Source: Torpedo marmorata (taxonomy: Eukaryota). From it: 64,000 nucleotides of DNA. A program made the position numbers and the translations under genes. The notes under the pieces are model-generated. The model searched no databases. It saw only the letters and a program-made list of their open reading frames with translations, and was not told the origin of the DNA. Below are positions 1 through 64,000 of the stretch, one piece after another (positions within the stretch are counted from its first letter, which is position 1; every line of letters begins with the position of its first letter). The stretch covers positions 204,848,001-204,912,000 of the forward strand of contig OZ360221.1 of the NCBI GenBank assembly GCA_977017645.1, in the 5' to 3' direction.

Positions 1-1970
1 TAGAAGATGAAAGTGAAGTATTAGAAGATGTTGCAAATAATACTGTTGATCATTCATGTGTAATTGAATCAAATACAGGAATAAAACAAGTGACTGAAAA
101 CAAATCTGAATGTAGATTTTGTAGTTCAGAGATTACAACAGACAAAGCTAATGAAGAATTATTGCAATGTGATGTAAAAATGGAAAACACAGAAAATTGT
201 GCTGATGGAGTAAAGAATAATGATTCAGAGAACAAAATGTTGAAAGGGGAATTGGAAATATTAGATAATCAAGAAAACAGTAAACAGAAAGATTTAATTG
301 TAAGTAAAACTCGCAAAGTCAGAAAGCGGAAGAAAAGAATAACTGCTGAAGAAATGAATACAGATATCTAAGAAAGAGATTCAGCATTATCAAAATGTAA
401 AAGGTTGGAGGAAGAGATTAATGTTTTAAAAGAGAACAAGTTATTGGTTAATAACACAACAGTTGACTTTAAAAACCAATCAAGAATGTAAATTGAATGT
501 TCAACAATTAACAATGCAGAAAGAATGTGATATTGCATTGCAGAAATGTAACAAACAAGATGAAGAAATTAAAAAATTTCAAGTTTGTCGCGACAGGATT
601 GACAATAGAAATATCAATGTACCATATGATATTTTGACTTCAGATCAAATTATTAATTTCTCGGAAGGAGCTGAGACTGAATTGAAAGTTGCAAAATTGG
701 ATTTAGAATTGCAGGAAAGAGCCATAGAAACCAGAGTGGTTAAACAGACCTGTTTAAAATCGAAAGAATCAGATAAATATTCAAATTCTAATTCTAAGAG
801 TTTAAATTCTTCACATGAGAAGTGGAATACTGAAGAAAGGAATAAAGTGAAACGACGTGCTGAAGAAGTGCCTTGTGTTAAATTCAAAAGAAAAACTGTA
901 TCTATTTTGTCTGAGGAGGATTTGAAGTTTACTGATTGACGTTTTAACTCAAAGATTATAGAGATAAAAGAACTTTAAAGAGACATTGTGATTGTTATGG
1001 ATGGTTCAACTTCAAGAAATTCCTGGTTACTTGGAAAAGATTATTGAGACTTTTCAAGACAAAGAGGACTTGTGCGTCAAGTGCGAATTAAAGCTAAGAC
1101 TGGTTTTCTAAACAGACCTATTAACAAGGTCTGTCTTTTGTTGGAGACAGAGGAACTTTGATAAATGTGATCTGACTTTATTTGTTGTTGTATATTTCAC
1201 AGGTTATAGACTTTTTTTGAATCAGAGTTATGGTAAACTCTAGATTTATGAAGAAGGAAGAAAGAAGATTTGTATTGTTTTGAATATTATGGTTATTGTT
1301 ATTTATAATTTATAGTGTAATTATTATTCAAGACATTACGTCTAATTATAATAATTAGGGGCCGGTGTAAGAGCCGTAGGCTCGTTTACTTACTGTTGTT
1401 GCGGCGCTCCGATGTCTTGTCGGGCCTTGGAGCGCTCACGTAGTTGTTGTAGTTGTTGCTGGGCCGTCCTCGGCCCGCTCGGAGCGCTCGCGTTGTCTGC
1501 GGGCCGCTATCGGCCCGTTCTGTGCTCTGCGCATGCGCTAGAGTGCCGACGGGCGCATGCGCAGTGTGGAGTGACGTCATTGTGCGCGTGGGAGGCTGGG
1601 AATTGTAGTATGTGCGTTGGAGCATGCGCATAGCCATAGAGAGTGAGAACAAAGAAAGGATAGAGATGTAGGAGGGTGAGTCTGGTCTCCACATCTTTAT
1701 TGACCGTTTTATATCGTTTTATAACTTTTACATCGTTCTACAGTGTTTTCATATCGTTTTGGAATTGTTTAAAGAACTATTTAAAGGAACTCATCATACA
1801 TCGTTTACAAGAACTGTTTATATTAAAGTCATTGAAGATTACTGCAAGTCATGTGTGAAAATAAAGGTTTTTGAACATATTGGACTTTGTTAGTAAATTG
1901 ATTAAAACGAGTCAAAGACAAGGACCACACTTAGCCTCCAGGTGACTATTGGTGGATCGAAGTCACCATA
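1..1970 (+). mobile_element. 3' part of non-autonomous BEL/Pao LTR retrotransposon, copy 1 (cargo ORF remnant, integrase C-tail, 3' LTR 1366-1970)
   Basis: 1-1365 is near-identical to 34990-36358. ~980-1150 encodes the BEL integrase C-terminal tail (DIVIVMDGSTSRNSWLLG..LVRQVRIKAKTGFLNRPINKVCLLLE, DUF5641-like, frameshifted). AATTAGGGGCCGG precedes an LTR starting TGTAAGAGCC and ending GAAGTCACCATA, as at 31129 and 36359. Confidence 0.9.
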
Positions 1971-2335
1971 TTATAGAGGTATTTAAGATTATGAAAGGGA
2001 TAGACAGAGTGGATGTGGATAGACTATTTCCGTTAAGATTAGGAGAGATTGAAACAAGAGGACATGAGTTAAGAGGCAGAGGTTTAGAGGTAACATGAGG
2101 GGGAACCTCTTTACTCAGAGAGTGGTAGCGGTGTGGAATGAGCTTCCGGGAGAAGTAGTGGCAGCAGAGTCAATTTTATTATTTAAGAAAAAGTTGGACA
2201 GGTATATGGATGAGAAGGAAGTGGAGGGTTATGGGCAGGGTGCAGGTAGGTGGGACTAGAGAGGTGTGTTTGGTTCAGTGCGGACTAGAAGGGCCTAATG
2301 GCCTGTTTCCGTGCTGTAATTGTTATATATGGTTA
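1971..2335 (+). mobile_element. CR1 LINE 3' end fragment
   Basis: Matches the CR1 ORF2 C-terminus and 3' UTR at 52740-53110 (IEVFKIMKG..FTQRVV..WNELP..; GGACTAGAAGGGCC..TGTAATTGTTATAT tail). Confidence 0.85.
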
Positions 2336-3230
2336 CATGTACCATGACCTCTGTCTCATCTCCCTCCCCCTTTAGGATGTCCTGCACTCGAGCACCAGGG
2401 AGGCAAACCACCATCCGGTTCTCCTTGCTCTGTTCATAGAATCCCCTATCTGTTCTCCTGACTATTGAGTCCCCTAAGACTATTGCCCTCCTCTTCCTTT
2501 CCCTACCCTTCTTCTGAGCCTCAGAGGCCGACCCAGTGCCCGAGGCACAGCCACTGACGCTTTCCCCAGCTTGGCTGTCTCCCCCAACAGTACCCAAGGA
2601 GGAGTACCTGTTGCTGAGGGTTACAGCCACAGGGGTCCTCTCTACCACCTTATTCTTCCTCTTATCTCCCCTAACCGTGACCCACCTGTCCTCCTCCCGT
2701 GGCCTTGGTGTGACCACCTGGCTGTAACTCCTATCTATGACTATCTCGCTCTCCCTGACCAGAGCGAGGTCATCGAGCTGCAGCTCCAGTTCCCTAACAC
2801 GGTCCCTGAGGAGCTGCAGCTCAGCACACCTGGTGCAGACGTGGACATCCGGGAGGCTAGAAGACTCCATGACCTCCCACATCTGGCACTGAGAACAGAA
2901 AAATGCTCTCACACTCATCCCTACTCTCTCCCCCTTCCTCAAATAAGTACAAAGGAATAAGGAAGCAATTAAACAGTCTTACCTTAAATTGACAAGCTTG
3001 ACCTCAGCCTCTCCTCGCCAAAGAAGCCTCTCGAGCCAAAGCCTCGGTGCCCCACTCTTCCCTGTTCCACTCACTCCCTAGTCACCAGTCGCTCCTCCCA
3101 CTCCAACACTCCAAAGCAACTGAACAGACCGAGACCCGAAAAAGCGCCCTTTTTAAACTAAATTAACAATTCCAAATTACTCACCAAGCAGCAGTCACCA
3201 GTCGCTCCTCCCACTCCAATGCAACTGAAC
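2336..3230 (-). mobile_element. CR1 LINE 5' region with ORF1 (zinc finger, coiled coil, SGNH/esterase-like)
   Basis: ORF 2295-2942(-): CSQC..CTRC, leucine heptads, IVLGDSIVR and CLPGARVQD motifs typical of vertebrate CR1 ORF1. Confidence 0.85.
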
Positions 3231-3231
3231 A

Positions 3232-5237
3232 ACTATCCCCAGCTTTATTTGTTCTAGCCATAGAACCACTTGCCCAGAAAATCCGTTCTGATTTACAAAT
3301 TAAGGGTTTTAGGATAGGTCAAGAAGAACATAAAATCAGTTTATTTGCAGATGATAATTTAATATATTTGACTGATCCTGAAATATCTTTGCAAAGATTA
3401 TATATTCAATTGGAGGAATATGGAAAGGTTTCGGGCTATAAAATAAATTTGGATAAAAGTGAAATAATGTCATTGACGGAAGGTGATTATACACATTGTC
3501 AGACAGGTACTCAGTTTAAATGGCCAAAAGAGGGTATTAAATATTTAGGTATACGTACAGATAGTAATTTGAAAAATTTATATAAATTGAATTATTCATT
3601 ATTATTTAAAAATTGATGAAGATTTTTTAAAATTGATTAATTTACCTATAACCTTAGTTGGAAGAGTTAATTGTATAAAGATGAATATATTTCCAAGAAT
3701 ACAATATCTCTTTCAAACATTACCCATTTCAATCCCTCAGAAATTTTTTCAATTAAATAAATATGTAAGAAAATTTCTATGGAAAGATAAAATGTCAAGA
3801 GTTTCTATGGAGAGATTAACTTGGAAATACAAATTAGGAGGTTTACAACTTCCTAATTTTAAAAATTATTATCGAGCTCCTCAAATGAGATTTCTTGCAT
3901 CTTTTTTCGAAGAAACAAAAGTAGCGTGGGTAAATATAGAACTGAACAAGATAGGAGAAAGGATAGCAGAAGATTTTATTTATAAATGGGAACCGAAATT
4001 ATTAACTGCTGCTAAAAGATACACCATTATTGAAACACCTACTTAATATTTAGAATAAAATAAAAGATGAAATTGGAATAAAGGGATCCATATCACCTAA
4101 AACGCCACTAAATCAAAATCCCTTTATAGCTTTTACAAAAGATAATCAATTTATGAATATTTGGCACCGTAATGGGATTGTAAATCTTGAAGATTGTTAT
4201 GAAAGAGGTCAATTAATGTCATTTTTACAGTTGAGGAACAAATATGCCATACCACAAAATACTTTCTTTTGTTATTTTCAATTAAAAGCATATCTGAGAG
4301 ATAAATTGGGACCAACTATGTCTTTACCTAGATGTAATGAAGTAGAACTTTTGATTAGGAGAGGAATTATTAAAAAAATTACTTCTAAGATTTATGAACT
4401 ACTACAAGCTGGAGCTCCTAAACAAGGGTTAAATAGATCTCGACAGAAATGGGAAACAGATTTAAATATTACAATTGATCAACAATTATGGGAAAATCTA
4501 TGTAAAGATTCTATGACTAATACTATAAATGTAAGATATAGATTAGTCCAATATAATTTTTTGCATCAATTACCGTATATTTAACACCACAGAAACTACA
4601 TAAAATAAAACCAGAATTATCTGACCAATGTTTTAGATGTGGTGAAGATGTAGGTTCTTTTATACATTCAACTTGGTCTTGCCCCAAGGTAAAAACCTTT
4701 TGGTTAGATATACAAAATTTGTTAGAACAAGTTACAGGAATTGTATATCCACAAACCCCTGATTTAGCTCTTTTAGGAAATATTGAGGGTGCAAGACCTA
4801 AATTGAAGCTATCAAATTATCAATTGGTATTTGTTAAATTAGCTTTAGCAGTAGTGAGGAAATGTATTGCTATGACTTGTAAATCCGATACATCCTTGGA
4901 TATGCAAAGGTGGCATGCTGAAATTCAAAGTTGTATTCCTTTGGAAAAAATTACATATAATTTGAGGAATAAATATTCTACTTTTTTGCAAATATGGCGC
5001 CTGTATACCCAAATAATGAGATTAAATTTGTAAAGAGGTTTTAAACACCTCCAGAACCGCGAGATCATCCTCTAAATGTATTTATATATGTTGAGATGTG
5101 TCATGAGCGGTGCTCCTCTATACAAACCAAAAAATTCTTTTTTCTTTCTATTTTCTTTTTTTTACATAGATATTTGTGATATAAACGCATATTTTGTATT
5201 ATTAAAAAATTTAAATAAAATATTTTTTTAAAAAAAA
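3232..5237 (+). mobile_element. 5'-truncated L1-clade LINE (RT C-terminal half, cysteine-rich domain, 3' UTR, A-rich tail), frameshifted
   Basis: SLFADD motif near 3340; ORFs 3368-5033 give GYKINLDKSEI, IKYLGI, GGLQLPNFKNYY, RYRLVQYNFLH; AATAAA and A-tail near 5215-5237. Confidence 0.9.
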
Positions 5238-7230
5238 CAAGATAGTGTATTAACCCCTTCAAAAAAAGATATAATAAATCTCATCTGCGCAGCTAAATAT
5301 CGGTAATAGTTTCTAAAGTTAGGTAAATGGAGACCCCCCAGTCTATAATCCCATGTTAATTTTCGTATAGCCCTTCTAGCTATTTTATTTCTCCATATAA
5401 ATCGCCCAATAATTTTATCCAAATTTTGAAAAAAAGATTTTGGTAAAAAAATAGGTAGAGACTGAAATAAATATTGTATTCTTGGTAGTATTTTCATTTT
5501 AACACAATTAACCCAACCAATCAAGGTAATAGGTAATGACATCCATCTCATTAAATCTTCTTCAATCTTACTAAGAAGTGGAGAATAATTAAGCTTATAT
5601 AAATTTTTTAAATCAGTATCTACCATTATACCAAGATATTTTATACTCTCTTTAATCCATTTCAACAAACCTACCGGTATACGTTTACATTCCGTACAGT
5701 CAAATTTAACCAATGGAATGACTTCGGATTTATCAAAGTTCACCTTGTATCCTGAAATCTCACCAAATTTTTCAACAATATTTGTAATTTAGTAAGAGAA
5801 TTAACCGGATCAGTCAAATACAGAATCACATCGTTGGCAAATAAATTTATTATATGTTCCACCTGGCCCATTTTAAAACCTTTTATTTCAGAGTCTAATC
5901 TAATCACTTCTGCCAGTGGCTCAATTGCTGGAACAAAAAGTCCAGGAGACAAAGGACAACCTTGCCGACTGGATCTATTCAAAGAGAAACTTTCCGAAGT
6001 CTGTCCATTAGTGGTAACCCTAGCTTGTGGTTTATAATAAAGTGTTTTAACCCAATTAATAAATGATTGTCCAAATCCAAATTTTTCCAGAACCTTAAAC
6101 AAATACGGCCAGAGATCTCCAATATCTTTTGATACCAGAGAAGAAAATGAATGTGTATAGATGGCGGTTAAACCCTACTTTACTTCATAAATCAGATTTC
6201 TGTAAATTTATTAGGGATCAGATAAAATTATTTAGTGAGACAAACTGTGCCTCTGTTCCAAACAGTTTTATTTTATGGGACACATTAAAAGCATATTTAA
6301 GAGGACAAATAATTTCATACACTAAGGGTGTTAAAAAGAAATATATGGCAGAATTGGAAACTTTAGAGAAGGAGATTTTAATAATGGAAAAAGAATATCA
6401 ACAAACTAAATCTATGGATACATATCAACATCTGGTGAATAAACTTAAATATAACATTATGGATACATATCGAGTTGAGAAAACAATTTTGAGAACAAAA
6501 TAAAGCTATTATGAACTGGGTGAAAAAACACAAAGTTTTAGCATGGCAATTGAAAGCACAAGAAAGTTCAATAACTATCAATGCAATTCAAAATGCACAA
6601 GGATTGATTACATATAACCCATCGGAAATTAATAAGGCATTTCAAAAGTTTTACATAGACTTGAATTCTTCTGAAATAACAAGTGATGATTCAAAGATTG
6701 ATAATTTTTAACTACTTTAAATTTACCTACAGTAGATAGAGATAGTCAAACGAGACTTGATCGTCCTTTCACACAGGAAGAAATTGAAAAGGCCTTGAGC
6801 TCGCTACAGGCGGGAAAATCACCGGGTGAAGATGGTTTTCCACCAGAATTTTATAGAGAATTTAAAGATTTATTGATGCCTTTTATTATGGACGTAATTG
6901 ATAGAGCAGCTCAAACACAAACACTGCCTGAATCATTTTCCTCTGCAGTAATTACAATAATTCCAAAGAAAAATAAAGATCCTTTGAAATGTTCTTCATA
7001 TCGCCCTATTTCACTTTTAAATGCAGATTATAAAATAATCTCTAAAACATTGGCTTAGTGATTGTTTACCGAGATTAATAAATCCAGACCAATGTGGTTT
7101 TATTAAGAAACGGTTTTCTTCCAATAATTTATGTAGATTTTTTAATATAATACATTTAGCAAAATCTAGAGGTGAACCAAGTATAGCAGTTACACTGGAC
7201 GCAGAGAAGGCTTTTGATAGATTGGAATGC
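5238..7230. mobile_element. L1-clade LINE with internal inversion (5238-6111 minus; 6112-7230 plus)
   Basis: The plus piece encodes WRLN..KSPGEDGFP..YRPISLLNAD..DAEKAFDRLEW. The minus piece resumes at (W)PYLFKVLEKFG..RQGCPLSP..LFANDV..GGLHLPNF. Confidence 0.85.
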
Positions 7231-7589
7231 CCACATATTTTTTACAAAACTGGCTTGACTTTAAATTTGTGCTTGATTTCACTTCAAACACAGACCCATC
7301 CCCGCCGGGTGGGATGACTGGGCCGGGAGGCTTGGTGACAGTACAACCTCGCTGCCCAACAATGTGGTCCCATCGCAGGACCAATCGCGAGGACAACAGA
7401 CCCGCCGTGGACGAGTGTGTTCTGCCCCACTGCCACCAAGCATGCCTACACATGCCCAAATGTCACGAGAAAATTACAATCTTTCTCTCTGCACTAGAAC
7501 ACCAAAAGACATAACGTGGCTCATTTAGTCTTGATTACAGTAAATCTTCAGCTATCGTATTTCAGCTGACCACCGAATCCAGTACTTGC

Positions 7590-7769
7590 CTTGACTGCAT
7601 ACACCTTATTCTTGGGGTGTTTTTTCCGACTCAGGTACACTTCACCGGAACGCCCCACGGCTGATGGGTTTGATAAGTCCTCGATGCTGGGGGCTGCCAG
7701 CACCTTGATTGCCTTCACATTCCTGTACGGGATGGCAGGACTAGCGTCATCAGTGCTGGGAACATCCAT
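7590..7769 (-). pseudogene. MASTL: Copy of MASTL/Greatwall kinase coding exon 1 (pseudo-exon, compensating frameshifts)
   Basis: Minus strand reads MDVPSTDDASPAIPYRNVKAIKVLAAPSIED / IKPISRGAF / GEVYLSRKKHPKNKVYAVK, then GCAAGT. It matches the recalled Greatwall N-terminus PSIEEFSIVKPISRGAFGKVYLG..LYAVK, whose first exon I recall ending at YAVK. Confidence 0.8.
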
Positions 7770-8214
7770 CTCCCAATCAGATCCAACAGACCATTCCCCG
7801 CCATTCCAATGGAACACGGGACGCCCTCCGATTGAACGCTGGCTCCCGTCTCGCGGCTCGCCGCGCAGCTGCTCTTTGAAACATTTTCAAAAGTTCTGCC
7901 GGCGCTGGGGTCCAGTCCATCAAAAACCGTCATGGCTCGGCGTGGGGGCGGGGCCGCCGCAGAGGGAGGGAGGCAAGAGGAAGGGAGGGAGAGGGGGGAG
8001 TGAAGGAGCTGGGCGCGGATCGAAAGGAGCGAATATGCGGTGCGGAGGGGGGGGGGGGGTGGAGTGAAGGAGCCGGGCGTGGGTCGGAAGGAGCGACTAT
8101 GCGGTGCGGGAGGGTTGTGGGCGCTGCCGGGCTGAAAAGGTGCTACTTTTGAAAAATTTGCTCAGGGGCAGTGGTCGCTCCCCCTGCTCCCCCCCAAGCT
8201 ACACCCCTGCCTGG

Positions 8215-8520
8215 CCGCCCTCCCATCCGAGCACCTGATGCCCTGACCACGGACTCTTGCCTAGGCCCCGGCCGTCCAGCTGCCCACCCACGGAGCTCCC
8301 GACGCCTTGAGCGCGGACTCTCGCCTAGGCCCAGGCCTCCCGCCTATCAGAGCTCCCAATGCCCCGATCGCCCATCCGAGTTCCCGACACCTCGACCGCG
8401 GACTCTCGTCTAGACCCCGGCCATCTGCCCATCCGAGCTCCCAACACCTCGAACGCGGACTTACCACTCAGTCTGGCCGCCTGTCTGCCCGCCCATCGGA
8501 GCTCCTAATGCCCCGAACGA
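8215..8520 (+). repeat. Imperfect GC-rich tandem repeat (core GCCCATCCGAGCTCCC..CCTCGA.CGCGGACTCTCGCCTAGGCCC)
   Basis: About five recurring units seen directly; a separate ~50-bp duplication lies at 7997-8048 and 8061-8110. Confidence 0.7.
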
Positions 8521-8819
8521 CACATATGTGTATGCGTGTAATAGTCGACCCCCTAAATTTTACCCTAAAAATTGATCCACAAAATTACACGCGTATATAC
8601 GGTATGTGTACTTTTTGATTATTGAAACTAATACAAATTAGCAGTTTAAAAACTACATACATGAATAAATATTATTAGGTACATGTATTTCTTAATATTT
8701 ATATAACATTTTTGGAACAAAATGTGCATGGAAGTGTAAAAATGTGTATGTATTATTTTTTCATGTCTTGCAGCTCTCAAACATCTGAAGTTTATCGTCT
8801 GAGGCTTTTACATTAAGCA

Positions 8820-9880
8820 AGTTTGGCCACCCCTGCTCCACAGCAACTGTACCACACTGCGTTGCAGTCGTCCAGGATGCTCTCGATCGAGCTCCTGTAG
8901 AAGGTTGACATGATGGTGGCCGGTAGCCTTGCCCGCCTCAGTCTTCTCAGGAAGTGCAGTCGTTGCGCATTCCTGACAAGTGAGGAGACGTTGTGTGTCC
9001 AGGATGGGTCACTTCTTAAGTGGACTCCGAGGAACCTGGTGCTCTCTACTCTCTCCACTACTGAGTTATTAATGTGTAGTGGAAGGTAGTCGACCCTGGA
9101 TCTCCTGAAGTCCACATTCATCTAATCATCTCCTTTGTCTTGTCCACATTGAAACTTGTTGTTCTCGCACCATTTCACGAGATTTTCGTTGTTGTTGAAG
9201 AAGCCAACTAATGTCGTGACATCTGCAAACTTGATGACTCTGTTGGAGCTGGATCTGGCGTTGCAGTCATGGATCAGTAGCGTGAACAGAAGTGGGCTGA
9301 GCACACAGCCCTGAGGTGCGCCAGTGCTCAGCGTGATGGTGCTGGATGTTCTGCTACCGACCTGGGCAGACTGTGGTCTTTACGTTAGGATGTCCAGAAT
9401 CCAGTTACAGTGTGGAGTCCCAGCGAGGCGTTGTTCTCCAGGTAGGTCAGGACGGAGTGGAGGGACAAGACTATAGCATCATCAGTGGAACGGTTCCGTC
9501 TGTAGGTGAATTGAAATGGATCCAATGTTTCTGCTTTGATGCGTTCCATCACCAGATGCTCAAAGTATTTCATAATGGTGGATGTCAGTGCCACTGAGCG
9601 GTAGTCATTGAGGCTTGTTACTGTTGCACACTTTGATACTGGGATAATGGTGGTTGTCTTGAAACCCATGTGGACGATAGATTGCTGCAGTGATGTGTTG
9701 ATGTCTGTAAGGACCTCAGTCAGTAGATCTGCACAGTCCCTCACTACCTGACCTGGTATGTTGTCTGGTCTCACTACCTGACCTGGTATGTTGTCTGGTC
9801 CCACTGCCTTGTGTGGGTTCACCTTGGATAGGGTTCTGCTCACCTCAGCCACGGCTATGCATGGGTCCCGTTCATCAGGG
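8820..9880 (-). mobile_element. Degenerate Rex1/Babar-like LINE RT fragment
   Basis: ORFs 9385-9852, 9122-9304 and 8813-9121 give GPDNIPG, YRSVALTS, LSPLLFTL, KFADVTT, RFLGVH. There is a 30-bp tandem duplication at ~9741-9800. Confidence 0.85.
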
Positions 9881-10040
9881 GGAAACGAACTCCGGGAAAG
9901 ACGAACTCAGGAAAAATACAGGGCAAGTTGCCAGCTGAAGTGCTGACTGTGGGCTCAATTTTAACATTGAAGAAAAATTTGAATAGGTACATGGATGGGA
10001 GGGGAATGGAGGGATATGGACTGGGTACCGATTGGTGGGT

Positions 10041-11300
10041 TGTAGTGTGGATTGTGGAGGATCATGTGACCTATGAGACTACCGGTACGCCCTAGATGTG
10101 CGCTTGCCGGGCCGATCCCTGGCTTCCCACGGGATGGCACGGCGTTGGCCATCCGGGACGCGTGCCTCCAAACGATGGGGGAGCACCCGGTAGGATGGCC
10201 ACCGTGGTGGAGATGCTGGTCAAAAAAGGACTGTAGTACTATGAATTAAGGGAAAGCCAGATGACCTTGCACTACCCGCTTGCAGACGAAGGTGGTACCG
10301 GTGCTGTTGTCGGTGAGACGCGCTGCACACACATCCCGGGCAAATCGGTGAGACCACATATGCGAGTCAGTCACTGACAAAAAATAAACAGATAGGGGGC
10401 CAGTTCCCACAGTACGACACTCCATGGGGAAAACAATGACCCTTTCGGTCTCTGGGGAGTTGGTAGGCCATTTTCATTGTCTGAAACAATAACTTCATCT
10501 TTCTGTTGTGCCTATCTGTTTATTTAAAAGGCACTTGCACTGTATCTACCATTTAAAACAATGTATTTACTGTTTGAAACAACGTATTAACCTTTTGTAA
10601 TATGTTTTTACCTTTTGTAGATGATTGCCGAGTGGTGTGACTTTCGAGAGGTGGAATGTAGTGTGGATTGTGGAGGGTCACGTGACCTCTCCGTCTGGAA
10701 CCGAGTCGGAAGTCGTATCACCTGCCAATCAAGGTTGGACTCTGCCCACCCATTAGTGCACACCTGACCATTGGCCCCTTTAATCACCTAGTGATTTCCT
10801 GGGCCGGACTCCCCAGCTTACTGCACTTTAAAAGCCCACCACATGCAACAGATCATACTCTTTGCTCCTGACTACGAATGCTGCTCTACGCCATGTTGCA
10901 AACTGTGGACATCGCTGGAGGAGTTGTTGGTAAGGTGTCCACTACACTGAGAGTAGGACCGTAGTATTGTGTGGGAATACTTAGCATTGAGCCATGCCCT
11001 GTTGGAACAGGGAACTGGGAGTATGTGTTGAAGTCCCTGTATAGTAAGAGTGTGCTAGTTACTGAATATTACTACTTATGAGAGAGAGTAAGCAGCCACT
11101 GGTATCGGGGATTGCTGTGTCCGATGTGACTGCTTACACTGTTTAAAGTACCGAGTATTGTTTTGTGTCTTCCCCATTACTATTTCCCTGAGTGTGCAAT
11201 AAAGATCATCCTTTGTTTGTTTAGCCTGTGTCTGGACTCGTTTCTCTGTGAACCTACCGAACCTGACACGTAACAATTGGCGCTGCGAGCAGGGTTCAAG
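10041..11300 (+). mobile_element. Class I (gamma/epsilon-like) endogenous retrovirus remnant: LTR head, env TM relic, PPT, LTR 10657-11275, tRNA-Ser PBS
   Basis: TGTAGTGTGGATTGTGGAGG occurs at 10041 and 10657. 10228-10340 gives RTVVL..ESQMTLHYPLADEGGTGAVVGETRCTHIP, a decayed ISD/CX6CC. PPT GAGAGGTGGAA lies at 10646-10656, AATAAA at ~11197, LTR end TAACA at 11275 and PBS TGGCGCTGCGAGCAGGGT at 11278-11295. Confidence 0.8.
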
Positions 11301-11379
11301 GAGTCTCGGCTGGGCACATGCAAAATAAATAACGTACATTTTTGACCCTCTGCAGTTAAACGACAGAAATATTAATCGG

Positions 11380-11860
11380 CGAATATTCACCATTCGGTGC
11401 AGAAAAGGTCTCAGCTGGGAGGTGGCTGGCCTCGCCCACGTTCACGGCCGACGCAAACTCTACCTTGCCTGGACCAGGCCTCGGTTGCCAAGCGACAGTG
11501 GTGGCGGAAGTGCGTGGCCGAGTGCCGGCGGACGGAGGGGCGGGCGGATGGCCGGTCGGGGTTGGCGCACCCCTGCACTCGGGCAACACTAGACGTCGGA
11601 GAGATGTTCGAGAACTTCAAGGAGCGGCTGCTGAGCGCGCAGCAGGATCTGAACAACGGGTAGGCGGGGTGGGCGCAGCCGGCGGGGCCGCCGTTTGCGG
11701 CAGGACCGGGCCCAGTCGGAAGCTCCTGCCGGCGGGGCCACACCAGCCCCCAGCCGCATTCGTTCGGATCTGCGCTGCCGCCTTGTTCAATTAAAATAAA
11801 CCCCCGTGATAGTCTGATCCTTGTGGTATCAGCATGTTTGTGAACAGTCTCGGTCACCGT
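11380..11860 (+). promoter_or_regulatory. DTNBP1: CpG island / promoter and 5' UTR of DTNBP1
   Basis: CpG-rich non-repeat stretch spanning exon 1, with ETS-like GGCGGAAGTG (~11503) and GC box GGGGCGGGCGG (~11537). Confidence 0.75.
11604..11659 (+). CDS. DTNBP1: Dysbindin-1 coding exon 1 (MFENFKERLLSAQQDLNNG)
   Basis: Resembles human dysbindin MLETLRERLLSVQQDFTSG; 56 nt followed by donor GTAGGC (phase 2). Confidence 0.93.
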
Positions 11861-12399
11861 GAAATTAACAACTTACTACTTGGTGCAGTTACAATTATTT
11901 GTTTGGAAAGTTTTATGTTTTACTGGTAATATAACCTGTTATATAAATCGTTTCCGAAGGTACGCTTGAGCGGAGTTTTTTTGAGGTTTACAAATCTTGT
12001 ATTGACAGTCACATGAAAACAACAAACGAGGCAGCCTTTTCGTCCCCCTGATAACCGATACCAACGGAATCAAAAGTTACAGTAAAACTTCGCTCAGACT
12101 TTTTCACAAATTACTTTTCAGTTGGCTGCCGAAATTGTTTCTTTTCTCGTTGGTTCGGAAGCTTCCAAATAAAAGGCAGAAGTGAAGTCGATTATATACG
12201 TGGAACATGTCACACTGCAAATCTTCAGGACCCACCCTTGTCAGTTTTGCACAGGGTATGAAACAGCAGCTTGTCAACTTTTTAGCTTAGCGAAGGTCTG
12301 CCATTCTGTCTAAAGCTAAACCGTGTGTTGAGGGAGGAAAAACATTTTGAATTGACAATTTTGAAACTTGTGGAGAAAACCCAAATCCAGTTCGTTTAT

Positions 12400-14600
12400 T
12401 GTCATCTGACTATACTTACACAAACAGAGGAAACAGTGTTTCCCCAGACAGTGCACACACAATAAACAGTACATAATTACATAAAGATATTTTTAAAACA
12501 AAAAGAAATATATACGGTGTATAATACACACACACACACACAGGTATATATAATATTTTGGAATGATTTACTTGGTTACAGGATCATTCATCAATCTCAC
12601 AGCCTGTGGGAAGAAGATACTTCCCAGCTTGGTAGTCCTGATTTTGATGCTCTTGTACCTCCTTCCTGATGGTAGTAGGTCAAAGACACTGTGCTGATTG
12701 GAAAGGGTCCTGAATAATTCTTTGAGCCCTATTACAGCAGTGCTGGTGAACGTCAGCAACAGAGGAAAGGGAGACCCCAGTGATCTTCTCAGCCGCTTTG
12801 ATGAGCCTCTATATTGACTTCCACTCCGATGCTTTGCAGCAACCATACATAATGATGCAGCCAGACAGGACACTCTCTCAATTGTGCTGTAAAATGTTGT
12901 CAGGATAGGGGCTGGTTGCCTTGCCCTCCTCAACCTCCTAAGGAAGTCGAGGTGCTGCTGCACCTTCCTGACTAATGAGGTGTTGTGGGTCCAGAATAGG
13001 TTGTCCTTTAAATGCCCACCAAGGAACTTTGTGCTCTCCACTCTCTCCATGATGTCTAGTGAAGAATGGTTGACCTTTGACCTTCTGAAGTCCACAATCA
13101 TCTTTGTCTTGTCCACATTGAGACCAAAGTTGTTCTTGGACCATTTTATGAGCCTCCAAACCTCCTCTCTGCAAACCAACTCATTATTGTTGCTGATAAG
13201 GCCAACTACTTACCATTGTATCATCTGCAAACTTGATCCTTTTTAAACAATCCGGCAATGCAGTCATGAGTCAGCAGTGTGAACAGTAGTGGGCTGAGCA
13301 GACAACCCTGAGGCACACCAATGGTCAGTGTGATGGGACTTGAGATTTTGGTGCCAACCTGGACTGACTGTGATCTTTTGGTCAAGAAGTCCAGAATCCA
13401 GTTGCAGAGATGGGTATTGAGTCCCAGCGAGGACAGGTTATCCATCATCCTCTGAGGTATGATTATTTTGAATGCTGAGTTGAACTCAATGATCAACAGC
13501 TTGGTGTACGAGGCATCGTTTGCTTGGTGGGTCAGGACGGAGTGAAGGGTCAAGGCTATAGTATTATCTGTGGACTGGTTTGGACGGTAGGCAAACTGGA
13601 ACGGGTCTAAAGTTGCTGAAAGGTGTGATTTGATGTGTCCCATTACCAGGCACTCAAAGCACTTCATGATCTTAGAGGTCAGTGCCACTGGGCTGTAGTC
13701 ATTTTGTCCAGTTACCATTGCTCTTTTGGGCACCGGGATGATGATGGCTGCCTTGAATCCTGCGGGGACAGTGGACTGCTGCAGTGAGATGTTGAAGGTG
13801 TTTGTTCAGACCTCCGTCAACTGGGCTGCACAGTCCTTCAGCACCCGACCAGGTATGTTTTCTGGACCTGGATTCACCCTGGATAGGATGTGCCTCCCCT
13901 CAGCTGCAGAGTTCTTGTTCTTTTATTTGATGTCAAATTGTTTTTCTCATCAAAATGTGGGTAGAAGTTGCCGTATATGTCATTATATCGGACAACCCTG
14001 GAATTTCCACCTAAAATGTTGGTTTTGAGTGATATCCTTTGAATAAGATGATTCCCCCCCCCCCCCAAAAAAAAAATCTGGCACTTACTGCTGACCAGTG
14101 GATGCTTTTAAAAGCAAATCACAATATTTTAATAACAAATTATCATTTAGAGTTTTTAATTTTATTTGGATATTTTAAAATAAACCACTGTCGGCTCCTG
14201 TAACAGGCTGTTTAATGCCTGTACAGAGGTGACAGCAGTCGGGCCAGGCGGATAGACCCCGCCCGCGGAGGAGCACTGAGACTTTGCAAATAACTAACAG
14301 GCCATGCGTGAGATTGAATTGGAGCTGGCAGGAAGATGGCGGTGGTGTTGCGACTTCGTCGTCAAGGTAAGAATTTTAGGCTTTGTATAGGACGACCCTT
14401 ATTTTAAGGTGAAAATTTTAAGTTTCGGATAGTCATATACAACGGCATATACGGTATTCAACCTGTCAGGAACGGAGGCATCATTGTTGCTGATCCGCAG
14501 GGTTGACTTATAGTCAGTTATGGTTTGAATACACAACCGGTTGTTGCCGGTGTCACACAGGTGTCTAGAAATCAAGCATATCCCTGCTTTGCCTTCAGCT
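12400..14600 (-). mobile_element. Degenerate Rex1/Babar-like LINE, interrupted by the MITE at 13971-14454
   Basis: ORFs 13221-13733 and 12568-13179 give YSPVALTS, LDPFQFAYR, GVPQGCLLSPLLF, LPSGRRYKS, FFPQAVRL. LINE-like sequence resumes after 14456. Confidence 0.8.
13971..14454. mobile_element. Pogo-family MITE with CCGTATAT TIRs and promoter/first-exon-like core
   Basis: Left end CCGTATATG at 13971; right end CATATACGG|TA at 14446-14456; subterminal GACAACCC/GACGACCC motifs. Confidence 0.7.
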
Positions 14601-14890
14601 CGTGGAAGACTAGGTTCTGGGGTTGATCACGTGACAAATTTCAGATCAATGGACTTTATGTATTTATCTGATCATTAGGAATTTTAAAACTGCTGTTTTT
14701 ACAACTTCAGAGAATCACGTGAAAATAGAAAGAAATCATTGCAGCTCATGGAAGGCTAGGTGCTGGGGTTGATAACTTGTGAATATTTTCAGACCAATGG
14801 ACTTTTTATGTATTCATTTATCTGATCATTAGGAAGTTAAAGCTCTGTTTGTACAAATTTAGAGAATCACATGTAAAAATAGAAAAAATA
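14596..14890 (+). repeat. Direct tandem duplication of ~145 bp just upstream of DTNBP1 exon 2
   Basis: CAGCTC.TGGAAG.CTAGGT.CTGGGGTTGAT..ATCTGATCATTAGGAA..AGAGAATCAC.TG.AAAATAGAAA occurs twice. Confidence 0.8.
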
Positions 14891-14987
14891 ATTTCAATCT
14901 CAAAGCATGCAATTGAATATCTTACTGTTTCTGATTTGGCATTCATAGCATCTGTTGTATTAAATATTTTCTTATTTTTTATTGCAG

Positions 14988-15038
14988 CTTAAGGACGCTA
15001 AGTGACAAATCTAAAGAAGTAAAAATTAAGAAGCCAAG
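14988..15038 (+). CDS. DTNBP1: Dysbindin-1 coding exon 2 (LRTLSDKSKEVKIKKPR)
   Basis: Polypyrimidine tract and TTGCAG acceptor, GTAATT donor, phase 2/2; resembles human LKTLSDKSREAKVKSKPR. Confidence 0.93.
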
Positions 15039-15239
15039 GTAATTTGTTTATTCCAAACATATTCAATAGACTGATTTGCTTGAATGAGTTTGTATTCATG
15101 AAATACCTCTCACATTTGACAGATGGTGTAAGGTGTCTTTTATCTACATGATGCAATACGAGCATTTTCTTTGGTTGAATAATCATTTTATTGTTCAGAT
15201 ATATTTATTTGCAGGTAACCAGAATGTTTATTTATGGAG

Positions 15240-15810
15240 TAATGCAGCATGAAAAATGGCTCTTTGGTTCAACTCGACCATACTGACCAATGTACCTACC
15301 TGAGTTAAACCCATTTGTCTTTGTTTGGCCTGCATCCCTCTAACCCTTTCCTATTCATGTACCTGTGTACATATAATTTAAACATTGTGATTGTGCTCAT
15401 TTCTACCACTTACTCTGGCAGCATGTTCCATAAACCCATCACCCTCTCTAGGGAAAAACCTGCCCCTCGGGTCCCCTTTAATCTTTGTCCTCTTGCCTTA
15501 AACCTATTCCCTCTTATTTTAAACTCTCCCTCCATGTGACCTTCCACCTTATCAATGTTGCTCAAGCTTTTATAAACCTCAGTCCGGTCAGCCCTTGGCA
15601 TCCTACGCTCCAGGGAAATAGTCCCATCCTATTCAATCTCTTATAACTTGAACCCTCCAGTGCTGGCAACATTCTTGTGAATCTTTTCAGCATCTATTCA
15701 GGCTTAATCACATCTCTCCTGTAGCAGGATGACAGGAATTGCACACAGTACTCCAAGTGCAGACTCACAAATATCTTGGTAACATGATGTCCCAACTCTT
15801 GCACTTGACT
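15240..15810 (-). mobile_element. CR1 3' fragment
   Basis: Reverse strand gives EVYKSL..RGAGFSLERVMGLWNMLPE, like the other CR1 ends. Confidence 0.75.
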
Positions 15811-16933
15811 GCAAGTCGCTGACTGCCTGCTGCCTTTGTGGGTCCTTCAGCCACAGAGCCCTTTGCTGGTCTGCTGCTGTGGTCACTGTCCTGTACGGTC
15901 ATCTCCTCTGCTTCTCCTTCTTAATGGGGTGCTCTTCCCGTTTCTGGTGCTCTGTGCCGGTCCGCTGCTCTCCCGGAGTCTGCAACCCCTCGTGGCCGCT
16001 GCTGAGCATCAGCGTTGCCATCTTGGGTACAGACCCCGAGGTTGCAGGATTTTAATTAAAAACAGTGAGCTCCTTTAATAGGCCATTTGAAGCCTGTATG
16101 GAGCCACCGGCAGTAGAAGCAGGCTGTTGGACCCTGCGGAGCAGCACCGTGTCTCCGCTCCCCACTCTCCCAGTACAGCAGCTCCGGCAATGCCGCCATT
16201 TATTTCAGCAAGACTTCTGACAAGGTCCTGTATGGTAGGCTGGTCCGGGAGGTCAGATCGCCTGAGATCCAGGATGAGCTGGCCAGTTGGATATAGAATT
16301 CAAAGTTCAGATTTATTGTCAGAGAACATACATGACATCACATAAAACGCTGAGATTCTTTTTCCTGAGGGCGAGGCTTATTCACACTTTATTCACACTT
16401 ATTGGTAGTGTGAAAAACTGCTCAATGTACACATGTAAACAAATAAAGAAATGTAAACAAACTGAACTGTGCAATACAGAGAAAAAAGTAAGGGTCCTTA
16501 AATGTCCCTGTGTTAAAGTCAGCCTGCGCTGTAAGAAAACAAACAGCAGAAAACACAACAGAACCAATTAAGCGTACAACAGCTTCTTTATTTAACCCTT
16601 TGTAACGCTAGCGGGAGTGAGGGGATTCAAGAAAGAGTTCAGTGACTCGTTCTCTACACAGCTCCAGACACTCAAAGTATCGGTGTGTTCACCGTACATT
16701 TATACACCTTTTGGGCAGGGGTCGTCATGAGACCCTTAAGTTTCCCACGAGTTACACACACCTGGCAATTTTGCATTTGCAATAATAGTTACCTTGTGAT
16801 GTCGAGAATTATCTGGGAAGGTCAGAGTGTCCCTATCCCAAGACATATTGACATTCTTGTGGATAAGCTACTATCTCATTTCGGCACAGATGTTAAGAAG
16901 CAATTATATTCCCACATTAAGAAGGCAATTATA

Positions 16934-17898
16934 GAAAGGTTGGGTTATAGTTTGACTTTACCAAGACAGTGAACTGGAATTATTAGTTACTAATGGAGGT
17001 GTAAATAAATTTATTTCTCAAATGTATAGATTGTTAGAGAAAAATGCCTAAATTAGGAGTTCATAAATCAAGATTAAAATGGGAATCCGATCTCAATGTA
17101 ACAATAGGTGAAAAACATTGGAAAGAACTATGTAAGCAAAGTATGACGAAGATTATTAACGTTAGATATAGGTTAGTGCAATATAATTTTTTTCATCAAT
17201 TATATCTAACACCTAAGAAATTTCATCGACATTATCAGGTTTATGTTTTAGATGTAATAGAGAAGAAGGTTCTTTTGTACACTCCACATGGCTTTGTCCA
17301 AAGATATATGATTTTTGGTTGAAAGTTAGTTTTTAGACAAAGTATTAAGAATTACACTCCCAGTGGATCCTATGATATTTTTGTTTGGAGATATTAAAAG
17401 AAATAGTATTAAGATGAAATTAAATATGTATCAAATAGAATTTTTGCAAATTGCTTTAGCTGATTCTAAGAAATGCATTGCTATTACTTGGAAATCTGAT
17501 GTAGATTTAGGGTTAGAAAGATGGCATGCAGAACTTCGTTCATGTATACCACTTGAAAAAAATTACTTATAATCTACGTAATAAATATCATTTTTTGAAA
17601 ATATGGAGCCTATATATAAAAACTGTTGGTTTAAAGATTTGAAGATCTCTGGATATCAGATCTGACTGGCGAACCTATCTTCCACAATAAAATCAGCTTA
17701 TAGTTCTTTTTAGATTGACATTCTCCTTACTCTATCTTTTTCTTTCTTTCTTTCTTTTCTATTTTAGTAGATTAGTAGGGGTTGGGAGGGTTAGGGAGGG
17801 AAGGAGAGGGGGTGAAAATATCACATGTATTTTGATAATTTTGCATTTTATACTATGTATTCTGTGATTTAAATTTTTTAAAAATAAAATATTAAAAA
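16934..17898 (+). mobile_element. 5'-truncated L1 nested in the ERV LTR, 12-bp TSD
   Basis: TSD AAGGCAATTATA at 16922-16933 and 17899-17910; RYRLVQYNFFHQLYL, KKCIAITWK; G-rich 3' UTR and A-tail. Confidence 0.9.
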
Positions 17899-18169
17899 AA
17901 GGCAATTATATTCCCACATTTGCACAAGCAGCAGCTACTGAAAGCCTTACCTAATCCATTAACCCTTTGTTAGGCATATTCGTAAAATTTATTCTTTCAC
18001 ATTCCCTCCTTTTATCATTTCGTGATAACTAATGAGTATTAGAATATGGTTTATTTTCCCCTTCCATACCCTACTATTAATGGAAAAAACAAAAGGCAAA
18101 ATGAAACTATAATATGATCTATCATGATAATCACTTATAACAAGTTAGCTTTAAAGCATGAATGAATCA

Positions 18170-19180
18170 AACAAAATAATCTCCCTATTGTTATTTCTCC
18201 AGCGTCATTTTCTACTGATCTTATATCTACTCTCACCTTTTATCCTTCATATACTCGAAGCTTTTCGTATCCTCTTTTTCAACCTGCACCTTCCCCATTT
18301 CTTGCAGAAACTCCATCCATTACTGTTCTGCCATTTTCCCTACTAGTGCTTCCTTCCAATCTACTTTGGCCAGTTTCTCTCTCACGCCACTGTAATTCCC
18401 TTTATTCTACTGAAATGCTGACACATCTGACATTAGTTTCTCCCTGTAAAATCTCAAATTAAACTCGTATTGTGATCACTGCCCCCAAATGGTTCCTTTA
18501 CTCTAAGCTCTCTAATCACCTGTGGTCACCAATCCAGTACAGCCGATCCCCTCGCGGGCTCATCAACAAGCTGCTCTAAAAAGCAATCTTGTAGCCTTTC
18601 TATAAATTCTCTCTTAGATCCAGTCCCAACCTGGTTTTCTCAATCTATGTGCATGTTAAAATCCCCCATGACTGCCATAACATTACGCTTCTGGCGCCTT
18701 GTCTATCTGTTGTTGTCCATATTCTAACTACTGCATGGAGATCTGTATATCACAGTCAACAATTCTTTTTTTACCCTTGCTATTTTTTAATTAACCTGTC
18801 ACCTCTTTCCAATGATTTAATGTTGTTCCTTACCAACAGCCACGCTGCCTCCTCATTTTTCCTGCCTATCCTCTCAATACACTGTATATCCTTGAACATT
18901 CAGCTCCAATGACATCCATCCTTTAGCCACTACTCCGTGATGGTCACAACATAATACCTGCCAATCAGTAGTTGTACTACAAAATACAAAAGCTTTAACC
19001 CTTTATTTATTACATTTGACTCTGTGTCCCTGTTGCTCCCCATGGCTGCAATTTTGCCCTGTCTGCCTGTCCTTCCACACAAATTCCCTACCAGCATTCC
19101 CTGCTTAAGTGCCAACCACCACTTTCTCTGCTGCTTCATCTTGGTTCCCACCCCCCTGCGAATCTAGTTTAAACCCTCAG
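18170..19180 (-). mobile_element. Degenerate CR1 fragment (ORF1 end / endonuclease)
   Basis: Reverse strand resembles the CR1 endonuclease region (YYVVTITE*WL, MGDF-like) seen at 50250-50640. Confidence 0.65.
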
Positions 19181-20039
19181 AGTCCAGTTGGAGTGGCCTT
19201 CCCAAGCTAAATGTTCTATATCGTTAAAGGGTATCGCTACCATAGGAACACTTTGACTACTATAGGTTGGTGTATGGGTACAGGTCCAACAGCAAGATAA
19301 ATTCATAGTTTCAACATACATTAGGGATATGCGTATAAGTATTGACTTGCCATTCCTGTTTAGCTATCTGATTTGAAGTCTTTCTCCTTCATCAATTTAG
19401 TAATTATAGGGGTGCCCAAAATACCCTTAAGTACAATAATTGTCAATTTTCGCCACTCAGGAGCCTGATCAGGGCTCTGGCTTGTCCTCTGATACGTCAT
19501 GCTGTCTTTTTCCAGGGCCAATCTTTTTTAGTCAGTGTGATGTATCCACCGAGGTTACCCCTCAACCTTTACTGCCATGGGTGTAGTGAGTAACACTTGG
19601 AAGGGGCCCTTTCACCTTGGTGCCAACTTTTTCTGCTCCCAATTCCTTATCAGAACGTAATCACCGGACTGGATACCAGATAACGTTGTCTCCAGTTAGA
19701 CCTCCTTCCTTTGAGCGTTCAGAACCTGTGAATGTAAAGTCTCAAGAATTTAATCGACGTTATTACTTGTCCTTTTCGTATGGAGCTCAAAACTTATTTG
19801 GGGCAGGTTGAGACTTTAAAAATAAAGCTGGAAGACGCAAAAATGAATTAAAAAATTTAATGAAGATACTCCAAGTCTAATTTACGTAACAATTATTTCT
19901 TTTTGAAAATATGCAGCCGATATATAAAGACTGTGGGCTTAAGGATTTGAGGATCTCTCGATATCAGGTCTGACTGGCGAACCTGTGTTCCACAATAAAA
20001 TTAATGTATAGTTGTTATTTTTTAGATTGACATTTTCCA

Positions 20040-21120
20040 AATTCTTTTTAAAATATTTTGTTTGAGTTTCAACAATAAACATGCACACAGAGTAATAAAT
20101 TAAGAAAAACATTCAAAAATCAGCTGGTATTCATACATGTATATATAAAAAAAATCTAAGTAAATTGTCGTAACTAAATTCTTAATATAGGTTAAAACTC
20201 TAGTTCCTTATAATCTTTAAAAAATAACACTTGAAAATAAAAGGAAAGAAAAAAACACAAAATAAAACACTAATAACTAATCTATTCTAACCCCCTCCCT
20301 CTAAGCAAGGTTACCTTGATGTAAAAAAAGGAAGAAAAAAAATGGTATGGATTCTGTAGCGACCTCCAAGCATCGGACAGAGAGTCCTCAGGACAGTTGG
20401 TTTTGTTAATTCTTCCAATCATGATAGTATTCAATGAATGGCCCCCAGATCTTTAAAAATTGAAACTTTCTATCTTTAATATTATATCTAATTTTATCCA
20501 AACTCAGATAGGACATTACATCTAGTAACCACTGTCTATGTGTCAGTAACAACTCATCTTTCCATTTCAATAAAATTGCTCGTCTGGCAATCAACGTGGA
20601 AAAAGCTAAAACATTTTCCAGTGATGCAGACAAAGGTGTTAAGTTCACGTGATAAACCAAACAGAGCAATTATTGGACATGGTTCAATATTAATCTTAAA
20701 AATCAATGATAAAGATTTAAAAATATCCTTCCAAAATCTCTCCAAATTGGGGCATTCCCAAAACATATGTATCAGTGAAGCTTCAAAAAATTTACATCTC
20801 TCACAATGGATGTCAGTGTAAAAACGTGATAGTTTAAGTTTAGACATATGAATTCTATGTACCACTTTAAATTGTAATAAACAGTGCCTAGCACAAAAAG
20901 ATGAGGCGTTAATTAGATCAAGAGCATTATACCAATCTTGATCTGAAAATGTAACATTCAAATCACATTCCTATTCATTCTTGATCCCCGTCATAGAAGC
21001 TACTCTGATTTCCAATAAATTATTACCGTATATATACATGATGTTAATCCACATTGGGGGAAAAAAAGTATATTTAAAAAGTAGATCGAGAAAATTAGAA
21101 CTTAAAATTCGAGGAAAATC
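20040..21120 (-). mobile_element. L1-clade 3' fragment
   Basis: CARHCLLQFKVVHR, CERC..HMFWECP, ARRAILLKWK; AATAAA-like 3' end. Confidence 0.85.
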
Positions 21121-21124
21121 TGAA

Positions 21125-21217
21125 CCTTAAGCAATCCCTTCCTAATCACAGAGCACTTATGGCATAGGGATTGCTTAAGGTGGAATGTGAGTCTAGGGGG
21201 CAGTTTGAAAGCCACTG
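21125..21217. mobile_element. Partial hAT-like MITE (same family as 46845-47218)
   Basis: CCTTAAGCAATCCCT..AGGGATTGCTTAAGGTGGAATGTGAG..GCAGTTTGAAAGCCACTG. Confidence 0.75.
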
Positions 21218-21219
21218 AT

Positions 21220-22130
21220 CTAACAACTTGAATGACCATGTAGTTAGTTAGCATGGTTAGTAAATTTGCTGGTGACACCAAAATTTGTGGTATAGTGGAC
21301 AGCTAAGAAGGTTATCTGAGATTACAAGAGGGTCTAGATGAACTGGGAAAGTGGGCCAAGGAATGGCAGATGGAACTTTGACAAATGTGAGCTGTTGCAC
21401 TTTGGTAGGTTAAACTAGGGCAGGATTTACACAGTGAATGGTAATGCCTCAGAGTGTAGTATAAAAAACAGGTTTAGGATTACAGACACATAGTTGCATG
21501 AAAGTGGTGACATAGATAAATGGTGGTGAAGAGGCATTTGGCATGTTTGCCGCCTTCAGTCAGGGAATTGAGTGCAGGAGTAGGGACGTCATGTTACAGC
21601 TATGGAAGATGTTGGTGAGATCATACGGAGTGTTGTGCTCAGGACTGGTCACCCAGCTGCAGGAAAGGTAGCATAGAGCTAGAAAGGATGCAGAAAAGAT
21701 TCACAAGAATGTTTCTGGGACTGGTAGGCCTGAATTATAAGGAGATGCTGGGAAATTTTGTCCCTGTCGTGTAGAAAACTGAGGGGGGACCTTATAGAAG
21801 TTTATAAAATTGAGGGGCACAGATAAGGTAAGTTGTCATGGGGAAAATCTAAAAATAGAAGGCATAGATTTAAGGCTGGGGGGAAAGCTTTTAAAGGGGT
21901 ATGAGGGACACCTTTTTCACACAGTGGTGGGTGTATAGAATGAGATGCCAGAGGAAGTGGTAGAGCTGGGGACAATTGTAATGTTTAAAAAAAATTCAGA
22001 CGCATGGATAAGAAAGGTTGAGAGGAATAAGGATGGATATGCAGGCAAACGGGACTAACTTGGGTAGACAACTTGGTCGGCATGGATAAGTTGAGCCGAA
22101 GGATCTATTTCTGTGCTTTAAACTCTGACT
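21220..22130 (+). mobile_element. Degenerate CR1 3' half
   Basis: KFAGDTK, WQME..KCELLHFG and a CR1-type 3' UTR. Confidence 0.8.
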
Positions 22131-22494
22131 CCTTCCACAAGCCAGTTGGCGAGCTCACCCTGAATCGCATGTGACCTAACCTTCCTGACTAGCGATGCGG
22201 GACCATGTGAAAGATCTTGCTCAGGTCCACATATTGCTCTGCTTTCATCAATCTTCTTGTCAACTCTTCAAAAAAAATTAATATAATTTGTAAGGCACAA
22301 TTTCCCATGCATAAGCCATATGCACTATCCATCCTCGTCTTTCTGTCTCTCAGAATCTCCTATTTAACTTTCCCACCACTGTTAATAGGTTCCTGACTTG
22401 TCCTTGTAACGCACAACATTGCCTTGTAAAGGCACAACATTACCCGCTCTCCTGTCTTCTAGTACCTCAACTGTGGCTGACGAAGGCATAGAAA

Positions 22495-24625
22495 TTCATG
22501 GCCAAAATTAACTCGTACCTAAGTAAAAATCTGGACTCTCTGCAATTTGCCTACTGTGACAATTGTTCCACATCAGATGCAATCTCACTGGCTCTCCACT
22601 CAGCCCTGGATCACCTAGACAACACCAACACGTGCATCAGGCAGCTTTTCATCGACTATCTCGGAGGATCTTTCCTGGACTCAACACACCAATGGCATCG
22701 TGAAGAAAGCACGTCAGCGCTTCTACTTCCTCAGGAGTTTGCGGAGGTTTGTTATAACATCAGAATCCCTGGCACATTTCTACCGGTGTGGTGGAAAGTG
22801 TGCTGACCGGCTGCATCACGGTCTGGTATGGGAACACCAATACCCAAGTGTAAAGCCCTCCAAAAGGTAGTGGACACAGCTCAGGACATTACAGGCAAAA
22901 CCCTCCCAACTATTGAGTACATCTACAGGGAACGCTGCCGTCGGAGGGCAGCAGCAATCATCAAAGACCCACACCATCCAGCACACGGCCTGTTCTCGCT
23001 GCTGCCATCAGGAAAGAGGTATAGGTGCCACAAGACTTGCACCACCAGGTTCAGGAACAGCTGCTACCCCTCTACCATCAGAATCCTCAACGACAAAATC
23101 AGAGACTCATTTAAGGACTCTTGTCACTTTATTGATTTTCTTTGCTCTCCCTGTATTGCACAGTCAGTTTGTTTACATTTGTTATCTGTTTACAGTTCTT
23201 TGTTTGTTTACATGTTTATGCTGTGTACATTTTTTATTGCGCTACAAATTAGTGGTAATTCTGCCGCGCCCACGGGGAAAAAATGAATCTCAGGGTTGTA
23301 TGTGATGTCATGTATGCACTCCGACAATAAATCTGAAATCTACAGCTCAGCTTTCAACACCATCATACCCTCAGTACTGGTCAATAAGCTTCAAAACCTA
23401 GGCCTCTGTACCTCCCTCTGCAACTGGATCCTTGACTTCCTCATCGGAAGACCACAGTCAGTATAAATTGGAAACAATGTCCCCTCCTCACTGACAATCA
23501 ACACAGGCGCACCTCAAGGATGCATGCTTAGCCCACTGCTCTACTCTCTCTACACCATGACTGTGTGGTTTGGCACAATTCATCTGCCATCTACAAATTT
23601 GTCGATTGCATAACGGTTGTCGGCTGAATCACAGACGGCAATGCGGAAGTGTACAGGAGTGAGATCAGCTGGTTGAGTGGTGTCACAACAACCTTTCACT
23701 CAACGTGTGGACTTCAGGAGGAGGAGATCAGGAGAACTCATTGAGGGGTCAGCAGTGGAAAGGGTTAAGAACTTCAAATTTGTGAGTGTCAACATCTCTG
23801 AAGATCTATCCTGGGGCCTCCATGTCGATGCAATCATTAAGAAGGCTCGTCAGCAGATATACTTCGTGAGGAGATTTGGTATGTCACCAGACTTGCAAAT
23901 TTCTACAGGTGTACCCTGGAGAACATTGAGTAGTTGCATCACCCTCTGTTATAGAGGTGCCAATGCACAGCACAGGACAGGAAAATACTTCAGAGGAGTT
24001 GTGAACTCAGCCAGCGCCATCGCGGGCATCAGTCTTCACTCCATCGACATGTATGAGGCAGTGTCTCAAGAAAGCAGCCTCTATCCTCAAGAACCCTCAC
24101 CACCCAGTCCATGCCCTCTTCTCACTGCTACCATCAGGAAGGAGGTAAAGGAGCCTGAAAACGAACACCCATCAGTACAAAAACAGCTTCTCCCTCTCTG
24201 CCATTGGATTTCTGAATGGACAATGAACCACAGACACTACCTTACTTTTCTGTTAAATTTAATTTTAATTTTAGCCATAACAGCACGGTAACAGGCCCTT
24301 CCATCCCACGAGCCCGTGCTACCCAAATACCCCAATTAACCTTCATTTTGAAGGGTGGGAGGAAACCAAAGCACCCAGAGGAAACCCACGCAGACACTGG
24401 GAGAACGTACAAACTCCTATCAGACAGCACTGGATTTGAACCCTGGTCGCTGGCGCTGTAATTGCATTGTGCTAACCCCTATGCTAAGCGTGCCACCCAA
24501 TTTTGCATTAATTCATTTATTTTATTTTCCAAAAAATGTAATTTATTGCAGTTTTGCACCTGTAATGCTGCTGTAAAACAATGAATTAAGTGACATATGT
24601 TCATGACAATAAATTCTGATTCTAA
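22495..24625 (+). mobile_element. Two adjacent Rex1-like LINE fragments (22495-23340 internally deleted; 23341-24625 with nested SINE)
   Basis: LDSLQFAY, LLPSGKRYR, GAPQGCMLSPLL; 3' tails AATAAATCTGAAATCT and AATAAATTCTGATTCT like the element at 38300. Confidence 0.8.
24275..24499 (-). mobile_element. tRNA-derived V-SINE (HE1-like)
   Basis: Reverse strand GGGTGGCACGCTTAGCATAG (A box), GGTTCAAATCC (B box) and V-domain GTTCTCCC.GTGTCTGCGTGGGTTTCCTC.GGGTGC. Confidence 0.75.
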
Positions 24626-25620
24626 AAATCTCTGCCAGGGCACGAGTAACTACTTCTCTGCTTCTCACTTGGTCAGTCCCTGGGGAGTTATCCACCTTTG
24701 CAAGCCTCAAGACTGCCAACATGTCATCCTCTTTAATAATGTCAATATGTTTCAGGACCTCACTGTTCTGAAGTTTTATATTAAACTACTCATGTTTTGT
24801 AAGCATTGGAATGTTTACTGTATAAAATAAACTGATCTTCCATAGTTTGCAAAACAAAAGATGTAATAATTTCTAAATATTTCATTATATATTTTAATAT
24901 ATAAATGCTTGAAGCAGCAGACTTGAGGCCCTACAAAACAATGACTGACTCGATACAGCGATCAGACTGAATGATGGCAATTATTTGATTTATTCAAATG
25001 TATGCAATGTGGGTAGAAGAATAGAAGGATTCTGCTTTATATTGTCTAGAAATATATGGATTGGTAACAAAAATTCTGAATTTTATTTTGAACTAGTTTA
25101 AATGTTGAACTCCAAGCAGTTTACCTCAAAGCTGCCTCTTTTGCTTTCATTTCTTACCATAGCACGTCACCAAGTTAAAATTTCTGCAGGACCTAGATGT
25201 TGCAACCTCTGTTTCCCATCTCTCATCCTACTTACCTTTCTATATTACTTTAAAAACTCCATCCCTATTCCCTCAATCTTGTCTCCAAGAAACTGTTTCC
25301 ATTCTTCCTGTTTAACTGATACTGTTAATTGCTCCCTACTTAATTTTAAACCCATTATTATTGGTGGCTGTGCATTTTCACGAAGTACGTTCCTAAACAC
25401 TCCTTTTCCTCCTTGAAGACACACCTTTAAACGTCACTGTTTGTATCTGCCATCTCTTGTGTCTCCAAAGTTATCAAGATGGTGCCTAACCATGGGTTCT
25501 GAGTTAAGATCTGTTTGGAGAATTACTTCAAGGACCAAGGACACGGGTAAAGTGAACGTGATTGAGGTTCTTGAAATTGTGAAGTAGCTGTGTGTTGTAA
25601 ATTTGGATAAGATATTTAGC

Positions 25621-26035
25621 AGATTCAAGATTCAATTTATTGTCATGCAATAAAACTGTGTCATATTACACGAAATTCCTTTTGCCTGCTGTAAGGCAGA
25701 CAGATTCGCCATCGGCAGAAATTGCCTGAAGCGCCTCTTACAGTCAGAAAGAGAAGCAAAAGAGAGTCCCCCCCAGAGTCACCCAGTGTCTGTAGATTCG
25801 CCTCCGCAGCCACAGAGTCCAGTCCAAACCATTGGCAACCCGAGCTCCAGATCCGAACCTCAGACACGGTCAGGAACCTTTCAGCGCCTTTGGCACCATC
25901 TCGCATCCCGGTTCCGATACCTGGTACTCCTTCAGCCAGTTCGAGCCAGTCTCCAGCAGTCCGCAGCCCGGCGCGAGTCTCCCGACAGCAGTCTCCAGCA
26001 GTCCACAGCCTCCGTGGGTTCCTCGCGTCGATTAG
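25621..26035 (-). mobile_element. Non-coding retroposon with Rex-type (TTGAATC)n tail
   Basis: The plus strand starts AGATTCAAGATTCAATTTATTGTCAT, a tail similar to the Rex ends; the body is GC-rich. Confidence 0.5.
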
Positions 26036-26924
26036 ACAAAGATATGGCCATGTTAAAGAAGCAACTGAGCCATATTGGATGTTGGGCAATACTACATTGG
26101 TTGTTGTCATTCTCAGTCAGGCAATGGCAAGTATAATTGTTCACAGGATGGGATTCTAATTCTGAGAGAGAATTTTGGACTTTTTCAAATTTTGGTCCCT
26201 GTCTAAATTCTGATTTCATTTTGCTGTTTAAAATAAAAGCAGAACATGCTAGAGATTCTGAGCAGATCTGGTCAATATTTGTCAGATGAGATACAAAATT
26301 GTAAATTCAGGTCATAATAATAGTGATCAGGATTCATTGGTAATGGGTTGCATTGAAACATCAATGTTTTGAAAAGTGAGGTGATTAAGGATTTAGTGAA
26401 ATGCAGCCAGGTCCAAATCAGCATTTTTTTTTTTACAGTTGACAGGTAAAAGCTGCTCATTCTTATTATTCATTTGAAATTGAATAAAGTATGCAAACAA
26501 TTTCAATTACAATCATTTTATACATTTCTACAATCTAGAAAAAAAAAATAATTGACATTTTGTTCCATCATTCCACAGTTTGCATAACAAAATGCACAAG
26601 TCTTAGAAAATCTGTAGTAATTAAGCAGTGATACCAACCACTGGTTGTGAACAATGGTAGCTAATTGTAGAAAATAGGTTCTCAAGAAGGTTCCTAAAGG
26701 AAAAGTTGGACAAGTAATAAGTGGTGGAAAGAGGGAATTTCTGAAATTGGTCCCATACAGCAGAGGTATAACTATTGATATTAATGCATTTATCAGAACA
26801 GGATGCTCAAATTGTCAGTGCTGGAGCAATGGAGAGTTTGGATACAGTTATGGAAGAATAGAATCTTTTTGATGGATTGGATAAGACATTGAAAGCATGG
26901 TTTGGGTCATATTTGGCAGATGTG

Positions 26925-27478
26925 CAGGTGCCTAACCTTTTATCCGAAAACCTTGGGACCGGACACTTTTCGGAATTTGGATTTTTTTCGGATTATAGAA
27001 TTATTTTAATGGCGGTACTATTAAATAATTGCGTTGCTTCAGATTTGCCAAAACAAAGACACACTCCAACTAGAAGGGTTTCTGGACGGCGGCTCTTGAT
27101 GGTGGGGGGGGGGGTTGTGGCGGCGCTGCACGGGGATGTTCGTGGTGGCGCTGAAAGGGGTGGGTTCGCGGTGGCGCTGGACCGGGGTGTTTGCGGCGGC
27201 GTTAAAGGGGTGGGTTCGTGGTGGCGCTGGACCGGGGGTTCACAGCGGCGCTTGACGGGGGGTTCGTGGTGGTGCTGGACGGCGGGGGGGGGGGGGGGGT
27301 GGTGGTAAATGAAGTGAGATAAAGATAGACCATAAAATTACTAGCGTACTTTTTATTTTTAAGTAAAACATACAGTAAAACTTCAAACATTAACTGGCTC
27401 AAACTAAGCGAAACACCTGAAAATGTACTGGAAAAAATGTTCGGTTTTCGGAATTACAGATAAAAGGTTAGGCACCTG
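26925..27478. mobile_element. Tigger/Tc1-mariner-type MITE with internal GC-rich minisatellite
   Basis: TIRs CAGGTGCCTAACCTTTTATC / GATAAAAGGTTAGGCACCTG|TA; core repeat GGGGT..TCG.GG.GGCGCT at 27105-27305. Confidence 0.85.
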
Positions 27479-27489
27479 TATTGAGTTTT

Positions 27490-28130
27490 ATAAAGCCATA
27501 GAACACCACAGCACCGAAACAGGTCCTGCGGCCCATCTAGACCATGCCAAACTATTTTTCTGCCTAGTCCCATTCATCTGCACCTGGACTATTGCCCTCT
27601 ATGCCTATCCCCTCCATGTACCTATCCAAATTTCTCTTAAATATTGAAATCAAACCCGCATCCACCATTTCCGCTGGCAGCTCGTTCCACACTCACCACC
27701 CTCTGAGTGAAGAAGTTCACCCTAATGTTTCCCCTTGACCATTTCACCCTTCACTGTTAACCCATGTCGTCTAGTTCTTGTCTCACCCAACCTCTGGGGA
27801 AAAAAAACCTGCTTGTATTTACCTTATCTATACCCCTGTGATTTTGAATACCTCAATTAAATCTTTCCTCATTCTCCAGCACTCCAGGGAATAAAGTCCT
27901 AACCTTATTCAACCTTTCCTAATAACTCAGCTTCTCAAGTCCTGTCAACATCCTTGAGTTTTCTCTGCATTCTTCCAATCTTATTAATATTTTTCCTGTA
28001 CGTAAGTGACCAAAACTGCATGTAGTACTCCAAATTTTGCCTCAGTACTTCGATTTATGGAGGACAATGTGCCAAAAGCCCTCATTACGACCCTATCTTC
28101 CAGTGATGCCACTTTCAAGGAATTATCCAG
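27490..28130 (-). mobile_element. CR1 3' fragment
   Basis: Reverse complement of the CR1 C-terminus and 3' UTR. Confidence 0.7.
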
Positions 28131-29259
28131 TGTGTTTGATGGACAGGTAAAAATATTTAGGGGTACAGTTTTACAACACTCAAGGATACTGAAGTTGAAA
28201 AATTATCGAGGTATGGGCATCTTCAACATTCCCTTCAAGGCTAGCCATGATCAAAGGGCAGCTTGTAGAAGTAAAATAGGAAGCTAATAATAGATTTTTG
28301 GGGAACTTTACCGGCATTAGTGGGATGCATTGACTTAAGGAAGAATGGAAACAAATGAAGCCAATTCTGTTGAGTTGGATAATAGAGGCAGGGGGTTGAA
28401 GTAGAATGGTGTTGATAACTTTCAGGAGTTGTAGAAGAGCTAAGGAATATGAAATTAGTCTCTGATTCCTCAAATTTTTAAGTAGAAAAAAACTGTAAAC
28501 TACTATCAACTGGACAATTATATTCTGAATAATGACAATTGAAGGACAAGCTGCAGTTCACGACAGAACAGACTAATAAACCTGGCTATTGGCAAACTTT
28601 ATAAAGCATAGTTCTTATTAGACCGAGAGCTTTGTCTCATTCAGATGTCCAATTAGAATTGATCATGTGGTTTATACTGAATCTGCAATTGGGACACACT
28701 GGGGATAAAGAGCAGGAAGTATAAACATTGCAGTAACTCTCAGAGGAACTGGTCGCCTCCTCGGCCGGACTGCCGTTTGGAGGAGCCGGCAGCCTCTGGT
28801 GACAAAAAGATTGGAAAGGATACTCCTGCAGGAAGAGGACTAATAGTGTGGTCAGGAAGAATGTTGTCTATCACTTCAGGTTATTTTCCAGTTATTAAAG
28901 AATCAAAAACCTATTTCTTGCATAAAACCCACCACAGTACCTAATATCTTCTTGGATAACAGGGAAATGAGGACGGGTAGTTGGGTGGTTATTAACTAAA
29001 TGAGGTTATGGGGCGTATGAATATGTTTCATGAATTTATTTACAGGCTAAGAGCGCGAAGTTGTAGGCGTATTAGAGTTCGAAGTTTGACTTGGTGACCA
29101 AAGGGTGGAAGAGGTAGCAATGCAAGAAGTTAAGCTGATGGTCTTGGTTATAAAGCTGTCCTTGTTGTCTTTTGCAGGGGAGTGGAACTTAAGGTAACTA
29201 CTGATTATACACTAAATAAACTAGGGAATTAACAGGATAATAGCAGTGGCAGGGGAAAG

Positions 29260-31080
29260 TGTTTAGGATATACGCAAGTGTGCGTATGATGTCATAACGC
29301 ATATGTATTGTATGCTGCGGGGAACCATTTTAGATTTGCAATAAAGAATGAATAAGGCACCACGTCTCCGTGTGCAAGTGTCTTTCTAAGCCTAGAATAC
29401 ACAACAGATTGGCGACGAGGATAAAAACGAACTTCTACACTCCGAACGTTGGAAGAAGATTGGAAGATTAGAAGGTACAACACAAGACGAAGACCACAGT
29501 AAGCCACACAGGCTGATGCACAGAGAACAAAGGAATGAAGACTCAAAATGGCAGAAGGACGTTTTGGAGAATTCAAAGAATCAGAAAGCTGGTATGACTA
29601 TGTGGAGAGATTTGATATGTTCTGTCTTGCCCATAATATTACAGATACACAGGCTTTCAGAAGGAAACAGGCACTGTTTCTAAGCGAAGTGGGAAGCAAA
29701 ATATATAAACTGATGAAATCTCTTTTGGCACCTGCGAGACCAAGTACAAGGTCTTATGAGGATTTGTGTGCAGTGGTAGGAGAATACCTATTGCCTAAAC
29801 CAGTAGTAATTGCAGAAAGATACAAATTTTATTCCAGAAAACAAAAAGCAAATGAAACTGTAAGCGAATATTTGGCTGAATTGCACAGACTGTCGGAAAG
29901 TTGTAATTTTGGAAAATTCCTGAACGAAGCATTAAGAGACAGGTTAGTCATGGGTTTGGCTGACTGCAATGCCCAGCAACGATTGCTAAGTAAGAAAGAA
30001 TTAGACATTAAGTCTGCGTATGATACCGCCTTAAGTTTCGAGATGGCCAGCCAAAACATGGATATCAAACAAGGAGAGACGCAGGTAATGGGAAAATTAA
30101 ACCAACGAGAATGCTTCCGCTGCGGAAAAAGTAACCACAGTCCAGATAATTGTTATTTCAAAAAAGCAAGGTGTCATCTATGTGACAAGAAGGGACACAT
30201 CAGAGCCAAATGTCCACGAAAAAGAGAAAGTGGAGGAAAGGAGAAAAATCAAACCCAAATACAAAAAAACAGTTGAAAAATGTGGGGGAGAAGGATGAAA
30301 GCCCGAGCAGTGAAACGAATGACTCCGAGTAAGACAAGGCAATGGAAGTAATGTATATTCGCAGTGTGATGGATAAGAAATCTGAAATTTATATCCATGT
30401 TAAAATCAACAATGAACCGCTCCGAATGGAGTTGGACACGGGAGCATCTGTGTCTCTTATGCCAGTAAATTTGAAAACAGGACTATTACCCCATCTTATC
30501 ATGAAACAGTCCGACATGGTGTTGAAAACGGTCACAGGAGAGAAAGTCAAGGTGCTTGGGAAATGTAAAGTAGACGTCGAGTACAAGGGACAGACATCGA
30601 ATAGATTACCCCTCTACATCGTGAACACAAAGGGGCCGGCGTTGTTTGGAAGAAACTGGTTGTCGCACATCCAACTGGATTGGATGGAAATTGGGTCAGT
30701 AATGAAGGTGTATGCTGAGGGTCAACCCAAATCGAAGGTGAAGCAAGTATTTGGGTATCAAATGATTTTTGCAAAAGGCCTGGGAAAAATTCAAGAAGTC
30801 CAGGCGAAGTTACAATTGAAACCTGAGGTTGAACCCAAATTTTATGCCAAGGACGGTACCTTTTGCAATAAAAGGAAATATTGAGTCAGAACTTAACAGA
30901 TTGGAAAACGAAGGAATCATTGAACGACTTCAATATAGTGATTGGGCAGCTCCCATCATGCCCGTCAGAAAACCCAATGGGGAAATTTGCATTTGTGGTG
31001 ATTACAAAGTCACCATTAATCAAGCTCTGCAAATACCGGAACATCCCATGCCCAGAGCGGAGGAGTTGTTTCAAGCCCTG
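29260..31080 (+). mobile_element. Ty3/Gypsy LTR retrotransposon 5' part (LTR end, tRNA-Ser PBS, gag, protease, RT start), truncated
   Basis: ACAACA end at 29406 and PBS TGGCGACGAGGAT at 29410. Gag 29548-30276 has two CCHC knuckles; protease LDTGASVS; RT WAAPIMPVRKPNG..CGDYKVTIN. The LTR start is uncertain. Confidence 0.88.
29548..30276 (+). CDS. Gypsy Gag (capsid-like region, two CCHC zinc knuckles)
   Basis: Open 242-aa frame with CFRCGKSNHSPDNC and CHLCDKKGHIRAKC. Confidence 0.75.
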   Translation: MAEGRFGEFKESESWYDYVERFDMFCLAHNITDTQAFRRKQALFLSEVGSKIYKLMKSLLAPARPSTRSYEDLCAVVGEYLLPKPVVIAERYKFYSRKQKANETVSEYLAELHRLSESCNFGKFLNEALRDRLVMGLADCNAQQRLLSKKELDIKSAYDTALSFEMASQNMDIKQGETQVMGKLNQRECFRCGKSNHSPDNCYFKKARCHLCDKKGHIRAKCPRKRESGGKEKNQTQIQKNS

Positions 31081-32175
31081 TGTAGTGACTTCAGTCCAAC
31101 AAATTGTCACTTGGAGGTGAGGTGAGATTGTAAGAGCCGTAGGATCAATAACTTACCTTGGTCGTGGTGCTCCGGTGCTTCGACGGGTTATGTAGGAGTC
31201 GCGGTGTCTGTAGGCCGTCCTCTGCCTGCTCTGTGCTCTGCACATGCGCTGGAGTGCCGACGGGCACATGCGCAGTCTGGAATTGACGTCATTGTGCGCG
31301 GTGTATTGTGGGAGATGTAGTGTGCGCAGTGGAATAGGAGCGATGGAGCATGCGCGAATCGGGAAGGAATAGGATAAGATGGCGATGTAGAAGGGTGAGT
31401 GAGATCGCCATATCTTTATTGAACGTTTCATAGCGTTTCATAGATCATTTCATCGAGCTTTTAAACTAGTTTATTTGTAGTTTAAAGTAGTTTAATTGAA
31501 CATCTGAATACAGTCAAAAGGAATCATTTAAAGGAACTCATCATACATCGTTTTCAAGAACTGTTTATATTAAAGTCATTGAAGATTACTGCAAGTCACG
31601 TGTGTAAATAAAGTTTTTGAACATATTGGACTTTGTTGGTAAATTAATTGAAACGCGTCAAAGACAAGTATCTCACTTAGCCTCCAGGTGACTATTGTTT
31701 GGATCGAAGTCACCATATTATAGTCAATAAAGATTGGATGTTTGGAACAGAAAATTGAAGGAAAGAAGATAGAATAATCTCTCTGTGCTTTGGACTGATA
31801 TTTAAAATAAAATGGTGGCCATCTTGAAGATGCCTCGAGTTGGGGGCAGTTTGTAATCCACATCCATCTGCCATGAGTAACAGCCAGAGAGGGATTTAAA
31901 GCTTCAAATCTTATAATAAAGTGTCCTATAAATACGTTGGAGAAACCATTTTTGGAAAATCAGTTATATTATTGACGGATGTTGTGGTTGAAACTCGTTT
32001 GTGGATAGCAGCACATTACAATCATTTGAAGTGGTAGGCATAAGTCTGTGGGCTCCTTCTGTGTATCTTTCGCAAGTAAGAACACAGATTGGAATTGCTG
32101 CCGCTGGTCCATTGGGGACTGTTGATTTGGCTAGTGTTGTGTATGCTTGAAGGACAGAGGAACAAGACGAGTAAA

Positions 32176-34898
32176 ATGGCCGCAGCAGCCTCTGATACAG
32201 CAGCTACTGATGTATCAGCAGCTGACGCAGCAATCGCTGATGTTGCTGTTGAGGACCAACGTATTGAAGACATGAAGATTGCGGATATTAAAAGAATTGA
32301 AGCGACTGAAAAAGGACATAAGTGGAAATAAAAAGGTTCTTATCGCAAGATTGAAGCTGGCAAAGGATGAAGAGGCAGCTTCATTAGATGAACAAGATGA
32401 TAACTTGGAAATGGCTGAAATTGTGTCACCAAATGATGAAGAAAATGATGAAGATATTGAAGAGGTTGAAGATGCAAAGGATATACAATTCAAATTGGAT
32501 AGAGGTAAGTATGAAGACAACATATGAACTGCAGGACGAAATACAAGCAAGTGACAGTGTCTCAAATGCTGAAAGCAGGAGAAGCAAAAGAAGTTCTGGT
32601 TCGAGCTCCAGAGTTTCTCGTACTTCAAGTTCTGCATTGTCACGTACAAAGATTGATGTTAAATTGGCCGCTCTTCTTGCACAACAAAAAACGCTTAAGG
32701 ATAAATTTATTTTAGAACAAGAGGAGGAGCAGCTAAGACAAAAGGAGGAGCAGCTAAGACAAAAGGAGGAGCAGCTAAGACGAGAGAAGGAGCAGCTAAG
32801 GCAGAGAAAAGAACAGCAGGAGCTGGAAGCAAACATTGCTATTGCCAAGGCAGAAAAGAAAGCAATAAAAGGCTCAATGGTATCTGGTGCTGGAAGTAAA
32901 TTATCTAAATTGTCTGATAATAAAAGGTCATATTTAAAAAAAGGAGTCACAGGAAAAGAAACCAACCAAAAGGATAGATATTTTAAGAACCAAGGATACA
33001 AAACTTGCATATACAAGGACAAACCTTTCAAGAGCATATTGGTATCGAGTCACATGTACCAATGGTAACATCTGAAAGCAAAGCTGCGGCTTGGGTTCGG
33101 TCGAACGAAGCAGCTTCTTTGTTATTTAAGTCAAGCATCAGAAATATGGAAGAAACTACACCAGTGAAGTTTCCAGATACATTGCGTGCAACAAGAGACG
33201 GTGAACAGAGCAATGTATTGTCATCCAAGGAAAGACAAAATGAAATTGCTGCATCATTGTTTCAGTTACAGTCTCTCTCTTCTTTACCCAAGAAAGAGAT
33301 ACAAACTTTTGATGGTGATCCACTTCAATATCAATCATTTATGAGATCTTTCAAACGCAATATTGAAGATAAATGCCAAGATCGTGATGAATGTCTTTAT
33401 TATTTGGAAATGTTCACAAAGGGACATCCAAAAGAACTGGTAAAGAGTTGTAAACAAATGTCTTCAGAAAGAGGATCAGACAAAGCTAAGGCTTTACTGG
33501 AACAATATATTGGCAACAAGCATCGAATTGCTTTAGCTTATATGGATAAAGCTCTTAAATGGACATCAATAAAACAAAATGATGTAAAGGCTCTGCAAGA
33601 ATATACTCTGTTTTTAAGAGGATGTTGTAATGCTATGGAAGAAATCGATAATATTCGTGAGCTTGAAGTGCATAGTATTATGCAAATCATCTTAGAAAAA
33701 TTACCTTACAAATTATGGGATAGATGGAGAAATTTGGCTTGTGATTTACAAGTAAATTACGGTCGAAAAATTACCTTAAAGGATTTGGTAAATTTTCTTG
33801 AACGACAGGTGTACGTTGAAACAGATCCACTATTTGGAATACCAGAGATAATTCAATGGGCAAAGATGTAAGGAAGTCTAACACACAGTCTAGTCTGAAA
33901 TTGAAAAGGAGTACTTTTGCTACTAATGTGTCAGTTATAAGTAAAGAAAAGGACAAAGTAAATAAGGAAAAGGAAAGTTTGCCTGATGAAAAGAGTTGTT
34001 TGTTCTGTAAATGTGGACATGCTTTGGAAATGTGTTTACGATTGGAAAAGAAGGAACATAAGGAGAAGATCGCTTTCTTAAAGGAAAATGGAATATGTTT
34101 TAGCTGTCTGTGTAAAGGGCACATCAGTAAAAACTGCAAAAGCAAATTAATTGTAACATATGCAATTTGAAACATCCTAGAATTTTGCATATCCATAACA
34201 GAAACAAGGAATTGGAAAAGGAGCAAACAGAAACAAAGGAAACAACAGAAAATAATGTTATAACCTCGGTTCAGACAAGTGGTCTTACTGGGGTCGGTGT
34301 GGATAACTGCAAACTTTCGATAGTGCCTGTACAAGTCAAGACCAAGAAAGGGGATGCAATAGTAAAAACATATGCATTTCTAGACCCAGGCAGCACTGCA
34401 TCTTTTTGCACGGAAGGACTAATGAATAAACTTAATATTCAAGGAAGAAGGTCAAGAATTATGTTAAAAACCATGGGACAAGAAAAGGTTGTTGATACTA
34501 ACATTGTTTCAGGCTTAGAGGTTGCTGGATTGAAAGACAAAAAATGTTGTGATCTTCCAAGTTTATATACTCAGAAGACTATGCCTGTGCATGAAGGAAA
34601 TATTCCTCATCAAAAGGATATCCATCATTTAGCTTATCTGTGGAAGGTTTATTTACTTGAAATTAATTCTGAGATAGAAATGCTGATTGGTTCAGATGTG
34701 CCAAAGACTTTGGAACCACAAGAAGTAATAGAGAGTAAAAGGAATGGACCTTACGCTATTAAAACCAAGTTTGGTTGGACAATCAATGGACCACTGGAAA
34801 GAAATAATGATATTGCTCAGGAACAGTTAGCGATAAATATTAATAGAATTTCGGTTGTGAAAGTTGAAGAGTTAAGCGAAGAGCAAAAAACTGAATAA
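32176..34898 (+). pseudogene. BEL gag-protease polyprotein, frameshifted, with N-terminal SAP-like motif
   Basis: Pieces in ORFs 32089-32331, 32279-32527, 32388-33068, 33005-33871, 33856-34170 and 34167-34898. Confidence 0.85.
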
Positions 34899-34965
34899 GA
34901 AAATCACTTTTGAAGAAAAGAAAACTGATCAATGTGAAAATAAATCAAGGGGATTTAAAACAACA

Positions 34966-35682
34966 TTGAAGGAATTATTTTCACCAAAAATGGATGAAAG
35001 TGAAGTATTAGAAGATGTTGCAAATAATACTATTGATTCATGTGTAATTGAATCAGATACAGGAATAAAACAAGTGACTGAAAACAAATCTGAATATAGA
35101 TTTTGTAGTTCAGAGATTACAACAGACAAAGCTAATGAAGAAATATTGCAATGTGATGTAAAACTGGAGAACACAGAAAATTGTGCTGATGGAATAAAGA
35201 ATAATGTGAATGATAATTTAATGCAATTAAATTCAGAGAACAAAATGTTGAAAGGGGAATTGGAAATATTAGATAATCATGAAAACAGTAAACAGAAAGA
35301 TTTAATTGTAAGTAAAACTCGCAAAGTCAGAAAGCGGAAGAAAAGAATAATTGCTGAAGAAATGAATACAGTTATTGAGGAAAGAGATTCAGCATTATCA
35401 AAATGTAAAAGGTTGGAGGAAGAGATTAATGTTTTGAAAGAGAACAAGTTATTGGTTAATAACACAAAACAGTTGATTTTAAAAAACAATCAAGAATGTA
35501 AATTGAATGTTCAGCTATTAACAATGCAGAAAGAATGTGATATTGCATTGCAGAAATGTGACAAGCAAGATGAAGAAATTAAAAGATTTCAAGTTTGCCG
35601 CAAAAGGAATGACAATGGAAATATCAATGTATCACATGATATTTTGACTTCAGATCAAATTATTAATTTCTCAAAGAACTGA
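34966..35682 (+). CDS. Cargo ORF inside BEL containing a MIPOL1-like coiled-coil segment
   Basis: KRIIAEEMNTVIEERDSALSKCKRLEEEI..NNTKQLILKNNQECKLNVQLLTMQKE..EEIKRFQV resembles recalled MIPOL1 RITAEEMSALIEERDAALSKCKRLEQEL..NNMRHLTAENNQERALKAKLLSMQQ..EEIQTLRV. Confidence 0.75.
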   Translation: MKELFSPKMDESEVLEDVANNTIDSCVIESDTGIKQVTENKSEYRFCSSEITTDKANEEILQCDVKLENTENCADGIKNNVNDNLMQLNSENKMLKGELEILDNHENSKQKDLIVSKTRKVRKRKKRIIAEEMNTVIEERDSALSKCKRLEEEINVLKENKLLVNNTKQLILKNNQECKLNVQLLTMQKECDIALQKCDKQDEEIKRFQVCRKRNDNGNINVSHDILTSDQIINFSKN

Positions 35683-36998
35683 GACTGAATTGAAAGTTGC
35701 AAAATTGGATTTGGAATTGCAGGAAAGAGCCATAGAAACCAGAGTGGTTAAACAGACCTGTTTAAAATCGAAAGAATCAAATAAATATTCTAGTTCTAAG
35801 AGTTTAAATTCTTCACATGAGAAATGGAATACTGAAGAAAGGAATAAAGTGAAATGACATGCTGAAGAAGTGCCTTGTGTTAAATTCAAAAGAAAAACTG
35901 TATCTATTTTGTCTGAGGAAGATTTGTGGTTTACTGGTCGATGTTTTAACTCAAAGATTATGGAGATAAAAGAACTTTAAAGAGACATTGTAATTATTAT
36001 GGATAATTCAACTTCAAGAAACTCCTGATTACTTGGAAAAATTATTGAGACTTTTCAAGACAAAAGGGGACTTGTGCGTCAAGTGTGAATTAAAACTAAG
36101 ACTGGTTTTCGAAAGAGACCTATTAACAAGGTCTGTCTTTTGTTGGAGACAGAGGAACTTTGATAAATACAAACTGACTTTATTTGTTGTTGTATACTTC
36201 ACAGGTTACAGACTTTTGATTCAGAGTTATGGTAAACTCTGGGTTTATGAAGAAAGAAGATTTGTATATTGTTTGAATGTTATGGTTATTTTTATTTATA
36301 ACTTATTGTGAAATTATTATTTAAGACATTACGTCTAGTTATAATAATTAGGGGCCGGTGTAAGAGCCGTAGGCTCAATAACTTACTTTGGTCGCGGTGC
36401 TTCGATGGGTTAGGAGTCGCGGTGTCTGTAGGCCGTCCTCGGCCTGTTCTGAGCTCTGCGCATGCGCTGGAGTGCCGACGGGCGCATGCGCAGTCTGGAA
36501 TTGACGTCATTGTGCGCGGTGTATTGTGGGAGATGTAGTGTGCGCGGTGGAGCGTGTGCAGTGGAATAGGAGCGATGGAGCATGCGCGAATCGGGAAGGA
36601 ATAGGATAAGGTGGCAACGTAGGAGGGTGAGTGAGATCGCCATATCTTTATTGAACGTTTCATAGCGTTTCATAGATCATTTCATCGAGCTTTTAAACTA
36701 GTTTATTTGTAGTTTAAATTAGTTTAATTGAACATCTGAATACAGTCAAAAGGAATCATTTAAAGGAACTCATCATACATCGTTTTCAAGAACTGTTTAT
36801 ATTAAAGTCATTGAAGATTACTGCAAGTCACGTGTGTAAATAAAGTTTTTGAACATATTGGACTTTGTTGGTAAATTAATTGAAACGCGTCAAAGACAAG
36901 TATCTCACTTAGCCTCCAGGTTACTATTGTTTGGATCGAAGTCACCATAGAGATACTTGTTCTTGATGCGTTTCAATTAATTTACTAACAAAGTCCAT

Positions 36999-37520
36999 CA
37001 AAGAAACAAGGAATTGGAAAAAGAGCAAACAGAAACAAAGGAAACAACAGAAATCAATGTTATAACCTCGGTCAGACAAGTGGTCTTATCGGGGCCGGTA
37101 TAGAAGAAGGTCAAGAATTATGTTGAAAACCATGGGACAAGAAAAGGTAGTTGAAACCAGCATTGTTTCAGGCTTAGAGGTTGCTGGATTGGATGACAAA
37201 AAATTTTGTGATCTTCCAAGTTTATATACTCAGAAGACTAATCCTGTGCACGAAGGAAACATTCCGCATCAAAATGATTTCCATCATTTGTCTTATCTGT
37301 GGAAGGTTTATTTACCTTAAGTTAATTCTGAAATAGAAATGCTGATTGGTTCAGATGTTTTGGAAACATTAGAAGTAATACGGAGTAAAGGGAATGGACC
37401 TTACGCTGTTAGAACCAAGTTTGGTTGGACAATTAATGGACCATTGGAAAGAAATAATGATATTGCACAGGAACAGTTAGTGATAAATATTAACAGCATT
37501 TTGGTTGTGAAAGTTGATTT
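36999..37520 (+). mobile_element. Deleted duplicate of the BEL protease region
   Basis: Similar to 34199-34867 with an internal deletion ([27 protein letters not shown]). Confidence 0.85.
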
Positions 37521-38299
37521 AAAGGTTGATCAAACTACAGTATATTTCGGCATATAAGTCGAGTCTTGAAACCCTCATCTCAAAATGGGGGTCGACTTAT
37601 ACGCCAGATATACTTTTGAGAAATTCAGCTCAAAAACCGCTCCACGCTGATTCGGCGTATAAGTCGACCCTTGAAAACCCGATTCGGTGTATAAGTCGAC
37701 CCTTGAAAACCCCAAAAAAACCCGACTGCAACAAATTTTCATTGAAAACAACAACACATTTAGAACCTTTCAAAATCACTTTTGCTATCATCGTCTGAGG
37801 CAAAGATCTCCGCAAGCACATCCGGGGTCTCACTGTTTAAACAGTCATCATACGGGTCCCAGTCTGTATCTGATGAGGCGGCTTCAGCTTCGTCGTCAGT
37901 GTCCCACAATAAATAATCTTCCGCACCATCAATTGCACAAGAGATACCGCACTTTTTAAACGACCGGTATTTTATTAGTCTCTACTTTCACTTTGTCCCA
38001 TGCCTTGAGCACGAAGTCACACAGCACATCAAGCGATGCGGCACGCATTGCCCTGCCTTTTGTAAATGATTTTTCTGCACTCGACACCCATGTATTCCAC
38101 TCTTCACGCACATGGTCTTTGAATGGCTTGTTCAAGCAGACATCGAGAGGTTGCAATATAGACGTCAAACCACCTGGGATAACCGCCATGTAAGTATTAT
38201 GTTGTGCTAATCTACTTTTAGTCTTCTCAGTTAAGTGGCTACGAAACATATCCCAGACCAGCAAACTCCGTTCCTTGCGTAAACCGCCTGGCCGCCTGT

Positions 38300-41200
38300 T
38301 CAGAATCAGAATTTATTGTCATGAACAAGTCATGAAATTCGGTGCTTTGCGGCAGCATCATAGTGCAATTAACATTCATATTAACCATTCTAACGACATT
38401 ACTATATAAAATTATAAACAATAGTGCACTAGTGTCTTTGGTTCATTGATTGTTCAGGAATCTGATGGCAGCGGGGAAGAAGCTGACCTTGTGCCGTTGA
38501 GTGCTCGTCTTTAGGCTCCTGTACCTTTTCCCCGATGGAAGCAGCGTGAAGAGGGCATGGCCTGGGTGGTGGGGGTCCTTGAGGATAGAGGCTGCTTTAT
38601 TAAGACATCGCCTCATGTAGATGTCCTCGATGGAGTGAAGTTTGGTGCCCGTGATGTCACAAGCCGAGGTAACAACCTTCTGGAGTTTGCACTTGTCCTG
38701 GGAGTTGGCACCACCATACCAGGCAGTGATGCAACCAGCTAGAATGCTCTCCACGGTACACCTGTAGAAGTTCACAAGAGTCTTTGGCGACATACCGAAT
38801 CTCCGCAATCGCCTCACAAAGTATAGCCGCTGACGAGCCTTCTTTGTGATTGCATCCACGTGGATGCTCCAGGACAGATCCTCGGAGATGTTGACACCCA
38901 GGAATTTGAAGTTCTTGACCCTCTCCACGACTGAGCCCTCGATGAGGACTGGGTTGTGTTCCCCTGACTTCCTCCTGAAGTCCACAATCATCTCCTTGGT
39001 TTTACTGACGTTGAGCTCGAGGTTGTTGTCATTACACCATTCAATGAGCTGATCTATCTCCCTCCTGTACGCTTCCTCATTGCCGTTTGTGATTCTGCCG
39101 ACAACTGTGGTGTCATCGGCAAACTTGTATATGGCATTGGAATTGTGCCTGGCCTCACAGTCATGAGTGTATAGCGAGTAGAGCAGTGGGCTAAGCACAC
39201 ATCCTTGGGGTGCGCCTGTGTTGATAATCAGTGAGGAGGAGACGTTGTTTCCAATTCGTACTGACTGTGGTCTTCCGATGAGAAAGTCAAGGATCCAGTT
39301 GCAGAGTGGGGTACAGAGGCCTAGAGTTTGTAGCTTCTTGACCAGCACTGAGGGAATAATGGTATTGAAGGCCGAGCTGTAGTCTATGAAGAGCAGCCGT
39401 ATGTATGAATTGCTGTTTTCGAGGTGATCCAGAGCTGAGTGGAGAGCCAGCGATATTGCATCTGCTGTGGAGCGATTGTGACGATAGGCGAATTGCAGTG
39501 GGTCCAGGTCTTTGCTTAGGTATGTGTTAATTCTGGTCATGACCAGCCTCTCAAAACATTTCATCACCGTAGAAGTTAGTGCTACTGGGCGATAGTCGTT
39601 GAGGCAGCTCACACTACTCTTCTTGGGCACCGGGATGATTGATGCCCTTTTGAAGCAGGTGGGAACCTCTGACTGCCGCAATGAGAGGTTGAAAATGTCC
39701 GTGAACACTCCGGCTAGTTGGTTGGCGCAGATTTTCAATACCCTGCCAGGTACGCCGTCAGGGCCTGACGCCTTGCGAGGGTTCACCCTCTTGAATGATG
39801 TTCTGACGTCGCCCTCAGAGACAGATATCACAGGGTCCTCTGCCCTCTCAGGGATTCTATTAGGCACCGTTTTGTTCTTCTTCTCAAAGCGGGCATAGAA
39901 GGTGTTCAGCTCATCGGGTAGTGAAGCATCACAGCCGTCTATAGTGTTCCCTCTCGTTTTGTAGGCTGTAATGGCCTGCACTCCCTGCCATAGCTGCCGT
40001 GTATCTGTCTCTGTCTCTAGCTTCCTTCGGAATTGCCACTTTCCTTCAGAGATGGCCTTCCGCAGGTCGTGCCTGGACTTTTTGTAAAGATCCCGGTCCC
40101 CTTCTTTAAACGCCCTTGTTCTCGTCCTCAGCAAGTTGCGAATTCTTTGATTCATCCAGGGCTTCTGGTTGGGGAACACCCGGTATTTGCGCGTGGGCAC
40201 ACACTCATCCACGCAGGTCTTGATGAAGTCGGTGACACTTGTTGCATATTCATTTATGTCTATGGCTGAGTGCTTGAATATGTTCCAGTCCACCGAGTCA
40301 AAGCAGTCCTGCAGACGCTCCTCCGCCTCCCTTGACCACACTTTCGCTGTCCTCTCCACTGTTGCTGTGGACTTTAGTCTCTGCTTGTACGCCGGGAGTA
40401 GAAGTACAGCCAGGTGATCAGACTTGCCGAAGTGCGGTCGTGGTATGGCTCGGTAGGCGTTCTTCACGGTGGTGTAGCAGTGGTCAAGTGTGTTGGTTCC
40501 CCTGGTCTCGCAAGTGACGTGTTGGTGGTAGTTTGTCAGTGACTTCTTCAGGTTGGCCTGATTGAAGTCTCCCACAATGATCGGGAAGGCATCAGGATGT
40601 GCTGTCTCATGGCTGTTTATCACAGTGCTCAGTCCCTCCAGTGCCAGCCTGACGTTAGCCTGGGGCGGAATGTACACTGCGACCAGGATGATGGCGGTGA
40701 ACTCCCTCGGCAGATAGAATGGGCGACACTTGATCGCCAGATGTTCTAGGTCGGGGGAGCAGGACTGGGACATGATCGTCACGTCTGTGCACCACGATGA
40801 ATTGATGATGACACACACGCCGCCTCCCCTGGTTTTTCCAGACGCCGGTGTTCGGTCAGCGCGGTGGAGGGTGTAGCCCTTGGGCTGTAGCGCCGTGTCC
40901 GGAATGTCCTTGTTTAGCCACGTTTCTGTGAAGCACATCACGCAGCACTCCCTGATGACTCCCTGATATTGAATTCTGGCTTGGAGTTCATCAAATTTGT
41001 TCTCCAAGGATTGAACGTTGGCCAGTAGGATGGTAGGGAGCGGAAGCTTCAGGTCCCCCCTTCTCAGTTTGACCTGTAGCCCCCCTCTGCGTCCCCGTGG
41101 TCGGGACTTCTTTACCTGGCCCTTGGATCCGCGTCTACGTGGTCGGGGCTTCTTTACCTGGCCCTTGGATCCGCTGCCGGTAGGTCCCGCAGTGTTTAAA

Positions 41201-41581
41201 CGGACGGTGCGCTGTCCCTTTAAATCCTGCGCGATTTGTAATTGTGTTGATTGCCTGCTGTCTGCGGCTCCCGCGAAGTTTGAACGGCCCGTTCTCTGGC
41301 CGTTTAAAACTCCCGCGGTGCCGCAGCTGCTGTACCTGCGTGATTTGATTGGAGGTCCCGCGGCCCGACGGAGACTGCAGCTGTACCTTCGTAAGTTCTT
41401 TAAAGGTCCCCCGGTTCCGATTCCGAGTTCTTCCAGCGATCTTTGGACATCCCCGTTGTAGGGTAAGTATGTTTTTGTGTTCGTTCTGATTTTTAGGAGT
41501 TCTGACCAGGAATACTTGATTATTCCCGTCAGAGCTGCTCGCAAAGAGTCGCCGGTGCAAGGCGCCGGTGCAAGGCGCCAT
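38300..41581 (-). mobile_element. Apparently full-length Rex1/Babar-like LINE
   Basis: 5' ATGGCGCC start, single long ORF, 3' AATAAATTCTGATTCTGA tail; inserted in the pogo transposase between WIDN and NRRPGGL. Confidence 0.9.
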
Positions 41582-41592
41582 TGTCTATCCAT
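38443..41592 (-). CDS. Intact APE endonuclease-reverse transcriptase ORF (1049 aa)
   Basis: NVQSL..FTETWL..GDFN..SDH (APE); [38 protein letters not shown]; C-terminal LPSGKRYR; no stops. Confidence 0.9.
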   Translation of the reverse strand: MDRQWRLAPAPCTGDSLRAALTGIIKYSWSELLKIRTNTKTYLPYNGDVQRSLEELGIGTGGPLKNLRRYSCSLRRAAGPPIKSRRYSSCGTAGVLNGQRTGRSNFAGAADSRQSTQLQIAQDLKGQRTVRLNTAGPTGSGSKGQVKKPRPRRRGSKGQVKKSRPRGRRGGLQVKLRRGDLKLPLPTILLANVQSLENKFDELQARIQYQGVIRECCVMCFTETWLNKDIPDTALQPKGYTLHRADRTPASGKTRGGGVCVIINSSWCTDVTIMSQSCSPDLEHLAIKCRPFYLPREFTAIILVAVYIPPQANVRLALEGLSTVINSHETAHPDAFPIIVGDFNQANLKKSLTNYHQHVTCETRGTNTLDHCYTTVKNAYRAIPRPHFGKSDHLAVLLLPAYKQRLKSTATVERTAKVWSREAEERLQDCFDSVDWNIFKHSAIDINEYATSVTDFIKTCVDECVPTRKYRVFPNQKPWMNQRIRNLLRTRTRAFKEGDRDLYKKSRHDLRKAISEGKWQFRRKLETETDTRQLWQGVQAITAYKTRGNTIDGCDASLPDELNTFYARFEKKNKTVPNRIPERAEDPVISVSEGDVRTSFKRVNPRKASGPDGVPGRVLKICANQLAGVFTDIFNLSLRQSEVPTCFKRASIIPVPKKSSVSCLNDYRPVALTSTVMKCFERLVMTRINTYLSKDLDPLQFAYRHNRSTADAISLALHSALDHLENSNSYIRLLFIDYSSAFNTIIPSVLVKKLQTLGLCTPLCNWILDFLIGRPQSVRIGNNVSSSLIINTGAPQGCVLSPLLYSLYTHDCEARHNSNAIYKFADDTTVVGRITNGNEEAYRREIDQLIEWCNDNNLELNVSKTKEMIVDFRRKSGEHNPVLIEGSVVERVKNFKFLGVNISEDLSWSIHVDAITKKARQRLYFVRRLRRFGMSPKTLVNFYRCTVESILAGCITAWYGGANSQDKCKLQKVVTSACDITGTKLHSIEDIYMRRCLNKAASILKDPHHPGHALFTLLPSGKRYRSLKTSTQRHKVSFFPAAIRFLNNQ

Positions 41593-42689
41593 AGTTTTAC
41601 ACCATTTTCATCCATGCATCCTTTTTCATGAAAATGTACAAAAATACCCACAGGGAATTTTATTTTAGGTTTAAATTTGCATTTGAAGATTACCATGGGT
41701 CTTAACTTTGTCCTGTCGGCCATGCACGATAACACCACGGTAAACCTGGTCCTTTCATGGCCTGTACTCCTGGTTTGCACAGTTTTCACACCTTTCCATT
41801 CCACTGTTCTATTGCTATCATGTCGAAATTCATGGGGGTTTCGTTCATGTTTCCAATATTTGCCAATGCATACTTGTGTTTCTGCTGGTTACGTATAATA
41901 AACTGGTGAAAACTTACAACTTTATGATCAAGATCTTTTGGTAGTTTCTGAGGAATTTTAGTTTTTTGTAGTAATACCAGATTTTTCCTGTTCATGAAAC
42001 GGTTGCACCAGCCTACTGTAGCTTCAAAATCATTACTGAGTTTTGGGTGTGACTTTGCCCACTTCAGTGCAAATGTTCTTAATTTATTTCGGGTGACTAT
42101 GTAGCAATCTTGCCTCTGTTCACGTACCCATGCTGCAACATAATTTTACAACTCTGGCCAACGAGTGATTCCTCTTCTCATCGAACATTGCCTTTTTGGT
42201 ATCTTTCTTAAAGTCTCTTCTTTCTTCCTCCAATCTCTTACCAACTTCTCATATCAAATTTTCTTGCAGCAGCACAGTTGTTGGTTTTCTTGGCTATTTC
42301 TATCACTTTTAATTTAAAACTCGCCTCATACTTTTGTCGTTTCAATGGACCCTCCACGATAACAATCACCTCCAGCTAACGCCCAGCAGCTCAATCATCA
42401 CGATTTTTGGGGGTCGACCTATACGCCGAGCATCTCAGGCCTCGCGATTTTTTGGGGGTCGACTTATACGCCCGATATACAATAAAACCATTAAAATGTG
42501 GCTGAAAAAGGGGGGGTCGACTCATCTGTGGGCCAACTTATACATCGAAATATACGGTAGTTCCTTTGAATTGAAGTATTTTGAAATATAGAAATAATTA
42601 AAAATGATTTTTCTTTGTTTAACTGGTTTTACAATGTCTGGGTTAGTTTCTATACACTGTGTCTTAACATATCTGTTTTGCTTTCATAG

Positions 42690-42740
42690 GAGTATAAATG
42701 ATTTGCCGAGGTTTTCTGCAGGAGCTGAGTTACTAAGCAG
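42690..42740 (+). CDS. DTNBP1: Dysbindin-1 coding exon 3 (SINDLPRFSAGAELLSR)
   Basis: TTTTGCTTTCATAG acceptor, GTAAGG donor, 51 nt, phase 2/2; resembles human TVPFLPKYSAGLELLSR. Confidence 0.92.
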
Positions 42741-43139
42741 GTAAGGACTTTTATGCATGTTTGATTAGAATTTAGAATGGAAGCATGCAAATTTTTTAAA
42801 GGAAAATTTTACTCATCACATCTAGTCAAGATGACAAATACAAAAGACAATTTTGTCAATAAAAATGCATCAGGACAATGCCTTACCATGCCAACAGAGA
42901 TCCTATGTGTTTGAAAGCAAATGAAGTTGTGATTTCATTCACTGAAAATCAATGGAATGGGTGCAAATATAGTTCCTAAACACATTAATTTTATGTGATG
43001 TTGTAGCCATTACATAATTTATCTCAGATTAGAACACCTATTGGAGCTTGCATTCCGTTCTGCTGTATTAACTTTCTTCTGTTTCATATGCTTATTTTTG
43101 TTTTAAAATTGTACCTGCAAAGGAACTTCGACTAAGCAC

Positions 43140-46100
43140 GGCTATAGAAAGGGAGGACGCTGCAGAGGGAGTGTCCACTGAGTCGGTGTGGGTGGAAGTC
43201 AGAAATAGGAAGGGAGCTATCACTGCTGGGAGTAGTCTTTTGGCCCCCAAATAGCCCTCGGGACACCGAGGAGCAGATAAGCAGGCAGATTTTGGAATGA
43301 TGCGGGAAATACAGGGTTGTAGTTATGGGTGATTTCAACTTCCCTAATATTGTCTGGCACCTACTGACTGCAAGAGGGATAGATGGGGCTGAATTTGTCA
43401 GCTGTGTGCAAGAAGGATTCCTGACACAGTATGTGGACTGGCCGACTAGTGGAGAGGCCATACTGGATCTGGTTCTGGGGAATGAACCTGGTCAGGTGGC
43501 GGAGCATTTTGGTGAGAGTGACCACAACTCCCTTAGCTTCAACATAGCTATGGAAAAGGATAAAAACAGTCAAACTGGGAAAGTGCTTAACTGGGGAAGG
43601 GCTAATTATGAAGGGATGAGGCAGAAATTAGCGAGAATAAATTGGAAACAGATGTTTAAGGGTGAAAGCACAGAAGTAATGTGGAGGAAGTTTAGGGACC
43701 ACTTGTGCAGGGTTTAAGATAAGTTTGTCCCACTGGGACAAGGAAAAGATGGTAGGAAAAGGGAACCGTGGCTGACGAAACAGGTCAGGCAACTAGTCAA
43801 GAGGAAGAAGGAAGCATACATTAGATATAGGAAGCAGGAAGGGCTCATGAGAAGTATATGGTAGCCAGGAAGAAGCTTAAGAAAGGACTTAGGAGAGTTC
43901 GAAGGGGGCATGAGAAGGCCTTGGCATGTAGAATTAAGGAGAACCCCCAAGGTGTTCTATGTGTATGTGAAGAACTGAAGGATGACGAGAATGAAGGTGG
44001 GGCCGCTAAAGGAGGCAACATGTGCCTGGAGGCAGAGGAGGTTGGGGAGGTCCTAAATGAATACTTTGCGTCAGTATTCACAAGAGAAAAGGACTTTGAT
44101 CACGGTGATGTTGAAATTGAACAGGCCTGTGTGCTGGACAATGTGGAGATTAAGGAAGTAGAAGTGTTGGATCTTCTTAAAAACATCAAGATTCAAAGAT
44201 TGAAAGAAAAATTTGATATATTAGATAATACATGGTTAGCTTATTATCAGGTTAAAGCTTTTTTAGTTGAGAAATTAGGAGAAAATTTGATTGCTCCAAG
44301 GTATAATGAGTTAGAATTACTAATTACTAAAGCAAATGTTAATAAGTTTATTTCTCAAATGTATAAATTATTTCAGAGAAAAATGCCTAAAGTAGGATTA
44401 CATAAATCAAGATTAAAATGGGAATTAGATTTAAATATTAATATAGCTCAAAAACATTGGGAAGATTTATGTAAGTTAAGTATGACTAAAGTTATTAATG
44501 TTAGGTATAGATTGGTACAATATAATTTTTTTCATCAATTATATTTAACACCAAAAAAATTAAAGAAATTTAATCCGACATTGTCAGATTTGTGTTTTAG
44601 ATGTAAGAATGAAGTAGGTTCCTTTGTTCATTCTACATGGTTATGTCCAAAGATTCAAGATTTTTGGCTTAAAGTTAAGAATTTTTTAGAGAATTTTTAA
44701 TGTTAGGTTTCCAATGGATCCTATGTTATTTCTATTTGGAGATATTAGAAAATTTAGTATTAGGAATAGATTGAATATGTATCAGGTAGAATTTTTGCGT
44801 ATTGCTTTAGCTGTTTCAAAAAAATGTATTGCTATTACTTGGAAATCAGATTTAGATTTAAATTTAGATAGATGGCATGCAGAACTTCGTTCGTGTATTC
44901 CTTTGGAAAAAATTACTTATAATTTACGTAATAAATATCATTCTTTTTAAAAAATTTGGAGCCCATATATGAGAGTTATGGGTTTAAGGATTTGAAATTT
45001 TTGGAAATCAGGTCTATTGGCGAGTTTAACCTCCAGATTAAAATTGGTTTTCAGATGGTTCTCTCCTCACTATTAATCTCTTTTTCTTTTTCTTTTTTCT
45101 TTTTCTATTTTTAGAATAGTGGGGTTGGGGAGGGGTGGGAGGGTGCGGGGGGAGTAAATTTATATCACTGTATTTTGGAAACTATATTTTGAATTATGTA
45201 TTGTGTGATTTAAAAAATTTAAATAAAATAATAAAAAAATAAAAAAATAAATAATAATAAAAAAAACATCAAGATTGATAAGTCCCCGGGGCCGGAAGTG
45301 ATATACCCCAGGCTACTGTGGGAAGTGAAAGAGATAGCTGGGACAGTAGCTATGATCTTTGAATCCTCTGCTTTGGCTGCAGGGGAGGTGCCGGAGGATT
45401 GGAGAATGGCAAATGTAGTCCCCTTGCTTAAAGGTAATAGGGAGAATCCTGGGAATTATAGACCGGTGAGTCTTACGTCAGTGGTGTGCAAACTAATGGA
45501 GAGGATTCTTAAGGATAGGATCTATGAGCATTTGGAGAAGTACAATCTACTCAAGGATAGTCAGCATAGCTTTGTGAAGGGAAGGTCGTGCCTCACAAGT
45601 CTAATTGAGTTTTTTGAGGAGGTAACAAAAGAAATTGATGAGGGTAGGGCGGTAGATGTGGTCTACATGGATTTTAGCAAGTCATTTGACAAGGTCCCTT
45701 ACGAGAGACTCATCCGGAAAGTCATGAGGCACGAGATCAGTGGAACCTTGGCTGTGTGGATAAAAAAAATTGCCTTGTAGGAAGAAAGCAGAGAGTAGTA
45801 GTGGAAGGAAAGTACTCTGCCTGGAGGTCAGTGACTAGTGGAGTGCTGCAGGGAACTGTTCTGGGACCCCTGCTCTTTGTGATTTTAATAAATGACCTGG
45901 ATGAAGAGGTGGAAGGATGGGTCAGTAAGTTTGCAGATGACACGAAGGTTGGAGTTGTGGATGGAGCTGAAGGTTGACGAAAGTTACAAGAGGATATAGA
46001 CAGGATGCAGAGTTGGGCAGAAAAGTGGCAAATGGATTTCAATCCAGATAAGTGTGAGGTGATGCATTTTGGAAGGACAAACCAGAAGGCTGAGTACAGG

Positions 46101-46836
46101 GTTAATGGTCGGTTACTTAAACAGAGGGACCTTGGGGTTCAAATCCATACATCCCTCAAAGTCGCCGCACAGGTTGATAGGATAGTTAAGAAGGCCTATG
46201 GGATGCTGGGATTCATTAATAGGGGGATTGAATTCAGGAGTAGAGAGGTCATGTTGCAACTCTACAAATCTCTGGTGAGACCACACTTAGAGTATTGTGT
46301 TCAGTTCTGGTCACCTCATTATAGGAAGGATGTGGAAGCTATGGAGATGGTGCAGAGGAGATTTACCAGGATGTTGCCTGGATTGGGAAATCAGTCTTAT
46401 GAGGCAAGGTTAGCAGAGCTGGGACTTTTCTCTTTGGAGCATAGAAGGATGAGAGGAGACTTGATAGAGATCTACAAGATTATGAGAGGCATAGATAGGG
46501 TGGACAGCCAGCACTTGTTTCCCAGGGCAAGATCAGCAAATACCAGAGGACATACTTAGAAAGTTAAGGGAGGGAAGTTGAGGGGAGACATCAGGGGTAA
46601 GTTTATTTTTTTTAAATTTTTTTTTTTTTTATATAGAGTTGTGGGTGCCTGGAATGCCTTGCCAGGGATGGTGATTGATGCTGAAACATTGGGGGCATTT
46701 AAGAGACTCTTGGACAGACACATGGATGAAAGAAAAATAGAGGGTTATGGGGTAGGGAGGGTTTAGTACTTTTTTTAGGTAGGAATATATGGGTCGGCAC
46801 AACATCGAGGGCCGAAGGGCCTGCACTGCTGTATTG
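43140..46836 (+). mobile_element. CR1 LINE ORF2 (EN-RT), frameshifted, with nested L1
   Basis: [60 protein letters not shown]; TTCTATGT tail. Confidence 0.9.
44194..45261 (+). mobile_element. 5'-truncated L1 with 15-bp TSD
   Basis: TSD AAAAACATCAAGATT at 44179-44193 and 45262-45276 at a TT/AAAA site; CFRC..HSTWLCP; poly-A tail. Confidence 0.92.
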
Positions 46837-46844
46837 TTCTATGT

Positions 46845-47218
46845 CAGTGCTTTTCAAACTGCCCCCCTAAATTCACATTCCACCTTAAGCAATCCCTATG
46901 CTATAAAGTGCTCTGTGATTAGTAAGGGATTGCTTAAGGTGGTATGTGAGTGGAAAGAAAAAGGTTTGAAAACCACTGTTTTAATCGTTCCTAATTGACT
47001 CGTTATGTGCACGGTTTCATAACTCCAAAGTAAATGGGCCAATGACAATTTTTCTCAAGCAAAATATTTCAGTAACAATTGGGTCTCGAGCAGTGGTTCT
47101 CAACCTTCCCTTCCCACTCACATATCACATACAATCCCTTACCAATCACAGAGCACTTATGGCATAGGGATTGCTTAAGGTGGAATGTGAGTTTAGGGAG
47201 GCAGTTTGAAAACCACTC
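46845..47218. mobile_element. hAT-type composite MITE (two inverted palindromic halves), 8-bp TSD TTCTATGT
   Basis: Ends CAGTGCTTTTCAAACT / AGTTTGAAAACCACTC; inner TIRs near 46978 and 47091; TTCTATGT on both sides. Confidence 0.85.
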
Positions 47219-47419
47219 TTCTATGTTAAGCACACTGCAGAATGATATACTACTATAAAAACAAAATGCTGGAAATAGCATACCAGACTGTGGAAAGAGA
47301 AACATTTCCGTTGATTTTGTCAGAACAGTGAGGGAGAAAAACAGGTGAGTTTTCAGTGGCAAAGAAAGTGGAGGAGGAATGGGTAGAACAAATGCAATAT
47401 CTCTAATAGGATGAGACCA

Positions 47420-48240
47420 AATGGGTCAATGAGACAGAGTAACTATTAGAAAAACTTCATGGTTCTTTGTCGGTGTAGTGTCTTGTGATTTGTGAGGCCA
47501 TGGCCCAGCAGACCAGAATAAGAAATCCGAGTCAATGTGATGACAGGCGGAAATGCCTCGTTCTGATACATGCAGCTATAAGAATTGGTCACCTGAAGTC
47601 GAGTTTAGTATTGAGTCTGAAAGGCTGCACAGTGCCCAGGTGTGAGATGAGATATTGTTCCTCAAGCTTCTGTGCCTTGTTGTAACCGTGCAGTAGACTA
47701 CAGACAGGTCAGAGTGGGATAGCAGGAGGCAACTGGAAGCTTACGGTCAATCTGCGACTGAACACAGGTGCTCTGCAAAGTGATCATAAATCTGTATTTG
47801 GCTCCTCCAGTGCAGAGGAGAGTGAACTCTGAATGCAGGACACGAGATTAGAAGTGCAAGTGAATCTCTGCTTTCCCTGGAAGGACTGTTAGGGCCCTTG
47901 GATGGTGGGAAGAGATGAAAGAGCAGTTCCATTTCCTGGAGTTGCATGGAAAAATGCCATAAGACGGGGCGTAGTAGTTGGAGACAGATGAACAGATTGG
48001 GTAGTTGCAAAGGAAAGATCCCTTAGAAATGCTGAAATGGATAGGGGATATTGTTGGAGTTGGTGGAAATTGAGAAGGGTGATTTGTTTAATGTGCAGGT
48101 TGGTGGGCTGGAGGTAAGAACCGGGAAACAGTTCTTGCTCGGCCCAGGAGGAGAGGGGTGAGAGCAGAGTGTGGGAAAGTGGATGAGGTGCAGTCATGGA
48201 CTCTGTCCACTATGGTAGAGGGGAGATCGTGGGTTCAGGG
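47420..48240 (-). mobile_element. Degenerate Penelope-like element 3' part
   Basis: Reverse strand has IQGP..DHFAEHLCSV, resembling the GIY-YIG region of fish/shark PLEs; heavily decayed. Confidence 0.5.
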
Positions 48241-48802
48241 TTAATGGAGACCAAGTATCAGTTAAAGCATATTTTAATTTGAGGCTGTGGGATATGACCA
48301 GCAGGCCAGGCTATATGAATAAACTAAGAAAAATTGAGCAAAATTACATTAGACAGAAATAGCCAGTTCTGATCATTAATTTTTCCATTTTATATGTTTG
48401 TAACGTATTATAATGCAATTTTTTTCAATTAATTTTTTCTCTTCTGTTCCCTTGCAAATCTTTCTCTAAAAACTCAAATCTCCCTCTCCAGATTATCCAA
48501 TTCCTGAATATATTCATTAACTTTTGCTGAATAACTTATTATTTGACCTCTTAAATAAGCCTTTAAAGCTTCCTAAATAATAAATTTATTATTAGTCGAA
48601 TTAGAATTAATCTGTAAAAATTCTTGAATTTCTCATAGTTACAAAAATCCATTCTTTTCAATAAGGAAGAATTAAATCTCCATCTATATATGATTTTTCT
48701 TTTTCTGGAATTATACATGACATTAAAAGAGGTGAATGATCAGAAATTATTCTAGCTTTATATTGCGCTTGAATCACCCTTTCTTCTAATTGTGATGACA
48801 AT

Positions 48803-50183
48803 GAATCAGAATTTATTGTCATGAACAAGTCATGAAATTCGGTGTTTTGCGGCAGCATCATAGTGCAATTAACATTCATATTAACCATTCTAACGACATT
48901 ACTATAAAAAATTATAAACAATAGTGCACGAAAAATAAGGCAGTGTCTTTGGTTCATTGATTATTCAGGAATCTGATGGCAGCGGGGAAGAAGCTGTCCT
49001 TGTGCCGTTGAGTGCTCGTCTTTAGGCTCCTGTACCTTTTCCCCGATGGAAGCAGAGTGAAGAGGGCATGGCCTGGGTGGTGAGGGTCCTTGAGGATAGA
49101 GGCTGCTTTTTTAAGACAATGCCTCATGTAGATGTCCTCAATGGAGTGAAGTTTGGTGCCTGTGATGTCACAGGCCGAGTTAACAACCTTCTGGACTTTA
49201 CTCTTGTCCTGTGAGTTGGCGCCTCCATACCAGGCAGTGATGCAACCAGCCAGAATGCTCTCCACGGTACACCTGTAGAAGTTTACGAGAGTCTTTGGTG
49301 ACATACCGAATCTCCGCAAACACCTCACAAAGTATAGCCGCTGACGAGCCTTCTTTGTGATTGCATCCACGTGGATGCTCCAGGACAGATCCTCGGAGAT
49401 GTTGACACCCAGGAATTTGAAGTTCTTGACCCTCTCCACGACTGAGCCCTCGATGAGGATTGGGTCGTGTTCCCCTGACTTCCTCTGGAAGTCCACAATC
49501 ATCTCCTTGGTTTTGCTGACGTTGAGCTCAAGGTTGTTGTCATTACACCATTCAACGAGCTGATCTATCTCCCTCCTGTACGCTTCCTCATTGCCGTTTG
49601 TGATTCTGCCGACAACTGTGGTGTCATCGGCAAACTTGTATATGGCATTGGAATTGTGCCTGGCCACACAGTCATGAGTGCATAACGAGTAGAGCAGTGG
49701 ACTAAGCACGCAATCAGTAAGGAGGAGACGTTGTTTCCAATTCGTACTGACTGTGGTCTTCCGATGAGAAAGTCAAGGATCCAGTTGCAGAGGGCGGTAC
49801 AGAGGCCTAGAGTTTGTAGCTTCTTGACCAGCACTGAGGGAATAATGGTATTGAAAGCCGAGCTGTAGTCGATGAAGAGCAGGCGTATGTATGAATTGCT
49901 GTTTTCGAGGTGATCCAGAGCTGAGTGGAGAGCCAGCGATATTGCATCTGCTGTGGAGCGGTTGTGGCGATAGGCGAATTGCAGTGGGTCCAGATCTTTG
50001 CTTAGGTATGTGTTAATTCTGGCCATGACCAGCCTCTCAAAGCATTTCATCACAGTAGAAGTTAGTGCTACTGGGCGGTAGTCGTTGAGGCAGCTCACAC
50101 TACTCTTCTTGGGTACTGGGATGATTGATGCCCTTTTGAAGCAGGTGGGAACCTCTGACTGCCGCAATGAGAGGTTAAAAACA
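48803..50183 (-). mobile_element. 5'-truncated copy of the same Rex1-like family as 38300-41581
   Basis: Nearly identical RT and 3' UTR; a small deletion removes TGAPQG, causing a frameshift near 49710. Confidence 0.92.
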
Positions 50184-50216
50184 TCTAGAATAAGAATCAT
50201 GTCTAAAAGAATATAT

Positions 50217-53112
50217 ATATTTCAATGCAAGGAGCATTGTAAGAAAGGTGGATGAGCTTAGAGTATGGATTGATACATGGAAATATGATATTGTAGTCAT
50301 CAGTGAAACTTGGTTGCAGGAGGGGCATGATTGGCAGCAAAATATTCCTGGATTCCATTGTTTTAGGCATGATAGAACAGGGGGATAAAAGGTGGAGGGG
50401 TCGCAGTGCTTGTTAGAGAAACCATTACAGCGGTGCTATGGCAGGATAGATTGGAGGGCTCGTCCAGTGAGGCTATTTGGGTGGAATTGAGGAATGGGAA
50501 AGGCATGAAAACACTAATGGGAGTGTATTATAGACCACCGAATGGGCAGAGGGAATTAGAGGAGGAAATTTGTAAGGAGATAGAATATATGTGTAATAAA
50601 CATAAGGTGATTATAGGTGATTTTAACTTTCCACATATTGACTGGGATGCCCATACTGTAATAGGGCAGGATGGGTTGGAGTTTGTCAAATGTGTTCAGG
50701 AAAGTTTTCTAAATCAATACATAGAAGAACCGACGAGAGAGGGGCAGTATTGGATCTCCTATTTGGGAACGAGATAGGTCAGGTGACAGAGGTTTGTGTT
50801 GGGGAACACTTTGGGTCTAGTGATCATAATACCATTAGTTTTAGGTTGATAATGGAGAAGGATAGGGCTGGGCCTAAGGTTGAGATTCTTGATTGGAATA
50901 AGGCAAATTTCAAGGAGATGAGGAAGGATTTAGAGGGTGTGGATTAGGATATTTTATTTTTAGGAAAGGATGTCACAGATAAATGGAGGATATTCAAAGG
51001 GGAAGTTTTGAGAGTACAGAGTCGGTTCGTCCCTGTGAGGATTAAAGGAAGAGTTAGAAAATATAGGGAGCCTTGGTTTTCAAAGGATATTGGGAATTTG
51101 GTTCGGAGGAAGAGGGATGTGTCCAACAGGTATAGACAGCAGGGAATAGATGAGATCCTTGAGGAATATAAGGAGTGTTTAAAAAAAATAAAAAAAATAA
51201 AAAAAAAAAATAAAAAAAAATCTTAAGAAAGAAATTAAAAAGGCTAAAAGGAGATATGAGGCTGCTTTGGCAGGCAAGGTAAAAATAAATCCAAAGGGTT
51301 TCTACAGGTACATTAAAAGCAAAAGAATAGTGAGGGATAAAATTGGGCCCATTGAGGATCAGACGGGTAGGCTATGTGAGAAGTCAGAGGAGATGGGGGA
51401 GATTTTAAATGAATTTTTTTTTTTTCCAGTATTTACAGAGGAAAGGAATATTGAGCCAGATGAGGTAAGGAAATCTGGCAGTGAGGTCATGGATAATATA
51501 AAGATTAATGAGGAGGTAGTATTGGCTATTTTAAAGAGTATAAAGGTGGATAAATCTCCAGGTCCTGACAGGATATTCCCGAGGACCCTGAGGGAGGTTA
51601 GTGTACAAATAGTGGGGACTCTGACAGAAATATTTAAAATGACACTAGCCACGGGGGAGGTGCCGGAGGATTGGAGGGTAGCTCATGTTGTCCCGCTGTT
51701 TAAGAAGGGCTCCAAAAGTAAACCTGGAAATTATAGGTCTGTGAGTCTGACATCGGTGGTAGGTAAATTAATGGAGAGTCTTCTTAGAGATGGTGTATAC
51801 AGTTATTTGGAAAGACAAGCATTGCTTAGGAGTAGTCAACACGGTTTTGTTCGTGGTAGATCATGTTTGATAAATCTCATAGTTTTTCGATGAGGTTACT
51901 AAGAGGGTTGAACAGGGGAAGACTGTGGATGTTGTCTATATGGACTTTAGTAAGGCATTTGACGAGGTTCCGCATAAGAGGCTCGTTAGGAAGGTTCAAG
52001 CATTAGGTATTAACGACGAAGTAGTGAAATGGATTCAACAATGGTTGGATAGGAGATGCCAGAGAGTAGTGGTGGAAAATTGTTTGTCAAATTGGAGGCT
52101 GGTGACTAGTGGAGTGCCTCAGGGATCGGTACTGGGTCCATTGTTGTTTGTCATATATATTAATGATCTAGATGATAGGGTGGTAAATTGGATTAGTAAG
52201 TATGCAGATGATACGAAGATTGGTGGTGTGGACAGTGAAGAGAGATATCAAAGCTTATAGGGGGATATAGGACAGTTAGAAGAGTGGGCGGAAACATGGC
52301 AGATGGAGTTTAATACTGATAAATGTGAGGTGCTACATTTTGGTAGGATTAATCAGCAAAGGTCATGCATGTTAAATGGAAGACAATTGAGAAGTGCAGT
52401 AGAGCAGAGGGATTTAGGAATTCTGGTACATAATTCCCTGAAAGTTGAGTCACACGTAGATAGGGTGGTGAAGAAAGCATTTGTTATGTTGGCCTTCATA
52501 AATCAGAGTATTGAATATAGGAGTTGGGATGTCATGTTGAAGTTGTATAAGGCATTGGTGAGGCCAAATTTGGAATATTGTGCGCAGTTTTGGTCGCCGA
52601 ATTATAGGAAGGATATAAACAGAATAGAGAGAGTGCAGAGGAGATTTACTAGAATGTTGCCTGGGTTTCTGGGTTTGAGTTATAGAGAAAGGTTGAACAG
52701 GCTGGGACTTTATTCCCTGGAACGTAGAAGGTTGAGGGGTGATTTGATAGAGGTATTTAAAATTATGAAGGGGAAAGATAAAGTCAATGTGGACAGGCTT
52801 TTTCCATTGAGAGTGGGGAAGATTCAAACAAGAGGGCATGGATTGAGATTGAAGGAGAAAAAGTTTAGAGGAAACATGAGGGGGAATTTCTTCACTCAGA
52901 GGGTGGTGGGAGGGTGGAACGAGCTTCCTGCCGAAGTGGTAGATGCAGGTTCAATTTTAATGTTTAAGGAAAAGTTGGATAGGTATATGGATGAGAGAGG
53001 TGTGGAGGGTTATGGGCCGGGTGCGGGTCAGTGGGACTAGGTGGGAGAATGTGTTCGGCATAGACTAGAAGGGCTGAACTGGCCTGTTTCTGTGTTGTAA
53101 ATGTTATATGGT
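50217..53112 (+). mobile_element. CR1 LINE, nearly complete ORF2, frameshifted
   Basis: SETWL, GVYYRPP, GDFNFP, KSPGPD, GVPQGSVLGP, KYADDTK, LVRPNLEYC; A-rich insert at 51181-51220. Confidence 0.9.
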
Positions 53113-56100
53113 TAAAAGAATAGTTTTTTCTTTTGGATTCAACTTCCTCCAAATATCTATTAAATTCAAATCTTTCATCAAAGTAAGAATTATTTTAGCA
53201 GTTTTAGTTCTAATAATTGATTTCGATGTTTTATTCATTATTGGATCTAAACAACAATTAAAATCTCCACCAATTAAAAATATTTGCTTCTGACAAGTGC
53301 ATTAAAAAATCTTGAATAAATTGTTCATCTTCCATATTTGGCACATATATATTCATACGTGTCCACATTTCTGAATATATTTGACAATTTATTAAAACAA
53401 ATCTTCCTGCACCATCTATAACCACAGATTGTATTTTAATAGGTAACTTTTTATTAATTAATATAGCAACTCCTTTTGCTTTGGAATTAAATGAAGACGC
53501 CACCTCTTGACCAACCCATTTTCTTTTCAACTTCTGATGTTCTATTTCTGTCAAATGTGTCTCTTGTAAAAAAAGCTATATCAACTTTTAACTTTTAAAT
53601 ATATGCTAAAGTTTTCTTCCTTTTAATCGGATTATTTAGCCCATTTATATTGATACTTACTACATTTATTGATTTACTATCCGCCATTTCTAATATTTAA
53701 TAAATCTCTCTATCCGACCGACCAGTTCCCCCTTCCACATTTGTAATATATTTGACATCTCCTTAGAAAAGGAAGAAATTTAAAAAAATTAAATATCCCA
53801 CTTTTTTTTTTTTAAAAAGAGAAAAAAAAATATAATAATACTGGTATATTTACACCAGTACTACCACCCTTTACTGTTCGGGAAGTGGCCCTCACCTCTA
53901 AGGTGACGTGTGGTTAGGTACGGAGAAGACAAAAAGTCAACCCCCCCCCCCCCAAACAGATTTTACATAACATTTGCTATCGTTTCTTCATCCCAATCCA
54001 GCATTTTCCAGATCTCTTAACTTGATCCTCATCTATTTCGACTACATCTTCTTGTCCTGAAGTTATTTGAAATTTCTCTCTTGTTGGAAACAAATCCTGA
54101 GTCGGTTCCATAATAACTTGAGGTTGCCCAATCAATTCTTGATCTTTCTTTAAATTCAGGAGTGAATTCGCATACTTCAAAGCTTCTTGATGATCATTAA
54201 AAAAAGATGACTGATTCTCTCCAGACTGTACCTTCAATGTCGCAGGATATCTAAATGAAAATTTATATCCTTTGTTCCAAAAAATTGCTTTAGCTGGGTT
54301 AAATTCTTTTCGTTTTTTAATTATTGCTGCGCTTCGATCAGCATAAAAAAATACCCTATTTTTATTGATCGTCAATAGACCTTGGTTCTTTCTTGCGTTT
54401 TGAACAGCTAATCTCAGTATCTTCTTCCTGGTAACGAAGACATCTAATTAACACTGAGCGTGGCATTTGTCCAGGATATGGTTTCCTTCTGTTATCTCTA
54501 TGGGTTCTATCTAATTGAAGTCCATTTGGAAAATATTCACTACCCAAAATTTTTGGAATCCAATTTTGAAAGAATTCAGTTGAATTTATACCTTTATAAT
54601 CTTCGGGCAATCCCACAATTTTAACATTATTTCTCCAACTATGATTCTCCAATGTATCTATTTTTTGTAAAAGTTCATTTCTTTGTTGCTCCCAGCCTGT
54701 AAATGAGTCTTCCACTTTATCCACTCTATCTTTACAGTCCACCATTTCTTCATGATGTTCTTTAACATCCTTTTCAATTTTCTGGACTTTCAATATTACT
54801 TTGTCCACAGTATTTGTATATTTTTTTCATGTTTAATATCTTTCATTTCATTAAATCTGTATTCCATGCGTTGATTCATTATTGACACTTGTTTTGTTAA
54901 ATTATCCATAGCTTGAATAAAAGTAGCTGATATTTCTTGTTTACCTTGAAGTATTTGAGCTTCCTCTCCTCCACTTATTTCTTCTTCCTCTCCCTCCATC
55001 TCTTCTGTTTCTCCCTCCACCATATATTTCTTTCTCTCTCCTTTTGACCTCTGATTCCGTTGATGACAATTCTTGTCCAGCATCATATTGGAATGATTGA
55101 AGGACTCTTCTTTTGCTGTCAACTAGCGTTGACAGCTCCTGTTCTTTTTCGCGCATGCGCGTAATGACGCGCATGCGCGGTGGTTCACTCTCCTGTTGTA
55201 GTTCCTTAGTCTTCCTTTGTGCTCCAGTGCCATCTTCCCCAGCTCCCCGGGAAGGTGGCGCTGCAGTTACTTTGACCGTCTTTGTCTGCGTCGTCCTGGG
55301 AGGGAGAGAATCTTGATCCTGCAGCTCCATCACTGAGGTAGGCCCAACTTCTTGAATTACATTTTATTTAAGGACTATTTTCTTTGACTTTTGTTCTTTC
55401 CCTTTTCTTGTAGACATTCTTCAGTAGTTAACAAACTATCTTAAATTATTTAATAACCAAATAGTTTTTTAGTACAGTTTTTGATTAATTCTGTTGGGAG
55501 AGGTGTATTCCCATGTCTCCAGCCTGCACCATCATGCCACGCCCCCCTTGTGTATATTTGTGTTAGTATAGTGATACCCACATCCCTCCACCTCTTTCTG
55601 TAAACTAAGTGATGTTGTCCCTGATCTGTGTCGAGATCGTAGCAAAAGGGATGAGTTTTTAATGTTTAAAGTAGTAATGTTAACGAACATGGGTGATAAG
55701 ATAGTTTACTGGTATGCTTGTATCCTTCAATAAAGGAGGTTTGACATCCTAATTGCCTGCTGTACTGTACATAAACTTTCAGTGATTTCAAATACAAGGA
55801 CACTCTGATTGTTCTGAACACCTGCACCTTTCAATTTTTCACCACTTAAAATACCCTACATTTCTATTTTCTTACCAAGAAAATTACATATTTCCACAAT
55901 ATTCTGTCTGCCATGTCCTTAGCCATTCACATAGGCTATATCTTGTGGCCTCTTGATATTTTCTTCCGGGCTCTCACACGTAACTTCTCTGTAGTTCCCG
56001 ATTTTATTTTCCCTCCTTTCTTCAATAGTTACATTTTCTCCCTCAAAATCCATTGGAGCCATTGAAGAATTGATGGAATTTCAAAAGATGACATCAGGTG

Positions 56101-56659
56101 CACTCACCATCTCGATTGCCTGTAATTGTATCCTGAGGATTTATTAGCTTTCAGTCTCATTAATTCAATGCTTCTGTTCAAACGAATGTGAATTTCTTTC
56201 AGCATCTCTGTTCTCCACTATATCTAGATGTTGGTTTGTCGTCTTCTCCAGAGACAAACAAAAAAAACTTGTTTAAGCCCTCTGCCAATTCCTTATTCCT
56301 TCATATTTTTTTCATTCATGGCCTATAAGTGATCCATCTTAACTTTTGCTATATTTTTTACCTTTTTGTAGTTGTGTATGAGATTTTAGTTTTTGTTTTG
56401 CTTCCTGCTGGAACGGTATGCTGACATGATTGTGTAACATTGATGATAAACTTTCCCAAAACTAACATTTTACTTTATGGAAATGTCAGCAACATTTGAC
56501 ATAGTTTAAATGTGTAATTGCAAGCATCTTCATTTACTTTTTTTCTAAATCTTGGAGGCTAGATGAACTGAGTACCAATGACCCACCTGCCTGCCCCCCA
56601 CAGAAAATTACAATACAGACCGTTTCCTAGGATCGCAACACCTACCCTCCTGTAACGTG

Positions 56660-57290
56660 GAGGTCACCTGCAACACAGAAAATCTGAAATCTATTTTTTT
56701 TCGACCATCAATAATTGATCAATTTTTCTCTATGGTAAATCAATGGTATTGTTTCTTTTGCAAATTTATTTAAGGAAGGTTGTTTAATGGCTTTTGAACA
56801 GCTTGCAAGTAAAATATGACTTACCAAATACTCATTATTTTAGATATTTACAGATTAGAAATTTCTTAAATATCATATTATGGGATTTTCCATTTATATA
56901 TCCACCAGATTTAGTTGATAATATTTTTCAATTGAATCCTTCCCAGAAAGGATTAATTGGAATTATATATGATAGATTATTAAAATTACTTCCAGTACTT
57001 CATAAGATTAAAAAGGCTTGGGAACTGGAACTAGCAAGACCCTTATCTGAGGATCTATGGGACAAGATTTTTAAATTGGTAAATACATCTTCTATATGTG
57101 CCCGACATTCATTAATCCAATTCAAAGTGGTGCATCGTGTTCACATGTCCAAAGATAAATTGGCTAGTATTTTTTCTAATATTAACCATATTTGTGACAG
57201 ATGCAAATCTGAAATTGCTACGTTGACACATGTTTTGGTCTTGTTCATCCTTAGAAAATTATTGTAAAGAAATTTTTAATATCTTTTCAA
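56660..57290 (+). mobile_element. L1-clade fragment
   Basis: HYFRYLQIRNF, SICARHSLIQFKVVHR, CDRC. Confidence 0.8.
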
Positions 57291-57867
57291 CTATACTCCA
57301 GATGGAGCTTTCTTTCTAAGCAAATTTGTGAGAGGGAGCGCAAGATCATCAAAGTTTTTACAGAACTTGCGGTAGTAGCCAATCATTCCCAGGAACCTCC
57401 TCAGAGTTTTCTTACCAGTTGGAACAGGGAACTCGGAAATAGTCAAAACCTTTGCCTCTACTGGCGCCAACTGCCCCTGTCCTACTACATAACTCAGAGA
57501 ATTAACAGTCCCATGACCCTCTCTGAAACTGGCTTTATCTGTCTCCTCCTTACCCCTGTCAATAACCAGTCCCTCTGGTAAATGTTCAGTCTCTTTGTGT
57601 GGCACCTGTTCAAAATATGGCTTAATCATATTCACATGACAGACCTGTGTGTCTCGTCTGCGATTAGGTGTTTCTATGATATAGGTGACATCATTAATTT
57701 TTGACTTAACTCTATAGGGTCCTGAAAATCTAGCCCTAAGAGGATTTGAATGGATGGGAAACAGAACTAATACGTTCTCACCAGGTTTAAAAGTTCTCAT
57801 CTTTGCCTTTCGATCATACCAAACCTTCATTCTCTGTTGAGTGGCCTTTAAATTCTCCTTTGCCATC

Positions 57868-59586
57868 TCAAGCCCTATGTAACTGATCCTTAAATTTGGA
57901 AACATAATCTAACAGATTTAAATGCACATCACTATTAATCCACTGTTCTTTTAATAATCTTAAAGGACCTCTCATCTCATGTCCGAAAACTAACTTGAAT
58001 GGACTAAAACCAAGTGATTCTTGGATAGACTCCCTCGCTGCAAATAACAACAAATGAAACCCCTCATCCCAATCCTCTTCCTTTTCACAACAATAGGTTC
58101 TAATCATGTTTTTCAAAGTCGAATGGAACCTCTCCAAGGCCCCTTGACTTTCTGGATGGTACGCAGAGGATACAATCTGTTTAACTCCTAGTCCATCAAC
58201 CACTTGTTGGAAAACGCCTGACATGAAATTACTGCCCTGATCTGATTGAATTTCTCTTGGCAAACCTACCAAGGTGAAAAACTTTGCTTTAATGTTTCTC
58301 AGAGGAATGGCCTCTGGAAATCTGGTGGCTGCACACATAATTGTTAACAAATACTCATTCCCCGTTTTGGTTTTGGGCAATGGGCCAACACAGTCCACAA
58401 TTACTCTCGAGAAAGGCTCACTGAAAGCAGGGATAGGTTGCAAGGGTGCCACCGGGGGACCCTGATTAGGTTTACCCACCACCTGACAAGTGTGACAGGC
58501 CTGGCAAAAGCTTACAACCTCCCTTCTCAAATTGGGCCAATAAAATTGTTTCATTATCTTCCTTATAGTTTTCTTCACCCCAAGGTGACCACCTAAGGGT
58601 GTACTATGAGCCAAAGTTATTATTGCATTCCTATATACTTTAGGGATCACAACCTGCTGCACTACTGCCCATTCTTCATTGGCAGGAACATCACATGGTC
58701 TCCACTTTCTCATCAACACCCCATCTTTTTCATAATAACCCACTGGCACCTTTTTAATCTCCTCTTCAGAGAGAACCTTATCCCTCACCTCAGCAAGATC
58801 AGGATCGTCCTTTTGCCTTGCTATTAGCTCCTGTCGGGATAGTGACAAATCTGTGCCTTTAGGTGTCTTATCAGTGGATGGGTGTAACACAGAAGATTGC
58901 TCAACCTTTTCCAGGTTTTCTTGATTATCACTGTCTTTTTCTTTCACCATGTTATTTTCCACTGCCTTCTCTACAGTGAGATTTTTCTTAGACATGGCCC
59001 TGGTTATGCCACATGCTGGATAAATATCAGAGTCTTTCTCTGACTTCTCAATGACTGGCTTAGTGGTCATTCGCACTGCAGGAACTACTTTACCCTTGGC
59101 CAAGTCATTGCCTAACAACAGTGAGACTCCTTCTACTGGCAACTCTGATCTCACTCCTATTATAACAGGTCCTTCCACCAAGTCTGAGTCCAACACTATT
59201 TTGTGCAAAGGAATGGACTCAACATCACCACCAATTCCTTTAATTAAATTTATGTCACCGGTGTCAGTAGCTTCACAAATTTCCAAGACACTATCTAATA
59301 CAAGTGACTGAGCAGCTCCAGTATCTCGCAAGATTTTCACTGGAACTTGTTTTGATCCTGCCTTAACTGAAACAAAACCATCAGTCACAAAAGGTTTAAA
59401 TACATCTTTAACTTTGTCAGTAAATTTATCTCCTTCCTGGGTGTTATGCCTCTTCTCACTCTGAATACAAGCATTAGGTGTTGCATCCTTTTCTCTCTTC
59501 TTTTTCAACACTGGACAGCTTGCTAGCATATGACCAGCCTTCCTACAGTAGTGGCAAATGGGACCCGAATGGTTTTCCCTTTCCAC
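57868..59586 (-). CDS. Gmr1-type protease-integrase open frame (572 aa)
   Basis: Continuous frame from the zinc knuckle through the integrase DDE core. Confidence 0.75.
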   Translation of the reverse strand: MERENHSGPICHYCRKAGHMLASCPVLKKKREKDATPNACIQSEKRHNTQEGDKFTDKVKDVFKPFVTDGFVSVKAGSKQVPVKILRDTGAAQSLVLDSVLEICEATDTGDINLIKGIGGDVESIPLHKIVLDSDLVEGPVIIGVRSELPVEGVSLLLGNDLAKGKVVPAVRMTTKPVIEKSEKDSDIYPACGITRAMSKKNLTVEKAVENNMVKEKDSDNQENLEKVEQSSVLHPSTDKTPKGTDLSLSRQELIARQKDDPDLAEVRDKVLSEEEIKKVPVGYYEKDGVLMRKWRPCDVPANEEWAVVQQVVIPKVYRNAIITLAHSTPLGGHLGVKKTIRKIMKQFYWPNLRREVVSFCQACHTCQVVGKPNQGPPVAPLQPIPAFSEPFSRVIVDCVGPLPKTKTGNEYLLTIMCAATRFPEAIPLRNIKAKFFTLVGLPREIQSDQGSNFMSGVFQQVVDGLGVKQIVSSAYHPESQGALERFHSTLKNMIRTYCCEKEEDWDEGFHLLLFAARESIQESLGFSPFKLVFGHEMRGPLRLLKEQWINSDVHLNLLDYVSKFKDQLHRA

Positions 59587-61531
59587 TTTCCTTCATCCCT
59601 TTCCTTAACACCACTTCCAAATTTACTTTCCACTTGCTTCTGATTATCCACAGTGACCTTTTGGAAAATTCTGCCTGACGTCCACTTAGGCTTGTGGGTT
59701 AAAGCATATTCATCTGCTAACTTACCTGAATTTTGCCAAGTTTTCACCTCCTTTTCATCTAAGTATGCCTTAATATCCTCAGGAACACACCTTTTTATCT
59801 CCTCGATTATTATCAATTCTCTCAATTGATTGTAATCATGGTTTACTTCCTTAGATGTGCACCACCTGTCAAAACACACAACCTTCTCATAGGCAAACTC
59901 TGTATAAGATTGGGTTGCTGATCTTTTTAAATTTCTAAACTTCTGTCTATAAGCCTCTGGAACTAACTCATAAGCCTGGAGATAGCCTTTTTCACTGTTT
60001 CACAATCAGCAGCTTGCTCCGTGGTAAGAGTAGAATAAGCTTGCTGAGCTTTTCCTTTTATTACACTTTGTAACATAAGAGACCATTGACCTTGTGGCCA
60101 TTTTAATTTCACAGCCACCTTCTCAAAATGTTGGAAGTACTTATCTATTTCTGCCTCCTCAAATGGAGCAACCAACCTAACTTCTCTACTAGCCAAAAAC
60201 CCCTCAGCAGGATGACGAATTTGATCTTGGTGCTCTTCTTGTCCCCTCTCATTTTCCAACTTCATCTTTTCCAGCTCATATTTCCTATTTTTCTGATCGT
60301 TCTCTAAGTCTAATTTATTTTGTTCCAATTCCATGTCAAATTTCTTTTGTTCCAATTCCGTGTCTAATTTCTTTTGTTCCCTGGCTGCCTCCAATTCTAA
60401 TTTCTTTTGTTCCCTGTCTGCCTCCAATTTCTTTTGTTCCAATTCCAATTTCTTTATTTCCAATTGTATGTTTTCAGAAGGTTTACCCTTGGGAAACTGC
60501 TCTCACAGGCTCCCCTCAAATTTTTTTTTCTTTTATATAGTATTTGAGAATTTTTCTCCCAATCTCTGCCCTTTTCATAGATGCTTTTACAGAAGCAATG
60601 CCCCACCCTGTTGCTATAGCCACTAACTGTTCCTTTTTCGCCTTTTTTAAAGCATCAGGTTCAGGTGATTCCAAAAAATGTTCTACATCCATTGTTGCTG
60701 GTTTTTCATTACACACACGCTAGCTTTTAATTAGCTTTACAAAAGGAATGTCTTAAACCAAACTGGGATTCCTTCAATTACCAAATGGATTTTGATTCAA
60801 ATCCCGGACGAGCCCCCAATTTTACTACAAAATCAAACCAGCAACGACAGAAGATGCAATGCAAAAGGGGTAAAATTGAAATTATTATTTATTAAACACA
60901 AGTAAACATATAATTTCACAACAATTAACCCCACTATAAACGTCAATAAACACTATTCTTATCTAAAAGGTGTGTGTGTGTAAAGCCCAGACCATTACAG
61001 TCTGTGCCCAACCCTTATGTAAAAATGGAAAAACTTTCCCCAAAAAACCCCAGGTCAGTCATAAAAACAAGTCAGTCAACAAAAAGAATAATACAGTCCA
61101 CAAAAATTCACTCTCAGTTCAGGTTTCAAATTCAGCTCTGTGTGCTGGTAGAAGTACTTCTGAATGAACGATGGAGAGAGACAATGACTGTTTATGCTTA
61201 CAAATACTTGGCTTGTTTTTCTTCTTTGATGACGTTCCCTTCTTGTGTTTTCATAAGGATTGCGAATTCAGATCAGTATACCACTGGTTTAGGCGTGTGC
61301 TTGGATCTCACAGCTGGTCTCGCTGATCTCACGCCTGTTCTCCACAAAAGTTGCTTTACCTCAGAATTTCTCTGAGACAGGAGGCCATGTGCTATTCTTC
61401 CAGCCTTTTCTCTGGGATGCACAAGCCTGGATTTGGCTGTGCTCTCCAGCCTTTGCAACTCCAATCTGCCTGCTTTTTTCATAGGTCTGCACCTGCTTTT
61501 GCAAAAGTGCAACAAAGTATCTTTTCCACAG

Positions 61532-61535
<4 letters not shown>

Positions 61536-61568
<33 letters not shown>
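61536..61568. repeat. (CT)n microsatellite within the Gypsy LTR
   Basis: Seen directly. Confidence 0.95.
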
Positions 61569-61570
<2 letters not shown>

Positions 61571-62194
61571 GTACACCAAGTCCTGGGCAAGTTAACTCTT
61601 TCAGTACCTGGTCCCAGTGTATACTCCAAAAGACTTCATCCTTCCTGCTGACCGTCCGCAGTCCAAATGGTCAGTCATGGTCCATAACAATATACTTAAG
61701 CAAACTGATTAGCATAGATATTCCATCTGCTGAAATAGGAGTGATAGCTTTTGTTTCTCTCATTTTGCACTTTTTGTCTGCTCTGAACAGTTTCTATTCA
61801 CAAAACAATTACCGGTAATTGGCAGTTGAATGCATGTTTCTCAGCAGCAGACATTTTTTAAATAAATAAATAAATAAAATTTTAAACGCACAACCTAAAT
61901 ATTTCTAAATGTATTATTTCATTTCTGATTACATGTAGAGTTGGCTGCACTTAGTTATAATGTTTAACCTAAATTTGAAATATCAAACAATCATAATTAA
62001 TGAAATGCATTTGATTAGTTATTTGCACTTTGGTTGAATGTACTACTTTATACATCCTGTTTATTGACATACCACTGAAGTATCATGTTTCTGCACCTGA
62101 AATTTAACATGATACACCTGTAACTGATCTACCAAGCCCATGAGTGCCATATTGGGGAAATTTATTTTAAATGTTTAAATTTTCAATTTTATTT

Positions 62195-62412
62195 ACAGCA
62201 CGGTCGAAGCTGATTCTAGCCATTTAAACCTGTGCTGCCCAATTACACCCAAATTAACCTACAATCCTTTACGTTTTGGATGGTGGGAGGAAACCAGAGC
62301 ACCCGGACATGGGAAGGACATACAAACTCCTTACAGACAGTGCTAGATTTGAACCAGGGTCGCTAGTGCTGTGATAGCGTTGTGCTAGCTGCTATGCTAA
62401 ACATGCCGCCCT
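62195..62412 (-). mobile_element. tRNA-derived V-SINE
   Basis: Same family as 24275-24499 (A box TAGCATAGCAG, B box-like GGTTCAAATCT). Confidence 0.75.
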
Positions 62413-64000
62413 GGTTCTATTCTTAGCAGATAGTGCATGGCAACAGACAAATAGTATTCCATTGAATACTACCATAGCTTACTTTTGGTGTAAAATAACT
62501 AGAATTTTCTTTTTGTAAAGGTTTTGGCTTCTCTAGTTCAAATCTTTGTATTTTGGACCTTTCTAATCAGTAAAAAAGCAGAAATGGTAAATGAATGGAT
62601 TTCAGTCTCTGGTAGTAAATTCAAACGATGAATACTGCAGAAGTCCCCTAATTACAACTCCGAAGAGCCTTCATGTTTAATCACATGCAAGCTTTTGAAT
62701 TAGATTATGATTTCAAATTTCCCAAAATAGCATAAATTCAGATGATTTGTTTCATTTATCTTGGGATGAGTTCCAGTTAATATTCAATATGTACATATAT
62801 CTTGTTTTATGAGCTGGTAAGAAGCAACAAGAACCCAATAATGATGTCCAGGATTTTTTCTGGTGTTCTTCCTTCCTGGCACCATGTTGTGATTCAGCAG
62901 TAGTTGGTGTGGTTTGGCCTCAGGATTTCAATGGAGATAAAATAAATCTCTAAACACAAGATGTTTATTGGAACTTGAGTGGAATGTCCACTGGAGACAT
63001 GATTAGGCTTGTGTTATAGTGAGCTTTAGAATGAGGCATCTTGCTGACCTGCTCTAGAAATAATTGAACCCCCAAGTTAATTTGTTTAAAAGGGCCTCTG
63101 CCATCTAAAACAAATAAATCGCATGCTATTTCAATGTCGGTGAAAATTTGAAACTGCATTGTCTGCTTAATCATGTAGGGAAATTGAATATCTAAGACAA
63201 AATTGTATCATCTTGGAGATTGCTAATGGCTGTAGGTGTATATTTTTTGTGAGATGTCAGCAGTTGTTCATTTCCAAAAATGCCAAAAATCTTCTGACTC
63301 CCATGGAAGCATTGCAAATACAGAAGGTCCTGAACATCCTGAGAAGTGCTGACTGGTGATTTCCAACTGTGCCCTCTTGGATACCTTGTGGGGCCGACTG
63401 ATTGAGTACCGACATCTTGCGTTGGAAAATTTACCAACTTAACCTGAGACCCTATTGATTTTTTAATTGGATGATTTGCCATTTTTTGACCACCATTTAA
63501 CAAATAATAGATATCAGTAGCAAAGGAAAATTCTCTCAAATCTCAAAGGTTTGGGAGCTTTATCATTTTTCATATTATGGAATGTTATTAACGTAACCAT
63601 TTTAATTTTTGGAATGAGAAACACAAGAATTTAGAGCAGAGAAATCACTATTTGGCAGATCAAATCTAGAGTATTCTTTGTCTTAAAGGTTTATGCTTTT
63701 CACTTTGGTTGTCTTCGATTGGAACGTGTTCGGAATATGATTGACATTAATATTAACTTAAATATTGAATTATTATTGTCACGTACCGAAATACAGTTTA
63801 AAAAAAAAACAAAAACAAAAAAAACTGCCATGTATTCATCACTCGCTTTGGTCACTGGTAGCAAGGATAAAATACTGGATTTATAGTCTACCCATTTTGC
63901 GAGTGAACATTGATTCAATTTTGAAAATGGAATCATTGGCATATTGAAAAATGAGGAAAGTAAACCACATCAGAGTAAAATACAGATAAGGATGGGCCGG

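Follow-up and report, generated by a model that had tools for sequence, protein, structure and literature searches.

A 64,000-nt stretch of the Torpedo marmorata genome (hereafter the window; C5:204848001-204912000, where C5 is our code for the contig that bears it, in a searched genome of 6.22 Gb) is best explained as containing one copy, shortened on the left, of a non-autonomous hAT transposon with genomic DNA of the MASTL 5' end as its cargo, and we place the probability of this explanation as a whole at about 0.85. Window positions 7434-7913 match the MASTL gene of the same genome from -138 to +328 relative to the ATG, at 87.7% identity. Comparison with this parental sequence resolves the match, on the minus strand, into captured upstream MASTL DNA (7770-7913, parent -138 to -1), the coding part of MASTL/Greatwall exon 1 (7590-7769, 180 nt, with its ATG at 7769-7767), and the captured start of MASTL intron 1 (7434-7589, parent +186 to +328), which opens with the native GC donor (AAG/GCAAGT), the GCAAGT lying directly after the exon copy at 7589-7584. 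Relative to the parent, the exon copy carries a 7-nt deletion and a 1-nt insertion that break its frame. Because the cargo comprises upstream DNA, an exon and the beginning of an intron, it was captured as DNA, in agreement with the Pack-MULE-like capture that the first-pass annotation had proposed from the same 180-nt minus-strand exon and donor. Two other elements of that annotation hold only in part. Of the GC-rich sequence placed upstream of the exon, 7770-7913 derives from MASTL, but 7926-8209 belongs to the hAT element and 8210-8604 to a pogo-type MITE; of the presumed intron continuation, 7434-7589 is indeed MASTL intron 1, whereas 7228-7433 is inner element DNA of non-MASTL origin, common to subfamilies A and C of the hAT family. 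The remainder of the element consists of a GC-rich subterminal hAT region (7926-8134) that includes a 64-bp tandem repeat and also occurs in non-MASTL subfamilies, and a terminus common to all subfamilies (8135-8209, minus strand) that ends in a 16-bp TIR at 8194-8209 (CAGGGGTGTAGCTTGG on the minus strand). Positions 8210-8217 are the likely right copy of the target-site duplication (TSD), the other end being absent from the window copy: the element is cut at 7228, so that ~185 bp including the left TIR are missing.

The broken frame of the window yielded no match as a homology query, and no Pfam family was found for the window ORF. A sister copy with an open frame (L003) matched human Greatwall with E=1.5e-10, with the next kinase at 7e-4, and was 74% identical to skate greatwall, the thorny skate protein being the best relative of the fragment; MASTL is thus the best match, as initially annotated. 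Further kinase exons, of which the annotation had likewise seen none, are absent from the 64-kb window and are located instead at the parental locus, 130 Mb from the window copy, where exons 2-5 (C5:74,255,359-74,249,516) were located using skate MASTL residues beyond exon 1. At this locus exon 1 is intact (C5:74,269,716-74,269,901), has the same GC donor as the copy, and is followed by a GC-AG intron 1 of 14,356 bp starting with GC at C5:74,269,715; thorny skate greatwall exons match this host gene at 76-100%. The fragment is therefore not the real MASTL locus, a possibility raised at the outset, but one of many copies of part of it. The CpG observed/expected ratio is 1.05 in the cargo versus 0.51 across the 40-kb parental locus. 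Two TTTGAA motifs (-122, -111) and two ATTGG motifs (-41, -8) precede the parental ATG and are part of the captured DNA; we take them to be CHR motifs and CCAAT-boxes, respectively. A DREAM review (PMC5729532) names MASTL in a gene table, as far as the text was available. Inspection by eye of 3 kb upstream of MASTL revealed no head-to-head neighbour exon. The longest cargo, that of subfamily B, spans -441 to +328 (6 of 60 loci), while those of A and C span approximately -138 to +328, the 3' boundary at +328 being common to nearly all copies.

Copies of the MASTL cargo number at least about 150, and probably several hundred. A DNA search returned 520 candidates, of which the best 40 were scored, all at 85-100%, and a protein search returned 568, of which all 150 scored (parent included) reached E<=5.2e-29; these candidate counts are not copy numbers, and matches on small contigs are partly redundant. 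Cargo copies in the DNA search were 85-92% identical. The unit common to cargo loci stops at window 8209 in the hAT-type TIR, and element ends take the form CAG(G/T)GGCGTAGC(C/T)AG(G), with imperfect TIRs of ~16 bp. Scoring of 30 MASTL loci with 1.5-kb flanks identified both TIRs in 21, all with an 8-bp TSD at <=1 mismatch; since six loci have one TSD in common, these correspond to 16 distinct insertions. An 8-bp TSD (<=1 mismatch) was also found in 26 of 32 closed non-C copies selected by their TIRs. The hAT signature, as given in the available part of a published account, comprises short TIRs and an 8-bp TSD (PMC3942097). The present family has TIRs within 10-25 bp, an 8-bp TSD, and a hAT transposase between identical ends, and it also shows the features of a Pack-TIR, namely a non-TE interior with a parental locus, capture at the DNA level, and transposition after capture as indicated by distinct TSDs.

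Six loci with one TSD and flank in common, and many matches on small contigs, could be read as the product of segmental duplication or assembly artefact, and gene fragments can also arise as processed pseudogenes or through retro-transduction. We consider all of these very improbable here, given that promoter and intron are present with neither exon 2 nor poly(A), that TIRs and 16 distinct TSDs are distributed across many large contigs, and that identical junctions occur in contigs from four independent public runs. These runs, filed under four organism codes, yielded contigs that cover the cargo stretch with the same junctions; in one (X7), 13 contigs depart at 7433 into a B-type flank, and further contigs span the A-type junction. 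The presence of the junctions in four runs suggests that the capture is older than the split of their organisms. None of the runs on record as holding the stretch was listed as RNA, which says nothing on expression either way, and the one run taken as possible RNA may be DNA. The six loci mentioned above (L018, L020, L025-L028), mostly on small contigs, represent either a more extensive duplicated segment or redundancy in the assembly.

The first-pass annotation had attributed the cargo to a pogo derivative, bounded on the right by a pogo TIR and expected to show TA duplications. A pogo-type CCGTATA end does lie at 8602-8604, 395 bp to the right of the hAT end, but it closes a separate, older pogo/Tigger-type MITE (8210-8604, minus strand, by family comparison) that served as the target of the hAT insertion, the common unit having already ended at 8209. 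The pogo end is absent from 29 of 29 other cargo loci, and MASTL or hAT DNA was found in 0 of 19 other pogo-family loci; furthermore, the TSDs are 8 bp rather than TA, and the best listed matches of the pogo family (5,053 candidates) are 70-79% identical, compared with 85-92% for cargo copies. Capture of MASTL exon 1 by a pogo derivative consequently has a negligible probability, and the hAT element is retained as the carrier. Five of the 19 other pogo loci extend as far as a TIR of Charlie type that corresponds to window 8835, which indicates that the window is nested, with a Charlie-type MITE enclosing the pogo MITE and the latter enclosing the Pack-hAT. The right part of this outermost hAT MITE occupies 8605-8835 (minus strand; TIR CAGGGGTGGCCAAAC), Charlie being the label we assume for it and for the second carrier described below. 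Everything left of 7228 has been replaced by an inverted L1: an L1-type LINE ORF2 in two inverted pieces (5228-7227), broken at ...FDRLE/W..., adjoins and truncates the element in an arrangement suggestive of a twin-priming-like inversion. Neither the window nor the 10 kb before it contains the missing left hAT end, its TSD, or the left-hand portions of the pogo and Charlie MITEs. Elsewhere in the window, a 1,054-aa stop-free LINE endonuclease-RT-like frame (38443-41607, minus strand) lies between pogo-type transposase pieces (DDE_1 and HTH_Tnp_Tc5, at 37956-38312 and 41529-42145), and LTR-retrotransposon gag/pol-like fragments were recognised by eye at 29539-31125, 32388-34898 and 57291-60502.

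A genome search with a 29-nt pattern of the left hAT end produced 738 matches at <=1 mismatch, and none with a reversed control. Of the 100 perfect matches listed, 97 were examined, treated as 94 loci with a four-copy array counted once; these loci revealed MASTL in 34, transposase in 7, a reticulocalbin-like gene in 7, a kringle gene in 4, FKBP4-like sequence in 2, and aminopeptidase in 2, with further interiors D, E, F and G in 9, 10, 6 and 11 loci, and 10 matching none (classes overlap). Scaled to 738 ends, ~270 would carry MASTL. Some of the D, E, F and G interiors (L161, L180, L158, L130) are GC-rich and could represent promoters or UTRs captured from other genes. At L152 (C5:117.777-117.785M), four left ends of subfamily F are arrayed in tandem at 1.8-kb intervals.

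A 4,838-bp TIR-closed copy contains a broken hAT transposase (DUF4371, Dimer_Tnp_hAT), and Pfam searches of L147 and L181 identified PF05699 (E=9.7e-14) together with PF14291, again in broken frames. No intact autonomous element was found among 150 scored transposase matches, a 589-aa open frame being left out of this count. Subfamily B retains 45 bp in common with the transposase 3' end region, a remnant that points to its origin from a deletion derivative. Among 61 subfamily ORFs, Pfam matched three (two transposase, one kringle), and no family was found for 55 ORFs from D, E, F, FKBP4-like, aminopeptidase, L148, L184, L112 and the other L108 frames; one L108 frame was searched against the PDB with no match. 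Separately, the nearest proteins found for the transposase region L181:1732-2925 (C22:159.32M) were 'ZMYM1-like' proteins of turtles with PF01352, presumably a KRAB domain, at 81% identity across 398 aa, versus 44% to a coelacanth relative, a disparity that suggests horizontal transfer together with host-transposase fusion in turtles.

Of the 94 loci, 33 have the TSD CTCGCTAC and its flanks in common. These subfamily C loci sit within a 2.4-3.2-kb element with Charlie-type TIRs, which is itself flanked by distinct 8-bp TSDs in 10 of 12 loci and whose empty form gave 302 matches (control 0). One TSD and its flanks inside a separately transposed carrier indicate a single MASTL-bearing Pack-hAT insertion re-amplified by another hAT. 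The carrier (L072 / L069-L080) has an interior segment of ~1.3 kb that looks LINE-like by eye when translated, and a tandem repeat in the carrier expands to several kb in L070.

Besides MASTL DNA, the family carries fragments of other genes: at least five multicopy gene-derived cargoes were identified, every one a gene 5' end, and for four of the five (MASTL, reticulocalbin-like, neurotrypsin-like and M1-aminopeptidase) parental loci with downstream exons were found. The M1 aminopeptidase (aminopeptidase N-like) cargo comprises ~1 kb of upstream DNA, exon 1 and the intron start; the best 40 of 74 candidates were scored, and 6 of 12 loci were closed with a TSD at <=1 mismatch. Its parent (C2:311.09M) is intact, without hAT ends, and has exon 2- and 3-like frames downstream. 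A second candidate for this parent, at C47:81.43M, was ruled out by its TIR and broken frame. For the kringle-gene cargo (best 40 of 126 scored; 9 of 12 loci closed), the parent at C1:79.35M has an SRCR exon downstream, and we therefore call the gene neurotrypsin-like, on the assumption that kringle plus SRCR reflects the neurotrypsin architecture. The first coding exon of an EF-hand gene, which we take to be reticulocalbin/calumenin-like, gave 24 matches, and its parent (C50:47.42M) has EF-hand exons; the occurrence of its upstream piece in subfamily D also indicates that cargoes have been mixed. FKBP4-like exon 1 (E=0.0016 over 25 aa) had ~17 long matches, with the left TIR in 11 of 12 loci, and ends at GVLK/GT. 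No FKBP4-like parent was found in the host genome. Two candidates were examined and rejected, C54:36.88M because of a family TIR and C48:48.02M because it is rearranged. Both the FKBP4-like and aminopeptidase cargoes retain donors and intron starts, and other cargo is associated with distinct TSDs.

Most likely, an open, CpG-rich promoter supplied, through gap repair or template switching at a fork, the DNA that filled a hAT deletion derivative. MASTL DNA was likely acquired once, by template-switching repair inside the element, and the MASTL-bearing element likely spread in trans by means of the family transposase, with inner pieces subsequently lost or swapped to give B, A and C; methylation, CpG loss and extinction of the family may have followed. 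At the MASTL junctions, microhomology amounts to 0-2 nt, which is uninformative, and subfamilies A and B diverge right after +328, so that the capture step itself is one that we infer. An alternative that we regard as rather unlikely overall is composite transposition, in which two hAT ends flanking a gene 5' end moved the intervening DNA. It is possible above all for the kringle cargo, in whose copies host DNA stops exactly at the inner TIR of a 130-bp mini-element, with similar inner TIR-like ends in L112 and L182. Family ends also occur near genes, one of them lying 12.7 kb upstream of parental MASTL exon 1, but no family TIR was found within two 10-kb stretches around that exon, nor did any of the four parental loci show a family end where its cargo begins or stops. 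Moreover, MASTL subfamily B lacks an inner TIR and possesses the transposase 3' remnant, and excision of the cargo would damage the parent unless followed by sister-strand repair. We accordingly favour capture by repair inside the element, at least for MASTL.

Substitution patterns suggest that the copies decay about neutrally and are most likely passengers rather than a protein-coding family. For 26 subfamily C copies compared with the column majority, rates at non-CpG sites were 79/3386 (0.0233) for nonsynonymous, 21/917 (0.0229) for synonymous and 112/5463 (0.0205) for non-coding positions, while 184 of 1418 CpG sites had changed (0.130), corresponding to ~six times faster decay. The copy tree is star-like. 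Frameshifts affect 6 of 26 C copies and 14 of 18 A copies, subfamily A having spread with a common frameshift; 14 of 457 sites, of which only 2 are exonic, distinguish the A majority from the parent. That copies are maintained for a function, either as dispersed cell-cycle promoters or as short peptides, appears distinctly improbable. Stop-bearing copies are in mild deficit (1 versus a rough expectation of ~5, across four sets that partly overlap), and among 30 copies TTTGAA is retained in 26, ATTGG in 30, the ATG in 26 and the donor in 25; however, such motif retention is expected at 2-3% divergence, and it is set against equal nonsynonymous, synonymous and non-coding rates, roughly sixfold CpG decay and the spread of a frameshifted subfamily.

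We tentatively suggest that this family may be a vertebrate counterpart of Pack-MULEs, in which promoters and first exons were repeatedly captured, recombined and hitch-hiked on other elements to yield hundreds of modules, some of which might start chimeric transcripts; we hold this broader proposal to be well short of an even chance. If true, modules of promoter, ATG and splice donor, with MASTL contributing a cell-cycle promoter, would have been seeded across a cartilaginous-fish genome. The many junctions offer material for testing models of capture, and a bias toward open CpG-rich promoters, in a vertebrate, and the hundreds of dispersed promoter, exon and donor modules provide an avenue for testing whether TIR elements build new transcripts. 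Copies of this kind can also give rise to spurious gene models, to kinase expansions that are not real, and to mis-mapping at MASTL in shark and ray genomes.

Among known systems, plant Pack-TYPE elements are non-autonomous TIR elements that carry GC-rich host gene fragments and are often multicopy. Pack-MULEs are defined by a Mutator transposase, long TIRs and a 9-bp TSD, whereas both the ends and the transposase of the Torpedo family are of hAT type; the family works like a Pack-MULE but is none. Bat Helitrons carry host promoters and exons at high copy, and are thus similar in their high-copy capture of host fragments in a vertebrate, but differ in being rolling-circle elements with neither TIRs nor TSDs. 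In the available portion of an account of rice Pack-MULEs (PMC5861414), these are likewise non-autonomous TIR elements with GC-rich gene fragments, often multicopy, and the mixing of pieces in some Torpedo subfamilies is a further likeness; they are, however, plant Mutator elements with reported expression and translation, whereas the present family is a vertebrate hAT analysed here at the DNA level. The transposase domain content (DUF4371 plus the hAT dimerisation domain) matches BuT2 of the Tip group, to which the family may belong; within the accessible part of the source (PMC3942097), BuT2 and Tip100 have this domain pair, short TIRs and an 8-bp TSD in common with the Torpedo family.

No report of this hAT family was found in the literature, and it may exist as an unnamed repeat in Repbase or Dfam, which lay outside the search. 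Capture of genes by cut-and-paste transposons is regarded as an uncommon and mostly single-copy event in animals, and the portion available to us of a survey of 100 animal genomes lists four multicopy Pack-TIRs and no Pack-TIRs in the elephant shark, the one cartilaginous fish that it covered, its authors calling the list highly conservative (PMC8277862). Pack-TIRs, including hAT ones, are thus known in animals, and capture on the present scale by such transposons in vertebrates was not found reported. The closest likeness in the same source, as far as available, is Xenopus hAT-N8_XT with the CAPSL 5' UTR (PMC8277862), which also has hAT ends, host 5' DNA, distinct TSDs, GC-rich cargo and a location far from the parent. 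It comprises 3 copies, whereas the Torpedo family has at least about 150 MASTL copies, coding exons from five genes, and re-amplification by a second element.

Follow-up and report, generated by a model that had tools for sequence, protein, structure and literature searches.

A BEL/Pao long terminal repeat (LTR) retrotransposon family of the electric ray Torpedo marmorata carries, between its protease and its integrase tail, a ∼1.1-kb mosaic of intronless pieces of the host genes BRCA1, MIPOL1 and Elongin A (ELOA). Reading from sequence, we put at about 0.72 the probability that the reverse transcriptase (RT)-RNase H-integrase portion of pol was replaced by this in-frame spliced mosaic through RT template switching, with the MIPOL1 piece likely derived from a circular RNA, and that the resulting elements are copied in trans by a sister family. 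The element was encountered in a 64,000-nt stretch of contig OZ360221.1 (positions 204,848,001 to 204,912,000; hereafter the window), which contains one whole copy and the 3' part of another (table 1).

Table 1. Features of the cargo-bearing BEL/Pao elements in the window (window coordinates)
Feature	Position	Strand	Basis or remark
BEL/Pao element, whole	31129-36949	+	LTRs 31129-31722 and 36359-36949, target site duplication (TSD) GAGAT
Left TSD GAGAT, 5 bp	31124..31128	+	Flank reading
5' LTR, starts TGT, finishes TATA	31129..31722	+	K2P 0.025 vs 3' LTR
SAP - Gag (DUF1759, zinc knuckles) - aspartic protease, BEL/Pao	32176..34881	+	SAP scored on intact copies
BRCA1 piece: small exon (part) joined to large exon (5' end), intron absent	34882..35305	+	70-78% vs host exons
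MIPOL1 exons A (3' part), B and C, joined	35298..35603	+	79-86% vs host exons
Back-splice position: exon C end joined out of gene order to start of upstream u1	35603..35604	+	Host-exon alignment
MIPOL1 upstream exons u1 and u2, shortened by internal deletion	35604..35755	+	72-86% vs host
Elongin A piece: 3' part of large exon and a later exon	35746..35958	+	74-90% vs host exons
Integrase C-tail remnant, DUF5641 positions 42-94, behind a stop	35982..36163	+	Pfam score on copy L042
Purine-rich tract preceding 3' LTR; putative polypurine tract (by position)	36349..36358	+	
3' LTR	36359..36949	+	
Right TSD GAGAT	36950..36954	+	Flank reading
Second copy, 3' part, same cargo; 3' LTR 1366-1975, TSD GAGGT	1..1975	+	5' part before window start

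Pfam identifies in the window element a DUF1759 Gag and a DUF5641 integrase tail, together with a weak match to a protease; its SAP-Gag-protease region is interrupted by stops and frameshifts, and it has no RT, RNase H or integrase core. The original prediction of a BEL/Pao element with RT-RNase H-integrase swapped for cargo is borne out by comparison with a full-length relative, in which 3.2 kb of pol (L152:4187-7378) occupy the place of the cargo. DUF1759 reaches or exceeds the cut-off in all four frames scored, and the protease matches fall below the cut-off, with an FLDPGS motif visible in the sequence. After the protease, the window family retains only the DUF5641 tail of the pol order, which in both sister-family frames scanned runs protease (PR)-RT-RNase H (Peptidase_A17)-integrase with a DUF5641 tail, RT and rve scoring below cut-off. 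Nine of 12 two-LTR copies are flanked by a 5-bp TSD, as read from the flanks, and three are without one. BEL/Pao LTR ends are usually TG...CA. The present LTRs depart from this, starting with TGT and finishing, where a TSD defines the 3' end, in TA, TAATA, TATTATA or TTACTTATA, with an internal CACCA a few bases before the end. The LTR 3' ends are TA-rich and variable in length (window 31700-31722 and other copies), and inspection by eye of the window and other copies found no TGG-type primer site directly after the 5' LTR. A SAP domain opens Gag in the cargo and helper families alike (window 32260-32370). The window element is inserted into a piece of an older LTR from the same family, in inverted orientation (31083-31128 and 36950-37517), followed by a second protease fragment, and a Gypsy-type gag-protease remnant lies at 29539-31080.

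The cargo aligns to nine host exons at 70-90% DNA identity, two of BRCA1, five of MIPOL1 and two of Elongin A, and the introns are absent. The host genes lie in the same genome on C61 (BRCA1, exons at G000:C61:25.49-25.50 Mb), C40 (MIPOL1) and C41 (Elongin A, exons at G000:C41:38.99-39.01 Mb), with IARS1, a gene captured by relatives (see below), on C22. Three host MIPOL1 exons match the cargo DNA at 79-86% and are separated in the host by introns of 29 and 78 kb that the cargo lacks, the exon-exon joints being exact. Older relatives of the family (72-80% alike) hold longer pieces, 84-98% identical to the host exons, whose joints are exact at the splice sites of all three genes. At the protein level, a HMMER search of 1.84 billion proteins returned 37 matches, and the 10 looked up comprised seven MIPOL1, two hypothetical proteins and one BRCA1. 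Rays and sharks supply the best protein matches, Narcine leading, as expected of a cartilaginous-fish host that is likely a ray. Shark MIPOL1 was matched at E 1e-24, with 61 of 103 residues identical over cargo residues 146-247; residues 3-151 share 79 of 165 with skate BRCA1. Elongin A is identified by Pfam (59 bits, cut-off 29.8) and by a PDB match (E 3e-39). The MIPOL1 likeness in the original prediction is thus confirmed, and origin from that gene alone is not: MIPOL1 contributes ∼460 of ∼1,080 cargo bases, and BRCA1 and Elongin A flank it. Likewise, the exact exon-exon joints uphold the predicted capture of spliced host RNA, but for MIPOL1 a circular RNA fits better than the linear mRNA envisaged. 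Nineteen nucleotides between the MIPOL1 and Elongin A pieces fall outside both assignments. The cargo encodes a basic cluster, KTRKVRKRKKR, with the host counterpart IHKARERKKR. Many RING-finger matches to the BRCA1 N-terminus cluster on G000:C80-C82 and small contigs, which we take to be perhaps a large TRIM-like array.

A 29-mer spanning the BRCA1/MIPOL1 joint has 16,776 exact matches dispersed through the 6.2-Gb assembly (control, 0), and this count sets a minimum for the size of the family. A protein search gave 32,934 first-look candidates, older relatives included. The 110-aa query is free of stops in 147 of 150 scored copies, and 21 of the 150 have open frames of at least 1,100 aa, so that the single Gag-PR-cargo fusion frame suspected at the outset is found in natural copies, reaching 1,321 aa. 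Nineteen of these 21, and the second window copy, read SAP-Gag-PR-cargo and end near the Elongin A piece. Both LTR starts are present in 12 of 21 copies examined, with an LTR K2P of 0-0.025; these copies lean young because most were chosen for long frames. The second window copy (L050) is an independent insertion with its own LTR pair (K2P 0.005), other flanks and its own TSD, and the cargo indeed travels with the element as predicted. Three cargo-element copies were met in 400 kb of host-gene DNA not selected for the element. The host MIPOL1 region itself holds three copies (G000:C40:64.40-64.50 Mb, at least two intronic), and at G000:C1:1498235-1518119 five cargo joints at 4,964-nt spacing form a tandem array of the element. 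In assembled contigs from four of 20 sequencing runs, under four organism labels, the cargo is covered in 30, 30, 30, and 23 of 30 bins, which shows presence alone and not expression or species range; one 930-nt contig among them spans protease-BRCA1-MIPOL1.

The likely helper of these elements is a full-length sister family. A DUF5641 search listed frames of ∼2,040 aa, and the sister-family frame (2,033-2,047 aa) encodes SAP, DUF1759, RT, Peptidase_A17, integrase and DUF5641 domains in the two copies scanned. Three sister copies are 89-94% alike to the cargo family in gag-PR and have LTRs of the same family, one LTR pair being 99.85% identical. The original prediction of a non-autonomous Gag-PR-cargo element accordingly gains a candidate partner, by which the cargo family would be mobilised in trans. 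An RT search from an old full-length copy recovered that decayed family alone among 150 scored, and it was the DUF5641 search that found the helper. Older cargo relatives are only 69-78% alike to this helper, and among window-type copies the LTRs track different helper types (83-95%) while the cargo stays 95-98% alike, which makes it likely that the cargo changed backbones.

Relatives of the family hold other captures. A separate BEL lineage (L148, G000:C2:258373000-258382999) has a long cargo of IARS1 only, extending from the interior of RNase H to an in-frame end in the integrase tail. Three copies (L099, L103, and L147) combine in one run the N-terminal part of ELOA, BRCA1, MIPOL1, the C-terminal part of ELOA, IARS1 and an NDC80-like piece. 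First-look candidates number 188 for the IARS1 piece and 55 for the NDC80-like piece. The former matches in PDB at E 1e-70 and covers four joined host exons at 88-98% with exact joints. The latter is identified by one PDB match (E 2e-4) without Pfam support, and no host NDC80 exons were found among 29 matches.

The MIPOL1 piece is not collinear with its gene. Host exons are ordered u1-u2-m-s-A-B-C over 206 kb, and the cargo reads A(3' part)-B-C-u1-u2-m(start), with the splice donor of the late exon C joined exactly to the acceptor of u1, 206 kb upstream in the host. Host exon C ends TACTACAG before gt and u1 begins CAGGGCTG after ag, and the older relatives read TACTACAG-CAGGGCTG. In the window copy this joint is worn by substitutions; across the loci CAG/CAG is kept at 20 of the 23 that are readable (27 examined, four unread), with a window-type neighbour among the 20. 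Of two acceptors in tandem, it is the upstream one that was used, and this matches shark isoforms reading “NISR.” The seven exons u1 to C total 780 nt, a whole number of codons, a sum for which four exon limits were adjusted by hand using the flanking sequence. The MIPOL1 piece both starts and stops inside this seven-exon circle, and no exons outside u1 to C were found in three copies aligned or 13 copies translated. The joining of the exon C donor to the upstream u1 acceptor suggests copying from a circular RNA, which is the simplest reading of the MIPOL1 piece and one that we consider highly probable. An exonic circ-Mipol1 has been reported in mouse (PMC9888537), a likeness to the cargo source by gene name.

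A generic coiled-coil resemblance, or a local duplication, is an extremely improbable account of these observations. An initial protein search by word matching, run with the window frame, was empty at E ≤ 0.001 and Atlas recognition values stay under that tool's strong threshold, as a look-alike would have it; the full HMMER search nevertheless succeeded, and the DNA identity to host exons has its edges at splice sites, which a look-alike does not explain. The dispersion of the copies and their separate TSDs speak against a local duplication. A Pfam scan of the cargo gave no useful match, the Pfam set used being without MIPOL1 families. An “IN-like” assignment or a coiled-coil chance match was ruled out by the DNA-to-exon mapping. 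A more substantial alternative is that both MIPOL1 pieces came from the linear mRNA, RT having jumped at a shared AG from the last bases of exon C back to the first of u1, or else from an uncommon transcript with scrambled exons, whether trans-spliced or tandem-duplicated. AG is indeed common to the end of exon C and the end of the exon normally before u1, other cargo joints appear to use 2-8 shared bases, and non-collinear joints can arise in other ways (Dong et al. 2016, PMC4897178, in its available part). However, AG is all that these exon ends share, and both breakpoints lie exactly on splice sites, for which we roughly estimate a chance of ∼3 in 10,000 were two positions drawn at random within 780 nt, whereas none of the six other host-side joints mapped is on an exon edge. 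Both ends of the piece also remain within the circle, and the host exons found occur once and in order. We regard this alternative as rather improbable and favour the circular template.

The cargo frame has been kept open, probably not for function, because amino acids have changed in a near-neutral manner but stops have been avoided. Selection was assessed on copies picked because their frames were long and their MIPOL1 parts alike, with neutral expectations from simulation under the observed mutation spectrum, which is heavily biased towards A/T (G>A 48, C>T 40, and C>A 25 of 164 shared changes). The 164 host-to-element changes common to four copies include 106 amino-acid changes against 113.7 ± 4.8 expected (P 0.065) and no stops against 10.1 expected (0 of 4,000 simulation runs). 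Amino-acid change in the BRCA1 part falls a little short of the neutral expectation (P 0.029), and the protease control gives 36-42 amino-acid changes against 53-58 expected. Cargo-to-host dN/dS in five copies is 1.0-1.1 at kappa 3 and 0.66-0.73 at kappa 1; the protease against older relatives gives 0.38-0.76 at kappa 3 (five pairs). The purifying signal in gag-PR may have been imported from the helper by recombination. Seven of eight internal gaps in the window family relative to L102 are multiples of three, the eighth only net of a neighbouring gap, and relative to the decayed L104 two of seven are not. Natural open frames continue through ten gene-to-gene or gene-to-pol joints. The frame has thus been preserved, and the protein sequence for the most part has not.

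The same data bear on whether the cargo might be a working part of the polyprotein, supplying a coiled coil or nuclear-import signal to particles or acting as a silencing decoy, and whether cargo elements outnumber RT-bearing ones for this reason. The frame has survived 164 substitutions and several deletions, a basic cluster stands where the host has IHKARERKKR, and cargo copies exceed the 7,936 BEL RT first-look candidates, although these counts come from different searches and are loosely comparable. Shared MIPOL1 variants within the family also look constrained (pN/pS 0.35; 11 S, 11 N), but this value is biased by the picking of copies for MIPOL1 likeness. Against the host, amino-acid change in the MIPOL1 part proceeds at the neutral rate (49 against 47.9 expected), relatives with a different cargo (IARS1 alone) do equally well, and non-autonomous elements frequently outnumber their helpers (Tan et al. 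2016, PMC5131818, in its available part). A working cargo is unlikely on this evidence, and an open frame without selected protein function is preferred. We infer that the open frame matters for escape from nonsense-mediated decay or for Gag acting in cis.

From the structure of the copies, read without a rooted tree, the following order of events can be proposed. Host RNAs would have been co-packaged in BEL particles, and RT would have switched onto them at 2-8 shared bases. On the MIPOL1 circle, copying would have begun in exon A, continued over the back-splice joint and ended in exon m. Capture-bearing elements may then have recombined and stacked genes, giving the IARS1-alone and ELOA-BRCA1-MIPOL1-ELOA-IARS1-NDC80-like variants, after which further switches would have placed a shortened cargo on a younger backbone, to spread together with that helper. 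Selection would now preserve an open frame almost as far as the 3' end, with RNA stability or cis-made Gag as the likely reason, as the cargo amino acids drift. Short shared bases, noted by eye without a null model, are AGCAA, common to pol and BRCA1 at the 5' joint, AGATTTAA and TCAGAA at deletions and AG at the BRCA1-MIPOL1 joint in older copies. The hallmarks of LTR-mediated retrocopies are present, namely introns removed, sense orientation, partial sequence and replacement of the internal open reading frame. A broader and tentative proposal is that this BEL lineage is a serial collector of RNA, having gathered a circular RNA and pieces of BRCA1, Elongin A, IARS1 and NDC80 in frame, that a translated Gag-PR-cargo fusion might aid its spread beyond the helper, and that its more than 16,000 germ-line copies could bring small-RNA cross-talk upon essential host genes.

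Acutely transforming retroviruses make gag-onc fusions in which host coding sequence replaces pol in frame with Gag, and they depend on helpers. The present family resembles them in the fusion of host sequence to Gag in the place of pol, and is unlike them in that no env is seen, inheritance is through the germ line, several genes are stacked and there is no sign that the host piece was selected for activity. Maize Bs1 is likewise an LTR element with pieces of three host genes in a hybrid frame, but it is a plant element, described as a novel chimeric gene for which a role in the host is proposed (PMC13317346, in the part available); the Torpedo elements are BEL elements of a vertebrate, present in very many copies, with a cargo drifting at the amino-acid level and a back-splice joint. 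The accessible text of Tan et al. (2016; PMC5131818) describes LTR-mediated retrocopies that include two-gene chimeras in the Pao element BATUMI, a BEL18_AG case and a four-gene mouse case. As in those retrocopies, a partial, sense, intronless mRNA replaces part of the internal open reading frame with what look like short shared bases at the joints, and both LTRs are retained and the product re-copied as a non-autonomous element. Those cases occupy single or few loci, whereas here at least 16,776 copies have three genes in frame with Gag-PR, together with intermediates and a matching helper. The word “circular” is absent from that accessible text. The circRFWD2 pseudogenes of mouse, 33 copies with LTR sequence nearby, arose by a mechanism called mysterious in the available part of the report (Dong et al. 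2016, PMC4897178). They share with the MIPOL1 piece a non-collinear joint at a back-splice position, lack of poly(A), many copies and nearby LTR sequence; unlike them, the Torpedo joint is enclosed by pieces of two other genes within the coding frame of a defined LTR element, a setting indicative of co-packaging and template switching. A published description of this family was not found in the literature searched, the repeat libraries Repbase and Dfam and supplements such as Table S8 of Tan et al. lying outside that search.

What appears to be new, in that we did not find it in print, is the combination of LTR gene capture with likely circular RNA capture at this scale and with intermediates, each part alone being already known. 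The route by which circular RNAs return into genomes was left open in the available text on circular RNA pseudogenes (Dong et al. 2016, PMC4897178). A back-splice joint in the frame of a defined LTR element, with a likely helper in the same genome, specifies such a route, by co-packaging and template switching, that is open to testing. This genome also retains intermediates of multi-gene exon shuffling and offers a clean natural case of selection for an open frame without selection on the protein. In practical terms, anyone annotating genes, analysing RNA-seq or calling circular RNAs in Torpedo marmorata, and perhaps in its relatives, will have to contend with interference from more than 16,000 intronless copies resembling BRCA1, MIPOL1 and ELOA. 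Elsewhere in the window, on the minus strand, a 1,054-aa open frame at 38443-41607 resembles by eye a LINE endonuclease-RT, and a second LTR-type remnant at 57291-60540, also labelled by eye, has gag, protease and integrase-like frames with little RT.
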